Assembly (NCBI GenBank): GCA_038230515.1
Contig: JBBRND010000015.1
Span: 13,694 to 77,693 of the forward strand
Source: Bacteroidia bacterium
Lineage (GTDB): Bacteria > Bacteroidota > Bacteroidia > AKYH767-A > 2013-40CM-41-45
Direction of reading: 5' to 3'
Length of the DNA: 64,000 nucleotides
Part shown: positions 1-64,000 of the stretch, piece by piece
How positions within the stretch are numbered: the first letter of the stretch is position 1
Layout: each line of letters begins with the position of its first letter
Made by a program: the position numbers and the translations under genes
The notes under the pieces: generated by a model
Seen by the model: only the letters and a program-made list of their open reading frames with translations
The model's database searches: none
What the model was told of the DNA's origin: nothing

Positions 1-1223
1 ATGAAGTTGCCAGTTTGGCTGCGAAGCTTGGCATCGTGCATAATGATACTGATGATGTTTCACTTGACGGAAAGCATATTACCATTCGTGGCCAAAAACT
101 TTTGTTCTTCGGTTCCTGTGGGTATTTAGGATTGGAGCACGACCCACGATTAAAAGCTGCAGCGATGGAAGCTGCGGACAAATACGGAACACAATTTTCT
201 TCTTCGCGCGCGTATGTATCGTCCCGTTATTATAAAGAAGCGGAAGATTTGATGCGGAAAATGTTTAACCGACCATCTGTTATTGTGCAGTCGCTTACTG
301 TTGGTCATATGTCGAATATCCCAGTTCTTGTTGGCGACAGCGATGCAGTAATTATGGATGCGCAAGTTCACGACAGTGTGCAAACGGCAGTGCAACTTTT
401 GAAAACAAGAAATATTCGTGTTGAGTTAGTGCGTCACAACCGCATTGATATGCTTGAGCAGCGCATCAAAGCACTCAAAGACAGCTATCGCAAGATATGG
501 TACATGGCTGATGGAGTTTATTCTATGCAGGGAGACTTTGCTCCGATAAAAGATTTGTATAAACTTCTTGATCGCTATGAGCAACTCAACCTATACATTG
601 ATGACATACACGGCATGAGTTGGACAGGACCGCACGGAACCGGTTATGTAATGAGTCAAGTTGATTATCATCATCGCCTTTATCTTTCTACCGGATTGAC
701 AAAAGCATTTGGAGTTGCAGGTGGTTTGTTGATTTATCCGGAAGAAGAAAATCTTCAACTTATCCGTAACACAAGCAAGGCATTTATCTTTTCCATTCAA
801 ATGCCTCCAATGGTTTTGGGAGCTGTAATTGCTTCTGCAAAGATTCATCTCACTGATGAAATCTACACAATGCAAGGTGATCTGAAGAAAAAAATAGAAT
901 ACTTCAATTCAAAAGCAAAGGAACTTCAACTGCCTCTCATTAACGAATGCGACTCTCCGATCATGTTTATCGGAGTAGGTAAACCAGATACAGGATACAA
1001 CATGGTGCGCAGGTTGATGAATGCAGGGTACTACATCAACATTTCAGTTTTCCCAAGTGTTGCCTACAACAACACTGGTTTGCGCATTCCGCTCAACAAT
1101 AAACTTTCCATTGAAGACATTAACGGAATCCTGAATACCATTGCAGAACAACTGCCGCTGGCTCTCGCTGATTCTAACGCTTCAATGAATGACGTTTACA
1201 AATCATTCCGACTCGTAGCGTAG
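1..1223 (+). CDS. PLP-dependent alpha-oxoamine synthase family acyltransferase (8-amino-7-oxononanoate synthase / serine palmitoyltransferase / KBL-like). Probably 5'-partial: the reading frame is open back to the window start.
   Basis: The ORF track lists a 402-aa ORF. It has the class-II aminotransferase architecture with a lysine in a TKAFGVAGG-type motif. The reading frame shows no stop upstream to position 3. Confidence 0.65.
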   Translation, partial: EVASLAAKLGIVHNDTDDVSLDGKHITIRGQKLLFFGSCGYLGLEHDPRLKAAAMEAADKYGTQFSSSRAYVSSRYYKEAEDLMRKMFNRPSVIVQSLTVGHMSNIPVLVGDSDAVIMDAQVHDSVQTAVQLLKTRNIRVELVRHNRIDMLEQRIKALKDSYRKIWYMADGVYSMQGDFAPIKDLYKLLDRYEQLNLYIDDIHGMSWTGPHGTGYVMSQVDYHHRLYLSTGLTKAFGVAGGLLIYPEEENLQLIRNTSKAFIFSIQMPPMVLGAVIASAKIHLTDEIYTMQGDLKKKIEYFNSKAKELQLPLINECDSPIMFIGVGKPDTGYNMVRRLMNAGYYINISVFPSVAYNNTGLRIPLNNKLSIEDINGILNTIAEQLPLALADSNASMNDVYKSFRLVA

Positions 1224-1247
1224 GTTCAAAAAAGTTTCTCCTAAAAG

Positions 1248-1278
1248 AAAACCCCGACAAAACTGCCGGGGTTTTTTA
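1248..1278. terminator. Rho-independent terminator-like hairpin (ccccg...cgggg followed by a T-run) between convergent genes.
   Basis: A GC stem and a T6 tract sit directly after the stop at 1223 and before the minus-strand gene that ends at 1303. Confidence 0.45.
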
Positions 1279-1302
1279 TTCGAGTCAATAGTTTGTTTTT
1301 TG

Positions 1303-1734
1303 TTATTGCGGATAAGCACAGATTTTCCAGAAACCGTTTAGTTGCGCAACCGCAACAACAAAGTTTTCGAACGTAACTGGCTTGATGATGTATCCTGCAA
1401 CATTCATATTGAATGCTTCCATGCGGTCTTTATCGTCATTGCTTGTAGTGAGTACAAAAACGCTTGCACCTTTATGTTCATTATCATTTCTTAACTCATG
1501 CAGGAACTCAAGTCCGTTCATCTGCGGCATGTTTATGTCGAGAAGAATAATGCGTGGAGAAGGAACAACTTTTTCCACACCATTTGTTCCGCGAAGAAGA
1601 TCAAGCGCTTCAAGACCGTTGTGCGCAATGCAAAGCGGGTTCTGAATATTGTTTCTCTTGAAGGCGCGCTGAAGAGTCATGATATCAATATCATCATCGT
1701 CAACGAGCATAATGTTAAGCAGGTTATCACTCAT
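1303..1734 (-). CDS. Single-domain response regulator (CheY-like receiver).
   Basis: Contains an N-terminal acidic pocket (MLVDDDDID), an LLDINMP phospho-acceptor region and a K-containing KP motif. It is 143 aa with no output domain. Confidence 0.8.
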   Translation of the reverse strand: MSDNLLNIMLVDDDDIDIMTLQRAFKRNNIQNPLCIAHNGLEALDLLRGTNGVEKVVPSPRIILLDINMPQMNGLEFLHELRNDNEHKGASVFVLTTSNDDKDRMEAFNMNVAGYIIKPVTFENFVVAVAQLNGFWKICAYPQ

Positions 1735-1919
1735 AATATCAGTAATTACGACTTATGATTTTAAAGGTTGCAAAATGAATGAACCAAAACTTATTGAGGT
1801 TCGCTTTTTCATTTTATCAGGAGAAGGAAAAGAATCTGTTTGTAAAATAATCATATTTCTTACACATCAGAATCATTGCTGTAGCTTTATCGTTTAGAAA
1901 GTCACATTAAAAAATAACT

Positions 1920-3308
1920 ATGAAAGCGATCTTAAGAAAACTGGCAAAGAAGGATGTGTACGACAGCATTCCGTACGATGATTTGATACTGAAACAGCGT
2001 TTCGCACTGTTCCGCATCTTCACCTTCACAGGTTTCCTTGCCAGCGTTGCCGTTGCCACACAAATCTTAACTGCATTTGAAGGATCAGGTTCAGGCCTCA
2101 TTGCATACCTTCTCTTTGGATTGGCAGGAGTGATGGTAATCAATTATTTCATGGTGCGCGATTACCTAAAATTACCGATAGCATACATGATTACGTTGAT
2201 GGCTGCATTCCTCATGCTGCATTTTCAATCGTACACTTCAGGTGGAATACGAAACTCAGGAACGATGTATCTTGCTGTGGTGATGTTGTCGGCATTTATG
2301 ATGTTGGGAACAAAGGCAGCGAAATGGTTTACGGCATTGGTGCTTGTTCACTTTGTTTATTTATTCTGCATTACTGAATATACAGATTGGACTTCTTATA
2401 GTTTATTTCAGAATGACGGACATCTGATCAATCAGGACTTTCTTACTACTGCAATTCTTGCCTTCTTCCTTATCGCTGCACAAAGTAATTATCTGCATAG
2501 TGGGAAGAATGTGGTGATCGAGCGCATCACTGAGCAAAAGGATGCACTTGAAATAAGTAACAGACGCTTGCAGGAATATACTACTACACTTGAGAAAACA
2601 AATAAAGAACTCGACAAGTTTGCATCCATTGTATCGCATGATCTGAAAGCTCCACTGCGTGCAATTGGTAACCTTGCTGACTGGATTGAGGAAGATGGTG
2701 GACCAACATTTACTCCTGAAGTACGCACAAACTTCAACATGATTAAGCAACGGATTAAACGGATGGAAGATTTGATTCAGGCGATTCTTGATTACTCAAA
2801 AGCGGATAAGCGCATGGGTGATGAAGTTAAAGTTGACACAAATGAGTTGGTGAAAGAAACTGCTGACTTTATTGGTTTGCCTGCACATGCAAAACTTCAC
2901 ATCGCAGAAAACATGCCTAACATGGTAACTGATAAAACTCGTTTGAGCCAGGTGTTCTCTAACCTTATTGGAAACGGTGTAAAATATAATGACAAGGAAA
3001 TTCCTGAAGTGACAGTATCATCTGAGACGCATGACAATGGTTGGACATTCTCTGTTAAAGATAACGGTCCGGGTATTGATCCGAAGTTTCATGAAAAGGT
3101 TTTCGTGATTTTCCAAACACTTAACCGTAGAGATGATGTGGAGAGCACAGGCGTTGGTCTTGCCATTGTAAAGAAAATTATAGAAGACCAGGGCGGCAGT
3201 ATTTGGATTGAAAGTGAACCGGGACAGGGCGCGGATTTTAAATTCTTTTGGCCTAAAGTGAAAAAGGTAAAAGATTCTGCATTAATCGCAGCTTTGCTTA
3301 TCGTGTAA
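1920..3308 (+). CDS. Membrane-anchored sensor histidine kinase.
   Basis: The N-terminus is hydrophobic with multiple TM segments. It has an H-box (FASIVSHDLKAPLRAI) and an HATPase region (GNGVKYN, DNGPGID, GVGLAIVK). Confidence 0.85.
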   Translation: MKAILRKLAKKDVYDSIPYDDLILKQRFALFRIFTFTGFLASVAVATQILTAFEGSGSGLIAYLLFGLAGVMVINYFMVRDYLKLPIAYMITLMAAFLMLHFQSYTSGGIRNSGTMYLAVVMLSAFMMLGTKAAKWFTALVLVHFVYLFCITEYTDWTSYSLFQNDGHLINQDFLTTAILAFFLIAAQSNYLHSGKNVVIERITEQKDALEISNRRLQEYTTTLEKTNKELDKFASIVSHDLKAPLRAIGNLADWIEEDGGPTFTPEVRTNFNMIKQRIKRMEDLIQAILDYSKADKRMGDEVKVDTNELVKETADFIGLPAHAKLHIAENMPNMVTDKTRLSQVFSNLIGNGVKYNDKEIPEVTVSSETHDNGWTFSVKDNGPGIDPKFHEKVFVIFQTLNRRDDVESTGVGLAIVKKIIEDQGGSIWIESEPGQGADFKFFWPKVKKVKDSALIAALLIV

Positions 3309-3380
3309 GAAACTGACCATAATTGCATAAACTTAGCATTCGATCTTTAGTAAAATTGTATAAATAAAAACAGATCGAAA

Positions 3381-3719
3381 ATGTTTACCGGAAAAAATAT
3401 CACTACGTCAGAGCGTGCACCGCTTACCATCGTTCAAAATTCTCACACGAAAAACATTGAACGCGAAGTGGACAGTTATGTAAAAAGCATTCGCGTGCTT
3501 ATTGCAAAGCTTACCCCGACAGAACGTCAGAAGTATTACAATGGCTTGCTTGCCTTCATCCTGAACGAACAGATTGACATGAACAGCACTGCCAATGAAA
3601 AGAAAATTGATGAAAGCGATTTCACAAAACTTTCTGCGCATGAGTTAGGTTTGCTCGAAGAACTGTCCATGCAGATGCAGAAACTTTATCGAACCATCGG
3701 TCACGATACAGAATCGTAA
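3381..3719 (+). CDS. Hypothetical protein.
   Basis: A 112-aa ORF in an intergenic context. No recognisable motif. Confidence 0.35.
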   Translation: MFTGKNITTSERAPLTIVQNSHTKNIEREVDSYVKSIRVLIAKLTPTERQKYYNGLLAFILNEQIDMNSTANEKKIDESDFTKLSAHELGLLEELSMQMQKLYRTIGHDTES

Positions 3720-3900
3720 AAATATTGTTGCAGCTTGCCTAAAAGGCGTAATGATTTTTCATTGCGCCTTTTTTTTATTTTCATCTGCGAAATATGAATT
3801 AGTACGAAATACGAATGTTGCTATTGAATAAAGAAAATTTTTCGAATAACCGATAGCCAATAACGATTAACTTCTTTCTATCTTTCGGAACTTTTTTCAG

Positions 3901-4620
3901 ATGAAAAAAATAGAAAAGAAACATCCACTTGCTATCCGCTGGTTTCACTGGATAAATTTTCCGGTGCTGTTCGTAATGATCTACAGTGGCATTCTTATTT
4001 ACTGGGCAAACGATGTTTATTCCATCCAGGCGGGACAGAAAGTATTCTTCAAGTTCTTCCCCGAAGGTTTTTACAAAACACTTGGCATTCCGTTTCGTCT
4101 TGCTGAAGGTATGGCGTTGCACTTTTTATTTATGTGGATCTTTTTTCTGAACGGATTGGCATACATCACCTACACACTTGTATCAGGAGAATGGAGATGT
4201 CTTTTTCCGAACCGCCATTCGTTTAAGGAAGCGTGGTTTGTGTTGCTGCATGATTTGCATTTGAGTAAACGAAAACTTCCCATTAAAAAATTTAATGGTG
4301 CGCAGCAGATTGCTTACACCGGCATCATCATCATGGGCATTGGTTCAATTCTAACTGGGTTGACGGTTTACAAACCGACACAGTTTTGGTGGCTCACAAA
4401 AATACTTGGAGGATATGAGTGGGCGAGGGGAGAGCATTTCATTCTCACTATCGGGTATGTTTTATTTTTCTGCGTTCACATTGCGCAGGTGGTGCGGGCG
4501 GGGTGGAATAATTTTCGCGCCATTGTTACGGGTTGGGAAGTGGTGGAAGAAAAGAAAGAGGAGGAAACTATTTTGATTGACGGTAGAAGAGAAACAGTAA
4601 ACACTGAAGACAATGAGTGA
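3901..4620 (+). CDS. Di-haem cytochrome b-like membrane subunit (MsrQ/YedZ or PhsC/cyt b561-like).
   Basis: Contains the RWFHWINFPVLFVMIYSGILIY motif, several TM helices and conserved His residues. It overlaps the start of the downstream molybdoenzyme by 8 nt. Confidence 0.55.
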   Translation: MKKIEKKHPLAIRWFHWINFPVLFVMIYSGILIYWANDVYSIQAGQKVFFKFFPEGFYKTLGIPFRLAEGMALHFLFMWIFFLNGLAYITYTLVSGEWRCLFPNRHSFKEAWFVLLHDLHLSKRKLPIKKFNGAQQIAYTGIIIMGIGSILTGLTVYKPTQFWWLTKILGGYEWARGEHFILTIGYVLFFCVHIAQVVRAGWNNFRAIVTGWEVVEEKKEEETILIDGRRETVNTEDNE

Positions 4621-5419
4621 AGAAAATTTTTCAGAAAAAGACTTTAAGCGAACAGTGCGGAAAAAAACACTGACTTCCTTCCTGTGGTTTTTCTTTTTCT
4701 TTTGTTTCCTGGCTTTCGCGTGGAAGTGGCTGCATCGCCAGCCGCAGGATTCGGGTGCATTGAAACCGTTGCGCGCTGCGATGAACACGAATGAGAAAAT
4801 CTTCTCGAAAGTTTTCAGCGATTCACACCTGGAACATGAGTATCCGAAATCTTCTGCAACAGCAAGTGTGAGAGTGAATGGAGATTATGGGATGGATAGT
4901 GAACTTGATACTGGTGCATGGAAGCTTCTCGTTGTGCGCAATGCTGATGTTACTCCGATTGCAGACACTGTTGTTATCACTCTTGACGAACTGAAAAAAC
5001 TTCCGAAGACAGAAATTATTTTCAACTTTAAATGTATTGAGGGATGGAGCCAAGTTACCTGGTGGGGTGGTGTACGGTTTTCTGATGTTGCAGAGCATTT
5101 TCATCTGGGAACAAAATCGGGCAACGTGCCTGACAAGAAAAACATGGGCGATCTTTTTAAGTATGCAGGGCTGCGCACGCCTGATGGTGAGTATTACGTG
5201 GGCATTGACATGGCAAGCATGCTTCATCCTCAAACTATTTTATGTTACGAAATGAATGGGCAACCGCTGCCGATGAATCAAGGCGCGCCATTGCGGTTAA
5301 TAATTCCTGTTAAGTACGGGGTGAAACACTTGAAGCGAATCGGCACGTTGTTTTTTTCTGATTCTCCTCCGCCTGATTATTGGTATGAGCAGGGGTATGA
5401 TTATTATGCGGGGCTTTGA
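4613..5419 (+). CDS. Molybdopterin-dependent oxidoreductase, sulfite-oxidase/YedY(MsrP)-like catalytic subunit with an N-terminal TM anchor.
   Basis: Shows family-typical segments: EGWSQVTWWGGVRFSDV, GAPLRLIIPVKYGVKHLKRIGTLFFSD and DYWYEQGYDYYAG. Confidence 0.65.
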   Translation: MSEENFSEKDFKRTVRKKTLTSFLWFFFFFCFLAFAWKWLHRQPQDSGALKPLRAAMNTNEKIFSKVFSDSHLEHEYPKSSATASVRVNGDYGMDSELDTGAWKLLVVRNADVTPIADTVVITLDELKKLPKTEIIFNFKCIEGWSQVTWWGGVRFSDVAEHFHLGTKSGNVPDKKNMGDLFKYAGLRTPDGEYYVGIDMASMLHPQTILCYEMNGQPLPMNQGAPLRLIIPVKYGVKHLKRIGTLFFSDSPPPDYWYEQGYDYYAGL

Positions 5420-5464
5420 GGAGCGTTGAATAACTAATCGAACTTCCGATCGTATATTTGTAAA

Positions 5465-5701
5465 ATGAAAACACTTGTAATAGATATTGACAAAGATTCA
5501 TCGCTTAAAAAATTGCTTGAGCTGGCAAAAAAACTCCGGCTTAAAACCAAAGTTGTTGATGTAAAAAAAGAGGATCAAGAGAGAGAGGATTGGATGCGGA
5601 TGGGAGTGCAGAATATTTCGAGCGCATATAGCAATGATGAGCCGGACATTAGCGGACTGACATTAATGGAGCCCAATCCGAAATATAAGCCATCTGTATG
5701 A
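5465..5701 (+). CDS. Putative antitoxin (partner of the MazF/PemK-like toxin).
   Basis: A 78-aa protein whose stop overlaps the downstream start (ATGA). The assignment rests on position only. Confidence 0.4.
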   Translation: MKTLVIDIDKDSSLKKLLELAKKLRLKTKVVDVKKEDQEREDWMRMGVQNISSAYSNDEPDISGLTLMEPNPKYKPSV

Positions 5702-6033
5702 AAGAGGGCAATGTAATTCGCTTTGCTCTGCAGCAAAATGACGGCAGATTTGTTCCTCGTCCTGCTGTGGTTTTGAAAGTATTATCTCCTTATAATGATT
5801 GTATAGTTTGCGGAATTAGTAAAAGCATGGGGCTTGAAATAAAAGGACTTGATTTTGTTATTTCAGAAGGCGATCATGATTTCAAAACGTGGGGATTGAA
5901 CTATGCAGGAGTTATTCGCGCTGGATTTTTATTTACCGTATCAACAAAATATATTGAAGGGTCACTTGGCAGTTTGAGTAAAGAAACTCACCGTCAACTT
6001 TTAGAAAATCTCAGCATTTTTCTTCTCAAATAA
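5698..6033 (+). CDS. Type II toxin of the PemK/MazF family (endoribonuclease toxin).
   Basis: Has the motifs GNVIRFAL, RPAVVLKVLS, IVCGISKS and a C-terminal GSLSKE...L. Size (111 aa) and the 4-nt overlap with the upstream small ORF fit a TA module. Confidence 0.65.
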   Translation: MKEGNVIRFALQQNDGRFVPRPAVVLKVLSPYNDCIVCGISKSMGLEIKGLDFVISEGDHDFKTWGLNYAGVIRAGFLFTVSTKYIEGSLGSLSKETHRQLLENLSIFLLK

Positions 6034-6067
6034 GTTTTAGAATACAAAGTTTTTATTCCTGAACCCA

Positions 6068-6478
6068 ATGCCCTCCGGCTACTCCGGCACTCCTCTTCTC
6101 CAAAAACTCGGCATCCATGCCGATCATAAAATATCCATCATCAATGCGCCTGAAAATTATTTTCAACTGCTGCAAATGCCGGTGCAGCTTACTGATTCAA
6201 GCGGTGGAGATAAGTTTGATTTCATTCATTGCTTTGTGAAAGAGGAAAGCGAACTGAAAAGGATTTTGCCGAAGATTAAGAAAGAACTTGAGCAGGATGG
6301 CATGATCTGGATTTCGTGGTATAAGAAGTCAGCAAAGATGAATACTGATGTTACGGAAGATGCCATTCGCAACCTCGCGCTCTCCATCGGATTGGTGGAT
6401 GTAAAAGTGTGCGCCATTGATGAGCAATGGAGCGGCTTGAAGCTGGTGATACCGCTGAAAGACAGAACCGGAAAATAA
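6068..6478 (+). CDS. Hypothetical protein.
   Basis: A 136-aa ORF with no recognised motif. Confidence 0.35.
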   Translation: MPSGYSGTPLLQKLGIHADHKISIINAPENYFQLLQMPVQLTDSSGGDKFDFIHCFVKEESELKRILPKIKKELEQDGMIWISWYKKSAKMNTDVTEDAIRNLALSIGLVDVKVCAIDEQWSGLKLVIPLKDRTGK

Positions 6479-6504
6479 AAACTAGCTTTCTCCTTTCACT
6501 CAAA

Positions 6505-6930
6505 CTACTTGTTGTCTATTCCTGCGGTAGCTCCCATCTGAACAAGTCGAATTGGTTTTGTTTGCTTCTTCGTTTTTGAGTTGAGCAGTTGTACAGAAAC
6601 AATGGAGTCCGTTACCCATTTGTAAGATGCCTGGTTGTAGCTGGTGGTATCGCTAATCAGTAGCAAATAATTTTTTAGATGCCCCTGGTAATTTTTAAAG
6701 AAGTGAACGTTGTACAAGTCGAGTGAGTCATGTCTTGCATTTACTCCATCTCCTTGTCCTGTCACTCGGTTTATTATTACCTCGCCTAAGTAATGCCCTG
6801 TAGTGGCGGTATCAATGGAATAATTAAATCCAAGTGCGCGCATATCATGTATATCAATAAATGTTTCTCCGTGCTGAAAGGCGCATGCAATGGATGCAAT
6901 AAGAATCAATGACAGGAAATTCTTTTTCAT
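6505..6930 (-). CDS. Secreted/lipoprotein-like hypothetical protein.
   Basis: Has an N-terminal signal peptide (MKKNFLSLILIASIACA). It lies downstream of the 317-aa gene on the same strand. Confidence 0.45.
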   Translation of the reverse strand: MKKNFLSLILIASIACAFQHGETFIDIHDMRALGFNYSIDTATTGHYLGEVIINRVTGQGDGVNARHDSLDLYNVHFFKNYQGHLKNYLLLISDTTSYNQASYKWVTDSIVSVQLLNSKTKKQTKPIRLVQMGATAGIDNK

Positions 6931-7062
6931 AATGTTTCATTTTAGATTTTGAAAACTATTTCTTCTCAACAAACGTCTGTATTTTTTTTTCATCTCCCAC
7001 AAAAAAACGCTCCGGAAAAAACTCTCCGAAGCGTTTGGATATAATTCAACAAATTAAAATTC

Positions 7063-8016
7063 TTACAGCAGCTCTATGGTGAAGTGCCCATCCACTGTGC
7101 CATCGGGATTGTAAACTTTGAAATACGTGGCTGTATCTACATCGCGCATCGTATTTATCTCCACAATTTCTTCTTCCAGTCCCTGCACCGTTACTTTTTT
7201 AGTGCCGGGTTTGTCGTTCTTCTCATCAGCCACATAAAAATCGAGCGCCTTGTCGCTAAGCACAATCAGTTTTGCTTTTTTGGTACCTTCCAAAGTGCGC
7301 TTAAAAATATTTTTATCTTCCAAAGCAGTCACAGTTCCGGTCTTTAGGGTTTGTTCATGCGAGCGCAATAGCTGCATGTCGAATGTGGGTTCAAGCACGG
7401 TAGCATCGGCAGAAAACTGTGCAATGCCGCTGCCTAATATTTTGTAAAGCCCCGTCATGGCTACAACCATGGCTGCTTTTGCATCATCGCTTCCGGTGCC
7501 GGTGCCGCTTATGTTTGCATTTTGAAGGGTGCGCGCGTTTTCCAAACTCGCGAAATAATTATCTACTTCAAGTTTTAGCGCTGCCAGTGCAACGATGCCT
7601 GTGAGCGCACCGCCCAGCGCACCTACGGCATTTATCTTTGAATCTTTATCTCCGGTTTGAAACGGCTTGTGACCTTGTGGAAATATTGCAACGTAGGCAC
7701 CGCTTCCCTTGGGAATGCCGGCAAACTGTACAGCCAGATCCCAGGCGTTTATTTTTTCGTTGGAGAGTTTTTCAAGCAGTACATCCAACGAAGTGGTGCT
7801 GCCTTTCTGCGTACCCCTTTGGGTAGTCCATGCATTGTATTCTGCAACCAGAGCATCATGCAAGGGTTTGTAAAAAGTGTATAGCGGTCCCCAAAATGCA
7901 TCGGCTTGATTGCCGCTTAAAAATCCATACGTGAAGGTGGAAAGTGCTACCGCTTCTTTCAGGTTTCTTGAACCGATTACCAAAAACGGGTTAGTGAAAT
8001 AAGACCATGTTTTCAT
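7063..8016 (-). CDS. Hypothetical protein.
   Basis: A long 317-aa ORF with coding-like composition. No family recognised. Confidence 0.45.
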   Translation of the reverse strand: MKTWSYFTNPFLVIGSRNLKEAVALSTFTYGFLSGNQADAFWGPLYTFYKPLHDALVAEYNAWTTQRGTQKGSTTSLDVLLEKLSNEKINAWDLAVQFAGIPKGSGAYVAIFPQGHKPFQTGDKDSKINAVGALGGALTGIVALAALKLEVDNYFASLENARTLQNANISGTGTGSDDAKAAMVVAMTGLYKILGSGIAQFSADATVLEPTFDMQLLRSHEQTLKTGTVTALEDKNIFKRTLEGTKKAKLIVLSDKALDFYVADEKNDKPGTKKVTVQGLEEEIVEINTMRDVDTATYFKVYNPDGTVDGHFTIELL

Positions 8017-8178
8017 CTTAATAGTTTTTTTAAATTTTAAATGATAAGTGATTTATGAATTAGCGCTGTAAATCTAAAAATAAATCATTTTCACTTTTAC
8101 AAATGTTGATAAATATTTTTTGATGAAACTGTGGCTATAAGCAGAAAAAGGTTTTTATCAAGCCATGGGAATACACAG

Positions 8179-8405
8179 CTATGCAGATAGGCAAAACACT
8201 TGCTTTTATCATCTGCACGGCTATGCAGGCAGGCAAAACACTTGCTTTTATCATCTGCACGGCTGTGCAGGTAGGCAAAACACTTGCTTTTATCATCTGC
8301 ACGGCTGTGCAGGCAAGCAAAACACTTGCTTTTATCGTCTGCACGGCTGTGCAGGCAAGCAAAACACTTGCTTTTATCGTCTGCACGGCTGTGCAGGCAG
8401 GCAAA
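8179..8405. repeat. Tandem array A: about 5.4 copies of a 42-bp unit (ctgtgcaggcaggcaaaacacttgcttttatcatctgcacgg). Each unit is internally near-palindromic (gtgcag...ctgcac, gcaa...ttgc).
   Basis: Direct reading gives unit boundaries at 8179, 8221, 8263, 8305, 8347 and 8389. Several overlapping ORFs are open in multiple frames, which is typical of non-coding repeats. The array sits in a divergent intergenic region. Confidence 0.9.
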
Positions 8406-8684
8406 TAGCCAAATTTTAATTTTTTATGGGGTGAGAAGAGAGGAAACTACCAAAAACAGAAATGCCGCTAAAACCAATAAGCGGCATTTCTGAAAAAACA
8501 ATGTGTACTAAACAATGTGTATCGTCATCTTATACAAAATATGATTGCCAGAGGTTACAGGTTTATTCATATCAGCCATCTCAAAATAAAAATCGGGTAA
8601 CCCATTCTAATGCCGGGTTCAAAATTATTTGTCGCTACGGAATAGCTTTTTACATTTGCCGCTCAAACCCAAAATAATATTAAA

Positions 8685-9317
8685 ATGAAAAAAGTAAATG
8701 CACTCTTAATTGCCTGCATCATTGCGCTGTCAGGCACTGTGGCAAACGCACAGAAATACACCGAAGGCGATAAGACACTGTCTTTTCTTGCCGGAGAAAA
8801 ACTTATCAATATTGAATACAACTACGACAACATGATGGTTGGTAAGAAAACTGAAGAAGAATATAAAAAGGGAAAGATGGCTGACTTCGATAAAAAAGTT
8901 CCGGGCAAGGGAGACAAGTGGGCAAAGAAATGGGTGGATAGCCGCCAGAGTGTTTATGAGCCAATGTTCGAAGAGCTGATAAATAAAATGCTTGCAAAAG
9001 CGAAGATGGATGTAAAATTGGGAACCGGACAAACCACTGCCAAATACACACTGTTTGTGCATACAACAATGACAGAGCCGGGCTTCACCATTCCGATGGT
9101 AATGAAAGTGAATCCGTCATGCAATTTCGAATTTTCATGGATCGAAAATTCATCAAAGAAAGTAATGGCAAAAGGTCAACTGAACAAAGTTGCCGGAGTA
9201 GTAATGAACGATAACGACTGGGAATTTGATCCTTCAAACAGAATAAAAGAATGTTATGCAAAGGCAGGCAAAGTAGTAGGCGTTACCATGTCGAAAGCAT
9301 TAAAAGCGAAGAAGTAA
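8685..9317 (+). CDS. Secreted hypothetical protein.
   Basis: Has a signal peptide (MKKVNALLIACIIALSGTVANAQ). It is followed by a strong terminator. Confidence 0.5.
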   Translation: MKKVNALLIACIIALSGTVANAQKYTEGDKTLSFLAGEKLINIEYNYDNMMVGKKTEEEYKKGKMADFDKKVPGKGDKWAKKWVDSRQSVYEPMFEELINKMLAKAKMDVKLGTGQTTAKYTLFVHTTMTEPGFTIPMVMKVNPSCNFEFSWIENSSKKVMAKGQLNKVAGVVMNDNDWEFDPSNRIKECYAKAGKVVGVTMSKALKAKK

Positions 9318-9332
9318 AATAAACTTCTGAGT

Positions 9333-9373
9333 AAAAAAAAATCCCCCGATATGTATCGGGGGATTTTTTTTGT
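9333..9373. terminator. Bidirectional rho-independent terminator (A-run, atcccccgata/tatcgggggat stem, T-run).
   Basis: A perfect 11-bp stem is flanked by A8 and T8. It lies between the convergent genes ending at 9317 (+) and 9381 (-). Confidence 0.8.
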
Positions 9374-9380
9374 AGCTATT

Positions 9381-11975
9381 CTACTCCTCTTTCTTCTTCC
9401 GCGTTCCTCCTGTTTTTGCCGGTGGAGGAGGTGGTGGTGTGGCTTTCACCACAGTTATCACCAACTCATTTTTCTCTTTATCGAAGTCAGCCATTATGGT
9501 ATCGCCTTCGCCCATTTCTGCTTTAATTATTTCTTCAGCCATTGGGTCTTCCAGATACTTTTGAATGGCGCGTTTCAATGGGCGCGCACCAAAGCTGCTG
9601 TCGAATCCTTTGTCAGAAATATAATCCTTCGCTTCATCACTCAACTGAATTTTGTATCCAAGTTCAGTAACGCGCTTGTAGAGATGCACCAGTTCCACAT
9701 CAATAATTTTGTGAATGTTTTCTTTGGTAAGAGAATTGAACATCACCACATCATCAATACGGTTTAGGAACTCCGGAGCAAATGCTTTCTTCAATGCATT
9801 TTCAATAACACCTTTAGAATGATCTTCCGAGCCCGACATTTTAGTAGCCGTTGCAAACCCAACACCTTGTCCGAAATCCTTCAACTGGCGCGAGCCAATG
9901 TTAGAAGTCATAATAAGAATAGAGTTTTTGAAATCAACTTTTCTTCCCAAGCTATCAGTCAGCGTTCCTTCATCAAGAACCTGAAGAAGCAAGTTGAAAA
10001 TATCAGGATGTGCTTTTTCAATTTCATCAAGCAGCACAACAGCATAAGGTTTGCGTCTCACTTTCTCAGTAAGCTGTCCGCCTTCTTCATAACCCACATA
10101 TCCCGGAGGCGCACCGATGAGGCGGCTAACCGCAAACTTCTCCATGTACTCGCTCATGTCAATACGCACGAGTGCCTCTTCAGTGTCGAATAAATATTTA
10201 GCCAACACTTTTGCAAGTTCAGTTTTACCAACACCTGTAGGTCCGAGGAAAATAAAAGTACCAATCGGTTTATTCGGATCCTTCAATCCAGCTCTGTTCC
10301 GTTGAATCGCCTTTACTACTTTATTGATCGCCTGATCCTGACCAATTACTTTTCCTTTCAACTGATCGCCCATACTAATGAGGCGCGAACTTTCTGTTTG
10401 CGCAACGCGCGTAACCGGAATGCCGGTCATCATGGCAACCACTTCAGCAACGTTTGTTTCATTCACTGTGTAGCGATGGCTCTTGGTTTCTTCTTCCCAC
10501 TGCTTTTTCGCTGCATCTAATTGTTCGAGCAATTGCTTTTCAGTATCGCGGAGTTTTGCTGCCTCTTCATACTTCTGACTGCGCACAACTTTATTCTTCT
10601 CCACTTTTATATCAGCAACTTTCCCTTCAAGATCAAGAATGTTTTTCGGCACATGAATATTTGTGAGATGAACACGGGAACCCGATTCATCCAGCGCGTC
10701 AATTGCTTTATCAGGAAGAAAACGATCGGTGATGTATCGAGCAGTAAGAGTTACACATGCCTTGATTGCTTCAGGAGTGTAATTCACATTGTGATGTTCT
10801 TCATAACGGTCTTTGATGTTATTAAGAATCTCAATACTCTCATCAATAGTTGCCGGTTCAATAAGTACACGCTGAAAACGCCTGTCCAACGCTCCGTCTT
10901 TTTCAATGTACTGACGGTACTCATCAAGAGTAGTAGCACCAATGCATTGAATTTCTCCGCGCGCAAGCGCGGGCTTGAACATGTTCGAAGCATCCAGAGA
11001 ACCTGAAGCACCGCCTGCACCAATGATGGTATGAATTTCATCAATGAATAGAATTACGTCAGGAGATTTTTCCAGTTCATTCATTACTGCTTTCATCCTC
11101 TCCTCGAATTGTCCGCGGTACTTTGTTCCTGCAACGAGTGAAGCAAGATCGAGCGTAACAATTCGTTTATTGAAAAGGACACGCGATACTTTTCGTTGAA
11201 TAATCCGAAGCGCCAAACCTTCTGCAATGGCGCTCTTCCCAACTCCGGGTTCACCAATCAATATCGGGTTGTTCTTTTTTCTGCGCGAAAGAATTTGTGA
11301 TACGCGCTCTATTTCTTTTTCTCTTCCTACAATGGGATCGAGGCGGCCGTCTTCTGCTGCCTTCGTTAAATCGCGGCCGAAGTTATCGAGCACCGGAGTT
11401 TTAGATTTGCTGTCGCTTCCGCCTTTCTTCGTTCCACCACCGCTACCCAGACCGCCTGCGCCACCACCCGCACCACCTTCATCATCTTTTGCATACGGAT
11501 CATCTTCTGCAGGATTGTGAGGTGCTTCACTTTTGAAATTTGATTTCAGCATTTCGAGTTCTTCTTTTACGATGTCGTAAGTAATTCCATACTGATTTAG
11601 AATTTGCGTTGCAATGTTGTCCTCATCTTTTAATATTGAAAGAAGAAGATGCTCCGTTCCGATTACATCGCTCTTGAAAACTTTTGCTTCGAGATAAGTT
11701 ATCTTGAGTGCTTTCTCTGCTTGTTTAGTAAGAGGAATGTTGCTGAGATTGCTCACCGAACCACCACCACCTTTCACGGAATTCTCCACGCTCTTGCGGA
11801 GTTCTGCGAGGTTGATGCCGAGCGAGCGAAGAATTTTCATCGCCATGCCTTCGCCTTCGCGGATAAGCCCTAGCAACAAATGTTCAGTACCGATGAAATC
11901 ATGTGTGAGCCGCAATGCTTCTTCTTTGCTAAATGCGATCACATCTTTTACGCGGGGGGAAAATTTGGCTTCCAT
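9381..11975 (-). CDS. clpC: Clp/Hsp100 AAA+ chaperone, ClpC-like (ATP-dependent Clp protease ATP-binding subunit). ClpB cannot be excluded.
   Basis: Has the Clp N-domain repeats (FIGTEHLLLGLIREGEG twice) and two Walker A motifs (GEPGVGKSA, GPTGVGKTE). A short UVR-like linker (KYEEAAKLRDTEKQL) is present rather than a long ClpB M-domain. Length is 864 aa. Confidence 0.85.
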   Translation of the reverse strand: MEAKFSPRVKDVIAFSKEEALRLTHDFIGTEHLLLGLIREGEGMAMKILRSLGINLAELRKSVENSVKGGGGSVSNLSNIPLTKQAEKALKITYLEAKVFKSDVIGTEHLLLSILKDEDNIATQILNQYGITYDIVKEELEMLKSNFKSEAPHNPAEDDPYAKDDEGGAGGGAGGLGSGGGTKKGGSDSKSKTPVLDNFGRDLTKAAEDGRLDPIVGREKEIERVSQILSRRKKNNPILIGEPGVGKSAIAEGLALRIIQRKVSRVLFNKRIVTLDLASLVAGTKYRGQFEERMKAVMNELEKSPDVILFIDEIHTIIGAGGASGSLDASNMFKPALARGEIQCIGATTLDEYRQYIEKDGALDRRFQRVLIEPATIDESIEILNNIKDRYEEHHNVNYTPEAIKACVTLTARYITDRFLPDKAIDALDESGSRVHLTNIHVPKNILDLEGKVADIKVEKNKVVRSQKYEEAAKLRDTEKQLLEQLDAAKKQWEEETKSHRYTVNETNVAEVVAMMTGIPVTRVAQTESSRLISMGDQLKGKVIGQDQAINKVVKAIQRNRAGLKDPNKPIGTFIFLGPTGVGKTELAKVLAKYLFDTEEALVRIDMSEYMEKFAVSRLIGAPPGYVGYEEGGQLTEKVRRKPYAVVLLDEIEKAHPDIFNLLLQVLDEGTLTDSLGRKVDFKNSILIMTSNIGSRQLKDFGQGVGFATATKMSGSEDHSKGVIENALKKAFAPEFLNRIDDVVMFNSLTKENIHKIIDVELVHLYKRVTELGYKIQLSDEAKDYISDKGFDSSFGARPLKRAIQKYLEDPMAEEIIKAEMGEGDTIMADFDKEKNELVITVVKATPPPPPPAKTGGTRKKKEE

Positions 11976-12326
11976 AAAGTTTCTCTTTTAAAAATTAAAA
12001 CGTTTAAGTTAAGTTATCAAGTGCTGTAATTTGTGTGCAAAGTTACGCAGGTTTTTGTGGTTTGCAATTACCGTACAATCACCTTCAATCTGCCGATCCG
12101 TCAGTTTTTATTTTCAACACAATTTTGTTGACGGTTGCATTCTCTTTTAATTAGTCGAGGAGATGAGAACTCTCTTTACTTTTTTGTGATAAAACCGTCA
12201 GTTAATTGAAGTGGATTGAGTACCTTCGTTCACTATTTTAATAGTACGAATAACGAATGGTTTCGCACTTACGAAACCCTCGAAAACTTCCAACTTAACT
12301 TTAAACATTAGACCTAAAACTTTGGC

Positions 12327-14909
12327 ATGGCTTCAGGAGAAAGAATAATTCCGATTAACATCGAGGAAGAAATGAAAACGGCTTACATTGATTATTCAAT
12401 GTCAGTCATTGTGTCGCGTGCGCTGCCCGATGTTCGCGATGGATTAAAACCTGTACACCGTAGAGTGCTTTACGGAATGCTCGACCTCGGAGTGTTGAGC
12501 AATCGTCCCTATAAAAAATCTGCAAGAATAGTTGGAGAGGTGCTTGGTAAGTATCATCCGCATGGAGACAGTTCTGTGTATGATGCCATGGTTCGAATGG
12601 CGCAGGAATGGAGTTTGCGCTATCCGCTTGTTGACGGACAGGGAAATTACGGAAGCATGGATGGCGATCCTCCGGCAGCAATGCGTTACACAGAGGCGCG
12701 CTTCAAAAAGATTGCGGAGGAAATGCTTAATGATATTGACAAAGATACCGTTGACATGGCGCTCAACTTTGATGATACATTAAAGGAGCCAACAGTTCTT
12801 CCTGCAAAAATTCCAAACCTTTTAATGAATGGTTCTTCAGGAATTGCAGTGGGAATGGCAACCAACATGCCTCCTCATAATCTTACCGAAGTTATTGACG
12901 GCATCATCGCATACATCGCGAATAAAGAAATTACAATTGATGAGTTGATGCAATTCATTAAAGCGCCCGACTTCCCTACTGCAGGAATTATTTACGGATA
13001 TGCAGGAGTTCAGGAAGCATTCAGAACTGGACGCGGAAGAATTGTTCTTCGTTCGCGCGCTGTCATTGAACAGCATAATGGTAGGGATAGAATTGTCGTT
13101 ACTGAAGTTCCTTACCAGGTTAACAAGGCGGAGATGATCAAGCGCACGGCTGATCTGGTGAATGAGAAAAAGATTGAAGGCATTACTGACATCCGTGATG
13201 AATCAGACCGCGAAGGTGTTCGCATTGTGTATGAATTAAGGCGCGATGCAATTTCAAATGTGGTGCTTAATAATCTTTACAAACAAACTTCTCTGCAATC
13301 GTCATTCAGTGTAAACAATATTGGATTGGTTCACGGCAGACCGATGACTCTTAATCTGAAAGACCTCATAGTGCATTTTGTAAATCACCGCCATGAAGTG
13401 GTGATCCGTAGAACACAATACGAATTAGCAGAAGCAGAAAAGCGTGCACACATTCTTGAAGGGTTGTTGATCGCTCTTGATCATCTTGACGAAGTGATTG
13501 CATTGATACGTGCTTCACAAACCCCCGACATTGCACGTGACGGATTGATGGTGAAATTCGGTCTCTCCGAAATTCAATCCAAAGCAATTCTTGAAATGCG
13601 TTTGCAACGTTTGACAGGACTTGAGCGCGATAAGATTAAAGCAGAATATAAAGAGTTGATGGAACTCATCGAATACTACCGCGACATACTTGCGAATGAG
13701 GATTTGAGAATGGACATCATCAAAGACGAACTTTTGGAAATAAAAGATAAGTACGGTGATGCGCGGAGAACAGAAATCGTTTATACAGGCGATGATATTT
13801 CCATGGAAGACATGATTGCTGACGAAGATGTGGTGATCACGATTTCTCATGCAGGTTATATCAAGCGCACTGCACTTACTGAATACCGGGCGCAGGGCAG
13901 GGGAGGGCGAGGAGCAAAAGGAAGCGCCACACGCGAAGAAGATTTTGTGGAACATATTTTTGTTGCATCTACTCACAACTACATTTTATATTTTACTGAA
14001 TTGGGCAAATGTTATTGGATGAAGGTGTATGAAATTCCCGAGGGAACAAAGACATCAAAGGGCAGAGCGATTCAGAATTTGATTTCACTTCCTGCTGATG
14101 ATAAAGTGAAAGCATTTATCAACGTGAAGAATTTGACGGACGAGGAATACATCAACAATAATTTCGTGGTGATGTGTACCAAGAATGGAACGATTAAGAA
14201 AACATCGCTCGAAGCATATTCACGTCCGCGGCTGGCGGGCATAAATGCCATAAACATTGAAGCAGGGGATGTTTTGCTTGAAGCCCGTCTCACGAATGGG
14301 AAAAATGAAATAATGGTAGCTACCAAAAAAGGAAAGGTAGTTCGCTTCAATGAAGAAACTGTTCGTGCTGTAGGAAGAAATTCAATTGGTGTGAGGGGAG
14401 TAACGCTTGATGGCGCTGATGATTTTGTAATCGGCATGGTCTGTGTGAATGATGTGTTGAAGGAAACCGTGCTTGTTGTTTCAGAAAAAGGATACGGTAA
14501 GCGAAGCGATGTAGAAGAGTACCGCAAAACAAATCGTGGAGGAAAAGGCGTAAAGACAATAAACATCACTGACAAAACAGGAAACCTTATCGCAATAAAA
14601 ATTGTTGACAACAACGATGACCTGATGATCATTAACAAATCCGGAATTACGATACGAATGAATGTGGATGAGCTTCGCGTAATGGGAAGAGCCACACAAG
14701 GTGTTCGACTTATAAAGCTGGATGATGATGATGAAATTGCATCGGTAGCAAAGGTGGAAGTGGTGGATGAAAAGAAAGCAGAAGACATTGAAACTGCTCT
14801 TCCGCCAATTGATTCTGCAACCGCTGCTCCCGCTCCTTCTCCTGATGAATCAGGTTCTGCCGAAGACCAGGATACAGAAAGCACAGATGAAAATAATCCT
14901 CAGGAATAA
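12327..14909 (+). CDS. gyrA: DNA gyrase subunit A.
   Basis: Contains the N-terminal [28 protein letters not shown] with the active-site Tyr region, and the QRL pinwheel repeats. The acidic C-terminal tail is typical of Bacteroidetes GyrA. Confidence 0.95.
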
Positions 14910-15016
14910 ATAATAATAAAAAGTACCATTAACGAATACAGATAGGGTCGAATCTACGAGTGAAAACAGATTCGTAAATTAGGTTGGATTCGTATTCGTT
15001 GATGAAACTCTAATAA

Positions 15017-16216
15017 ATGAATCATTGCATGAAAAAGATTCTTTCAATCACTCTTCTTCTCTGTTCCGTAACTTTTATTTCTTCTGCACAAAAAGCATTG
15101 GTGCAAAAGGCATACAACTATTACAAAGAACCTTATCAGCAATACGATGAGGCGAAGAAGGCGATTGACGAAGCTATGAACAGCGATGAGAACAAAGCCA
15201 ATGAAAAGTTCTGGTATTACCGCGGACTCATTTACCAGGCACTCTATAACAATGCAACTTACGGCAACCTTTGTAACAACTGTCTTGTGACTGCTTATGA
15301 GTCATTCACGAAAGCGAATGAAGTGAATCCAAAAAATGAATGGGCAGAGATTATCAAAGGACTTAACATGAATTTGCTCATGCGCGACTTCTTTAATAAA
15401 GGGGTAAATGATTTCAATCATTCAAAGTTTGTTGATGCGCTGACTTCTTTTGAATATGTGCAGAAGATAAATCCTTCTGATACTTCTTCCATTCTCAACT
15501 CTGCCTTTGCCGCAGATAAGGCAAACAATTACGAAAAGGCAATACTGTATTACAACCGCCTGATCAATATGAATTACAAGGATGACAAGATTTATCTCTC
15601 GCTTGCGAATATTTACAAGCAGCAAAAAGATTCTGCGCGCGCGTTAATGACCATCCAGGATGGACGGAAAGTTTTTCCTGATACTCTTACGCTGATGTTG
15701 ACGGAAATAAACCTGTTGCTTGCTGCGGGAAGAAATAAGGATGCTACTACAGTGATGGAAACTGCTATTACAAAAGACCCGAAAAACCAGAGCTTGTACC
15801 TCGCACTTGGCAGCGCCAATGACCAGATGGCAAACCCACGCGATGCCCAGGGAAATGATTTGCCGAAGCCAATAAATTATTCTGAGTGCATGACCAAAGC
15901 CGAGCAGGCATACCAGAAAGGATTGCAAATAAACGCCAATAACTTCGAGTTGAATTACAACCTGGGTGCAATTTATTTTAACCAGGGTGCTGAGATGGCG
16001 AATGCAGCAAACAACATCAAGAGCACTGAAGAATTTGAAAAAGCAAAAGTGAAATACAATGCAAAGTTTAAGGACTCTGAACCCTATCTTGAAAAAGCAT
16101 TTGAACTGAATCCTACCGATAAAGCGACACTCACCTCTCTCAAATTATTGTACGCCCGCACGGGTGAAACGGATAAGTACAATAAGGTAAAAGGTATTCT
16201 GGATAGTATGAAGTAG
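15017..16216 (+). CDS. Tetratricopeptide-repeat protein with signal peptide.
   Basis: Has a signal peptide and repeated A/Y/L-rich TPR-like helices (YYRGLIYQALYNNA, ILYYNRLINMNY). A conserved TPR gene lies downstream of gyrA in Bacteroidetes. Confidence 0.65.
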   Translation: MNHCMKKILSITLLLCSVTFISSAQKALVQKAYNYYKEPYQQYDEAKKAIDEAMNSDENKANEKFWYYRGLIYQALYNNATYGNLCNNCLVTAYESFTKANEVNPKNEWAEIIKGLNMNLLMRDFFNKGVNDFNHSKFVDALTSFEYVQKINPSDTSSILNSAFAADKANNYEKAILYYNRLINMNYKDDKIYLSLANIYKQQKDSARALMTIQDGRKVFPDTLTLMLTEINLLLAAGRNKDATTVMETAITKDPKNQSLYLALGSANDQMANPRDAQGNDLPKPINYSECMTKAEQAYQKGLQINANNFELNYNLGAIYFNQGAEMANAANNIKSTEEFEKAKVKYNAKFKDSEPYLEKAFELNPTDKATLTSLKLLYARTGETDKYNKVKGILDSMK

Positions 16217-16457
16217 AAAAGTTATTAGTTTTCGTAAGCAAACTAAAACCCAAATTTCGATAAAATTAATTTTCATACTAATCTGCGCACTTTTTATTTT
16301 TTCATCGTTAAGTTCTCAGGTAAGAAGCTATGTTTTTTTTCATAAAGAATGTTTTGAATTAATTACAAATAAGACTTTGTAAGGTTCTTTATGCAAATAT
16401 CAAATGAGTACTGATTTTTTACGGATATGATTGGCGGTATTCTAATGTAATCAGCAA

Positions 16458-17321
16458 TTATACACTTACCATTGTTGCCGCCTGAGCCCCGGGAAAATTT
16501 TGAATGCCAATTGATGCATCAGCTACAACTGCCCAAGCAAAGGACTTATTAAAAACATCCAAATAATACGATGATAAAAAAGTAACAATTGGATAGGGTG
16601 ATCCGTTGTTTAACGCAGCTAGTTTTAAAAAGGAAGCATAATCAAATTTTTTAAAGTTACCAATGAACATAATATTTAATGCCAGTCCTGTTACTGCGGT
16701 AATGGCACCTTGAAAAATACAGATATTCATTTCTCCGCTTTTAAAATTAGAAATATCAAAATTGTAAGTGTCTCTCCCATTCATGCCATGCAGCATTGAA
16801 TTGGAACTAGTTGAACTTTGTAATGCATCCAGATTAGAACCCTTAGCTCCTGAACTTATCACGGAGTAAATTTTACCTTTTACCCAACTTGCAATTTTGC
16901 TTGCAGCTACGAGATAGAATCTATTTGCAAGAGCTTCTGACCCTTTTAAAGCCCATGATGTTATTTTTCCACCTATGACATCCGGCATGTTAAAGGCTTT
17001 ATTTTTCGAAAGAAAGCTTAAACTAATATTTGCAAGGATAATATCTTTGGAAATGGGCACTCCTTTTCCCCAAAATTTTCTTTGAAAAGGAGATGGAAGA
17101 CCTGAGTAATACTTGTCATAAAATTTTTCATTAAAATCAGAGTCTGTAACGGGCGACTCCGGTTTGCCTCCTAATGCATTTTTAATATTGGCTTCCGTAA
17201 ACTCTAATGGTACAATGGGAAAAGTTGCTTTACCGATACCTCCACCAATAATAATGTTAATTGAATTGGTAGCTGTCAAACTTTCACCTGGTTCAAATCC
17301 AAGTATGAGTGGTGTTCTCAT
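16458..17321 (-). CDS. Hypothetical protein, a possible effector-like cargo next to the Hcp-like gene.
   Basis: A 287-aa ORF with no signal peptide and no recognised motif. It sits in an AT-rich islet flanked by long AT-rich spacers. Confidence 0.4.
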   Translation of the reverse strand: MRTPLILGFEPGESLTATNSINIIIGGGIGKATFPIVPLEFTEANIKNALGGKPESPVTDSDFNEKFYDKYYSGLPSPFQRKFWGKGVPISKDIILANISLSFLSKNKAFNMPDVIGGKITSWALKGSEALANRFYLVAASKIASWVKGKIYSVISSGAKGSNLDALQSSTSSNSMLHGMNGRDTYNFDISNFKSGEMNICIFQGAITAVTGLALNIMFIGNFKKFDYASFLKLAALNNGSPYPIVTFLSSYYLDVFNKSFAWAVVADASIGIQNFPGAQAATMVSV

Positions 17322-17466
17322 GATTTATAGAATTAGCAATTTGAATTTTTTAAAATGAGCACTGGCGTTTTTCTACAATTTTATTTAAGATGAAAGATAA
17401 AATTGATTTCGGGGTTGTCGAAGGTAGAGAGGAAATTAAGCAAAGGCATATGAATTCTTTTTAAAA

Positions 17467-17497
17467 TAAAACATGCGACCTTGAAGGTCGCATGTTT
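17467..17497. terminator. Bidirectional terminator (aaaacatgcgacc-ttgaa-ggtcgcatgtttt).
   Basis: A perfect 13-bp inverted repeat with A4/T4 flanks lies 22 nt downstream of the stop of the Hcp-like gene. Confidence 0.75.
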
Positions 17498-17518
17498 TGA
17501 ATTAGAATAAGAACCTGA

Positions 17519-17917
17519 TTACGTGTTAGCAGGCCAAGGATTCTCGTGCTCTGCAGTACCCATCTTGATCTTCTTTGCAGAGATCGTGAAGCGTGTAGTC
17601 ATCGGGTTGCTGCCAACCGTGTCAATACTCTCGCCAAACTGAATGATGTACGATTCTTCGAATTCAAGCGTCTTCAAAGCAGCAGAATCACTGCGTTTGT
17701 AGAAAGTAATTTTTCCGTTTTTTACTTTGTGCGGATCAGCCATCCACTCAAGGATGCTGTTGTCTTCGGTAGCTTCAACTTCACATTGAATAGTACCACC
17801 ATAAAGAACAGAAGAAGGGCGACCTGATGCATCAGTATCTCTGCGAAGAGCGTAGTCGCAATGGAGGAGATTAATTTCATCTCCGCCATCAATGCTAAGG
17901 GTTGATTTGAAAGCCAT
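17519..17917 (-). CDS. Hcp/TssD-like tube protein (Bacteroidetes T6SS-iii type or contractile-injection tube protein).
   Basis: A 132-aa protein beginning MAFKSTLSIDGGDEINLLHCDYALRRDTDASGRPSS...GGTIQCEVEATED. Size, N-terminal pattern and layout are reminiscent of Bacteroidetes TssD. Monocistronic with its own strong terminator. Confidence 0.5.
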   Translation of the reverse strand: MAFKSTLSIDGGDEINLLHCDYALRRDTDASGRPSSVLYGGTIQCEVEATEDNSILEWMADPHKVKNGKITFYKRSDSAALKTLEFEESYIIQFGESIDTVGSNPMTTRFTISAKKIKMGTAEHENPWPANT

Positions 17918-18227
17918 TTTTTTTTTTGGTTTTTAAAGATTAAATTATTTGTTTGATTTATGATGCAAATAAACGAGAAACGGGAAGTTGCGTCAATGCG
18001 CACTTAGCAGTTGGCTGAGTTACTCGGACAATTAGCATCTGGGGAATGTGGATTGCAATGAGATTGAATTAAAGATTGTAAAGCGTATGCTTTTTTAGTT
18101 CACTCATCTCCTTATAGGATAATGAGAGAAAATATTTTTTTATGATATTCCGGTTATTGATGTTGATTTAATTTTTTTTTTAATCATCACGAAATATAAT
18201 GGGGCTTTATTTGTAAAACTTTTTAAA

Positions 18228-18587
18228 ATGAAAATACATCTCTATCAACTCACAAAAACAGAAGCATTCCGGCTGAGTAAAAAAGCACTTACAAAAATGG
18301 GCTTCGTTATTCACCTTGCCGATGGCGAAAAAGGATTGATGAGTGGAAGCAGGAAATCAAACCACACTTCTCATGTTACTTTTTTTGATATTCAGTTTGC
18401 GCTGAATAGTTATATAACCATTTCGCTTATATCAGATATTTTTTCGAGCAGCACAGGAACCTTTATTGCTGATGCAGTGAGTGAAGAACTTTTTCTTGAA
18501 ACATTTCACGACCTTTTGCGCATTCAGCCGCCCGATAATGCTTTACGCTTGACATATGAGGATTATGCAATGGCGGTAGGTTTCTGA
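18228..18587 (+). CDS. Hypothetical protein.
   Basis: A 119-aa ORF divergent from the Hcp-like gene. No motif recognised. Confidence 0.35.
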   Translation: MKIHLYQLTKTEAFRLSKKALTKMGFVIHLADGEKGLMSGSRKSNHTSHVTFFDIQFALNSYITISLISDIFSSSTGTFIADAVSEELFLETFHDLLRIQPPDNALRLTYEDYAMAVGF

Positions 18588-18711
18588 AGCAGTAGTGGAA
18601 TACCGATAACGTACATCTTCGCAATTCTAAGACTTACCACTTAACATAAATTTTACACTTCATTAATCATGCGTTTACATGAGAAGTGGATTTTCGTGCA
18701 AATAAAAGATC

Positions 18712-19098
18712 ATGGTGAACAAACCTCTTAAAGTGCTTGTGGTAGATGATGAACCGGATGTAGTTGAAATTCTCTCTTACAATTTAACGAAAGAAAATTT
18801 TGAAGTGTTCAAAGCATACAACGGCAATGAAGCGATTTCCGCAGCAATAGAAGTTCTTCCTGATCTTATCATTATGGACATACGAATGCCGGAGCTTAAC
18901 GGCATTGAAGCCTGCCGCATCATTAAGAAAAATGAAACACTCAAAAACATTCCGATACTTTTTCTTACTTCAGATAATGACGAATACACTTCGCTGAGTG
19001 CAGTGGAGGCTGGGGGAGATCATTATGTAACAAAGCCAATTCGGCCTGCCATTCTTATGGGAATGATTACTGAACTGATAAGAGGTGCTGTGAAATGA
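18712..19098 (+). CDS. Stand-alone response-regulator receiver domain.
   Basis: Contains VLVVDDEPD, IIMDIRMPELNG and a T...K motif (TSDND...VTKP). Its stop overlaps the start of the next gene (ATGA). Confidence 0.8.
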   Translation: MVNKPLKVLVVDDEPDVVEILSYNLTKENFEVFKAYNGNEAISAAIEVLPDLIIMDIRMPELNGIEACRIIKKNETLKNIPILFLTSDNDEYTSLSAVEAGGDHYVTKPIRPAILMGMITELIRGAVK

Positions 19099-19796
19099 TA
19101 ACCCATTCTCGATACAACCAGGGCAGGCACATTTTAATTTTTGCCCAAAAGAACAGGGAGCAAAAAGAACTTTCCGATCATCTTGAACTGGAAAACTATG
19201 TTGTGCACCATGTGAGCAAGCTGAATGACGCACTTGCTAATCTTAAAAATTCGAAAACGGAAGTTATTCTGATGGACACTTCTCACAATGAAGTTGCTTG
19301 CCTTGAATTGTGTCATGTTATCAAATCTAATTTGAGTTCGAGAAAAAAGGTGGTCATTATTACTTCTGATAATCAAGATGAATCGTGTGAAGTGGCTGCC
19401 TTCCGTGCGGGTGCTGATGACTATATTACAAAGCCGGTGAAGCCCGTTGCTCTTATCGAACGGCTAAAAACAAGATTGGGAGAACCGAAAGATACCATCA
19501 TCGTTCATCCTGAACTGAACGGACATTCAAGCATTCATATTGACCGCGAATCTTATACTGTGTTTGTTGACAACAAGGCATTGAATCTTTCGCGCAAAGA
19601 ATTTGAGTTGCTTTATCTTCTCGCAAGCGCCCCCGGAAAAATTTTCAGGCGCGAAGAAGTTTTTGAAAAAGTATGGAAGAAAAAATTCGAGGAGCCGAAC
19701 CGCACAATTGATGTACACATTCTCCGGCTTCGGAAAAAACTTGGCAGAGATTACATACAGACTCAGAAGGGTGTTGGGTATCGGTTCACTGCTTAA
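19095..19796 (+). CDS. OmpR/PhoB-family winged-helix transcriptional regulator with an atypical receiver domain that lacks the N-terminal acidic pair.
   Basis: The C-terminus is RKEFELLYLLASAPGKIFRREE...RTIDVHILRLRKKL...GVGYRF (trans_reg_C). The N-terminal receiver-like fold has ILIFAQ in place of the acidic DD residues, though the LMD Asp is retained. Confidence 0.7.
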   Translation: MITHSRYNQGRHILIFAQKNREQKELSDHLELENYVVHHVSKLNDALANLKNSKTEVILMDTSHNEVACLELCHVIKSNLSSRKKVVIITSDNQDESCEVAAFRAGADDYITKPVKPVALIERLKTRLGEPKDTIIVHPELNGHSSIHIDRESYTVFVDNKALNLSRKEFELLYLLASAPGKIFRREEVFEKVWKKKFEEPNRTIDVHILRLRKKLGRDYIQTQKGVGYRFTA

Positions 19797-19814
19797 AGGT
19801 AGTCGCGAAGTGGA

Positions 19815-20798
19815 CTACGATTTTTTGTTCTTCAAATAAATTCGCTGTCCCGGTCTTACTTCGGCATTTTCAGAAAGATTGTTCCACTTTAAAAGCAACC
19901 GTAGTTTTACTCCTTGTTCCTGCGCTACATCATGCAGCGTTTGTCCTTGCTTAAGAGTGTAAAATGTGCGGTCGCCTGTTCTTTTCTTTGGCTTCAGATA
20001 AATTTTTTCTCCTTCATCAAGAGGAGTGCTCTTGCTGACTTCGTTGTATTTTAAGATTTGCCATTCTCCCATTTCAAATTCATCGGCAATGGTGCGGTAG
20101 TTGTCGCCATCTTTGGCTATTACGTAAGGGGTTTCATTCGTATAAAAAACCTGGTGACCTCCGAATGGATTAATCACATCCGTAGTGGGAACAAAAATGC
20201 GCTCCGTAGTTTTCCGCACAGGGGGTTCCGGCTTTGCTGATGCTACGGGTTCATATATTTCTTTCGGCAGTTCTCCACCGCGATCCAACTCGTACAGTTT
20301 AAAGTCTTCAATAATTTTTATGATTCGCCCTGCATACTGCGGGTTAGTTGCATAGCCGGCTTTTTTCAATCCATAAGCCCATCCTTTGTAATCGGTAGCG
20401 TCAAGCAGGAACAGTTCTGCATAGCGGGGTCGGGTTCTTAAAAAATTAGAATGATCATCATAGGATTCGAGCGCGCCTTTGTATTTGCGGAAACATTCAT
20501 TGCGCCTGTCGTCATCCTGTACGTAGGTATCCCCGTTCCAGTCAGCACATTTTATTCCGAAGTGATTGTTGGCTTCTATCGCCAGGGGGCTGTTTCCATC
20601 CTGCGATTCGAGGCATGCCTGCGCCATCGTAATGCTTGCGGGTACACCGGTTTTTTTCATATCGCGAACGGCATCGCTTTTATATTTTGCAATGTATTCT
20701 TCGCGAGTCATCTTTCCATCGGCTGCAAATGCAGGGGGCGATGGCAGCAGGTAGGATGCGATTGCAAAAACAAATAAGGTGGGAATGGTGGTTTTCAT
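19815..20798 (-). CDS. Peptidoglycan hydrolase: a glucosaminidase (FlgJ/mannosyl-glycoprotein endo-beta-N-acetylglucosaminidase-like) domain plus C-terminal LysM repeats.
   Basis: Has a signal peptide and the family motif ITMAQACLESQDGNSPLAIEANNHFGIK. There are two C-terminal LysM-like segments (YTLKQGQTLHDVAQEQGV..., RVKRGDTLWSI-type). Confidence 0.7.
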   Translation of the reverse strand: MKTTIPTLFVFAIASYLLPSPPAFAADGKMTREEYIAKYKSDAVRDMKKTGVPASITMAQACLESQDGNSPLAIEANNHFGIKCADWNGDTYVQDDDRRNECFRKYKGALESYDDHSNFLRTRPRYAELFLLDATDYKGWAYGLKKAGYATNPQYAGRIIKIIEDFKLYELDRGGELPKEIYEPVASAKPEPPVRKTTERIFVPTTDVINPFGGHQVFYTNETPYVIAKDGDNYRTIADEFEMGEWQILKYNEVSKSTPLDEGEKIYLKPKKRTGDRTFYTLKQGQTLHDVAQEQGVKLRLLLKWNNLSENAEVRPGQRIYLKNKKS

Positions 20799-21024
20799 AG
20801 ATTGCTATAAAATGAATAACGGAGTTTTTGGGGATTTATTTTAACGCACAAAGGTTTTGTAAGGTTTTGCTTAAAATAAAATTAGTTTAACTTTTCGGCT
20901 TTCATCTCTTTTCATGCAATTATTAAACTCAGCATGGCTGATTTCTGAAGCACGCGGCACATCAAAAACAAAAACCGCCCAGGTTTCCCGGAGCGGCTTT
21001 TGAAAAGACATGATAAAAGAAAGA

Positions 21025-22029
21025 CTACTTCGAAACTTTTGCCGTTTGCGGCTGACTTTGCGGTGCGGGTATGTTTTCGAAACTTGGCGCGCAGATGCAT
21101 GTTGCAAGTACTGCTTTGCCTTTTTGAAAATTATACGGACCGAAAGTTTTTGATTTTACTCCATTGCCTGATATGGTGATGGTGCGGATTCCCGGAAAGA
21201 ATGCTTTTACTGATACAAATCCGTTTTCATCAGTGATTCCGCTTACGGCTTTGTAACTATTGCCGGTTTCAGGATCAGTGAATGCATCAACGGTAACTTT
21301 TGCATAGATGAATGGTTTGCTCAGTTCGTCTATTACCAGCACGTCTGCACGGGTATGGCGTTTTGCTGCGGTGTCTGTAAGCTCGCGCTGGCTGCGGTAG
21401 CCGATGTAGTATGCAGATTGCGTCTGCATTAATCTTGCTACGAGTCCATCAATTTGATTGCGCACAAGATTCATTGCATCGGTGATGGCTTGTGAATATT
21501 CTGCACCTGTAGATTTGCGTTGCTTAATGGCTTCGGTTGGCAGATTGAGCACACCATTGTATGCAGCCAACTGAGTTTGCCAGTCTGTGATGGTTGCAGC
21601 GGTGATGTTGTAGCTACTTAAAGAAGCAACTACTGCATCGGTTGCGGTGATGGCATTGGCAATGGTTGTTGCCAGTTTAACAAACGCCATGCGCTGGAGT
21701 GAACTCAAATTGAATTTCACTTTTGCGGCAAGCGTAGGGTTTGGCGATGATGGTTGCGTTGCAAAAGCATACACACTTTTCATAATGGTGTAGCTGAAGT
21801 TAGCAAGATCTAACCGCGACTGCCTGCGCAGGTTGGTTATGCCGGTAATAACAGCGTGGTACTGATCAAACAGACTTGTGCAATTACTTTGCTTAGTATT
21901 AAGTAATGCAAATGCTGCCTCGAGTGCTGCAACGCTATTGGTGATTGATACCCTTGAAGGGTCTTGAGAATACGAATTGATTCGCATAATCATTTGTAGC
22001 TGGGCTACTGTGTAATAAGGTATGAACAT
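21025..22029 (-). CDS. Hypothetical protein.
   Basis: A 334-aa ORF with no signal peptide. The C-terminal part is beta-rich. A weak terminator lies downstream. Confidence 0.4.
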   Translation of the reverse strand: MFIPYYTVAQLQMIMRINSYSQDPSRVSITNSVAALEAAFALLNTKQSNCTSLFDQYHAVITGITNLRRQSRLDLANFSYTIMKSVYAFATQPSSPNPTLAAKVKFNLSSLQRMAFVKLATTIANAITATDAVVASLSSYNITAATITDWQTQLAAYNGVLNLPTEAIKQRKSTGAEYSQAITDAMNLVRNQIDGLVARLMQTQSAYYIGYRSQRELTDTAAKRHTRADVLVIDELSKPFIYAKVTVDAFTDPETGNSYKAVSGITDENGFVSVKAFFPGIRTITISGNGVKSKTFGPYNFQKGKAVLATCICAPSFENIPAPQSQPQTAKVSK

Positions 22030-22337
22030 TGTTTTTAAAATTTATATTGTTTAATTAATAGTTGTTACACGAGAAAAAAACCACTGATGTTTAAAGGTTT
22101 TGATGGAAACCTTACAGTTTTTGTGTGGAAGGGGAAGAAAGTGCTGCGAGTTCTCTAACTTAGACTATAAAGAAAAAACTGTTGCGCTTGTTGAATGGCT
22201 GGTCTAGCTGTGCGCACAAGAAATTCTGCGAGAGATGACTGGCTGGCAATGAAACTACCTAAACTCTACAGGAACAAAATTAATTTGTTCAATATTTCGC
22301 TTTTCATACGTTTGCAATTCACTTTAAAACCACTCGT

Positions 22338-23006
22338 ATGAAAAAGCGACTATTATTCTCCGCCACAATTTTCTTAACAGTATGTGCACTCTATGTAAAA
22401 GGGCAAAGCCCGATGGCGGAAACCAATAGTGATGGATCATCTCCCAATAAACAAACCGTTTATCCCGAAGGAGGGTATGATAACTTTGAAGATTTAAACA
22501 GCAAAAAACCATCAGCGAAAGTTAAATACGGAATCAGAGAACGCCCAGACAAGGAAATAGAAAAAATTGGAGGAAACGATTACGATGCAGAGTTCCTGGA
22601 TGAAAAAACCGGAAAATGGCATAGAGAAAGAGAAGTATTTGCAATTTCGGACGGAAAAAAATTATACCTCAACGGCCGGTCGTTCAATCTTCCTATAGGA
22701 TTTATGGAAGTAATTGAGGAAGGATATTACCTTGTTTTTTTATGTTCTACTCCTTCTGCGAGCAGAACAAACGTTTCGGAATTAGGAGCAGTATCAGTTA
22801 ATCAAGACATCGGGCGTGTGCGCAAAAAAATCTATTACTGCCTCGATACTTCTACGGGCAAAGCGAAAATGTTTAATAAGCTGCTTTTAAGACAACTATT
22901 AAACAATCATTCCGATTTAGCCAATCGGTTTGAGAGCGAACCTGAAAATACGAAAATAGAAGTAGAGATGGAATATCTCAGGCTGCTTAATGCTGCAATA
23001 AAATAA
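22338..23006 (+). CDS. Secreted hypothetical protein.
   Basis: Has a signal peptide (MKKRLLFSATIFLTVCALYVKG). Confidence 0.45.
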   Translation: MKKRLLFSATIFLTVCALYVKGQSPMAETNSDGSSPNKQTVYPEGGYDNFEDLNSKKPSAKVKYGIRERPDKEIEKIGGNDYDAEFLDEKTGKWHREREVFAISDGKKLYLNGRSFNLPIGFMEVIEEGYYLVFLCSTPSASRTNVSELGAVSVNQDIGRVRKKIYYCLDTSTGKAKMFNKLLLRQLLNNHSDLANRFESEPENTKIEVEMEYLRLLNAAIK

Positions 23007-23078
23007 ACAACACTAAGAATGGAGGCACCTGACACGAGAAAAAACTACGTGTCAGGAGGTGGGTTCAGGAAATTTTAT

Positions 23079-24020
23079 TTATTTATTTATTGTAGGTTTA
23101 TAATCATAACGAAAAAGAAAAGGTTCCGCATCGACATTCCCTTGTGTAAGCGCTGGCTTTATATTTTCAAATATTGATTGCACAACCTTGAATTGAGATG
23201 TTTCAATTAACCCAAAACCTACTAGCATAGTATATGATCTAATTGATAAACTATCATCCATTTCATTATAGCATGGAGCATCTACATATATAAGACATCC
23301 AATAGTTTTTTCGTTTCGCTTTGCATCCCAACCGGATTTATGCTTCTTAAAGAATTCTTCTGCAAAGAATCGTAATTGAGAATCCAATGACGTATTATTG
23401 GGAGCGCGAAGTGTATAATGATCTTTATTAACCAATTTACTAATTGAAATTGCAACTAGACCATAACCTTTTGCATCAGATGAATATCTTTTGTCTAATT
23501 GGCTGTAAGCTTTAGCAACATTGCTTGAAATCTGCTTTTCGCTGGATGGACGTTTGCACTCTATATAATAATTACCATCTAAAGTTTGATACTCCAAGTC
23601 ACTTTCATTGCCGAAAACAATGTCGTATCCTCCCATTAACAATGTTGCCCCTAAAAATAGTTCAAATCCAATATCACGTGGATTATTTGTTGATTTCAGA
23701 GGATTCTCATCATCAATATTTATTGGGCCATTGATATAAGTCTTTAACCTTCCTATAAGATTTTCTGAAATGTTTGTTTTAGTTAGTCCCGAATAAATGC
23801 TAACAAGTTGATTTATCTCATAAAAAGCCTTCCCGAAATTATTATATTCTTCTGTTTCTTGTAAACTCTTATGTGTTCCGTTTTGAATGGCGGAAATGTA
23901 TCCGGCTAAGTATTTTCTATGATTATGTATTCGTGTATTAGATTCTATTCCCAAAGATTTAAGCATGGCAATAAATGAATCTAAATTAGCCAACTGGACA
24001 TTTAAATTATCAGTATACAT
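23079..24020 (-). CDS. Hypothetical protein with a PD-(D/E)xK nuclease-like core, a candidate restriction endonuclease.
   Basis: Middle region reads DIGFELFLGATLLMGGYDIVFGNESDLEYQTLDGNYYIECKRP, giving E...D...ExK with canonical spacing. It lies 75 bp downstream of the DUF262-HNH gene on the same strand, and the region is AT-rich. Confidence 0.35.
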   Translation of the reverse strand: MYTDNLNVQLANLDSFIAMLKSLGIESNTRIHNHRKYLAGYISAIQNGTHKSLQETEEYNNFGKAFYEINQLVSIYSGLTKTNISENLIGRLKTYINGPINIDDENPLKSTNNPRDIGFELFLGATLLMGGYDIVFGNESDLEYQTLDGNYYIECKRPSSEKQISSNVAKAYSQLDKRYSSDAKGYGLVAISISKLVNKDHYTLRAPNNTSLDSQLRFFAEEFFKKHKSGWDAKRNEKTIGCLIYVDAPCYNEMDDSLSIRSYTMLVGFGLIETSQFKVVQSIFENIKPALTQGNVDAEPFLFRYDYKPTINK

Positions 24021-24095
24021 TGGGACAGATCATTTTTATGAGTGTTATACCTTTATTCAACTCTCCAAAGTATCTTCTGGACTTACAGAAAACTA

Positions 24096-25259
24096 TTACC
24101 GATTTCCTTTTGCCCGATTGTGTGTCTTGCATAACATCTGACAGTTTTTAGAATCAGTAGCGCCACCTTTGCTCCATGCTGCTACATGGTCGGCATCCAT
24201 TTCTACCAGCTTATAAATCTTACCCTTGTTGGCATCATTTCCAAGGGCACAAAGCGGACAGTTTGATTCATCTTTAGTTTCAGCAGTTTTAGTTTGCGTT
24301 GAATAAACAGATTTTTTAGTTGCATCATCAAACACGCGCACTTCCAACAACTTTGTGTCCACCGAGCCGCCAAGGATGAATTCAAAAACACCCTTTCGGT
24401 TTTTGATATACGGATCACCGTAGAGCTTTTTTACTTCGGCTGATACCTTCTTAGGATCATACGCTGTGTTATGATATTCTTCATAGAGGCGACCCCATTC
24501 TAATCCGCACATTTCGCTTTCTACATCTATAAATGTGGTTGAAACCCAATCAATCACTGTGTTGAAATAGGTTTTTAATTCTTTGATGTTTTTGTCTTTG
24601 CGATGGCGGCTCATGTATTCATCAATGCCGCCTTTACTTACCCAGTCTAAGGCGCGTTCTAAAAACGCCTGCCTGTTGGCGCTGCCCTTTATATAGGCGC
24701 TCCATTTTTGGATGTTAGAATTTTGGCTGTTGCTAAACTCCTCTTTGCCGAGTGTGACAAACGGACCGGAATAAATTGAGTTGAGCAATTCCTGATGACT
24801 GAGCGGAACACCTGCAATGTTGATGGTTTTGAACCACTCTTTTATCTCGCTCTCTTCGCCTTCACATTCATAAATGAGAATTTGAGTTTTATAAATCATA
24901 GCCCTTTTATCATCCGCAATACCGTCAAAGTATTGCTCCATGCCGTTTTCATCTTTCACGGCAAATTTGTTGGTGACATAGCGCCCGAAGCTGGTGATGC
25001 GCTGTTGCCCGTCTAACACTTCAAATTTATCGTCACTCACTTTTACGAAATAGATCAAGCCCAAGGGGTAGCCCTTGAGGATAGATTCAATAACCGCTAC
25101 ATCTCTTTTGCCATCGGCATAGATATAGTTACGCTGATACTCCGGCTGTATGGTGAGTTTGCCGCTCAAGCCAAACAGCCCTTTGCCTTCCAATTCATTA
25201 TACTGAAAGCCCTCGCAAATATCTTTGACAGTGATGTTGGTTATTAGTGTTGTTTTCAT
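24096..25259 (-). CDS. DUF262 (ParB/Srx-like, DGQQR motif) N-terminal domain fused to a C-terminal HNH endonuclease. This is the GmrSD/BrxU/SspE-like architecture.
   Basis: The N-terminus has [10 protein letters not shown]...[10 protein letters not shown]. The C-terminus has CPLCALG...[32 protein letters not shown], an HNH His-Me finger with CxxC...C pairs. Its start overlaps the MTase stop by 4 nt. Confidence 0.6.
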
Positions 25260-26356
25260 TTGGTTGTTTTCTTGTGCTTGATAAGTATTCGAGTATAAAG
25301 CCTTTTGTTATTTACATACCCCCTATCTAACTTGCCTTTCCACTTAGAGTTAACTAATTCAGGTAGAAGTCCATCTTTGACATAATAATCGCTTCCAACA
25401 ATTTCAAACTGCTCAGGAGAATATTTATCAAGAAAGCTAATCGGCACACCCATCACACCATCAAAATCACTTGGGATGTATTTGACAAATGGCACTTCAA
25501 TTGCATCATAGTTATCATATTTTTCAAACGGTTTTTTAGTACCAAATTTTATTAGGTCCTCCTTGTTCATTAATGCCAACGGTTGATGACGTCTTCCATG
25601 GTCTATGTTGGTGAACCAACATGAATTTCCAAGTCTTGTATAATCCCCTACATATCCAAGTCGAGCTGCTTTCTGTCGGTCTTTTTCATCAACTTCTGTC
25701 CCTTTTGGAACAGCAAAGACCATGTCGTTAACAAAACCCGTTGCTCCCAACCAAATTTTATTTTCTTTTATCAATGGAAAAACTTCTGTGTAAGTTATAG
25801 CATTTATACTACCAATTATCACAAACTGCTTATTAGCCTCTATAACCCACCCTAAAAAATCACGAAACATTGAGAAAGGCGGATTGGTGATGATGATGTC
25901 GGCTTCATCGCGCAGCTTTTTTATTTCTTTACTATTAAAATCACCATCGCCTTTTAAATAATGCCACTCTAAGTCATCTACATCTATTTTTCCATCACCG
26001 GTGTTGTCGCGGGTGAGGGTGAAAATCTTTCCGTGTTTGGTGGTTTTCTTTTTATCGTATTGCGGAGCGCGTTCTTCAAACAGCGAGGGCTGGTAACCGC
26101 TTTTGTATTTTTTACTTTCGGCAGCATAGCTGGTGCTGATGAGTTTTTTCAAGCCAATGCGCTGAAAGTTTTGAGCAAAAAATTTAGTGAAGTTGCTCCA
26201 CTCCGGGTCATCGCAGGGCAGCAGCACCGTTTTACCACGAAACACTTTAGGGTTGTAATCCAAGTAGGCATTGATCTCTTTTTCTATATCGTGGTATTGC
26301 GTGTAGAACTCATCGTTCTTTGCCTTTTTTGCGTTGGTGAGATTACTGTTTGCCAT
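25256..26356 (-). CDS. N6-adenine DNA methyltransferase, EcoRI-methylase-like.
   Basis: The N-terminus [21 protein letters not shown] resembles the M.EcoRI family start. It has a catalytic IITNPPFS (NPPF) motif and an FxGxG-like AdoMet region. Confidence 0.65.
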
Positions 26357-26505
26357 ATTTGCTCAAAGAGAATTTAAGAACTCTGTGAAATTTTTCAGAA
26401 GCCGAAAGTCCACATTTCTCTTCTCCCCACCAAATTGAATTCTTCTCTTACAGAAACCTTACACTTTTCTTTAAACCTTCTAAATTTTAAAAATTTCTCG
26501 CAATA

Positions 26506-26950
26506 CCGTGAACTTTGCGGACTAAACAGCGAGCAATAATCTCTAAACATTGAACTTTGCGGGCTAAACCGTGAACAAGATTCTCTAAACACTGACCTTT
26601 GCGGGCTAAACCGTGAACAAGATTCTCTAAACACTGACCTTTGCGGGCTAAACCGTGAACAATTTTCTCTAAACACTGACCTTTGCGGGCTAAACCGTGA
26701 ACAAGATTCTCTAAACACTGACCTTTGCGGGCTAAACCGTGAACAAGATTCTCTAAACACTGACCTTTGCGGACTAAACCGTGAACAATTTTCTCTGAAC
26801 ACTGAACTTTGCGGACTAAACCGTGAACAATTTTCTCTGAACACTGAACTTTGCGGGCTAAACGGTGAACAAGTTTCTCTGAACGCTGAACTTTGCAGAC
26901 TAAACGGTGAACAAGTTTCTCTGAACGCTGAACTTTGCAGACTAAACAGC
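26506..26950. repeat. Tandem array B: about 10.5 copies of a 42-bp unit made of two 21-bp half-units (ctaaaccgtgaacaagattct + ctaaacactgacctttgcggg). The sequence drifts progressively along the array.
   Basis: Example units lie at 26564-26584 and 26585-26605. The array occupies almost the whole spacer between the smc stop (27182) and the MTase start (26356). The overlapping 191-aa ORF is a repeat artefact. Confidence 0.9.
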
Positions 26951-27181
26951 AATGTTACTTTTCCAAACATGAAACATGCTGCACATTACATGGTTGTTAT
27001 GAGGGTAGTGCACGAGGTTATAGCAGAAGAATTTTCCGCGTGTTTGCCCTGCTGCAAACTTTACACTTCAGACCTTAAATTAATCAGATTGATTTAAAAC
27101 GCTACCCGAGAAAAGTTCGGAGGCGTTTTATTTGCGTATTTACTTATTCGTAAATTCGAAACGATCAGCTATTCGCACAAC

Positions 27182-30100
27182 CTACGCTTCCTCCATCTCC
27201 GTCAAATCCACCGGCACCACCTGTGTAACGCCCAGCTCTGCCATCGTAATTCCGTAAATAATGTCAGTAGCAGTCATCGTGCGCTTGTTGTGAGTGATGA
27301 TGATGAACTGAGATTCCGAAGAAAATTTCTTGATGATGTTATTGAACTTGTCAATGTTCGTATCATCAAGCGGAGCATCCACCTCATCGAAGATGCAGAA
27401 CGGTGCGGGCTTGATAAGATAAATACCAAAGAGAAGCGCAATGGCAGTCAGCGTTTTTTCTCCACCGCTTAATTGAGAAATGCTCAACGGACGTTTTCCC
27501 TTTGGTTTTGCAATAATCTGAACATCGCTGTCAGTAGGGTTTGCAGGATCAAGGAGAATCAAATCACAATCATCATCCTCTGTAAACAGCGACCGGAAAA
27601 CCTTGATGAAGTTCGTGCGGATGTCCGTAAACGCCTTCATGAAATTTTCTTTCGCAGTAATTTCTATTTCTGCAATGGTTTGCAAGAGTGATTCTTTTGC
27701 TTTTGCCAGATCATCCTTTTGTTCAATAATAAAAGTGTGACGTTCTTCAATTTCGTTGTATGCCTCCACCGCCATCGGATTAATCGGTCCGTAGTTTTCA
27801 AGCTGCGAGCGTTGCTTCATCACTTTTTCGCGAAGCGTTTCTTCGGTCCAGTCAGGCGAAGGATCTTTTTCAATCAGCTCATTTATGTCAATGCTGAACT
27901 CAACGCTCAATCTTTCCTTCAAACTGTTCAGTTGCATTTTCAGTTCCATCGTTCGCTCCTTTACTTGCTGCGCAAGCTGATCGCTTTGTTCTTTGCGGTA
28001 ACGTAATTGGCGGATGGTGTTCTCCAGTTCATCAATTGAACCACGCGCTTTAAAATAAGTTGCTTCGAGAGTAGTCACTGTTTTTTCAAACTCTTCTTTA
28101 TCCGCATACAGTGCGATCAGGTGCGCGTCAAACTCCTCACTCGTGTTTATCAGTTCAGCAATCAACACCTGCACGTTTTCATACTCAGCCGTATTGGTGG
28201 TGATATTTTTTTGCAACGTTTCAAGAAGCGCGGTCTTGTAATTTAGATCGCGCACAATTGTTCCAATTTTATTCTGCTGCTGAATACACCGTATATTATG
28301 CTGATTAAATTCATTGCTCTGCTTTTCAAGTTCAGCAGATGCATCATTATACTGCGTTTGCAAAAGTGCCAGCCGCTCACTCAGCGTATTAAATTCCGAC
28401 TTCAATTGATCAAGATGTTGTTGGTGGCTCTCGCTGCTTTGCATAAACGAACCTTCCAGTGCATGCAATTGATTTTCGAGTTCACTCAAAACTTTTTTGT
28501 TGTTCTCGATTGCGGAAAATAAATGCTCCGCCTTGCTGCTGATGGAAGAAAACTCATGCGCTACTTTATTGAGTTCCTGTTGCAGTTTATTTTTTCCTAA
28601 AGCAACTCTTTCCCTGCGTTGTTTGGTTTCAGAAAGATCGCGCTGCATGCTGTCGCGAAGCGTTTTTACTTTTGAAAGAGAAACAGTAAGTTGTTCAATC
28701 TCCTTGCTCAATATTTCAAGGTGCTTTGCTCTGCCAATTCTCTTTCCGTCAAATAAACCTACAGAGCCACCGCTCAGCGCATGTTTCGTGCGGCAGTATT
28801 TTCCATTCTGAGAAATGAATACGAGTGATTTATTTTCATTCCTGAGATTCGGAGTGTTGTCCTGATCTTCCGTGACGATGTAAACATTGCGGAGAAGATA
28901 GCTGCACAACGGACGATACTTTTCTTCCACTTCAAGAATCTCCATGGCATGCACACATCCCGAAATTTTTTCGGGAGAAGAATTAGTTTCTCCTTCAAAA
29001 TTTTTCAGAATAAAAAAGTTCGCGCGCCCTTTTGAAGCTTCGCTGAGAAGATTTACCGCCTTGCTTGCTTCATCAATATCATCAATTACAAAATAGTTCA
29101 TGTACGGCTCCAGGAAAATTTCCAGTGCCGATTTGTATTCATTCCCCGCGCTCAGCACATCGCTGAACAAAGGCGCCTTCGCAGCTGGGGAAGCACTCTT
29201 TTTTATATACCGCAGCGATTCAGGATATCCTTCCAGGTTGTCAACTAAACTTTTTGTGAGCTTGTATTCATTTTCTTTTGAATCAAGTTTTCTGCCTTCG
29301 CCCATCAACTCATCAGTCAAACGTTTCAATTCGTCTTCCATGTGAATGATGCTCTCCGCTATCTGCTCTTCACTTTCAGCAAGCGATTGAAGTTCGGTTT
29401 CCTTTAACTCCTTTTCTGTTTTCGCTTCCGAAACTTTTGATGCAATCGTTTCATGCTCGGTTGACTTCAATTCAGTATCACTCTTCAAACGGTCAATCTC
29501 TTTATGCAAAGAATCTTTCCGCGCCTGTGCAACCGCATAACTTTTTTCTGATTCATGCATAGAAAGCTGAATCGCTTTCACTTCTTGCGAAACTAAATTC
29601 ACTTCACTCTTTAATGAATCATGATTCAGCCGCGCCTGATCAACTACCGTGCGCAAATCATTCAACTGTTGCTGAAGTTCAGTAAGCAGATTTTCCTCGT
29701 TGAACTTTTCTTCTTCAAGAAGTTTTATCTGATCCTGCGTTTGAACAAGATTTGTTTTATCAGAACTTAATTGCTGTGCGAGTTGTGTTTCTTTATCCTG
29801 CAGATGTTTCAGCTTTTCATTGCTGATCTTCTTATCATTCTCTTGCTGGCGGATGTGAGAGATTTTTTCGTTGAGTTGCTTTTGTGCTTCACTCAATTCT
29901 TTTTCAAGATCAAGGTTCGCAAGTTTATCTTTCTGAAGTGTTGCCTCTCCCTCTGCAACCTGCGCTTCAAGTGCAATGCGTTCTTCAATCTGTTTTGTCT
30001 CCTGAAGTTGCAATTCTTCGTATGTTACCTTGTTCGATGCAATGGTGAACAGCGCAAGTTCCTTACTCAACTCTTTGTATTGCTCTTTTAATTTATAGTA

Positions 30101-30742
30101 ACGTTCTGTTTTCTTTGCCTGGCTCTCTAATGTTTTTAAATTCTTTTCAATTTCAAAAAGAAGATCATTAACACGATTCAGATCAGCATCCGTTTCTTCA
30201 AGTTTGTTCAGCGTTTGTTTCTTGCGGATTTTATATTTCGAAATTCCTGCGGCTTCTTCAAACAAAAGTTTGATGGAATTATTTTTATCGTTCAGAATTT
30301 CATCCACCATTTTCAATTCAATGATGGCATACGAATCAGGACCGATACCCGTGTCCATAAACAAATCGGTAATGTCTTTCAAACGACACGTTACACTATT
30401 TAATAAGTATTCACTCTCGCCTGTGCGGTACAATCTTCGCGTGATGGTTACGTTCGAATATTCTGTAGGCAGAATATTTTTTGTGTTCTCAAATGTGATA
30501 CTCACCTCGGCAAGGTTCGCTGCCTTGCGCGCCTTTGTACCGTTGAAGATGATATTTTCCATCTTCTCACTGCGGAGCATTCGAGTCTTTTGTTCACCTA
30601 GCACCCAGCGCATTGCATCCACCACGTTGCTTTTTCCGCTGCCGTTCGGACCGACAACTGCGGTCACACCTTTGTCAAAATGAATGACGGTTTTCTCCGC
30701 AAAACTTTTGAATCCTTTAATCTCAAGAGAAGTTAAACGCAT
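27182..30742 (-). CDS. smc: Chromosome segregation protein SMC.
   Basis: Has the N-terminal Walker A (MRLTSLEIKGFKSF...VGPNGSGKSNV), a very long coiled coil with a hinge, and C-terminal signature and Walker B motifs (LSGGEKTLTAIALLFGIY...IFDEVDAPLD). Length is 1186 aa. Confidence 0.95.
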   Translation of the reverse strand: MRLTSLEIKGFKSFAEKTVIHFDKGVTAVVGPNGSGKSNVVDAMRWVLGEQKTRMLRSEKMENIIFNGTKARKAANLAEVSITFENTKNILPTEYSNVTITRRLYRTGESEYLLNSVTCRLKDITDLFMDTGIGPDSYAIIELKMVDEILNDKNNSIKLLFEEAAGISKYKIRKKQTLNKLEETDADLNRVNDLLFEIEKNLKTLESQAKKTERYYKLKEQYKELSKELALFTIASNKVTYEELQLQETKQIEERIALEAQVAEGEATLQKDKLANLDLEKELSEAQKQLNEKISHIRQQENDKKISNEKLKHLQDKETQLAQQLSSDKTNLVQTQDQIKLLEEEKFNEENLLTELQQQLNDLRTVVDQARLNHDSLKSEVNLVSQEVKAIQLSMHESEKSYAVAQARKDSLHKEIDRLKSDTELKSTEHETIASKVSEAKTEKELKETELQSLAESEEQIAESIIHMEDELKRLTDELMGEGRKLDSKENEYKLTKSLVDNLEGYPESLRYIKKSASPAAKAPLFSDVLSAGNEYKSALEIFLEPYMNYFVIDDIDEASKAVNLLSEASKGRANFFILKNFEGETNSSPEKISGCVHAMEILEVEEKYRPLCSYLLRNVYIVTEDQDNTPNLRNENKSLVFISQNGKYCRTKHALSGGSVGLFDGKRIGRAKHLEILSKEIEQLTVSLSKVKTLRDSMQRDLSETKQRRERVALGKNKLQQELNKVAHEFSSISSKAEHLFSAIENNKKVLSELENQLHALEGSFMQSSESHQQHLDQLKSEFNTLSERLALLQTQYNDASAELEKQSNEFNQHNIRCIQQQNKIGTIVRDLNYKTALLETLQKNITTNTAEYENVQVLIAELINTSEEFDAHLIALYADKEEFEKTVTTLEATYFKARGSIDELENTIRQLRYRKEQSDQLAQQVKERTMELKMQLNSLKERLSVEFSIDINELIEKDPSPDWTEETLREKVMKQRSQLENYGPINPMAVEAYNEIEERHTFIIEQKDDLAKAKESLLQTIAEIEITAKENFMKAFTDIRTNFIKVFRSLFTEDDDCDLILLDPANPTDSDVQIIAKPKGKRPLSISQLSGGEKTLTAIALLFGIYLIKPAPFCIFDEVDAPLDDTNIDKFNNIIKKFSSESQFIIITHNKRTMTATDIIYGITMAELGVTQVVPVDLTEMEEA

Positions 30743-31177
30743 AATTTGTTTTTAATTCGCGCGCAAAAATAATTTTTAAATCTCTGCAATGCGAGTTGTT
30801 GATAAGTTCCGAAGATAGAACCGAAAACCTTTATTGACGAAACGCTGACAAAAAACTTTTCAACGTTCCTCATCTTCGCAGAGGAAGTTCTCGGAGTGTA
30901 GATCATCGCTGTTGAAAGTACGCTGGTATTGGTTAGAGATGTATACAATTCAAGTAAAAAGATTTTGTAAAATATTTTAATGGTTGAATCTTTACACCAT
31001 CGTTTCAGATCAGAAAAGTAAACTAAAAGTAATGAGCCGCAAAGTAAGAAATCAATCATCCCTGAAAGCCTTACCAAATCAGTGCTTAAAAGAAAATGAA
31101 AACAATTTTTGTTTTTTATTATTCGATTTATACTTTTACCGCCTCCAAAAAAAGTTAACTTAATTTAACCTAACATT

Positions 31178-34100
31178 ATGGGACAAAAAATTTACCTCCC
31201 GCTCATTCTTTTCATTGCAAGTTTTTCAACTGCTTCTGCACAGTCAGGCGAAATTCGCGGACAGATAAAAGAGAAAGGTGGCAAAGACGGAGTTCCGTTT
31301 GCCAGCGTGGCAGCAACACAGAGTGGTGAGCAAGTCATTGCAACCTTAACTGACCTTGACGGTAACTACACATTGAAACCCCTTGGTCCGGGTAAATACG
31401 ATGTGAAAGTAACTTGCGTTGGTTATAGCCCCGCACAAACAAATGGTGTCTTAGTCACTGTTGATAAAATTTCTTTCGTAAATATCGAAGTAGGAAAAGG
31501 CGTTGAATTGAAAGAAGCGGAAGTTACAGATTACAAAGTACCTCTTCTTGATAAAGGACAAACAGCGGTTCAGAAGACAGCCACTTATGAAGAAATTCAG
31601 GCGGCACCTTTGCGTGATGTAAATTCGATAGCATCTCAGTCGGCAGGAGTTTTCCAGCGAGATGAAGGAAAAGAATTGAACGTTCGTGGTTCCCGTTCTG
31701 ACGGCACCGCCTATTATGTTGACGGTATTAAAGTAAGGGGTAATCCAAACATTTCCGCTAAGGGTGCAGAGCAGATTACTGTAATCACAGGTGGAATACC
31801 TGCTCAGTATGGAGATGCTACTGGAGGTATTGTTGCAATAACAACAAGAGGTCCGTCACCGGTTTTTAATTACGGACTGGAAGGAGAGAGTTCTCACTTT
31901 CTTGATGCGTTTGATAATAACCGTTTGTCTGCATCTTTTTCAGGACCAATTTTTGTTTCTCATGATTCCATCGGAAAGAAAACTACTGTTGCGGGATATT
32001 TTATTTCTGCTGACTGGTTATATGACAAAGATCCCAGCCCCTCTGCAATAGGGCAATGGGTAGTGAAAGACGATATTCAAAGGCGACTTGAATTATCCCC
32101 GCTTATTAAATCGTCTACAGGACAGGGTTTTGATAGGCGTGCTGATTTTCTTAGCTACGATAGTTTGGAACATCAGAATGAACGAAAAAATGTTGCACGT
32201 CATAAATACACCATCAACGGGAAACTTGATTTCAGGCCTTCGAAAAATTTCTACATCACTGTGGGGGGAACTTATGATCATGAAAAAAGGCACGACTTTA
32301 TCGATATTTATTCTTTGATGAACTCGTATAATAATAATCAGGTAACTGAGAATCAATATAGGGTATTTGGAAAAATTCAACAACGCTTCGGTGATGAAGA
32401 GTCACAAAAGAATAGTGCTTCGGTTGTAAAGCATGCCTACTACACCTTACAGGCGGATTACACAAAGAACACTAAAGAAGATGGCAACGATGTGCACAAT
32501 GATAAAATATTCCGCTACGGATATGTTGGAAAATTTACGACCCATTTGGAGGATTTTACTTTTCACAATACTCAATTTATAAATGGGGCCGATACCACTT
32601 ATCATGATTTAGTCCTTCAGGACGCAGCAATTACAGCTCCAGTTGATTATGTTCCGTATTCAGGAAGCGCTTACACTTCTGCTTATGCGACACAATTCTT
32701 TGATCTCGTTCCGAATAATTTTACAGAAGGACAGATTCTATCAAATAACGGAATCATTAATGGAGATAACCGGATCGCATTGAATACATACGGACTTTGG
32801 GCACTTCCAGGTCGGACAAGGAATGGGTATCAAAAAACAGAGAACAACCAGTTCCGCATTATTGCTTCGGGATCTGCAGATATAAAAAATCATAACATCG
32901 TTCTGGGATTTGAATATGAACAGCGCGAGGATCGTGGATATACTGTTTTCCCAAGCGGCTTGTGGTCTTTGATGAGAGGTCTTGCGAATTCCACTTTGAT
33001 CAATTACGAAGCTGCTCCTTATTGGACTGGGGTAGGGGCAGATTCTGTTGCAAACCTTCAGTTTATTTATACTCAGACAAAAAATCTCGCAGGTGAAAAT
33101 GCAAAAGGTTTTTATGAAAACGTGAGAGATAAGTTCGGGATTAATTATCACCGTTATGTTGACATTGATAATTATTCTCCCGATGATTATTCGCTTACTA
33201 TGTTTTCTACAGATGAATTGTTAAATAACGGAATTGTTAGTTATTACGGTTATGATGCGCTTGGCAATAAAACAATAAGCAACCCAAGCGTTACTGACTT
33301 TGTCAATAATAAAGATGCAACAAATAATTTTACCCGCTCTATCGGTGCTTTCCGCCCAATTTATGTAGCAGGATATATTCAGGATAAATTTACATTCAAC
33401 GATATTATTTTCAACATTGGCTTGCGTGTGGATCGCTTTGATGCAAACCAACATATATTAAAAGACAAATATCTTCTTTATCCTGCCTATACAGCTGGCT
33501 CACATGAAGTTAAAGACAGGTTCCCTTTCTATACTGTGCCAGGCAATATCAGTTCTGATGCGGTGGTGTATGTAAATGATGTGAAGAATCCTTCCGGAAG
33601 CGGACCCATTGGTTTCCGCGATGGAGACAAGTGGTACGATGCGCAGGGAAACTCAATTACTGATGTACAAAAATTAGCGGAGATAAGTGGCACGGGTATA
33701 GCACCTTTTGTTCAGGAAAAATATTTTGATGCACTGGACAAAAAATTGCTTACTGCTGATGCATTTGGTGACTACGAACCTCAAACTTCATTTATGCCTC
33801 GTATTGCTTTCTCCTTTCCGATTTCTGATGAAGCATTTTTCTCAGCTCATTATGATATTCTAACGCAACGACCCCAGAATGCAGAAGAAATTCGTTTCCG
33901 TCCTGAACTTTATTATTTACTGGCACAAGGAAATTCATTAACATCTCCTAACCCTTCGTTAAAGCCCGAGAAAACTACTGACTACGAGATTTCTTTCCAA
34001 CAAAAATTATCTCGTAGTTCCGCATTATCTCTTTCTGCATTTTACAAAGAGTTGAGAGATAATATTGAAATTACTAGCGTGCAATTTGCGTTCCCGATTG

Positions 34101-34873
34101 ATTATTATACTTATAGCAATATTGATTTTGGAACGGTGAAAGGATTGACATTATCGTATGATCTAAGGCGTACAGGAAATATTCGGATGAATGTAAGTTA
34201 CACCTTGCAATTTGCGGATGGAACAGGATCAAGTTCCGGATCAAATAGTCGCTTAATAGCCCAGCAGGGACAAACAAATTTACGGGAACCCAAACCATTG
34301 GATTTCGATCAGCGCCATCAACTTACTGCTTCATTAGATTACCATTATGGAAAAGGCAAGGATTATAATGGTCCGGTTTGGTTCAACAAACAAGTACTTT
34401 CTGAAACTGGTTTGAATCTGACATTCCGCGCTGGCTCAGGAACGCCTTATACCCGCAAGAAAAATATTACTCCGGAAGCCGACTTTACAACTGCAGCAAA
34501 CGGGCGATTCCAGTTAGACGGTCAGATAAATGGTTCACGTTTGCCTTGGCAATACCGCGTTGACTTAAAAGTTGACAAACATTTTGAATTGAAAACCGGA
34601 AAAAAACCAAACGGTGAAAAAAGAAGACCATATTCCATTGGAGTTTATGTGCAGGTACTCAACTTATTTGATGCACGAAATATTATCTCAGTATATTCTG
34701 CTACCGGCAGTCCGACTGATGACGGGTATCTCTCCTCTGCTGCTGCCCAAAACGACATTAACAACAAGTTGAGCGTTGCTTCTTACAAAGCACTTTATGA
34801 AATTGCAGACAACAATCAGGGAAGTTACAGTTTGCCAAGACGCATCCGCCTTGGATTACAACTTGATTTTTAA
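31178..34873 (+). CDS. TonB-dependent outer-membrane receptor-like protein with an N-terminal carboxypeptidase-regulatory-like domain.
   Basis: Has a signal peptide, a CarbopepD_reg-like stretch (GNYTLKPLGPGKYDVKV) and a plug-like region (NVRGSRSDGTAYYVDGIKV). The 1231-aa beta-rich body ends ...LGLQLDF, with a C-terminal aromatic residue. Confidence 0.6.
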   Translation: MGQKIYLPLILFIASFSTASAQSGEIRGQIKEKGGKDGVPFASVAATQSGEQVIATLTDLDGNYTLKPLGPGKYDVKVTCVGYSPAQTNGVLVTVDKISFVNIEVGKGVELKEAEVTDYKVPLLDKGQTAVQKTATYEEIQAAPLRDVNSIASQSAGVFQRDEGKELNVRGSRSDGTAYYVDGIKVRGNPNISAKGAEQITVITGGIPAQYGDATGGIVAITTRGPSPVFNYGLEGESSHFLDAFDNNRLSASFSGPIFVSHDSIGKKTTVAGYFISADWLYDKDPSPSAIGQWVVKDDIQRRLELSPLIKSSTGQGFDRRADFLSYDSLEHQNERKNVARHKYTINGKLDFRPSKNFYITVGGTYDHEKRHDFIDIYSLMNSYNNNQVTENQYRVFGKIQQRFGDEESQKNSASVVKHAYYTLQADYTKNTKEDGNDVHNDKIFRYGYVGKFTTHLEDFTFHNTQFINGADTTYHDLVLQDAAITAPVDYVPYSGSAYTSAYATQFFDLVPNNFTEGQILSNNGIINGDNRIALNTYGLWALPGRTRNGYQKTENNQFRIIASGSADIKNHNIVLGFEYEQREDRGYTVFPSGLWSLMRGLANSTLINYEAAPYWTGVGADSVANLQFIYTQTKNLAGENAKGFYENVRDKFGINYHRYVDIDNYSPDDYSLTMFSTDELLNNGIVSYYGYDALGNKTISNPSVTDFVNNKDATNNFTRSIGAFRPIYVAGYIQDKFTFNDIIFNIGLRVDRFDANQHILKDKYLLYPAYTAGSHEVKDRFPFYTVPGNISSDAVVYVNDVKNPSGSGPIGFRDGDKWYDAQGNSITDVQKLAEISGTGIAPFVQEKYFDALDKKLLTADAFGDYEPQTSFMPRIAFSFPISDEAFFSAHYDILTQRPQNAEEIRFRPELYYLLAQGNSLTSPNPSLKPEKTTDYEISFQQKLSRSSALSLSAFYKELRDNIEITSVQFAFPIDYYTYSNIDFGTVKGLTLSYDLRRTGNIRMNVSYTLQFADGTGSSSGSNSRLIAQQGQTNLREPKPLDFDQRHQLTASLDYHYGKGKDYNGPVWFNKQVLSETGLNLTFRAGSGTPYTRKKNITPEADFTTAANGRFQLDGQINGSRLPWQYRVDLKVDKHFELKTGKKPNGEKRRPYSIGVYVQVLNLFDARNIISVYSATGSPTDDGYLSSAAAQNDINNKLSVASYKALYEIADNNQGSYSLPRRIRLGLQLDF

Positions 34874-34884
34874 AAGAATATAAT

Positions 34885-37800
34885 TTGAAAACAGCTAAGA
34901 ACTCTATTCGCACCAATATGAAAAAAATTATCATAACATCTTTTTGCATCTTCTTTTCGTTCTATTCATTGCTTGCAAAAGAAAACGTAAATTCGGGATC
35001 CGGACATCGCAATGGACCCATAGGGGGCGATCATCCACTTGCTTCGTGCAATGCATCTACCGCACAAACTGATCTCGACATTAACAATGTCCGCACCAAA
35101 ATTTTTATCAATGGAGATATGTGGTGGGATCTTGTTGGTACTGCAACTTACGAAGTTCCGAAGGGCTCTGGAAAACATTCCTTATTTGCAGGAGCTGTTT
35201 GGGTCGGTGGATTTGATAACAACGGAAACTTAAGAGTTGCAGCTCAAACGTATCGTCAGTCGGGAAGTGATTTCTGGCCCGGTCCAATTGATACTCTCAC
35301 AACCGATGTGACACCCGATGTGTGTACTAAATTTGACCGGCATTTCCGCATTACCCGTGATGAAGTGCAGGAAGCAATTTCTCATTTCACTGTGCCAAAT
35401 GGATACCCTGCCGGGTACCTCCCTCCGCAGGTTATGCAAGATTGGCCCGGTAATGGAGATGATCCTGAGCATGGAGCAGGGCCTGGCTACACGCATTTCT
35501 TAGCTCCTTTTTTTGATCGCAATTCAGATGGCATTTATGATTGGCAGGATGGTGATTATCCCTGGTTTGAATTAACATCATCAACACCTGTGTGCGATGA
35601 TCGTCTGCTTGGGGATCAATCGTTGTGGTGGGTTTTTAATGACGTTGGAAATGTGCATCGCGAAACAGATAGTCCATCCCCAATCGGGTTGGAAATTCAA
35701 GCGCAGGCGTTTGCATTTGCAACCAATGATGAAATAAATAACATGACTTTTTACAAATACAAAATTATCAACAGGAATACTACCACAAATATTGATAGTT
35801 GCTTTTTTGGAGCATGGGTAGATCCTGATCTCGGAAATTACAACGATGACTATGTGGGCTGCGATGTAAAACGTGGATTTGGATATTGCTACAATGGGGA
35901 TGAGAATGATGAGGGTATTGCAGGATACGGATTTAATCCTCCTGCCGTAGGAGTTGATTTTTTTCAGGGACCCGCTGCTGATGTTGGTGATGGAATTGAC
36001 AATGATCGGGATAGTTGCATTGATTGTACATTTATTACGAATGCTCAGGGAGGAATTGATACTATTTCCGACACAATTAAACCGGAACTGATTATCATGT
36101 CAAAGTTTGTTTATTATAATAACGATTTCACTGTTGTTGGAAATCCTGTTGGTGCTCAAAATTATTATGGATATCTTAATGGGGTATGGAAAGATAATGT
36201 GCAAATGACATATGGAGGAAATGGAAAAGGAGCGGGTCCTGGAGCTACCACCGATAAGTGTGACTTTATGTTCCCTGGTAACTCTGATCCAAATCACTGG
36301 GGGACTAATGGTTTGCCAGAAGCTGATTGGGATGAGGTAACAGCCCAAAATCTTCCTGCCGATAGAAGATTTTTGCAATCATCGGGACCTTTTACATTAC
36401 TTCCAGGTGCTGTGAACTATATTACAACTGGTGCTGTGTGGGCAAGAGCTACAAATGGCGGTCGTCTCGCATCGGTTAGATTGGTTCGTCAGGCAGATGA
36501 CTATGCGCAGGCGCTTTTCAATAATTGCTTCAAAGTGGTTGATGGACCCGATGCCCCAGATATAACTATACGTGAATTAGACAAGGAATTAATTATGTCT
36601 ATTGATAACAACAAAATATCTAACAATTACAAAGAGAAGTACAGCGAAATTGATCCTAATACATCAGTAACAAGTTTCTATTCTTTTCAAGGCTATCAGA
36701 TATTTCAAACAGTAGATCCTTTTGTAACAGTATCCGATGTTCATAATCCTGATAAGTCACGCCTCGTTGTGCAGTGTGATATTAAAGATGGAATTTCTCA
36801 GATAGTAAACAATTATTTTGATCAAACCACTCAAGGTTGGAGTCCTGTTGAAGAAGTTAATGGAAGTGATGTTGGTTTAAAACATACATTTAGAATTACA
36901 ACTGATTTGTTTGCGCAAGGAGATCCCAGTTTAGTGAATCATAAAACGTATTACTTTATCGCTGTCGCTTATGCATACGATGCAGGTGAGTCTGCTGGAG
37001 ATCCTTACGTTCCTGCCGGAAGAAATCAGCCATATAAATCCGGAAGAAAAAATATTAAAATCTATACTGCGATTCCACATTCATCAGATCCCGAAAACAC
37101 TGGAACGGTTTTGAATGCTTCTTTTGGTGATGGTCCTGAAATTACACGTATTGAAGGAACAGGTAACGGATTCCAGTTGGGTGGGGACCGCGCTTCTCTT
37201 GATCTTAAAAATGATGCGGAGTATAGTAAATTGTTTTACTCTCCCTTTATGATTGATCACCCAACTTATGTTAAAGCCAGAGGCCCCGTAGATATCCGCA
37301 TTTATGATCCAATTGCTATTAAAGGAGGCAATTTTAATTTATGGGAGACGGCAAAGTTGGATACGTTTATTAATCCTGCCGATACCGTTGGATATGATTC
37401 TTTAGTAGGGACTTATTTCACAGTATTTAATACTGACACAACCTATCATTACGTTGTGTCCGATACAATATGGATATTAAAGGATTCAACTAGTGGTCAG
37501 ATTGATACTTCGCTTAAAACATTGGCTTCACCTTTTGATCAGTTATTTCCTGAGTTCGGTTTTTCTATCAACATGGCTCAAACCCTTCAACCGGGTGCAG
37601 ATGCAACTGGGGGAGCCGGATTTATTGAGTCCACGATAAGTTATGAAATACCCACGCAACGATGGTGGGGAGGTATTTATGATGATGATACAGATCCAGG
37701 TTTGGATTGGATAAAAAGTGGTAAAGAAAGTACAGATTATGCCTTTACGACCAACGGTTCTAAAGATGGTCAGCAAGTTTATGAAAAGATAGTTGGAGGG

Positions 37801-38988
37801 AGTTGGACCCCGTTTAAGTTTACATCATGGGAAAGCGGAAAAACAAGCCCTGGGTATAATACTCAGGCAAATGCTATCAATAAAATTTCTGATTTAGGAA
37901 GTATAGATGTAGTGATTACAACAGATAAAAGTAAATGGACAAAAGTTACTGTTATAGAAACTTCTTATGCAGATAGTTTGACTGTTGGGAATGGGAAACA
38001 CAGTTTTATTAGGCAAAGCCCTTCGCTGGACATAAATGGGAATGTTATTCCAGGCGATATTGGTCATAGTTATTTTCCGGGTTATGCTGTAAACGTGGAA
38101 ACCGGGCAACGCTTGAATATGGCATTCGGTGAAAATAGTTATTACGGTCCAAGTCATGGATATGCAAATGGAAATGGGGAGGATATGAAATGGAACCCAA
38201 ATTCGGACGTAACTGATACCGATGTTTATGGAAGATATATTCTTGGAGGTCGTCATGCTATTTATGTATTTAGCCCAAATACTTTTTATTATCCTAATGG
38301 TAATAGACTTGCTTACATAGGCCCCTATAATGATGCTGTTTATGAACTTGATTCAATAAAAGTGGCTGCGCAAACTAAATCTCTTTGGTCAAGTTGCATG
38401 TGGGTCGGATTTCCTGCTCTTACATCAGGAGAACAGTTGCCGGATTTTTATGGTACCGCAAATGGATATAAAAATGACGTTAAGATCAGGTTGAGAGTTA
38501 CCAAGCCATATTCGAAATACAATCCAAATTCTGTTGCTCTTAACGACAGTTTGCCATATTATAGTTTTTCAACATTTGATCTCGTTCCTCTAATTGAGAA
38601 TGCTGACAAAGCAAAGAGTGCGCTCGATTTAATTAACGTGGTTCCTAATCCTTACTATGCATATTCGCAGTATGAAAAGAACCAATTGGATTACCGAGTA
38701 AAGATTGTGAACTTACCACCGAAATGTAATGTTAGTATTTTTACACCTAGCGGAACATTGGTAAGAAAATACAAGCGCGATGTAGCAAGCGATAACAGTG
38801 GAGGTGGAATTTACGATCCTCGTTCCGATCTTAATCTTGAAACTTCCATTGATTGGGATTTGAAAAACACTACCGGAATTCCTGTGGCAAGTGGGCTTTA
38901 CATCATTCATGTTGAGGTTCCGAACGTTGGAGAAAAGGTTGTTAAATTCTTTGGTGTGCTTCGTCCAATTGACCTTGATACTTTCTAA
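34885..38988 (+). CDS. Large secreted protein with a T9SS C-terminal sorting domain, a candidate PorU-like T9SS C-terminal signal peptidase.
   Basis: Has a signal peptide. The last roughly 90 aa form a CTD-like beta-sandwich (NVSIFTPSGTLVRKY...GLYIIHVEV...KVVKFFGV). Its length (about 1350 aa) and position immediately upstream of a PorV-like gene match the porU-porV arrangement. The true start is probably at the internal MKKIIIT. Confidence 0.45.
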   Translation: MKTAKNSIRTNMKKIIITSFCIFFSFYSLLAKENVNSGSGHRNGPIGGDHPLASCNASTAQTDLDINNVRTKIFINGDMWWDLVGTATYEVPKGSGKHSLFAGAVWVGGFDNNGNLRVAAQTYRQSGSDFWPGPIDTLTTDVTPDVCTKFDRHFRITRDEVQEAISHFTVPNGYPAGYLPPQVMQDWPGNGDDPEHGAGPGYTHFLAPFFDRNSDGIYDWQDGDYPWFELTSSTPVCDDRLLGDQSLWWVFNDVGNVHRETDSPSPIGLEIQAQAFAFATNDEINNMTFYKYKIINRNTTTNIDSCFFGAWVDPDLGNYNDDYVGCDVKRGFGYCYNGDENDEGIAGYGFNPPAVGVDFFQGPAADVGDGIDNDRDSCIDCTFITNAQGGIDTISDTIKPELIIMSKFVYYNNDFTVVGNPVGAQNYYGYLNGVWKDNVQMTYGGNGKGAGPGATTDKCDFMFPGNSDPNHWGTNGLPEADWDEVTAQNLPADRRFLQSSGPFTLLPGAVNYITTGAVWARATNGGRLASVRLVRQADDYAQALFNNCFKVVDGPDAPDITIRELDKELIMSIDNNKISNNYKEKYSEIDPNTSVTSFYSFQGYQIFQTVDPFVTVSDVHNPDKSRLVVQCDIKDGISQIVNNYFDQTTQGWSPVEEVNGSDVGLKHTFRITTDLFAQGDPSLVNHKTYYFIAVAYAYDAGESAGDPYVPAGRNQPYKSGRKNIKIYTAIPHSSDPENTGTVLNASFGDGPEITRIEGTGNGFQLGGDRASLDLKNDAEYSKLFYSPFMIDHPTYVKARGPVDIRIYDPIAIKGGNFNLWETAKLDTFINPADTVGYDSLVGTYFTVFNTDTTYHYVVSDTIWILKDSTSGQIDTSLKTLASPFDQLFPEFGFSINMAQTLQPGADATGGAGFIESTISYEIPTQRWWGGIYDDDTDPGLDWIKSGKESTDYAFTTNGSKDGQQVYEKIVGGSWTPFKFTSWESGKTSPGYNTQANAINKISDLGSIDVVITTDKSKWTKVTVIETSYADSLTVGNGKHSFIRQSPSLDINGNVIPGDIGHSYFPGYAVNVETGQRLNMAFGENSYYGPSHGYANGNGEDMKWNPNSDVTDTDVYGRYILGGRHAIYVFSPNTFYYPNGNRLAYIGPYNDAVYELDSIKVAAQTKSLWSSCMWVGFPALTSGEQLPDFYGTANGYKNDVKIRLRVTKPYSKYNPNSVALNDSLPYYSFSTFDLVPLIENADKAKSALDLINVVPNPYYAYSQYEKNQLDYRVKIVNLPPKCNVSIFTPSGTLVRKYKRDVASDNSGGGIYDPRSDLNLETSIDWDLKNTTGIPVASGLYIIHVEVPNVGEKVVKFFGVLRPIDLDTF

Positions 38989-39007
38989 TTATTATCAAAC
39001 AGAACTT

Positions 39008-40078
39008 ATGAGAAAAGTATATAGACAAATATTTCAAATTGCTTTAGCAACGTCATTGTTGTTGATATCAGTAGTTTCTTATGCTGGAAATCCAGATCGT
39101 GCGGGGCAGGCAGGAGCTAGTGAATTGCTCATTAATCCATGGGCGCGTTCTTCCGGTTGGGGAGGCGTTAACCTCGGTAGCGTACATGGAGTGGAAGCTA
39201 TGTTTGGAAATGTGGCCGGAGTTGCGTTTACTAAAAAGACAGAAGTTGCTTTTGCACATTCCATTTGGTTGAAAGGAAGTGACATGAGTGTGAATGCAAT
39301 TGGGGTTACCCAGAAAGTTGGCGAAGGAAGTGTGCTTGGGTTATCTCTCATGTCATTCAGCTTTGGCGACATTCCTGTTACTACTGTTGATCAACCTGAA
39401 GGAGGATTGGGTAATTTCAATCCACAGTTTCTCAACATCTCTCTCTGCTATGCGAAAGCATTTTCCAATAGCATTTACGGTGGATTGAATGTGAAAGTAG
39501 TGAGCGAAAGTATTTCAAATGTGACTGCTACCGGAGTTGCTCTTGATGCGGGCATTCAGTATGTAACAGGTTTCAATGCCGACCGCGACAATTTCAAAAT
39601 TGGAATCTCGTTGAAAAATATAGGCACTCCAATGAAGTTTGGCGGTGATGGGCTTTCTTCGCGCGTAACCGTTACGAATGTTTCTCCATCTTATGAATAT
39701 ACGGTTGAACAGCGTGCAAATGGTTTTGAAATCCCTTCACTTCTGGGAATTGGTCTTACTTATGATGCAAAACTTGCGACTGATCATCGAGTAAGCATTG
39801 GTCTTGGTTTTACTTCCAATTCTTTTACTCAAGATAATTTTCAAGGCGGAATTGAGTATGCTTTCAAAGAATATTTTATGCTTCGCGGTGGATATGTTTA
39901 CGAGAAGAATATTTTTGATAGTGATCTTCGCACTACTGTATTTACAGGACCCTGTGCCGGATTGTCCATCCAGGTTCCGTTGGGTAAGAGTGGTAAACAA
40001 TTTGGTATTGACTATTCCTTCCGTGCCACGAATCCGTTTGACGGAACGCATACATTTGGTGTGCATTTTAGTTTGTAA
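39008..40078 (+). CDS. PorV/LptO-like outer-membrane beta-barrel protein (T9SS shuttle).
   Basis: Has a signal peptide and an N-terminal AGQAGASELLINPWARSSGWGG motif of the kind seen in PorV/LptO-type barrels. The sequence has alternating beta-strand character and is about 357 aa from the chosen start. Confidence 0.5.
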   Translation: MRKVYRQIFQIALATSLLLISVVSYAGNPDRAGQAGASELLINPWARSSGWGGVNLGSVHGVEAMFGNVAGVAFTKKTEVAFAHSIWLKGSDMSVNAIGVTQKVGEGSVLGLSLMSFSFGDIPVTTVDQPEGGLGNFNPQFLNISLCYAKAFSNSIYGGLNVKVVSESISNVTATGVALDAGIQYVTGFNADRDNFKIGISLKNIGTPMKFGGDGLSSRVTVTNVSPSYEYTVEQRANGFEIPSLLGIGLTYDAKLATDHRVSIGLGFTSNSFTQDNFQGGIEYAFKEYFMLRGGYVYEKNIFDSDLRTTVFTGPCAGLSIQVPLGKSGKQFGIDYSFRATNPFDGTHTFGVHFSL

Positions 40079-40155
40079 AAAACCATTTTTATATTTGCGC
40101 AGCAAACAATCCCGATACCAATCGGGATTGTTTTGTTTTAATAACCAATCGAACT

Positions 40156-40626
40156 ATGTCAGTTTCATATTATACAGAAGGTGGATTAAAAAAACTTCAG
40201 GAAGAACTCAACCAGATGAGGACAGTGGAGCGTCCACGCATATCGCAGCAGATTGCTGAAGCACGCGATAAGGGAGATTTGTCAGAGAATGCAGAATACG
40301 ATGCAGCCAAAGATGCACAGGGCATGTTGGAACTCCGCATTTCAAAGCTTGAAGAAGTAATTGCCAACGCGCGGCTTGTTGACGAAAGCAAACTTGATAA
40401 TTCAAAGGCGCTTGTTCTCTCAAAAGTAAAAATTAAAAACAAGGGTAATGGTCAAACGATGACTTATACGCTGGTGGCAGAGAACGAGGCTGATTTGAAG
40501 TCAGGAAAGATTTCTGTGAGTTCTCCAATTGGAAAAGGTTTGTTGGGAAAAAAGGTTGGTGATGTTGCAACGATCGAAGTTCCTTCGGGCAAATTTAAGT
40601 TTGAGATTGTTTCGATAAGCAGATAG
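40156..40626 (+). CDS. greA: Transcription elongation factor GreA.
   Basis: Contains the GreA/GreB signature LSENAEYDAAKDAQ. Length is 156 aa. Confidence 0.9.
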   Translation: MSVSYYTEGGLKKLQEELNQMRTVERPRISQQIAEARDKGDLSENAEYDAAKDAQGMLELRISKLEEVIANARLVDESKLDNSKALVLSKVKIKNKGNGQTMTYTLVAENEADLKSGKISVSSPIGKGLLGKKVGDVATIEVPSGKFKFEIVSISR

Positions 40627-40656
40627 TTACTTGCTTTGCTTTAATTACTTCAAACA

Positions 40657-41055
40657 TTGGCTTCAATTTTTTCCAAAATAATTTCAGGAGAAATTCCCTG
40701 CTACAAAATTGCAGAGAGCGAAAGTTGTTTTGCTTTTCTTGATATTTCCCCGCTTGCAAAAGGGCATACTTTAGTTGTTCCTAAAAAAGAAGTGGATTAT
40801 ATTTTCGACATTGAAGATGAGCTGCACAAAGAGCTTTGGGATTTTGCAAAAAAGGTTTCCCATGCTGTTAAGAAATCTGTTTCATGCAAACGTATTGGTG
40901 TTGCTGTGATCGGGCTTGAGGTGCCTCATGCGCACATTCACCTTATACCGATGAACCGCGTTAGCGATTTGAACTTTGCGATGCCGAAACTTTCTTTTTC
41001 TAAAGAAGAACTGGAAGGAACAGCGGAGGCGATCAGGAAAAATTTTACTGAATAG
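40657..41055 (+). CDS. HIT-family (histidine triad) nucleotide hydrolase.
   Basis: Has the HxHxHxx motif (PHAHIHLIP). Length is 132 aa. Confidence 0.85.
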   Translation: MASIFSKIISGEIPCYKIAESESCFAFLDISPLAKGHTLVVPKKEVDYIFDIEDELHKELWDFAKKVSHAVKKSVSCKRIGVAVIGLEVPHAHIHLIPMNRVSDLNFAMPKLSFSKEELEGTAEAIRKNFTE

Positions 41056-41125
41056 TTAATTCCTGAGTCATTAAAAATAACTCATAAGGTTTCTTTTTGG
41101 AAGGGTTGGATAAATTTTTTTAGCT

Positions 41126-41899
41126 CTATTGATTATTGTCTTCCAGAAATACTTCTGAAATTTTTGAAGTAAGTGTTTTGACTTTTTGCAAGGGAAGAAT
41201 AACTGAGGTTGCAAGCGGTTGCTGTTTTTGGGTTTTCTCTTTGCGAACATATTTTCTTCTGCGGCCGGGAACATTGTTAAGCTGGCGATCTATGAAATAT
41301 GAAACTCCGAGTTTTTCGTTTGCTTGAATTATGGTCATGAGCGGATCGAGTTGTTTTTGAATAATGGTGAGGCATTGATCTAACTGCGATTTAACCATGC
41401 GGGCTTGTTGTGCCTGCTCTTTAACGTTTTGAACCGGAATATTTTTGAATTGATTGTAGTGCTTCAGCTCAACTTCCAATATATTTATGATTTCAGGAGT
41501 TAAGCCGTAATGATCCGGATTTTTTATTTTACGTGCTGCGTTGAGTACCTGGCGACAACGACCGAGCGTGGTTTCTTCCTGAGGGCGATAGAAATCGCTG
41601 AAAGAATAACAAACATCATTTTTGAGAACCTTGTTGCCGGTAATTTGTGCGTAAGCATATACTCCGCAGCTAAGGTGATATGCGGCTTGTGAAAGTTTTC
41701 TTCTCATCTGCTTTTTGAAAGCTGATTTGGGTTCCATCGGTTGCCAATAAACACCTTTTACTTTATCCATGTGCTTACGGATGGATGCAATAACGGGAAT
41801 GAGCGCGGGGTATTTCTCAGCGAGCTTTTGCTCTTCGAGATTGCGAAGAATAAGATTGTAGCTGGAGATGCGGCTTTCTAATTTTTTTGAATCGGGCAT
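41126..41899 (-). CDS. Hypothetical protein.
   Basis: A 257-aa ORF with no recognised motif. Confidence 0.4.
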   Translation of the reverse strand: MPDSKKLESRISSYNLILRNLEEQKLAEKYPALIPVIASIRKHMDKVKGVYWQPMEPKSAFKKQMRRKLSQAAYHLSCGVYAYAQITGNKVLKNDVCYSFSDFYRPQEETTLGRCRQVLNAARKIKNPDHYGLTPEIINILEVELKHYNQFKNIPVQNVKEQAQQARMVKSQLDQCLTIIQKQLDPLMTIIQANEKLGVSYFIDRQLNNVPGRRRKYVRKEKTQKQQPLATSVILPLQKVKTLTSKISEVFLEDNNQ

Positions 41900-42673
41900 G
41901 GCAGATAAAGTTTGGTTTTGGTACGTAAATATTTTGTGCGTGTTTTAAAATTGTAAGATTTGCATTAAAAAAATCTTTAGCAAAGATGTTTTTAGCCAAT
42001 GTGGTGCTGCAAATGTGTTGTGCAGAAATGGAAGAAGTTGTTGCAGCAATGAGAAAAGGTGTTGCACAGCGATAAATTTTTTATGCAACAATATGAATCT
42101 TCATTGCCTGAAATGATATGGTAAAAATGAAGTACCCTCCCTGATTTTTGGATTGACGGATGAGATAAAATATAAAGAGGATGGTATTTTTGCCAAGATG
42201 CAATTGATTACTTCTGACGAGTACTTATTTCCTGCACTGATGCGTGAATTTAATGCTAGACTGTAAGTGAAAAGAGAGATGATGGATAAGAATAAAGGGA
42301 AAAAGTATGTTGTAAATTATAAAAGGGATGTTGAGAGAAAGAGATGTCGCGCCTTGCATGATGAAGTGGTGGAATTATCAGGAAGAGGGAAATAGTTTAT
42401 TACTCAAGCCGCATGCTGGGTTGGGTAAGGGCGGTTCGAAAAAAGGGCGCTGGCGCACAGCGATTTTTGGCTGCTTGAAATAGTTGCTACAAAGCGAGTA
42501 CTGATTAAGCTAAACCCGATTGAAAGGAAAAGCCCGCGCTAACGAAGTACTTGCTTAGAAGAGAGGGATGCCGAAACAAGTTCGACATGACAGGGTGAAG
42601 TGAGGCGCGGCTTTGGGATGAAAGCGGGAGGGCAGGGAATTAAAAGCTGGGGAGTGTCTTTTCTAAAAAAAAA

Positions 42674-43243
42674 TTATTGCGTGACGAGACGCGAAGGGTT
42701 GTCGGTGAGGAATGCTTTCCAACCGCCACTCAATTTGGTTTTTGTTGCACCTGATTTATTGTGCTGAAAAAAATGACAGACGGAGGCGGCTAGCCCGTCA
42801 GTAGCATCTAATTTTTTTGGGAGTTCTTTTATGTTTAAAAGAGTTTGCAGCATGGATGCGACTTGTTCTTTGGATGCGTTTCCATTTCCGGTGATGGATT
42901 GTTTTATTTTTTTGGGAGAGTATTCGAAAATGGGAATAGTTCGGAACAGGCCTGCTGCCATTGCTACACCTTGCGCTCTACCGAGCTTTAACATGGACTG
43001 AACATTTTTTCCGAAGAAGGGGGCTTCGATTGCTAGATCATCGGGTTTGTATTTATCAATGAGTGAAAGGGTGTACTCAAAAATTGTTTTGAGTTTGAGG
43101 GCGTGGTCATTCAGTTTGTTGAGGTAAAGTACGCCAAGGTCAATTAACTCCATGTGGTTTCCTTTTACTGCAATTAGCCCGTAGCCCATAATGGTTGTGC
43201 CGGGGTCAATGCCAAGAATAATTTTATCTGCAGCGGGCTTCAC
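42674..43243 (-). CDS. ruvC: Crossover junction endodeoxyribonuclease RuvC.
   Basis: Has the N-terminal [16 protein letters not shown] and further acidic catalytic residues. Length is 189 aa. Confidence 0.9.
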
Positions 43244-43318
43244 TTTTATTTATTAAAAGCTGGTGTGGTTAAAATGGAAGTGTAGTTTACTTATTACGAA
43301 TAACTTTGTGTTATCCTT

Positions 43319-44317
43319 GTGACGAGTATGCAGCAAAGTAATAGAAATAAGTTCAACCGATACGGGTCGGGTGTGATCAAGTTATTGATAGCTGTGGTTG
43401 CTTTTATTTTTATTTACAAGGAGGTAATAAGGAAAGAGGATTTTTCGAGTGTTGTAAATGAATACAGGAATATTCTGAGTATTCCTGAAAGCAAGCCCGA
43501 GTTTGTTTTCGTTTTTGTGTTGATGTTTGCGAATTGGTCGCTTGAAGCGGTGAAATGGAAATGGATGATGCGAAGGTTGGAGGTGATTTCGTTTCCGCGC
43601 TCGCTTGCTGCGATTTTTTCCGGACTGACGGTTAGTTTTTTTACTCCCAACCGTATCGGGGAGTACGCGGGGAGGGTATTTCACCTTCGTACTGCTGACC
43701 GCATTAAAGCAACTCTAATTACGATTCTTGAAAATTTGAGTCAACTTATAATTACGGTATTGGTTGGTTGCATCAGTTTGATTTTTTATTTGAATGAGTA
43801 CGTGGAGTTGCATGAATATATTTTATGGGTAATCGGAGTTTTGATGATAATTTTTTCAGGAGTTCTCCTTCTTCTTTTCTTTGAGGTTCCCCTACTTGAT
43901 GCGTCCATCCTTAAAATAAAAAGGTTGAGCCGGTTCCGTAAGTATCTCGAAATTCTTTCAGGATACAGAAAGTCTGAACTATTTGTTTTGCTCAACCTTG
44001 CTCTTCTTCGCTACATTGTTTTTACACTTCAGTTTTTTCTTCTGCTGAAAATTTTCGGAATAGAATCAACGATCGGAACATCTGTTCTTCTCATCAACAT
44101 GATTTTTTTTGTGATGACTCTTGTTCCTACATTTGCATTAAGCGAACTGGGGGTTCGCGGAGCGGTGGCAACTTATTTTCTTTCCAAAATTTCTTCTGAC
44201 TCTCTTGCAATTCTGAATGCATCGGTTTCGCTTTGGATCATTAACCTGGTGATTCCAGCTTTGATTGGAATCGTGTTTATTTTTCAGTTTCGTTTTAACC
44301 GGGAAATTCCATCGTGA
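43319..44317 (+). CDS. Lysylphosphatidylglycerol-synthase-TM-like / flippase-like membrane protein (UPF0104).
   Basis: A polytopic membrane protein. It is translationally coupled (TGATGG overlap) to the downstream family-2 glycosyltransferase, an arrangement typical of this family. Confidence 0.5.
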   Translation: MTSMQQSNRNKFNRYGSGVIKLLIAVVAFIFIYKEVIRKEDFSSVVNEYRNILSIPESKPEFVFVFVLMFANWSLEAVKWKWMMRRLEVISFPRSLAAIFSGLTVSFFTPNRIGEYAGRVFHLRTADRIKATLITILENLSQLIITVLVGCISLIFYLNEYVELHEYILWVIGVLMIIFSGVLLLLFFEVPLLDASILKIKRLSRFRKYLEILSGYRKSELFVLLNLALLRYIVFTLQFFLLLKIFGIESTIGTSVLLINMIFFVMTLVPTFALSELGVRGAVATYFLSKISSDSLAILNASVSLWIINLVIPALIGIVFIFQFRFNREIPS

Positions 44318-45453
44318 TGGAGTTGCTTGGATATTTAATAATTCTGCTTTCAGTTGCATATGCATCTTTTCTATTTTGGTGTTTTATTGGATGGAATAAA
44401 CTAAAAAGTTATTTGTCGCTTGAAACCACGTCACAAACTTTTGTTTCAGTAATTATTCCCTGCAGAAATGAAGAAGACCACATCGAAAATTGCTTGCGGG
44501 ATTTCATTCAACAGAATTACCCGAAAAATCTTTTTGAGATCATTGTTGCGGATGATCATTCAACAGATCTGACAACTCAAGCAATTGAAAAATTCATTCA
44601 TGATTTTCCCGAAATGAACATCCGGTTGATCAAAATGAAAGAAATGGATGAAAAAAAAATGTACAAGAAGCAGGCAATTACAGAAGCTATAAAAATTTCG
44701 AAAGGGGAACTCATCATTACAACAGATGCAGATTGCAGAAAGGGTGTGAACTGGATAACTTCTTTGGCGAGTTATTATGAAACGTATCATCCGGAAATGA
44801 TGAGCGCGCCAGTAGTTTTTGAGAATGAAAGGAGTTTGCTTGAAAAAGTTCAATCGCTTGAATTTCTGGGACTGATTGGAATTGGAGCTTCTGCAATTAA
44901 AAATAGAAAACCGTTTCTCTGTAATGGTGCCAATCTTGCATTCACAAGAAAAGTTTTTGATGAAGTGGGGGGGTATCAGTCAGTAAAAAATATTTCTAGT
45001 GGTGACGACACGCAACTGATGTTGAAAATTGCCGAGCTTAGCAATAGTACTATTCACTTTGTGAAATCGCTTGATGCAAAAGTTTCCACTACTGCTAAAA
45101 GTACAATTTCAGAATTGTTTCATCAGCGTAAACGTTGGGCTTCAAAAATCACTGTACAGATGAATAGTTTCACAATTCTTATTGCCACAGTGGCGTATCT
45201 TCTTCATACAGGGCTTTTACTGTGTTGCTTTTTTATTTTTTCAGGAAAGAGTATTCCATTTTTAATATTTGCAATTTCCTTAAAAATAATTCCGGAGTTC
45301 ATGTTGCTGAAAAGTGTTACCAAGTTCTTTCGAAAACAGAATCTATTGTGGCTATTTTTGCCCGCTGAAATTATTTATCCAGTATATATTTTCACAGTCG
45401 GTCTTTCCTCTATCTTCGGTACGTACGAATGGAAAGGAAGGAGAGTCAATTAA
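44314..45453 (+). CDS. Family 2 glycosyltransferase with a C-terminal membrane domain.
   Basis: Contains VIIPCRNEEDHIENCL and a DAD motif (ITTDADC), with C-terminal TM helices. Confidence 0.75.
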   Translation: MMELLGYLIILLSVAYASFLFWCFIGWNKLKSYLSLETTSQTFVSVIIPCRNEEDHIENCLRDFIQQNYPKNLFEIIVADDHSTDLTTQAIEKFIHDFPEMNIRLIKMKEMDEKKMYKKQAITEAIKISKGELIITTDADCRKGVNWITSLASYYETYHPEMMSAPVVFENERSLLEKVQSLEFLGLIGIGASAIKNRKPFLCNGANLAFTRKVFDEVGGYQSVKNISSGDDTQLMLKIAELSNSTIHFVKSLDAKVSTTAKSTISELFHQRKRWASKITVQMNSFTILIATVAYLLHTGLLLCCFFIFSGKSIPFLIFAISLKIIPEFMLLKSVTKFFRKQNLLWLFLPAEIIYPVYIFTVGLSSIFGTYEWKGRRVN

Positions 45454-45471
45454 TTTTATTTTTATGCTTAC

Positions 45472-46689
45472 ATGAAAACGAGGAACGAGTCAGGGTCAAA
45501 GAAAGCATGGCGAAGGTTTAGAAAAAACCGGTTGGCAATAATTGGATTGTTCTTTATTATTTTGATTTCTCTTGTTGCCACTTTTTGTTATGTAATAATT
45601 CCCGACCGCACTCCTGAAGCGGGTAGGATATGCTTGCCGATAAGTAATGAGCCACCCGGATTTCATGTAACTATGCTTCATGTAATGGGAAATAAAACCA
45701 TTTTGATACCGGATTTCGTTTCAAAAGTTTTCCTGGGCGTGCCTGCCAATGATATTTACCTTCCTATAAGCAGCTACCGCTTTGAAGGAACCGATATTGT
45801 TGTGAAGGAGTTTTCAAGTGCTGGCGATTCAAGTCTAGAAAGCCGCTTCAATATTGCCAATGTTGTATATTCAATTCGCCCCGAGAAAAAAATTATTGAG
45901 CGCAATGGTGGACTTTTTTTTGAAACTTCAAGTGGGGAAGTAGCGGAAGAATCAATAAATGATATGCAAAAGATTATTGAGGGTCAGTACCTGGTTGAGA
46001 AGAAATTTATTCTTGGAACAGATCGCTTCGGACGCGATGTATTTAGCCGTTTACTTACCGGAACTCGTGTTACAATGTTAGTGGGTGTGATCTCAGTTCT
46101 TATTTCATTGATTATTGGATTTTTTGTTGGCTTTCTTGCCGGTATTTTCAGAGGAAAAATTGATCAATTTATTTTATGGATTATTAATGTTGCATGGTCG
46201 GTTCCCGCCTTCCTGCTAGTCATTGTCATCAGCATTGTGTTTGGGAAGGGATTCATTCAAACGTTTATTGCAGTCGGGTGTACTTTATGGGTGCCAGTTG
46301 CTCAGATTGTAAGAGCTAAGATATTGAACACTTATGAAAAGGAGTATATTAGTTCAGCACATGAACTAGGCATCTCAAAAGTCACAATTTTTTTCAGGCA
46401 TATTCTTCCGCCTGGTTTCGCCCCCGTACTTATAGTTGCTGTAGCAAATTTTTCAGCAAGCATTCTAATTGAAAGCGGACTTGATTTTCTCAGCATCGGG
46501 GTGCAATCGGTTGTGCCAACCTGGGGCGGAATGATCAAAGAAAATTTCGGGTACATTATGACTTCAGGTTCCGCTTACCTCACCATACTCCCTGGACTTG
46601 CCATCATCCTTGTATCAATGGCATTAACTTTTGTCGGAAATGGGTTGCGCACTGCTTTTGATTCGCAGCAACAAGTCAGCGTTCAGTAA
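45472..46689 (+). CDS. ABC transporter permease (DppC/OppC-type, with an N-terminal extension).
   Basis: Has a BPD_transp_1-like core (GTDRFGRDVFSRLL ... EAA-like loop SSAHELGISKVTIFFRHILP). Length is 405 aa. Confidence 0.7.
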   Translation: MKTRNESGSKKAWRRFRKNRLAIIGLFFIILISLVATFCYVIIPDRTPEAGRICLPISNEPPGFHVTMLHVMGNKTILIPDFVSKVFLGVPANDIYLPISSYRFEGTDIVVKEFSSAGDSSLESRFNIANVVYSIRPEKKIIERNGGLFFETSSGEVAEESINDMQKIIEGQYLVEKKFILGTDRFGRDVFSRLLTGTRVTMLVGVISVLISLIIGFFVGFLAGIFRGKIDQFILWIINVAWSVPAFLLVIVISIVFGKGFIQTFIAVGCTLWVPVAQIVRAKILNTYEKEYISSAHELGISKVTIFFRHILPPGFAPVLIVAVANFSASILIESGLDFLSIGVQSVVPTWGGMIKENFGYIMTSGSAYLTILPGLAIILVSMALTFVGNGLRTAFDSQQQVSVQ

Positions 46690-46693
46690 AAAA

Positions 46694-47446
46694 TCAGAGC
46701 GAGGAGTTTTTTATGCCTTGCGATACAACTTTCGACAAATGTTTTTCTTTCACACAGCGCTGCATGGCTTCCATGTGGCGGATGCCATGCATATCGCTGC
46801 CAATAAAATCAATCATGTTTTCATTTATCATCCGCTGTCCGATTTTTTTTGCTTCCGGTCCGTAATAACCTTCTAAGGAATTTGTGTTGAGTTGTAGAAG
46901 CACACCAGCTTCTTTAAACTTATGATATTCTTCAAACTTATTGTACCAATAAGGATAACGTTCAGGATGTGCGAGAACAGGAGTAAAGCCCGCAATCTGA
47001 ATATCGAAAATAACCTGGCTTATATTATCAGGTGGATTGATATAAGAAACTTCAAACAGAACATATTTTTTATTTATAGTGAGAAGTTTTTTCTCCCTGA
47101 TAAATTTTCTGAAATCCTCATCAAAATAATACTCGGCTGCCGCTTCGATCTCGACATTTAATCCTTCTGCTTTTGCTGCTGCTCTTAGCTTATCTAATCC
47201 GCCTAAAATGATTTCAGGAGTATTACGAAATGCATCGCTCATGATGTGCGGAGTGGTGATCAATTTTTTAAATCCAAGAGCGATGTATTGTTTAATGAGG
47301 TCAATGGATTCTTGCATCGTCTTGCTTCCGTCATCAATTCCCGGAATGAGATGCGAATGCATATCAACAGTAACAGAAGAATAATCGGCTAGTGCCGGAT
47401 AGTTGAGGTCTTCTTTTTTGCCGAATATGTTTTTTATAAATGACAT
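46694..47446 (-). CDS. CpsB/YwqE-type PHP-family protein-tyrosine phosphatase (capsular polysaccharide biosynthesis).
   Basis: Contains VDMHSHLIPGIDDGSK and later HPERY motifs. The start was chosen at the internal MSFIKN to avoid overlap with the upstream epimerase gene. Confidence 0.75.
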   Translation of the reverse strand: MSFIKNIFGKKEDLNYPALADYSSVTVDMHSHLIPGIDDGSKTMQESIDLIKQYIALGFKKLITTPHIMSDAFRNTPEIILGGLDKLRAAAKAEGLNVEIEAAAEYYFDEDFRKFIREKKLLTINKKYVLFEVSYINPPDNISQVIFDIQIAGFTPVLAHPERYPYWYNKFEEYHKFKEAGVLLQLNTNSLEGYYGPEAKKIGQRMINENMIDFIGSDMHGIRHMEAMQRCVKEKHLSKVVSQGIKNSSL

Positions 47447-47468
47447 TCGTGAAATTGATTCCGAAATC

Positions 47469-48458
47469 TTATTTGTTGTTCTTTTTGTACCACTCAAACG
47501 CAATCTTCAATCCTTCTTTTACAAATACTGTTGGGTTGTACCCAACAAGATTTTTTGTTTTTGAAATGTCAGCCAAGGAATTTCGAATATCTCCTGCGCG
47601 GGTTTCTCGATGAGTTGGCTTTACGGTTGAGCCACCGATTTCCGCAATGATATTATACAGTTCATTTACGGAAATTTTTTCTCCAACCGCAACGTTGTAA
47701 ATCTGATTGAGAGCTTCTTTTTTCTCTGCAAAGAATGATTTGATGTTTGCCTGAACTGCATTCTCCACAAAAGTAAAATCGCGTGTCTGCTCACCGTCAC
47801 CATCAATGAATGGTGCAGTTTTATTTATAGCTGACTGCATGAAGAGAGGTATAACTGCTGCATAAGCGCCTTCAGGACTTTGATTCGGACCGAACACATT
47901 GAAGTAGCGCAGCCCGAGGATTTCCATGTTGTAAGTTGTAGCGAATACTCTTGCATACAACTCATTTGTTTTTTTTGTGACCGCATAAGGTGATAAGGGA
48001 TTGCCCGTTTCATCTTCTTTTTTCGGAAGAACAGGGTGATCTCCATACACGGATGATGAACTCGCATACACAAACCGTTTTGCCTTTGCATCACGCGTAG
48101 CAACAAGCATGTTCAAAAAACCTGTTGCATTTACTGAGTGAGTTGCAATAGGATCCTTTACTGAGCGTGGTACAGATCCCAATGCTGCCTGATGATTTAC
48201 ATAATCAATTTCCTTGCAAACAGCATGACATGTATTCAGGCTAGTAATGTCTCCTTGAATAAATTCAAAATTTTTAAGAGACAAAAATGGTTCAATATTT
48301 TTCTTAGAGCTTGTCGAGAGATTATCAAGCACGCGGACTTTTCCCGCACTATGTTTTAACAGATACTCAACAATATTGCTTCCGATAAATCCGCAGCCAC
48401 CGGTAACGAGAAAAGATAGATTCGATAAATCGGCTTTATGAAAAGGTGTTTCGTACAT
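47469..48458 (-). CDS. NAD-dependent nucleotide-sugar 4-epimerase (WbpP/TviC-like).
   Basis: Has an N-terminal Rossmann motif (TGGCGFIGSN), a YxxxK motif (YAVTK) and the SDR extended-family layout. Confidence 0.75.
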   Translation of the reverse strand: MYETPFHKADLSNLSFLVTGGCGFIGSNIVEYLLKHSAGKVRVLDNLSTSSKKNIEPFLSLKNFEFIQGDITSLNTCHAVCKEIDYVNHQAALGSVPRSVKDPIATHSVNATGFLNMLVATRDAKAKRFVYASSSSVYGDHPVLPKKEDETGNPLSPYAVTKKTNELYARVFATTYNMEILGLRYFNVFGPNQSPEGAYAAVIPLFMQSAINKTAPFIDGDGEQTRDFTFVENAVQANIKSFFAEKKEALNQIYNVAVGEKISVNELYNIIAEIGGSTVKPTHRETRAGDIRNSLADISKTKNLVGYNPTVFVKEGLKIAFEWYKKNNK

Positions 48459-48499
48459 ACTTCTTTTACTATTTTTTTCGAATAACTAATAACCAACAA

Positions 48500-49579
48500 C
48501 TATCTGTGTGTGTATTGCTTCTCGTAGTAATTCAAATAATCTCCTGATGTCACCTGCTTCAGCCATTCCTGGTTTGCGAGATACCAGTCAACAGTTTTTT
48601 CAAGACCTTCTTCAAACTGAAGTGAAGGAGTCCAACCAAGTTCGCGTTGGAACTTTGAAGAGTCAATTGCATAGCGCAAGTCATGACCTGCACGGTCTTT
48701 CACAAAGGTGATCAACTTCATTGATGTTCCTTCTTCACGTTTTAGTTTTTTATCCATGATCTTGCAGAGTAGTTGAATGAGATCGATGTTTGTCCATTCA
48801 TTGTGTCCACCAATGTTGTAAGTATCACCAACTTTTCCTTTGTGAAAAATGGTATCAATAGCCCGCGCATGGTCTTCAACAAACAACCAGTCACGAATGT
48901 TTTCTCCCTTGCCATACACCGGAACAGGAATTAAATTGAGGATATTATGAATGGTAAGCGGAATTAGTTTCTCAGGAAAGTGGAACGAACCGTAATTATT
49001 AGAGCAGTTTGAAATAACGGTTGGCAAACCAAACGTATCATGATATGCTCTCACAAAATGATCACTGCTTGCTTTGGAAGCAGAGTAGGGGCTGTGTGGA
49101 TCATAGGAGGTTTCCTCTGTAAAGAATCCTACCTGATCAAGAGAGCCATACACCTCATCGGTACTCACATGGTAAAATAAATTCCGATTTCCATTTTGCG
49201 AACTGCGAACTGCGAACTGCCAATTTTTTTTAGCTGAGTTCAATAAATTCACTGTACCAATTACATTGGTCATTACAAAATCAATCGGGTTCGAAATACT
49301 ACGGTCAACGTGGCTTTCTGCTGCAAGATGGATGACAGAATCAAATTTGTACTCAGAGAAAAGTTCTTGCAGAAAATTGCCATCAACGATATTCCCTTTT
49401 ACGAATTCGTAGTTTGCTTTATCTTCAATGTCGCGCAGGTTTGCAAGATTCCCTGCATACGTTAGTGCATCAAGATTCACAATTTTGTAATCTGGATATT
49501 TGTTGACAAACAAACGTACAACATGCGACCCGATGAATCCTGCACCTCCCGTTATTAATATATTTTTATTCATCTTCAA
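48500..49579 (-). CDS. rfbB: dTDP-glucose 4,6-dehydratase.
   Basis: Contains ILITGGAGFIGSHVVR, the TDEVYG segment and a YSASKA motif. Confidence 0.85.
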   Translation of the reverse strand: MKMNKNILITGGAGFIGSHVVRLFVNKYPDYKIVNLDALTYAGNLANLRDIEDKANYEFVKGNIVDGNFLQELFSEYKFDSVIHLAAESHVDRSISNPIDFVMTNVIGTVNLLNSAKKNWQFAVRSSQNGNRNLFYHVSTDEVYGSLDQVGFFTEETSYDPHSPYSASKASSDHFVRAYHDTFGLPTVISNCSNNYGSFHFPEKLIPLTIHNILNLIPVPVYGKGENIRDWLFVEDHARAIDTIFHKGKVGDTYNIGGHNEWTNIDLIQLLCKIMDKKLKREEGTSMKLITFVKDRAGHDLRYAIDSSKFQRELGWTPSLQFEEGLEKTVDWYLANQEWLKQVTSGDYLNYYEKQYTHR

Positions 49580-49583
49580 ATTT

Positions 49584-50606
49584 TCAAATCACTAAATCAG
49601 CCAATCGGTTTTCCCATTTCCATGCGCTCCGCATAATATCTTCCAAAGATAATTCTGCTTTCCATCCTAATTCAAAATTGGCAAGTTTTGTATCAGCCCA
49701 AACTTTTACAACATCACCGGCACGCCTTTCGCCAATCTTGTAATTAACTTTTACATCGTTCACGTTTTCGAACGCATTAATAGCTTGCAACACAGTATTA
49801 CCAGTTCCTGTTCCGAGATTAAAAATTTCAAACTTTTTTTTATTTTTTTTATTAAGTAAGCGCTCTACGGCAACGATGTGCGCCTTTGCAATATCAACCA
49901 CATGAATGTAATCACGGATGCAGGAACCATCGGGTGTGTCGTAGTCACTTCCAAACACAGTAATACTCTCCCTCTTGCCAATTGCTGTTTGTGTAATTAC
50001 CGGAACTAAATTATTCGGTGGACTCAATGGATATTCTCCAATCAATGCGCTTTCATGTGCACCTGCCGGATTGAAATAACGTAACGCAATTCCTGAAAAT
50101 TTATTTACACGACTCGCATCAGTTAAAATTTCTTCCCCGATTTGTTTTGTATTTCCGTAAGGCGACTCAGCTTTTGCAAGCGGAGCAGATTCATCAATCG
50201 GTAATTTGGTTTGATCGCCATACACGGAGCAACTTGATGAGAATAAAAAGTTGTCGAGTTTTTTTTCTTTGTAAACGTCAAGAAGATTTATTAGGGAGAG
50301 AAGGTTGTTCCGGTAGTACATCAACGGATTCTCTACAGATTCTCCCACTGCCTTGAAAGCCGCGAAGTGAATGGTAGCATCAATTTTATTCTCGTTGAAA
50401 AAACGATTTACTTTTTCCTTATCGCATAAATCGAATTGATGAAAAGCGGGTTTCTTTCCTGTGATCTTTTCAATTGAATTCAATACTTCAACCCGCGAGT
50501 TGCTTAAGTTGTCAATAATAAAAACGTCATAACCCTTCGCCAGCAACTCAACGGTTGTGTGAGAGCCGATATAACCTGTACCGCCTGTGACAAGAATACT
50601 TTTCAC
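49584..50606 (-). CDS. galE: UDP-glucose 4-epimerase.
   Basis: Contains ILVTGGTGYIGSHT and YGNTK. Length is 340 aa. Confidence 0.85.
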   Translation of the reverse strand: MKSILVTGGTGYIGSHTTVELLAKGYDVFIIDNLSNSRVEVLNSIEKITGKKPAFHQFDLCDKEKVNRFFNENKIDATIHFAAFKAVGESVENPLMYYRNNLLSLINLLDVYKEKKLDNFLFSSSCSVYGDQTKLPIDESAPLAKAESPYGNTKQIGEEILTDASRVNKFSGIALRYFNPAGAHESALIGEYPLSPPNNLVPVITQTAIGKRESITVFGSDYDTPDGSCIRDYIHVVDIAKAHIVAVERLLNKKNKKKFEIFNLGTGTGNTVLQAINAFENVNDVKVNYKIGERRAGDVVKVWADTKLANFELGWKAELSLEDIMRSAWKWENRLADLVI

Positions 50607-50708
50607 TCCAGTATTTTTTCTATTGTTCGAATTGTAAATGGTTTTGAATTTACGAATGAATAAATCAGGGAATGGATTCGTAAATTCGGATACATTCGTT
50701 ATTCGTAC

Positions 50709-51998
50709 CTATAAACTCCAGTATGTAATCTCTTTCAACTTCCCTTTGTAAATTCCTTTCAGATCAACAATAAGTGCGTCTTTGCTTGTAATGGATTTGA
50801 AATATGCCTCATCAAAATTTGCATACTCATTGTGATTTACTGCAACGATAACTGCGTCATAATTTTTCCCGATATCGGGAACTAGTTCAAATCCATATTC
50901 ATGTTTAAGATGTGCACTGTCGGCTTTAGGATCGGTGACTTCAACACTTACTCCATAACTTAAAAGTTCTTTCACTACGTCAGCAACCTTTGAATTGCGT
51001 ATGTCTTCTACATTTTCTTTAAATGTAGCGCCCATCACCAACACTCTTGCTTTAGATAAATCTTTTCCTGTAGCAACAATTTTTTTTACGGTTTGCTTCG
51101 CGACATAAAATCCCATGCTGTCATTTACATAACGCCCGCTATTGATTACCTGCGCATGATAACCAAGTTCCTGAGCTTTGTAGGTCAGGTAATACGGATC
51201 AACACCAATACAATGTCCGCCAACAAGTCCCGGTTGGAAGCGCATGAAATTCCATTTTGTTCCGGCAGCGGCAAGCACATCGTATGTGTTTATTCCCATC
51301 TTGTTAAAAATGATAGAGAGTTCATTCATCAACGCAATGTTGACATCGCGCTGTGTGTTCTCAATAATTTTTGCCGCCTCTGCAACCTTGATGGATTGTG
51401 CTTTGTGAACGCCCGCCTTCACAATAATCTCGTACGTATTTGCAATTTCATTCAACGATTCTTCATCACATCCGGAAACTACTTTCAGAATTTTCGAAAT
51501 GGTATGCTCGTGATCCCCGGGATTGATGCGTTCTGGAGAGTATCCGACTTTAAAATCAGTTTTAAATTTTAATCCTGATAATTCTTCGAGAACAGGAATG
51601 CAATCTTCTTCAGTGCATCCCGGATACACTGTAGATTCATACACCACATAATCACCTTTCTTCAAAACTTTACCGATGAAACGCGTTGCTCCGAGTATCG
51701 GCTTCAAATCAGGAAGATTGTGTTCATCAATTGGAGTGGGAACAGTAACAATGTAAAAATTTGCTTCACGAAGCTTTTCTGACGATGATGTAAATTCAAT
51801 ATCGCATCCTTCAAACGCGCTTGATTCAAGTTCACCGCTTGGATCAATTTTATTTTTCATTTTCTCCACACGAGGGTCGCTGATGTCGAAACCGATTACT
51901 TTTATTTTTTTTGCAAATTCTAGAGCTATTGGCAACCCTACGTAGCCCAATCCTAATACTGCTAGTTTACTTTTCTTGTGAATTAATTCCTGGTACAT
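50709..51998 (-). CDS. UDP-N-acetyl-hexosamine 6-dehydrogenase (nucleotide-sugar dehydrogenase, WbpA/WbpO/TviB/WecC-like).
   Basis: Has the N-terminal GLGYVGLP and catalytic Cys region (GGHCIGVDP). Length is 429 aa. Confidence 0.8.
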   Translation of the reverse strand: MYQELIHKKSKLAVLGLGYVGLPIALEFAKKIKVIGFDISDPRVEKMKNKIDPSGELESSAFEGCDIEFTSSSEKLREANFYIVTVPTPIDEHNLPDLKPILGATRFIGKVLKKGDYVVYESTVYPGCTEEDCIPVLEELSGLKFKTDFKVGYSPERINPGDHEHTISKILKVVSGCDEESLNEIANTYEIIVKAGVHKAQSIKVAEAAKIIENTQRDVNIALMNELSIIFNKMGINTYDVLAAAGTKWNFMRFQPGLVGGHCIGVDPYYLTYKAQELGYHAQVINSGRYVNDSMGFYVAKQTVKKIVATGKDLSKARVLVMGATFKENVEDIRNSKVADVVKELLSYGVSVEVTDPKADSAHLKHEYGFELVPDIGKNYDAVIVAVNHNEYANFDEAYFKSITSKDALIVDLKGIYKGKLKEITYWSL

Positions 51999-52027
51999 TT
52001 TTTAAGTTATACGTTAATAGGTATCTG

Positions 52028-53089
52028 TTATTGGATAACAGTCAATTCATTTTTTATTTTTTTCAAATCGCGCAATGCATAGATGCGCTCGATGATGTCA
52101 ACCACTTTCATTCCTTCCATTGCATTGGTGGTTGCGCTGGTTCTTCCTTTCAATGTGTCAATTACATTTTCCATAATGAAATGATGATTGGCTGCTGAAC
52201 CTTTGTAAGCACCATAATCATTCGCGGGGCTGGCGGGCGCGAGCTGCGGCTTCGAATAATTTTTAATGTGACAATATTCTACTTCATTCATATACTGTCC
52301 TCCAATCTTAACGCTTCCATTTTCTCCGATGACGGTAATGCTGCTTTCCAGATTTTTATCCCAAACGGAAGTTGAATAATTCAAACTTCCCATTGCGCCA
52401 TTTGGAAAATTGAAGGAAACAAAACCTGAATCCTCGAATGACGTAAGTGAATGATGATTGAAGTCGGAAAATTTTCCTTGCAAATCGGTGATGTCGCCAA
52501 AAAGCCAGTACATAATGTCAATGAAGTGAGAGAACTGAGTAAACAATGTTCCTCCATCGAGATCAGCAGAACCCTTCCAGTTTTTTCCGTTGTAATATCT
52601 TTCATCACGGTTCCAGTAACAGTTGAGCTGAACCATGAAGATTTTTCCGAGAAGCTTTTTCTGCACTACTTCTTTTATCCAGGCAGATGGAGGAGAGTAG
52701 CGGTTCTGCATCACACAAAATACATGACGCGAAACCTGAAGCGATTTGAAAATTATTTTTTCGCAGTCAGCCACGGTCAATGCCATCGGTTTCTCAACAA
52801 CAACATGCTTTTTAGTTTCAAGTGCTTTCAGGCAATGTTCTGCATGAAGCCCGTTTGGCGTGCAAACATTCAGTACATCAAACTCAATGGATGAACGGAG
52901 TAATTCATCAATAGATTGGAAGAATGGAATATCATCATGCAAATCCAATTTTTCTCTTGGTTGAATATCGCACATGGCAACCAACTGCGCTTCGGAATTT
53001 CTGCGAATCATTTCGGCATGTCTCTTGCCGATGTGTCCGCTTCCGACCACAGCTATTTTTATGCGTTGATTATTTTCAATGACTACCAT
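52028..53089 (-). CDS. Gfo/Idh/MocA-family oxidoreductase (WbpB-like nucleotide-sugar 3-oxidase).
   Basis: Contains IAVVGSGHIGKRH and EKP motifs. It sits next to acetyltransferase and aminotransferase genes, the WbpB/E/D pathway logic. Confidence 0.7.
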   Translation of the reverse strand: MVVIENNQRIKIAVVGSGHIGKRHAEMIRRNSEAQLVAMCDIQPREKLDLHDDIPFFQSIDELLRSSIEFDVLNVCTPNGLHAEHCLKALETKKHVVVEKPMALTVADCEKIIFKSLQVSRHVFCVMQNRYSPPSAWIKEVVQKKLLGKIFMVQLNCYWNRDERYYNGKNWKGSADLDGGTLFTQFSHFIDIMYWLFGDITDLQGKFSDFNHHSLTSFEDSGFVSFNFPNGAMGSLNYSTSVWDKNLESSITVIGENGSVKIGGQYMNEVEYCHIKNYSKPQLAPASPANDYGAYKGSAANHHFIMENVIDTLKGRTSATTNAMEGMKVVDIIERIYALRDLKKIKNELTVIQ

Positions 53090-53149
53090 GTTATACAGTT
53101 CGCAGAAATACAGATTGAGTTTTTCATTCTACAATCTACAATTTAAATT

Positions 53150-53734
53150 TTACAATATTCTTGTCACTTTTTTTCCTTCCAGTTTATACTCCTGTTTACT
53201 TTCAGGGCAAACTGCAATTCCGTTCGCATCAAACTTTAAACGATGCCCGTACTCACTCATCCATCCGGTTTGCTTTGCAGGATTTCCAACAACTAATGCA
53301 AATGGCGGAACATCTTTTGTAACCACTGCTCCTGCACCGATAAAAGCATATTCACCAATAGTATGCCCGCAAACAACTGTTGCATTCGCTCCAATGGTTG
53401 CACCTTTTTTTATCAACGTTCTTAAATATTGCCCTTTACGGATCACAGCACTCCGCGGATTATTGATATTTGTAAAAACCATTGAAGGACCTAGAAACAC
53501 ATCGTCTTCACATACCACACCGGTGTAAATGCTCACATTGTTTTGCACTTTCACGTTGCGACCAAGTTTTACTTCAGGAGAAATCACTACGTTCTGTCCG
53601 ATGTTACAATCATCTCCAAGTTCGCAACCACTCATGATGTGAGTGAAGTGCCACACCTTCGTGCCTTTACCGATTTTGGCTCCCTGATCAATCACGGCAG
53701 TTTTATCAGCAGAGTATTCTTTATTGATTTCCAT
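53150..53734 (-). CDS. Hexapeptide-repeat N-acetyltransferase (WbpD-like).
   Basis: Left-handed beta-helix repeats are visible throughout ([LIV]G..xxI). Length is 194 aa. Confidence 0.75.
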
Positions 53735-53736
53735 TT

Positions 53737-54699
53737 TTACAAGTGAGTTGATTTGTAGAGTTCTTCTTTTGGCAGATTCCTGAAATATTCAAGCGTGGTT
53801 TTCAATCCTTCCGCGCGTGAAATTTTAGGTTCCCATCCTAGAATTTTTTTCGCCCGAGTAATATCGGGCTGCCGTTGCTTAGGATCATCCTGTGGCAACG
53901 GTTTGTAAATTATTTTTTGAGAAGTACCTGTGAGTTTGATAATTTCTTCAGCAAATTCTCTAATAGTTATTTCATCCGGATTACCGATGTTCATCGGCAT
54001 GTGATAATCGCTCAACAGCAAACGATAAATTCCTTCTACCAAATCATCCACAAAACAAAATGAGCGTGTCTGACTTCCATCTCCGAAAACAGTTAAGTCC
54101 TCTCCACGCAATGCTTGCCCTATAAAGGCAGGCAACGCGCGACCATCGTTTAATCTCATACGTGGACCATACGTATTAAAGATACGTATGATGCGTGTTT
54201 CAATTCCATGCACGTTGTGATACGCCATTGTCATCGCTTCCTGAAAACGTTTTGCTTCATCGTAAACTCCTCGCGGTCCAACAGGATTTACATTTCCCCA
54301 GTAGTCCTCATTTTGAGGATGCACCTGTGGATCGCCATACACTTCACTTGTGGAAGCAACAAGGATGCGTGCTTTTTTTGCGACAGCAAGTCCAAGAAGA
54401 TTGTGTGTGCCAAGAGACCCCACTTTCAAAGTCGGAATCGGAATTTTTAAATAATCAATAGGGCTGGCGGGTGATGCGAAATGAAGAATGTAATCAAGAT
54501 GCCCCGGTACGTTTACAAATTTTGAAACATCATGATGATAGAATTCAAACTCTTTAAGTTTGAAAAGATGTTCGATATTTTTCATTGAACCAGTGATGAG
54601 GTTATCCATACCGATCACTTGATAACCTGCATTGATAAAACGATCGCACAAATTTGATCCGAGAAAACCTGCAGCGCCTGTAATTAAAATTCGTTTCAT
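53737..54699 (-). CDS. UDP-glucuronate decarboxylase (UDP-xylose synthase).
   Basis: Contains [23 protein letters not shown] and YDEAKR. Length is 320 aa. Confidence 0.8.
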
Positions 54700-54707
54700 A
54701 GTTTTCC

Positions 54708-56018
54708 TTATCCGATTACTGCGCGACCGACACTGTTGTAATAAAAGCCAAGTTCTTTCATCTGATTGAGATCATATAAATTTCTTCCATCAAAGATTAC
54801 AGGTTGTTTCATCAGCGATTTCATTTTTTCAAATTCAGGTGTGCGGAATAAGCTCCACTCTGTGGCGATTATGAGTGCATCTGCATCTTTCAGGATTTCA
54901 TACTCGTCTTTTCCATACTGAATTTTATCTCCGACAATTAGTTTAATATTTTTTATCGCTTCCGGATCGAAGACAGAAACAATTGCTCCGTGATTCAATA
55001 GATCTTCAATGATATACAGAGCAGGAGCTTCGCGAATATCATCTGTGTCCGGTTTAAATGCCAATCCCCATAAAGCAATTTTTTTTCCTTTCAGATCACC
55101 GCCAAAATATTTTTTGAGTTTCTCGACAATGCTTCGCTTTTGTTTTTCGTTTACCTCCATCACACTTTTTAGTGTGGTGAAATCGTACTTGTAATCTTTC
55201 GAAGTTTTTACAAGTGCCTGCACATCTTTCGGGAAACAACTTCCGCCATACCCGATTCCAGCAAACAAAAATCTTTTTCCGATTCGCGCATCCGACCCGA
55301 TTCCTATTCTCACGCTGTCAACATTTGCTCCGGTGAGTTCACAAAGATTTGCAATCTCATTCATGAAGGTAATTTTCATCGCAAGAAATGAATTGGCAGC
55401 GTACTTGGTAAGTTCGCTCGAACGTTCATCCATAAAGTAAACCGGATTACCCGAACGAACGAACGGAGCATACAATTCATTCATCATTTTTTTTGCACGC
55501 TCAGATGTTGTGCCAATCACCACGCGATCAGGTTTCATAAAATCATCCACTGCAAATCCTTCGCGAAGAAATTCGGGATTACTCACTACATCAAATTCTA
55601 TTTTGCAGTTCTTCGCAATCGCAGCATGAACTTTTTCTGCCGTGCCAACAGGAACGGTACTCTTATTTACAATGATTTTGTAATCGGTGAGAAGATGACC
55701 TAGTTGATCAGCAACCTGTAGAATATATTTCAGATCAGCAGAACCGTCCTCGCCTGGAGGGGTTGGCAGTGCAAGAAAAATAATTTTTGCATCTGTGATT
55801 CCTTCAGCAAGATTGGTGGTAAATGTTAATCGTCCTTGCTTGATGTTGCGGTCAAAAAGTAAATCAAGATGTGGTTCGTAGATGGGAACCTCACCGCGCT
55901 TCAACTGGGCTACTTTGTCTTCATTAATGTCAACACAGGTAACATGGTTTCCTGTTTCAGCAAAACAGGTTCCGGTTACTAATCCTACATAACCCGTTCC
56001 AACAACTGCTATTTTCAT
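54708..56018 (-). CDS. ugd: UDP-glucose 6-dehydrogenase.
   Basis: Contains [14 protein letters not shown] and GGSCFPKD. Length is 436 aa. Confidence 0.85.
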
Positions 56019-56084
56019 AAATATGATTTGAAGATTTGTTGGTTTGGAAATTTGAAGATGCTATTTGTGTTCATCTTCAAATTA

Positions 56085-57233
56085 TCAAACTTTCAAATCA
56101 GCTAATTGAGTTAATGATTCAAGAACCGATTCAGTAATGTATTTCAATGTTTCTTCTTTCATCTCCGTGTGTATCGGTAGTGAAATTACGGTTGCACAAA
56201 GATGTTCGGTTACCGGAAAATCTCCCTGCTTGTACCGCGCATCGCGATATGCTTTCTGCATGTGAAGCGGCACCGGATAATAAATCATGGAAGGAATTTC
56301 CTTTGACGCAAGATGCTCGCGCAGTTTATTCCTGTCAGCATCTTTCAACACCAACGTATATTGATGAAACACATGCTCTGAGTTTTTTGTTCGTGCCGGA
56401 GTTATAATCTTTGGATTGTTTGCAAATGCGTTGTCATAATAATCAGCAACACTTCTTCTTGCTGCTGCATATTCATCAAGATGTTTCAGTTTGATGCGAA
56501 GTATTGCTGCCTGTATGCTGTCCAATCTTGAATTGACTCCGATTTCATCATGATAATATAAAACACTTTGACCATGATTGGCAACCATGCGCATCTTCTT
56601 TGCGAGGTCATCATCATTAGTAAAGATTGCTCCGCCATCTCCATAACATCCTAGGTTTTTTGAAGGGAAGAAAGAAGTACAGCCAATTGTGCCGATGGTT
56701 CCTGCTTTCTTTTTGTTTCCGTCTTTCAGAAAATAATCTGCACCGATTGCCTGCGCTACGTCTTCAATCACAAAAAGATTGTTGCGTTTTGCAATGTCCA
56801 TCATCGCATCCATATCAGCACATTGTCCGAAGAGATGGACGGGAACAATTGCTTTAGTTTTCGGAGTAATAGCGCGCTCCACCGCTTTCGGATCAATCAG
56901 AAAAGTATCCGGAAGCACATCTACCAAAACGGGTTTCAGTTGGAGCAATGCAATAACCTCTGCAGTTGCTACATAAGTGAAGGATGCAGTAATTACTTCA
57001 TCGCCCGGCTTCAAACCGAGCGCCATCATGGCAATCTGCAACGCATCCGTGCCGTTTGCACACGGTATTACATGCTTTACGCCAAGGTATTTTTCAAGTT
57101 CCTGCTGAAATGACTTTACCTCCGGTCCATTGATGTAAGCCGATGAACGCACCACATCCAACACCGCCTTGTCAATCTCCGGCTGTATTTTTTCGTACTG
57201 ACCAATGAGGTCCACCATCTGAATTTTTGCCAT
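56085..57233 (-). CDS. DegT/DnrJ/EryC1/StrS-family aminotransferase (WbpE-like).
   Basis: Has the PLP-enzyme fold with ANGTDALQIAM and an FxxxK lysine (FFPSKNLG). Confidence 0.85.
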   Translation of the reverse strand: MAKIQMVDLIGQYEKIQPEIDKAVLDVVRSSAYINGPEVKSFQQELEKYLGVKHVIPCANGTDALQIAMMALGLKPGDEVITASFTYVATAEVIALLQLKPVLVDVLPDTFLIDPKAVERAITPKTKAIVPVHLFGQCADMDAMMDIAKRNNLFVIEDVAQAIGADYFLKDGNKKKAGTIGTIGCTSFFPSKNLGCYGDGGAIFTNDDDLAKKMRMVANHGQSVLYYHDEIGVNSRLDSIQAAILRIKLKHLDEYAAARRSVADYYDNAFANNPKIITPARTKNSEHVFHQYTLVLKDADRNKLREHLASKEIPSMIYYPVPLHMQKAYRDARYKQGDFPVTEHLCATVISLPIHTEMKEETLKYITESVLESLTQLADLKV

Positions 57234-57340
57234 AATTCTTTAAAAAAAGAACGCGAAGATAGCGAAGTTATTCGTTATGGCTTATTCATTATCGCAATTC
57301 AATTTGTCAAATCAAACTAACTTGCGCGCAAAATATCATC

Positions 57341-58300
57341 ATGAAAAAAATCGCATTTCTCATTCTTGTTTTTGTTTCCTGCAATTCTTCTCCTGAAAAA
57401 AAAGCAGAAGCAAAAATTCCCGTTGTTGCATTTCTTGATCTGTTACAAGATGAAACATTGGCTCAGGCAAAAAAGGGGTTTTTCGTTGCGCTGAACGACA
57501 GCGGTTTTAAAGAAGCCGATTCAACCCTGCACATCATCTACCGCAATGCGCAGGGCGACCAACCCACGCTTCTGCAGGCATGCGATTATCTGATTTCGCA
57601 AAAACCTGATTTGATTGCAACCAACCCCACGCTTTCAACCATCACTGCAGTTCAACGCACAAAAGATATTCCTGTCTTCATGATGGTTTCTCCGCGACCT
57701 GATCTTGCAAAACTAACCGATGCAAAAGGCAGCGCCCCGCAAAATCTTTATGGCACGTATGAAACACTTGAATACATTGACACTTCAGTAATGCTGATCA
57801 AATCCATTCTTCCCGGTGCAAAAAAAATCGGAACCATCTATAACCAATCCGAGCCGCAAAGTGTGGATGCATTGAACCGGATTGAAAGCGAATGTTCAAA
57901 GCTTGGTTTAACGTTGGAAAAACTTCCTGTCAATAATTCGAATGAAGCGCAGTTGGTTGTTCAGGCATTATTGCGAAAAAAGATTGATGCCTTTTTCGCC
58001 TTGCCCGACAACACCGTTTTTTCTTCCATGGAAGTAATCGTAAAAAGCTGTGATGATTCTAAAGTTCCCGTATTCACCAGCGAGGAAGGATTGGTGAAGC
58101 GCGGAGCAGTTGCCGCTTTCGGTGCCGACATGTATCAATGGGGCTATCAAAGCGGGGCGCAGGCGGCTACCTTTCTGAAAAACAAATCAACCCAAGGATT
58201 GCAGCCGGAAATGGTGAGAGTGAGGAGAAGAGTTTGTAATGAGAAGAAAGCAAAACAGTATGGATTGAAGTTTAATGAAACGTTTGTAGAGGTGAAGTAG
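57341..58300 (+). CDS. ABC transporter substrate-binding lipoprotein (PF04392-like ABC_sub_bind family).
   Basis: Has a lipoprotein signal (LILVFVSC). Shows the family pattern VVAFLDLLQDETLAQAKKGF...NAQGD...DLIATNPT. The cognate permease and ATPase lie downstream at 60780-62431. Confidence 0.65.
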   Translation: MKKIAFLILVFVSCNSSPEKKAEAKIPVVAFLDLLQDETLAQAKKGFFVALNDSGFKEADSTLHIIYRNAQGDQPTLLQACDYLISQKPDLIATNPTLSTITAVQRTKDIPVFMMVSPRPDLAKLTDAKGSAPQNLYGTYETLEYIDTSVMLIKSILPGAKKIGTIYNQSEPQSVDALNRIESECSKLGLTLEKLPVNNSNEAQLVVQALLRKKIDAFFALPDNTVFSSMEVIVKSCDDSKVPVFTSEEGLVKRGAVAAFGADMYQWGYQSGAQAATFLKNKSTQGLQPEMVRVRRRVCNEKKAKQYGLKFNETFVEVK

Positions 58301-58384
58301 AAAATTTTCTGCATCCCTCGCCCTCGCGCAATAAAAAAGTTCCGGAACCGCTTCGGGGTTAGTTTCAGTTTAACTTCGCTATCT

Positions 58385-60046
58385 TTGATGCATAGTACGA
58401 ACCCCATGCGCCTTAAGTATCTTTTTGCATTGCTCATTATTTTTTCGGGAGAGGCGAGAGCGCAGGCGCCAACTATCGAGTGGCAAACTTGTCTCGGTGG
58501 CACCCAGACAGAAGGATTTTTGACCTTCATAAATGGTTTGCAACAAACAATTGATGGAGGATATATAATTGGCTCTAGAACTAATTCCAATGATGGGAAT
58601 GTCTCCGGAAATCATGGAGGAAATTGCGGAGCGGCTTGTAATGATGGATGGGTAGTAAAATTGGATAGTGGAGGGATTATCCAATGGCAAAAATGCTTAG
58701 GTGGAACAAGCGAAGATGTCTTCTCAGCAATTCATGAGACTTTTGATGGTGGCATTATTGTCGCTGGTCAAACAAATTCAAATGATGGAGATGTAAGTGG
58801 TTTGCATTCCGGAACAGGAGGTGATTTTTGGGTTTGTAAATTGGGCAACGTTGGTAATTTACAATGGCAAAAATGTCTTGGTGGTACTGATGACGACTTT
58901 GCATTATCTATTGTCTTATCTCCAGATAGTGGATATCTAATAGCTGGTCAAACAAGCTCAAATGATGGTGATGTAAGTGGAAACCCATTTCCGGGTTCTC
59001 CATTTGCATGGATAACAAGACTTAATGGCAGTGGCAACGTTATATGGCAAAAATGTTTGCCAAATACTTATAATCCAGGAAATGTTTCTGCAACGCATAC
59101 AATTGATGGAGGTTATATAGTAGCATGCACCGGTGGAGGTTTATTGTATCACAACAACTCAAAAGAATACTGTATGTCAAAAGTGGACAGCATGGGAAAT
59201 TTGCAATGGCAAAAATTTTATGGCGGAAATGATAATGATCAACCTAATTGTATCCGGCAAACTCGTGACGGAGGTTTTGTTATGGCGGGTTACACCGATT
59301 CGCACGATGGAGATGTAACTTTTAACCATCGCGATACCACTCTTGGAAGTTTACTTTGGCATGATGAATACTGGATAATAAAAACTGACAGCTCGGGTAA
59401 TTTGCAGTTTCAGAAATCATTAGGAGGTAACTGGAATGACATAGCATATTCAATTGAACAATGTCTGGATGGGGGATACATAATTTCTGGTCAAGCGATG
59501 TCAAATGATGGTGATATTAACAATGGTCTTCATGGGGGAGGAACCTTCGGTGGTCCAGGAGATTGTTGGATTGTAAAATTAGATTCTGCTTTCGGCTTGC
59601 AATGGCAGAAATGTTTTGGTGGTTTTGGCGATGATATTGGCGAAGTAATAAGTCAAACTAGTGATCAAGGGTTTATTCTTAAATCATCCTCATTCTCAAA
59701 TGATGGAGATGTGAGTGGTAATCATGGAAATGGAGACATCTGGATTGTTAAGCTTTCTCCCTCCTCTACAGGATTAACAACTATCAATAACCCAATAACA
59801 GATTTCACCGCTTGCCTAAACAGAACCAATAGAAGTTTAGATTTAAACTTTTACGCCAACGGCAACGAGCATACACAAGTACAACTCTTAGATATAACCG
59901 GCAGAGTGCTGCTCTCGCAACCCCTTGCAGTAACAGCGGGTTTTAATAAACAAGAAGTGCAGGCAGGTCAGCTTGCTGGCGGGGTGTATGTGGTAAGGTT
60001 GGTAACAGAGGGCGGGAGTGTGGTAAAGAAGTTAATTAAGAATTAG
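58385..60046 (+). CDS. Secreted SBBP (beta-propeller)-repeat protein with a T9SS C-terminal sorting domain.
   Basis: Has a signal peptide and about eight repeats of roughly 47 aa (WQKCLGGT..D....DGGYIIAGQT.SNDGDVSGNHG..D.W). The C-terminus is a typical CTD (GRVLLSQPL...AGGVYVVRLVTEGGSVVKKLIKN). Confidence 0.7.
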   Translation: MMHSTNPMRLKYLFALLIIFSGEARAQAPTIEWQTCLGGTQTEGFLTFINGLQQTIDGGYIIGSRTNSNDGNVSGNHGGNCGAACNDGWVVKLDSGGIIQWQKCLGGTSEDVFSAIHETFDGGIIVAGQTNSNDGDVSGLHSGTGGDFWVCKLGNVGNLQWQKCLGGTDDDFALSIVLSPDSGYLIAGQTSSNDGDVSGNPFPGSPFAWITRLNGSGNVIWQKCLPNTYNPGNVSATHTIDGGYIVACTGGGLLYHNNSKEYCMSKVDSMGNLQWQKFYGGNDNDQPNCIRQTRDGGFVMAGYTDSHDGDVTFNHRDTTLGSLLWHDEYWIIKTDSSGNLQFQKSLGGNWNDIAYSIEQCLDGGYIISGQAMSNDGDINNGLHGGGTFGGPGDCWIVKLDSAFGLQWQKCFGGFGDDIGEVISQTSDQGFILKSSSFSNDGDVSGNHGNGDIWIVKLSPSSTGLTTINNPITDFTACLNRTNRSLDLNFYANGNEHTQVQLLDITGRVLLSQPLAVTAGFNKQEVQAGQLAGGVYVVRLVTEGGSVVKKLIKN

Positions 60047-60245
60047 AAATGTTGGCAGCTGTTTCTAAAGCCGGGTGAGCGCGCACAGGCAAACGCGCAA
60101 CACCTGTTGGCACGAAAATCTTCCTTTTATTTGAAACCTAGCAGCGGCTGTGCGAGCTTCCTAACGGAAGGTAGGCAAAACGTCATTTTTTCTTACAACC
60201 TTCGAAATTTGCGAATTTACCTGTAAATCCCGCGATTGATTTTAG

Positions 60246-60655
60246 TTCTCCCGCCATTGTTAGCGACTAAACCACGACTGTTCCCGACCAAACCACGATT
60301 GCTACCTGCAAAACCACGACCGTTGTCGACTAAACCACGACTGTTCCCGACCAAACCACGATTGCTACCTGCAAAACCACGACCGTTGTCGACTAAACCA
60401 CGACTGTTTCCGACCAAACCACGATTGCTACCTGCAAAACCACGACCGTTGTCGACTAAACCACGACTGTTCCCGACCAAACCACGATTGCTATCTGCAA
60501 AACCACGACTGTTGTCGACTAAACCACGATTGTTCCCGACCAAACCACGATTGCTATCTGCAAAACCACGACTGTTGCCGACCAAACATGAATTGTTGGC
60601 GATAAAACATGGAATGTTGACGATCAAACAACGAGTGATTTTTATTAATCCGCAA
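60246..60655. repeat. Tandem array C: about 19 phased 21-bp units with a 63-bp super-period (ctaaaccacgactgttcccga / ccaaaccacgattgctacctg / caaaaccacgaccgttgtcga), degenerating at the 3' end.
   Basis: Direct reading gives units at 60267, 60288, 60309, 60330 and onward. All frames on both strands are open, so the ORFs 60236..60724 and 60217..60627 are repeat artefacts. Confidence 0.9.
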
Positions 60656-60779
60656 TTGTTCCCAGGGGCTTCAGTTGGTTTGTGCGTAGTTATGCATAAC
60701 TCAACTGACGTTTCAATTCTTTAAACTTTTCCCGCATTCACATTCGAACTAATTTCGCTCATCATTTTTCTCAATCAAC

Positions 60780-61685
60780 ATGCAATCAACAGGCGGCATT
60801 CTTACCTTTGATGCCTGCTTCATGAACTTCTACCTCACCGCCATACTTCTCGGTCTCGGGTTTGCATCGCTTGCACTTGGCATTTTTATTTCCATGCGCA
60901 TCTTCAACATTCCTGATATTACTACCGATGGAAGTTTTACGCTCGGTGGTGCAGTCACCGCAGTGCTGCTTTCGCACCAATATTCCTTGCCTGTCATTTT
61001 AATTCTCGCATTTCTTTCGGGCGCAGTTGCGGGTTCGCTCACAGGAATCATTCATACCAAACTAAAAGTGAATGCGCTTCTTGCGGGTATCCTGGTTATG
61101 ACTGCATTGTATTCCGTCAATCTTGCATTAATGGGGCGATCAAACATTCCGCTCATCGGCATCACCACCATTTTCTCCATCGGAAGTTTTTTTGCAAATG
61201 AATCCTCTCAGCAGATTTTCGTTCTCATTCTTTTTCCGGCAATCATCTGGCTCATTATTTCGAAGCTTCTTAAAACTGACTTCGGTCTTGCCATGCGCGC
61301 AACAGGAAATAATGAAAACATGATTCGTGCGTTGGGTGTCAATACAGACCGCATGAAAATAATCGGGCTTGCCCTTGCAAACGGACTCACCGCACTCAGC
61401 GGATTTCTTATCACACAGATACAGGGTTTTGCCGACATCAATATGGGAATAGGAATTGTCATTCTCGGATTAGGTTCAGTCATGATCGGAGAAATTTTCT
61501 CAAAAACATTTCGGATTAAAAATATTTCTATTCAGTTGCTCACTGTTATTGCCGGCAGCATTCTTTTCAGATTGATACTTGCCTTTGCACTATCCATCGG
61601 CATTGATCCGCTGTATCTGAAACTTGTAGTCGCAGTTTTTGTTTTGATCGTTGTAAGCATCCCTAATTTGAAGCGAGCCGAATGA
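60780..61685 (+). CDS. ABC transporter permease (BPD_transp_2-like, partner of the PF04392 binding protein).
   Basis: A polytopic membrane protein of 301 aa. It is translationally coupled (ATGA) to the downstream ATPase. Confidence 0.7.
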   Translation: MQSTGGILTFDACFMNFYLTAILLGLGFASLALGIFISMRIFNIPDITTDGSFTLGGAVTAVLLSHQYSLPVILILAFLSGAVAGSLTGIIHTKLKVNALLAGILVMTALYSVNLALMGRSNIPLIGITTIFSIGSFFANESSQQIFVLILFPAIIWLIISKLLKTDFGLAMRATGNNENMIRALGVNTDRMKIIGLALANGLTALSGFLITQIQGFADINMGIGIVILGLGSVMIGEIFSKTFRIKNISIQLLTVIAGSILFRLILAFALSIGIDPLYLKLVVAVFVLIVVSIPNLKRAE

Positions 61686-62431
61686 TTGAGTTGAAACATA
61701 TCAGCAAAACATTTAACCGCAACACAAGCGATCCCGTTGTTGCTCTGCGGGATTTAAGTTTGACAATTGCTGAAAAAAGTTTTGTAGTAGTAGTCGGATC
61801 AAACGGTTCGGGCAAGTCAACCCTGCTCAATGCACTTGCAGGAACAATTCGTGTTGATGAAGGAGAAATTCTTATTGATGGCATTGACATCACAAAGCTA
61901 AGCGACTATCAGCGCAGCAAATGGGTTGCGCGCGTATTTCAAAACCCGATGACAGGAACTGCTCCTGAACTTACCGTGCTTGAAAACTTTCGTCTCGCTT
62001 CTTTACGTACTCAATCAAAAGGTTTCCGCATTGGCACCGGAGAGAAGTTTAAGCAACTGGTAAAGGAAAAAATTTATATGCTCAATCTTGGGTTGGAAAA
62101 TAAAATAACTCAACCCATGGGAACCCTCTCAGGCGGACAGCGGCAAGCACTCACATTGTTGATGGCAGTTATGGACGAAACGAAAATTCTTTTAATGGAT
62201 GAACCCACCGCTGCGCTCGATCCTAAAACATCAGAACTTATTCTTCAGCTAGCCGGTAAAATCATTCGCGAGTTTCATCTCACGGTTTTGTTTGTAACGC
62301 ATCAGCTTAAAGATGCCCTGCATTATGGCGATCGCATAATCAGGATGAACGAAGGAAGCATTGCAGAAGATTTAAGCAACGAATCAAAATCGAAGTTGAA
62401 GATTGATGAAGTTTATCGTTGGTTTGAATGA
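61682..62431 (+). CDS. ABC transporter ATP-binding protein.
   Basis: Has a Walker A (GSNGSGKST), an ABC signature (LSGGQRQAL) and a Walker B (LLMDEPTAALD). Confidence 0.9.
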   Translation: MIELKHISKTFNRNTSDPVVALRDLSLTIAEKSFVVVVGSNGSGKSTLLNALAGTIRVDEGEILIDGIDITKLSDYQRSKWVARVFQNPMTGTAPELTVLENFRLASLRTQSKGFRIGTGEKFKQLVKEKIYMLNLGLENKITQPMGTLSGGQRQALTLLMAVMDETKILLMDEPTAALDPKTSELILQLAGKIIREFHLTVLFVTHQLKDALHYGDRIIRMNEGSIAEDLSNESKSKLKIDEVYRWFE

Positions 62432-62520
62432 TTTAGTTAGTATTCCGTTAAACAAGCGATGCTTCCATCCTATATTCATGATTATTCTTTAATTTGCAGC
62501 TTATTCAATTAGAAAACTTT

Positions 62521-64000
62521 GATGAGAAAATTCGTAGCCCTCTTTGCACTCTTGTTTGTCTTTGCAAATTTTTCTTTTGCGCAAATGCTGAATCCAGTGA
62601 AGTGGACGTACAGCATGGAGCAAAATGGAGATGGAGTTACACTTACTTTCAAGGCAAACATTCAGAATGAATGGCACATCTATTCCCAATTTACACCTGA
62701 TGGCGGTCCGCTGCCAATGACATTTACCTTCGATAAAAAAAGTTGTTATGAATTGATTGGAAAAGTTACTGAGCCGAAGCCGCACGAGGAATTTGATTCT
62801 ACCTTCGGAGTAAAAGTGCTCACGTTTACAGGCAGCAACACGTTCACACAAAAAATAAAACTCAGCGGAACTGCCTGCAAGATTACAGGTCATATTGACG
62901 GGCAAGTGTGTAAAGAATCATGCATCCTGTTCGACTCTACATTTGTGTTCGATATTGGATCAAAAGAAAAAGGCAGTTTAGAAAAGGGAAGTAAAGCAGT
63001 TCTAGAAGCATCAACAGCCGGTATGCACGATACCGTAACTTCTTCTGCCCCCGCAAAAATTCCTGTTGATACTTCTGCTTCTTCTTCTGGTGCTGCTGTT
63101 ACTACTTCATCCGTATCAGGCAGTGGAACGCTCGAGGAAGGTTGCGGCATCTCCGAGGATGGTTCAGGCGCAACCACCGATAAATCATTCTGGGGAATTT
63201 TTATTGCAGGAATGCTTGGCGGATTTCTTGCGCTCCTTACACCATGCGTATTTCCGATGATACCGATGACAGTTAGTTTTTTTACCAAGCGAAGCGGCAG
63301 TCGTAAAAAAGGAATTATGAATGCGTTGATTTATGCTGCTTCTATCATCATCATTTATGTAGTGCTTGGATTACTTGTTACTGTTTCCTTCGGCAGCGAT
63401 GCGCTCAACGATCTTGCAAGCAATGGTTTTTTCAACATGCTCTTCTTTGTCATCTTCATTATTTTCGCTATTTCATTTTTCGGAGCGTTCGAAATTGTAC
63501 TGCCAAGCTCAATCATTAACAAAGCAGACAAGGCAAGCGATAGGGGAGGGCTGATCGGAATTTTCTTTATGGCGTTCACGCTCTCGCTCGTTTCTTTCTC
63601 TTGCACAGGTCCCATCATCGGCACTTTATTGGTGGAGGCAGCGCATGGTAGAAGTTACATCGGTCCCGTGGCAGGCATGTTTGGATTTTCGTTTGCGCTT
63701 GCAATTCCGTTTGCAATCTTCGCCATGTTTCCCGGTTTGCTTCATGCAATGCCAAAGTCTGGCGGCTGGTTGAATACTGTAAAAGTTTGTCTCGGATTTA
63801 TTGAACTGGCACTCGCATTAAAGTTCCTCAGCAATGTTGACCTTGCTTATCACTGGGGATTTTTAAAAAGAGAAATTTTTATTGTGCTCTGGATTATCAT
63901 CTTCGCCATGATGGGTTTTTATCTGCTCGGCAAACTTCGTTTCTCTCATGACAGCGAAGTTGAAATTATATCCATCGGACGATTGATCTTTGCAATTATG
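62521..64000 (+). CDS. dsbD: Thiol:disulfide interchange protein DsbD-like (protein-disulfide reductase). 3'-partial, as it runs off the window end.
   Basis: The ORF track omits it because there is no in-window stop. Translation by hand gives a signal peptide, an N-terminal periplasmic domain, and then a cytochrome-c-biogenesis-type TM core (LTPCVFPMIPMTVSFF ... SFSCTGPIIGTLL) with the conserved Cys pairs. Confidence 0.75.

Follow-up and report, generated by a model that had tools for sequence, protein, structure and literature searches.

The window analysed here, a 64,000-nucleotide stretch of Bacteroidia DNA, contains an ABC-transporter operon whose plus-strand genes are split into two halves. 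The upstream half is a gene for an ABC substrate-binding protein (57341..58300; PF04392, E 1.8e-51, and synteny). The downstream half (60822..62431, defined by Pfam matches and homolog starts) comprises an ABC permease, found within an open reading frame (ORF) at 60780-61685 with a BPD_transp_2 match (PF02653), and an ABC ATPase gene at 61682-62431 (PF00005). An inserted gene on the same strand, 58388..60046 (ORF from 58385), encodes a T9SS-sorted cargo protein of 552 aa as called in NCBI, with a Por_Secre_tail match at E 1e-5. The product of this gene is 100% identical to P0001 over 552 aa, and its homologs are named T9SS type A sorting proteins. The closest homolog of the T9SS gene (55% identity) is followed by a 600-bp gap downstream on its contig.

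Close homologs of the permease are all 287-288 aa long and begin at MNFYLT, and sequence comparison places the true permease start most likely at ATG 60822, giving a protein of 288 aa. With this probable start, the gene-free spacer extends over 60047-60821 (775 bp) and holds a tandem repeat, array C, in the position between the T9SS cargo gene and the ABC permease gene that an initial annotation of this DNA had assigned to it and that Pfam matches confirm. On the 5′ side of the array, 60047..60216 (plus strand) is repeat-free spacer that follows the T9SS gene, as defined by sequence and by terminator and Rfam scans. On the 3′ side, 60658..60821 (plus strand; sequence, self inverted match and box scan) separates array C from the permease start and contains a 14-bp perfect palindrome, AGTTATGCATAACT, at 60688-60701, nested in TCAGTTG...CAACTGA. 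Scanning with TANNTTTG (TAnnTTTG type) located a Bacteroidetes -7-like box, TACCTTTG, at 60803-60810, 12 nt 5′ of the permease ATG; another -7-like box, TATCTTTG, lies at 58380-58387, just 5′ of the T9SS gene. A scan for sigma-70 promoters and terminators remained at chance level. The -7-like boxes suggest that the split operon may now have separate promoters.

Comparison with 80 related Bacteroidota loci demonstrates that the transporter genes are normally adjacent. Most of these loci have the genes for binding protein, permease and ATPase next to one another, and the gap between binding-protein and permease genes is 5 nt in the closest relatives L004, L085 and L087, which also have the same DegT gene upstream and the same DsbD gene downstream. 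Permease identity to the window is 82% for L004 and 83% for L085 and L087, and 83-84% for the closest metagenomic relatives, so that the comparison draws on database relatives of at most 84% permease identity. In the window, 2.5 kb comprising the T9SS gene and the 775-bp spacer with array C separates the binding-protein and permease genes. Because the relatives keep the transporter genes contiguous, the T9SS gene and spacer form a lineage-private insertion, bearing out the earlier proposal that the array sits in an insertion inside an ABC-transporter gene set. The order of substrate-binding protein gene and T9SS gene is also present on an independent contig of the same organism (L084), a different insertion, of three genes, occupies the same junction in L005 (80%), and the inserted segment of the window does not stand out in GC content.

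Architecture of array C

The core of array C lies at 60264..60587, where TRF reports a period of 63 bp with 5.1 copies, 97% matches and a score of 592; at a period of 21 bp the array is reported at 60258-60587 with 15.7 copies. A register print resolves each 63-bp super-unit into three 21-bp subunits, CTAAACCACGACTGTTCCCGA / CCAAACCACGATTGCTACCTG / CAAAACCACGACCGTTGTCGA, and the core 9-mer AAACCACGA occurs in 15 mismatch-free copies at a spacing of always exactly 21 bp, with no further exact copy within the 64-kb window. Autocorrelation rises from 0.72 and 0.74 at lags 21 and 42 to 0.97 at lag 63. The 63-bp copies differ from one another by five C/T transitions. Across the three old subunit types the AAACCACGA core is invariant and 8 of the other 12 positions vary, a clustering of invariant positions with p ~0.03.

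Towards both edges the units degenerate while the phase is kept. At the 3′ edge (60588..60657; TRF 60573-60630, period 21, 81% matches) the register print reads units decaying to AAACATGAA, AAACATGGA and AAACAACGA and then to TTAATCCGCAATT, all in 21-bp phase. At the 5′ edge, degenerate units at 60217..60263 are in phase with array C by register print and repeat search, and the repeat search extends the family to 60196/60217 at 65-78% identity. The outermost units, 60238-60258 and 60637-60657, are identical to each other at 15/21 positions and match the central type at ~8/21. Including degenerate in-phase units, array C spans ~60238-60657 and contains ~20 units; this copy number is as assembled, and independent short-read contigs break inside the array, which makes array C a practical hazard for short-read assembly. 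The initial annotation had described about 19 units in 21-bp phase with a 63-bp super-period, cycling through three variants and decaying at the 3′ end. TRF, register print and autocorrelation confirm the phase and super-period, the three variants cycle exactly as listed, the 3′ decay is evident, and the unit count is close to ours.

Array C as a probable lineage-private minisatellite

Array C is confined to one organism in every collection that we searched. Neither the 80 related loci nor the closest metagenomic relatives have the array, or the insertion as a whole, at or near this position, and the region of array C gave no blastn match among plasmids and phages. A two-unit pattern, AAACCACGAYYGYT-N7-AAACCACGA, had one match in a metagenome contig collection, in the coding tail of an unrelated gut protein, and zero matches in viral contigs. 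Apart from the window, array C is carried only by independent contigs of the same organism. Membership of a dispersed repeat family was rejected, the sole pattern match being the unrelated coding tail, which reads NRGFGNS.

We conclude that array C is probably a non-coding minisatellite of the VNTR type, private to its lineage and recently amplified. The array has a head-to-tail unit of 10-100 bp and lies outside protein-coding sequence, between flanking genes that end at 60046 and start at 60822, and its homogenised centre with decayed edges is the usual picture of a recently amplified satellite. Intergenic minisatellites and VNTRs of bacteria were reviewed by Zhou, Aertsen & Michiels 2014 (cited in PMC9426551). 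Array C resembles VNTRs in its non-coding location, head-to-tail unit, higher-order units and contrast between centre and edges, in being lineage-specific and in breaking short-read assemblies. It differs in that it is known from one assembled copy number, copy-number variation being the hallmark of a VNTR, and in that arrays of unrelated sequence all keep to periods divisible by 21 bp.

The structure of the array is consistent with amplification in two steps. A 21-bp unit would first have multiplied and then diverged into three variants, after which slipped-strand mispairing or unequal recombination would recently have amplified the 63-bp triplet, so that older, decayed units remain at both edges. 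The 775-bp spacer itself probably arose with the insertion of the T9SS cargo gene between the substrate-binding and permease genes. No sequence-specific function of array C is indicated, and apart from the 21n regularity of its period it is apparently an ordinary bacterial minisatellite. Taken alone, array C is thus a private and probably neutral repeat that marks where an inserted gene split a transporter operon. Two observations run counter to a purely neutral minisatellite: the clustered invariant 9-bp core hints at constraint on a recognition motif, and neutral slippage does not predict the 21n periods that we found in all of seven arrays.

Two further classes of known repeats were considered and rejected. 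A CRISPR array would have constant repeats with unique spacers of similar length between them, but the period of array C is just 21 bp and its 12-bp variable segments come in three variants that cycle. Heptanucleotide direct repeats comprise the cyanobacterial STRR and a TAACTGA family in Beggiatoaceae, Cyanobacteria and five Bacteroidetes (PMC4679880). Array C recalls these abundant intergenic tandem repeats, with their sporadic phylogenetic distribution that includes Bacteroidetes, in that 21 is 3 x 7 and in that array B, a second array in the window, has a 7/14-bp sub-periodicity. However, array C itself has no autocorrelation at lag 7 or lag 14, consists of another sequence and is not located just upstream of a start codon.

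Unrelated arrays share periods of 21, 42 or 63 bp

The window contains two other long arrays. Array A (8174..8405; TRF) consists of 5.5 copies of a 42-bp unit in a divergent intergenic region and is unrelated in sequence to array C. Array B (26509..26947), whose sequence is likewise unrelated, occupies the interval between smc and a gene for an EcoRI-like methylase and consists of 10.5 copies of a 42-bp unit with 21- and 7-bp sub-periods by TRF and autocorrelation, the latter giving the 7/14-bp signal mentioned above. A short 21-bp repeat was also detected by TRF at 42017-42066. The initial annotation had linked array C to array B through a shared 21-bp phase and a shared CTAAACC start. The phase is indeed common to both, but CTAAACC and the best 13-nt window were matched or beaten by 20-28% of shuffled units. 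A comparison of all three arrays for a common core likewise gave no significant motif, as the shared 7-mers and best 13-nt windows were equalled by 19-28% of shuffled units. Both of the sequence outcomes that had been named beforehand as refuting the initial reading were observed: the arrays share no motif, and array C is absent from related genomes. The property truly common to arrays A, B and C is the period, a multiple of 21 bp, and no motif.

Arrays A, B and C, at 42, 42 and 63 bp, are the long arrays of the window, and the same rule recurs in two further Bacteroidota metagenome-assembled genomes. In L047 (CAIMUP01), three intergenic arrays with unrelated sequences have 9 copies of a 42-bp unit, 12.5 copies of a 21-bp unit and 5 copies of a 21-bp unit, and L039 (JABDAW01) has an intergenic array of 42/21 bp x 5, again of unrelated sequence. 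All seven long arrays in the window, L047 and L039 thus have a period of 21, 42 or 63 bp, and all seven lie 90-250 bp 5′ of a gene start. Long arrays in the remaining loci of the 80 have other periods, namely 26, 54, 101, 8-based and 7-based. The agreement of seven out of seven arrays cannot be chance. A literature search for 21-bp arrays in Bacteroidetes returned nothing specific, and the locking of period to 21n across unrelated arrays is an undescribed property among VNTRs.

Predicted curvature of the phased arrays

A length of 21 bp corresponds to two helical turns of DNA, and array C carries one AAA or AAAA tract per 21 bp. We predicted curvature with three dinucleotide wedge models (Bolshoy, AA wedge and Olson), which are crude, use provisional parameter tables and were applied post hoc. 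In these models the predicted twist total per unit is at most 0.04 turn off an integer. The Bolshoy and AA-wedge models rank arrays A, B and C above every other 232-bp stretch of the window in predicted curvature, and all three models place array B first. Against arrays built from natural 63-mers, array C is predicted to be more curved than 95-100% of controls in the Bolshoy and AA-wedge models; the Olson model gives a weaker signal, with 16% of control arrays reaching the curvature of array C. The predicted ratio of end-to-end distance to contour length for array C is 0.55 (Bolshoy), 0.27 (AA wedge) and 0.94 (Olson), compared with control means of 0.84, 0.85 and 0.97. Across the seven arrays, Fisher's combined comparison with natural-unit controls of equal period predicts greater curvature, with p 2e-4 (Bolshoy), 1.5e-4 (AA wedge) and 2e-3 (Olson). 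Natural units repeated at 19, 20, 22, 23, 40 or 44 bp remain straight in the wedge models. The array at 4129-4418 of L047 is the sole one of the seven without predicted curvature.

For array C, an A-tract every 21 bp would produce an intrinsically bent tract of ~400 bp, which would end ~150 bp upstream of the probable new promoter of the permease and ATPase genes at the -7-like box TACCTTTG. Curvature of this kind raises the alternative that the arrays are selected architectural elements, in which helically phased curved tracts would bind a nucleoid-associated protein or wrap RNA polymerase and would act as upstream promoter modulators or as insulators between neighbouring transcription units. 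The 21/42/63-bp periods of seven unrelated arrays in three genomes argue for this reading, as do their consistent position upstream of gene starts and, in the models, their near-integer twist, their excess curvature over controls and the straightness of off-phase periods. A precedent exists in Mannheimia haemolytica, where phased A-tract ACAAAAAACA tandem repeats lie upstream of the leukotoxin promoter (PMC2697988). As in these species-specific repeats, tandem duplication has put the A-tracts of array C into phase with the helix on the 5′ side of a gene, and curvature is predicted, but array C has a single A-tract for every two turns where the Mannheimia repeats have one for each turn, is far longer (~400 bp) and ends ~150 bp from the putative promoter. 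That distance to the putative -7 box is far for an effect of curvature or of an UP element. None of the arrays is conserved in relatives, the models predict no curvature for one of the seven, and the post hoc use of crude models with provisional parameters also weighs against the architectural reading, which we regard as unlikely for array C.

A broader form of this idea would place array C in a class of helically phased satellites, as yet undescribed, that would occur in some uncultured Bacteroidota. Unrelated arrays would be constrained to 21, 42 or 63 bp (2, 4 or 6 turns), and the resulting curved DNA would serve as an architectural element, or be tolerated in no other form, 5′ of genes and at the junctions of inserted DNA, where a lineage-specific nucleoid protein might bind. 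We consider such a class rather improbable. If the 21-bp rule is true genome-wide, it would point to selection for DNA shape or to a protein that reads DNA geometry, and the arrays would provide a simple natural system for the effects of curved and phased DNA on bacterial chromatin and promoters, which are little known in this phylum.

Sequence recognition, RNA and protein readings of array C

Set against the probable minisatellite, a very unlikely alternative is that array C consists of iteron-like sites, each a 9-bp core with a 12-bp spacer, that titrate or polymerise a regulator or a replication or partition protein. Plasmid iterons and LytTR operators have a conserved core of ~9 bp and a spacer, a period of 21-22 bp and sites on one helix face, and the 9+12 layout of array C resembles both, as a lead only. 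Array C does contain 17-22-bp direct repeats at about two helical turns, and the invariant core, the variable 12-bp spacer, their spacing of exactly two turns and the clustering of invariant positions are what recognition sites would predict. However, array C has ~20 sites rather than the 2-7 of iterons and LytTR operators, its motif is not reused elsewhere in the 64 kb or in other genomes, plasmids or phages, and arrays A and B have no significant motif in common with it. In the edge units the core has been lost as fast as the spacer. Replicon iterons were rejected, as the surrounding genes encode an ABC transporter, a T9SS cargo protein and DegT and include no rep, par or LytTR gene, and as the region matches neither plasmids nor phages. 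The consensus LytTR operator is a pair of 9-bp repeats, [TA][AC][CA]GTTN[AG][TG], with a 12-bp spacer. The geometry of array C fits this operator, but its core, AAACCACGA / TCGTGGTTT, does not match the consensus, and ~20 sites in place of 2 and the lack of a nearby regulator gene led us to reject this assignment too.

A role at the level of RNA, in which repeats in the 3′ UTR of the T9SS gene load Rho and end transcription before the permease or act as a sponge for a single-strand RNA-binding protein, is very doubtful. The plus strand of array C is 35% C and 16% G, a CG skew of 0.37 that lies ~2.7 sd above the window mean, and a transcript reading through from the T9SS gene would carry this C-rich, G-poor and unstructured stretch. 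Folding energy is no better than that of shuffled sequences on the plus strand (z -0.13) and worse on the minus strand (z +2.56), and an Rfam search with array C was empty both at the gathering threshold and at E<=1; we rejected a structured RNA on these results. The T9SS gene has no strong or convincing intrinsic terminator, with the terminator scan empty past 59940, and the permease is preceded by its own -7-like box, both of which would fit termination by Rho. On the other side, arrays A and B lack C-skew on the transcribed strand, so that the skew is not a shared property, and in array C it simply follows from one repeated unit.

It is extremely unlikely that array C encodes a small repeat protein. 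Two of its six frames are open throughout. The minus-strand ORF at 60217-60627 has the repeat NSRGLVDNGRGFAGSNRGLVG, with the heptad N-x-R-G-L/F-V/A-G/D, and the plus-strand ORF at 60236-60724 has the repeat TKPRLFPTKPRLLPAKPRPLS, with the heptad T-K-P-R-L-x-P. A weak lag-3 autocorrelation is consistent with coding, and the gut protein matched by the two-unit pattern, a Bacteroides-type secreted protein, does derive its NRGFGNS tail from 21-bp repeats that share AAACCACGACTG. However, the chance of an open frame for a 63-bp unit is (61/64)^21 = 0.37 per frame by our own calculation, and two open frames are thus the chance expectation. Both ORFs have TTG starts only and contain nothing but repeats, with no domain outside them. 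Neither has a Pfam match, and both are missing from a gene-call collection in which the neighbouring genes are present. A search of 5.8 billion proteins gave no homolog of the minus-strand ORF at E<=1e-3, and the 344 matches of the plus-strand ORF in an exhaustive representative search are compositional, being basic xKPRxxx heptad tracts of low complexity that lie in unrelated proteins or in ORFs made up of repeats alone. Among array C copies, neither open frame is enriched in synonymous changes. Across the three old subunit types AAA-CCA-CGA is invariant, including third codon positions, and the other four codons vary, which argues that any constraint acts on nucleotides. A tandem-repeat protein gene was rejected on the TTG starts and the lack of true homologs.

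It is scarcely credible, finally, that array C is the remnant or cargo of a mobile element or an assembly artefact. Array C does lie at the edge of the inserted segment, and array B adjoins a restriction-modification-type gene pair. Miniature inverted-repeat transposable elements (MITEs) of Bacteroidota can carry minisatellites, as in BrickBuilt of Porphyromonas gingivalis, a MITE with a 23-nt minisatellite, a leader and tail, inverted-repeat ends and 19 copies per genome (PMC4596501). Array C shares with BrickBuilt its occurrence in Bacteroidota, spacer-less repeats of ~2 helical turns and an intergenic position tens to hundreds of nucleotides from genes, but it has no inverted repeats, no shared flanks and a unit found nowhere else. 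There are no inverted repeats, terminal or otherwise, within 60150-60750, the flanks that would serve as leader and tail are neither shared with arrays A or B nor repeated in the 64 kb, and each array has its own unit; a BrickBuilt-like MITE was rejected accordingly. An artefact of a single assembly is contradicted by Logan contigs L001 and L002, which come from two sequencing runs, begin inside array C at 60548 and are 100% identical over the right flank, because two independent runs thus recover the same right edge. Within array C, exact repeats reach ~82 bp at most, and variant sites anchor its copies.

Tandem-array periods in related genomes

In three Bacteroidota genomes, those of the window and of the related loci L047 and L039, the periods of all long intergenic tandem arrays are 21, 42 or 63 bp, with unrelated sequences. 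Besides array C, the 21-bp-phased array before the ABC permease gene, repeats of this 21n-period class lie at 8174-8405 (array A), 26509-26947 (array B) and 42017-42066 in the window, at 294-677, 4129-4418 and 10058-10165 in L047, and at 3085-3293 in L039. Long arrays of the remaining ~80 loci have other periods. Strong curvature is predicted by modelling for most 21n-period arrays of the three genomes. The 42-bp unit of the L047 array at 294-677 holds a perfect 16-bp palindrome, TCACAAATATTTGTGA, with CCCCT/CGGGG on its sides, which in contrast to the window's arrays would be operator-like or hairpin-forming.

A likeness at the level of the repeat unit occurs in L083, a human gut metagenome contig, where positions 2624-3619 encode a secreted 331-aa protein with a long low-complexity tail of NRGFGNS type. 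Exact repeats of 21 bp, which have AAACCACGACTG in common with array C, code for part of this tail. The likeness is a compositional coincidence; the L083 protein shows that heptad tails of NRGFGNS type do occur as real coding sequence.

The split transporter operon

The longest permease open reading frame begins at 60780, 14 codons ahead of the MNFYLT methionine (60822) with which all homologues (287-288 aa) begin; these codons (60780-60821) are probably untranslated. Bacteroidetes -7-like boxes lie just before the start codons of both the inserted T9SS gene (TATCTTTG, 58380-58387, 0-18 nt ahead) and the permease gene (TACCTTTG, 60803-60810, 12 nt ahead), which suggests that each gene has a separate promoter and a very short leader. 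Within 60672-60708, between array C and the permease gene, TCAGTTG...CAACTGA encloses a perfect palindrome of 14 bp, AGTTATGCATAACT (60688-60701), which is a possible operator or hairpin.

At the junction between binding-protein and permease genes, the related locus L005 (JBBRAY010000002.1; permease 80% identical) carries a different insertion (3403-5970). This comprises three minus-strand genes (245, 388 and 221 aa), whose translations we read as putative methyltransferase-like, glycosyltransferase and SGNH-type hydrolase proteins. The junction seems to have received insertions repeatedly.

Surroundings of the other repeats

Array B sits between smc and an EcoRI-type adenine methylase gene. 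This gene and a GmrSD-N/HNH endonuclease gene (both within 24096-26356), immediately downstream of smc, may form a small defence island that was inserted there. An inverted repeat with 13-nt arms (AGAAATGCCGC...GCGGCATTTCT, 8457-8492) and A/T runs on its flanks follows array A on the right; it looks like a minus-strand terminator, although it has no gene of that strand upstream. Upstream of ruvC, a stretch of 774 bp (41900-42673) holds no gene and has no Rfam match; it opens with a short 21-bp repeat and shows the strongest G>C skew of the window (~ -0.45).
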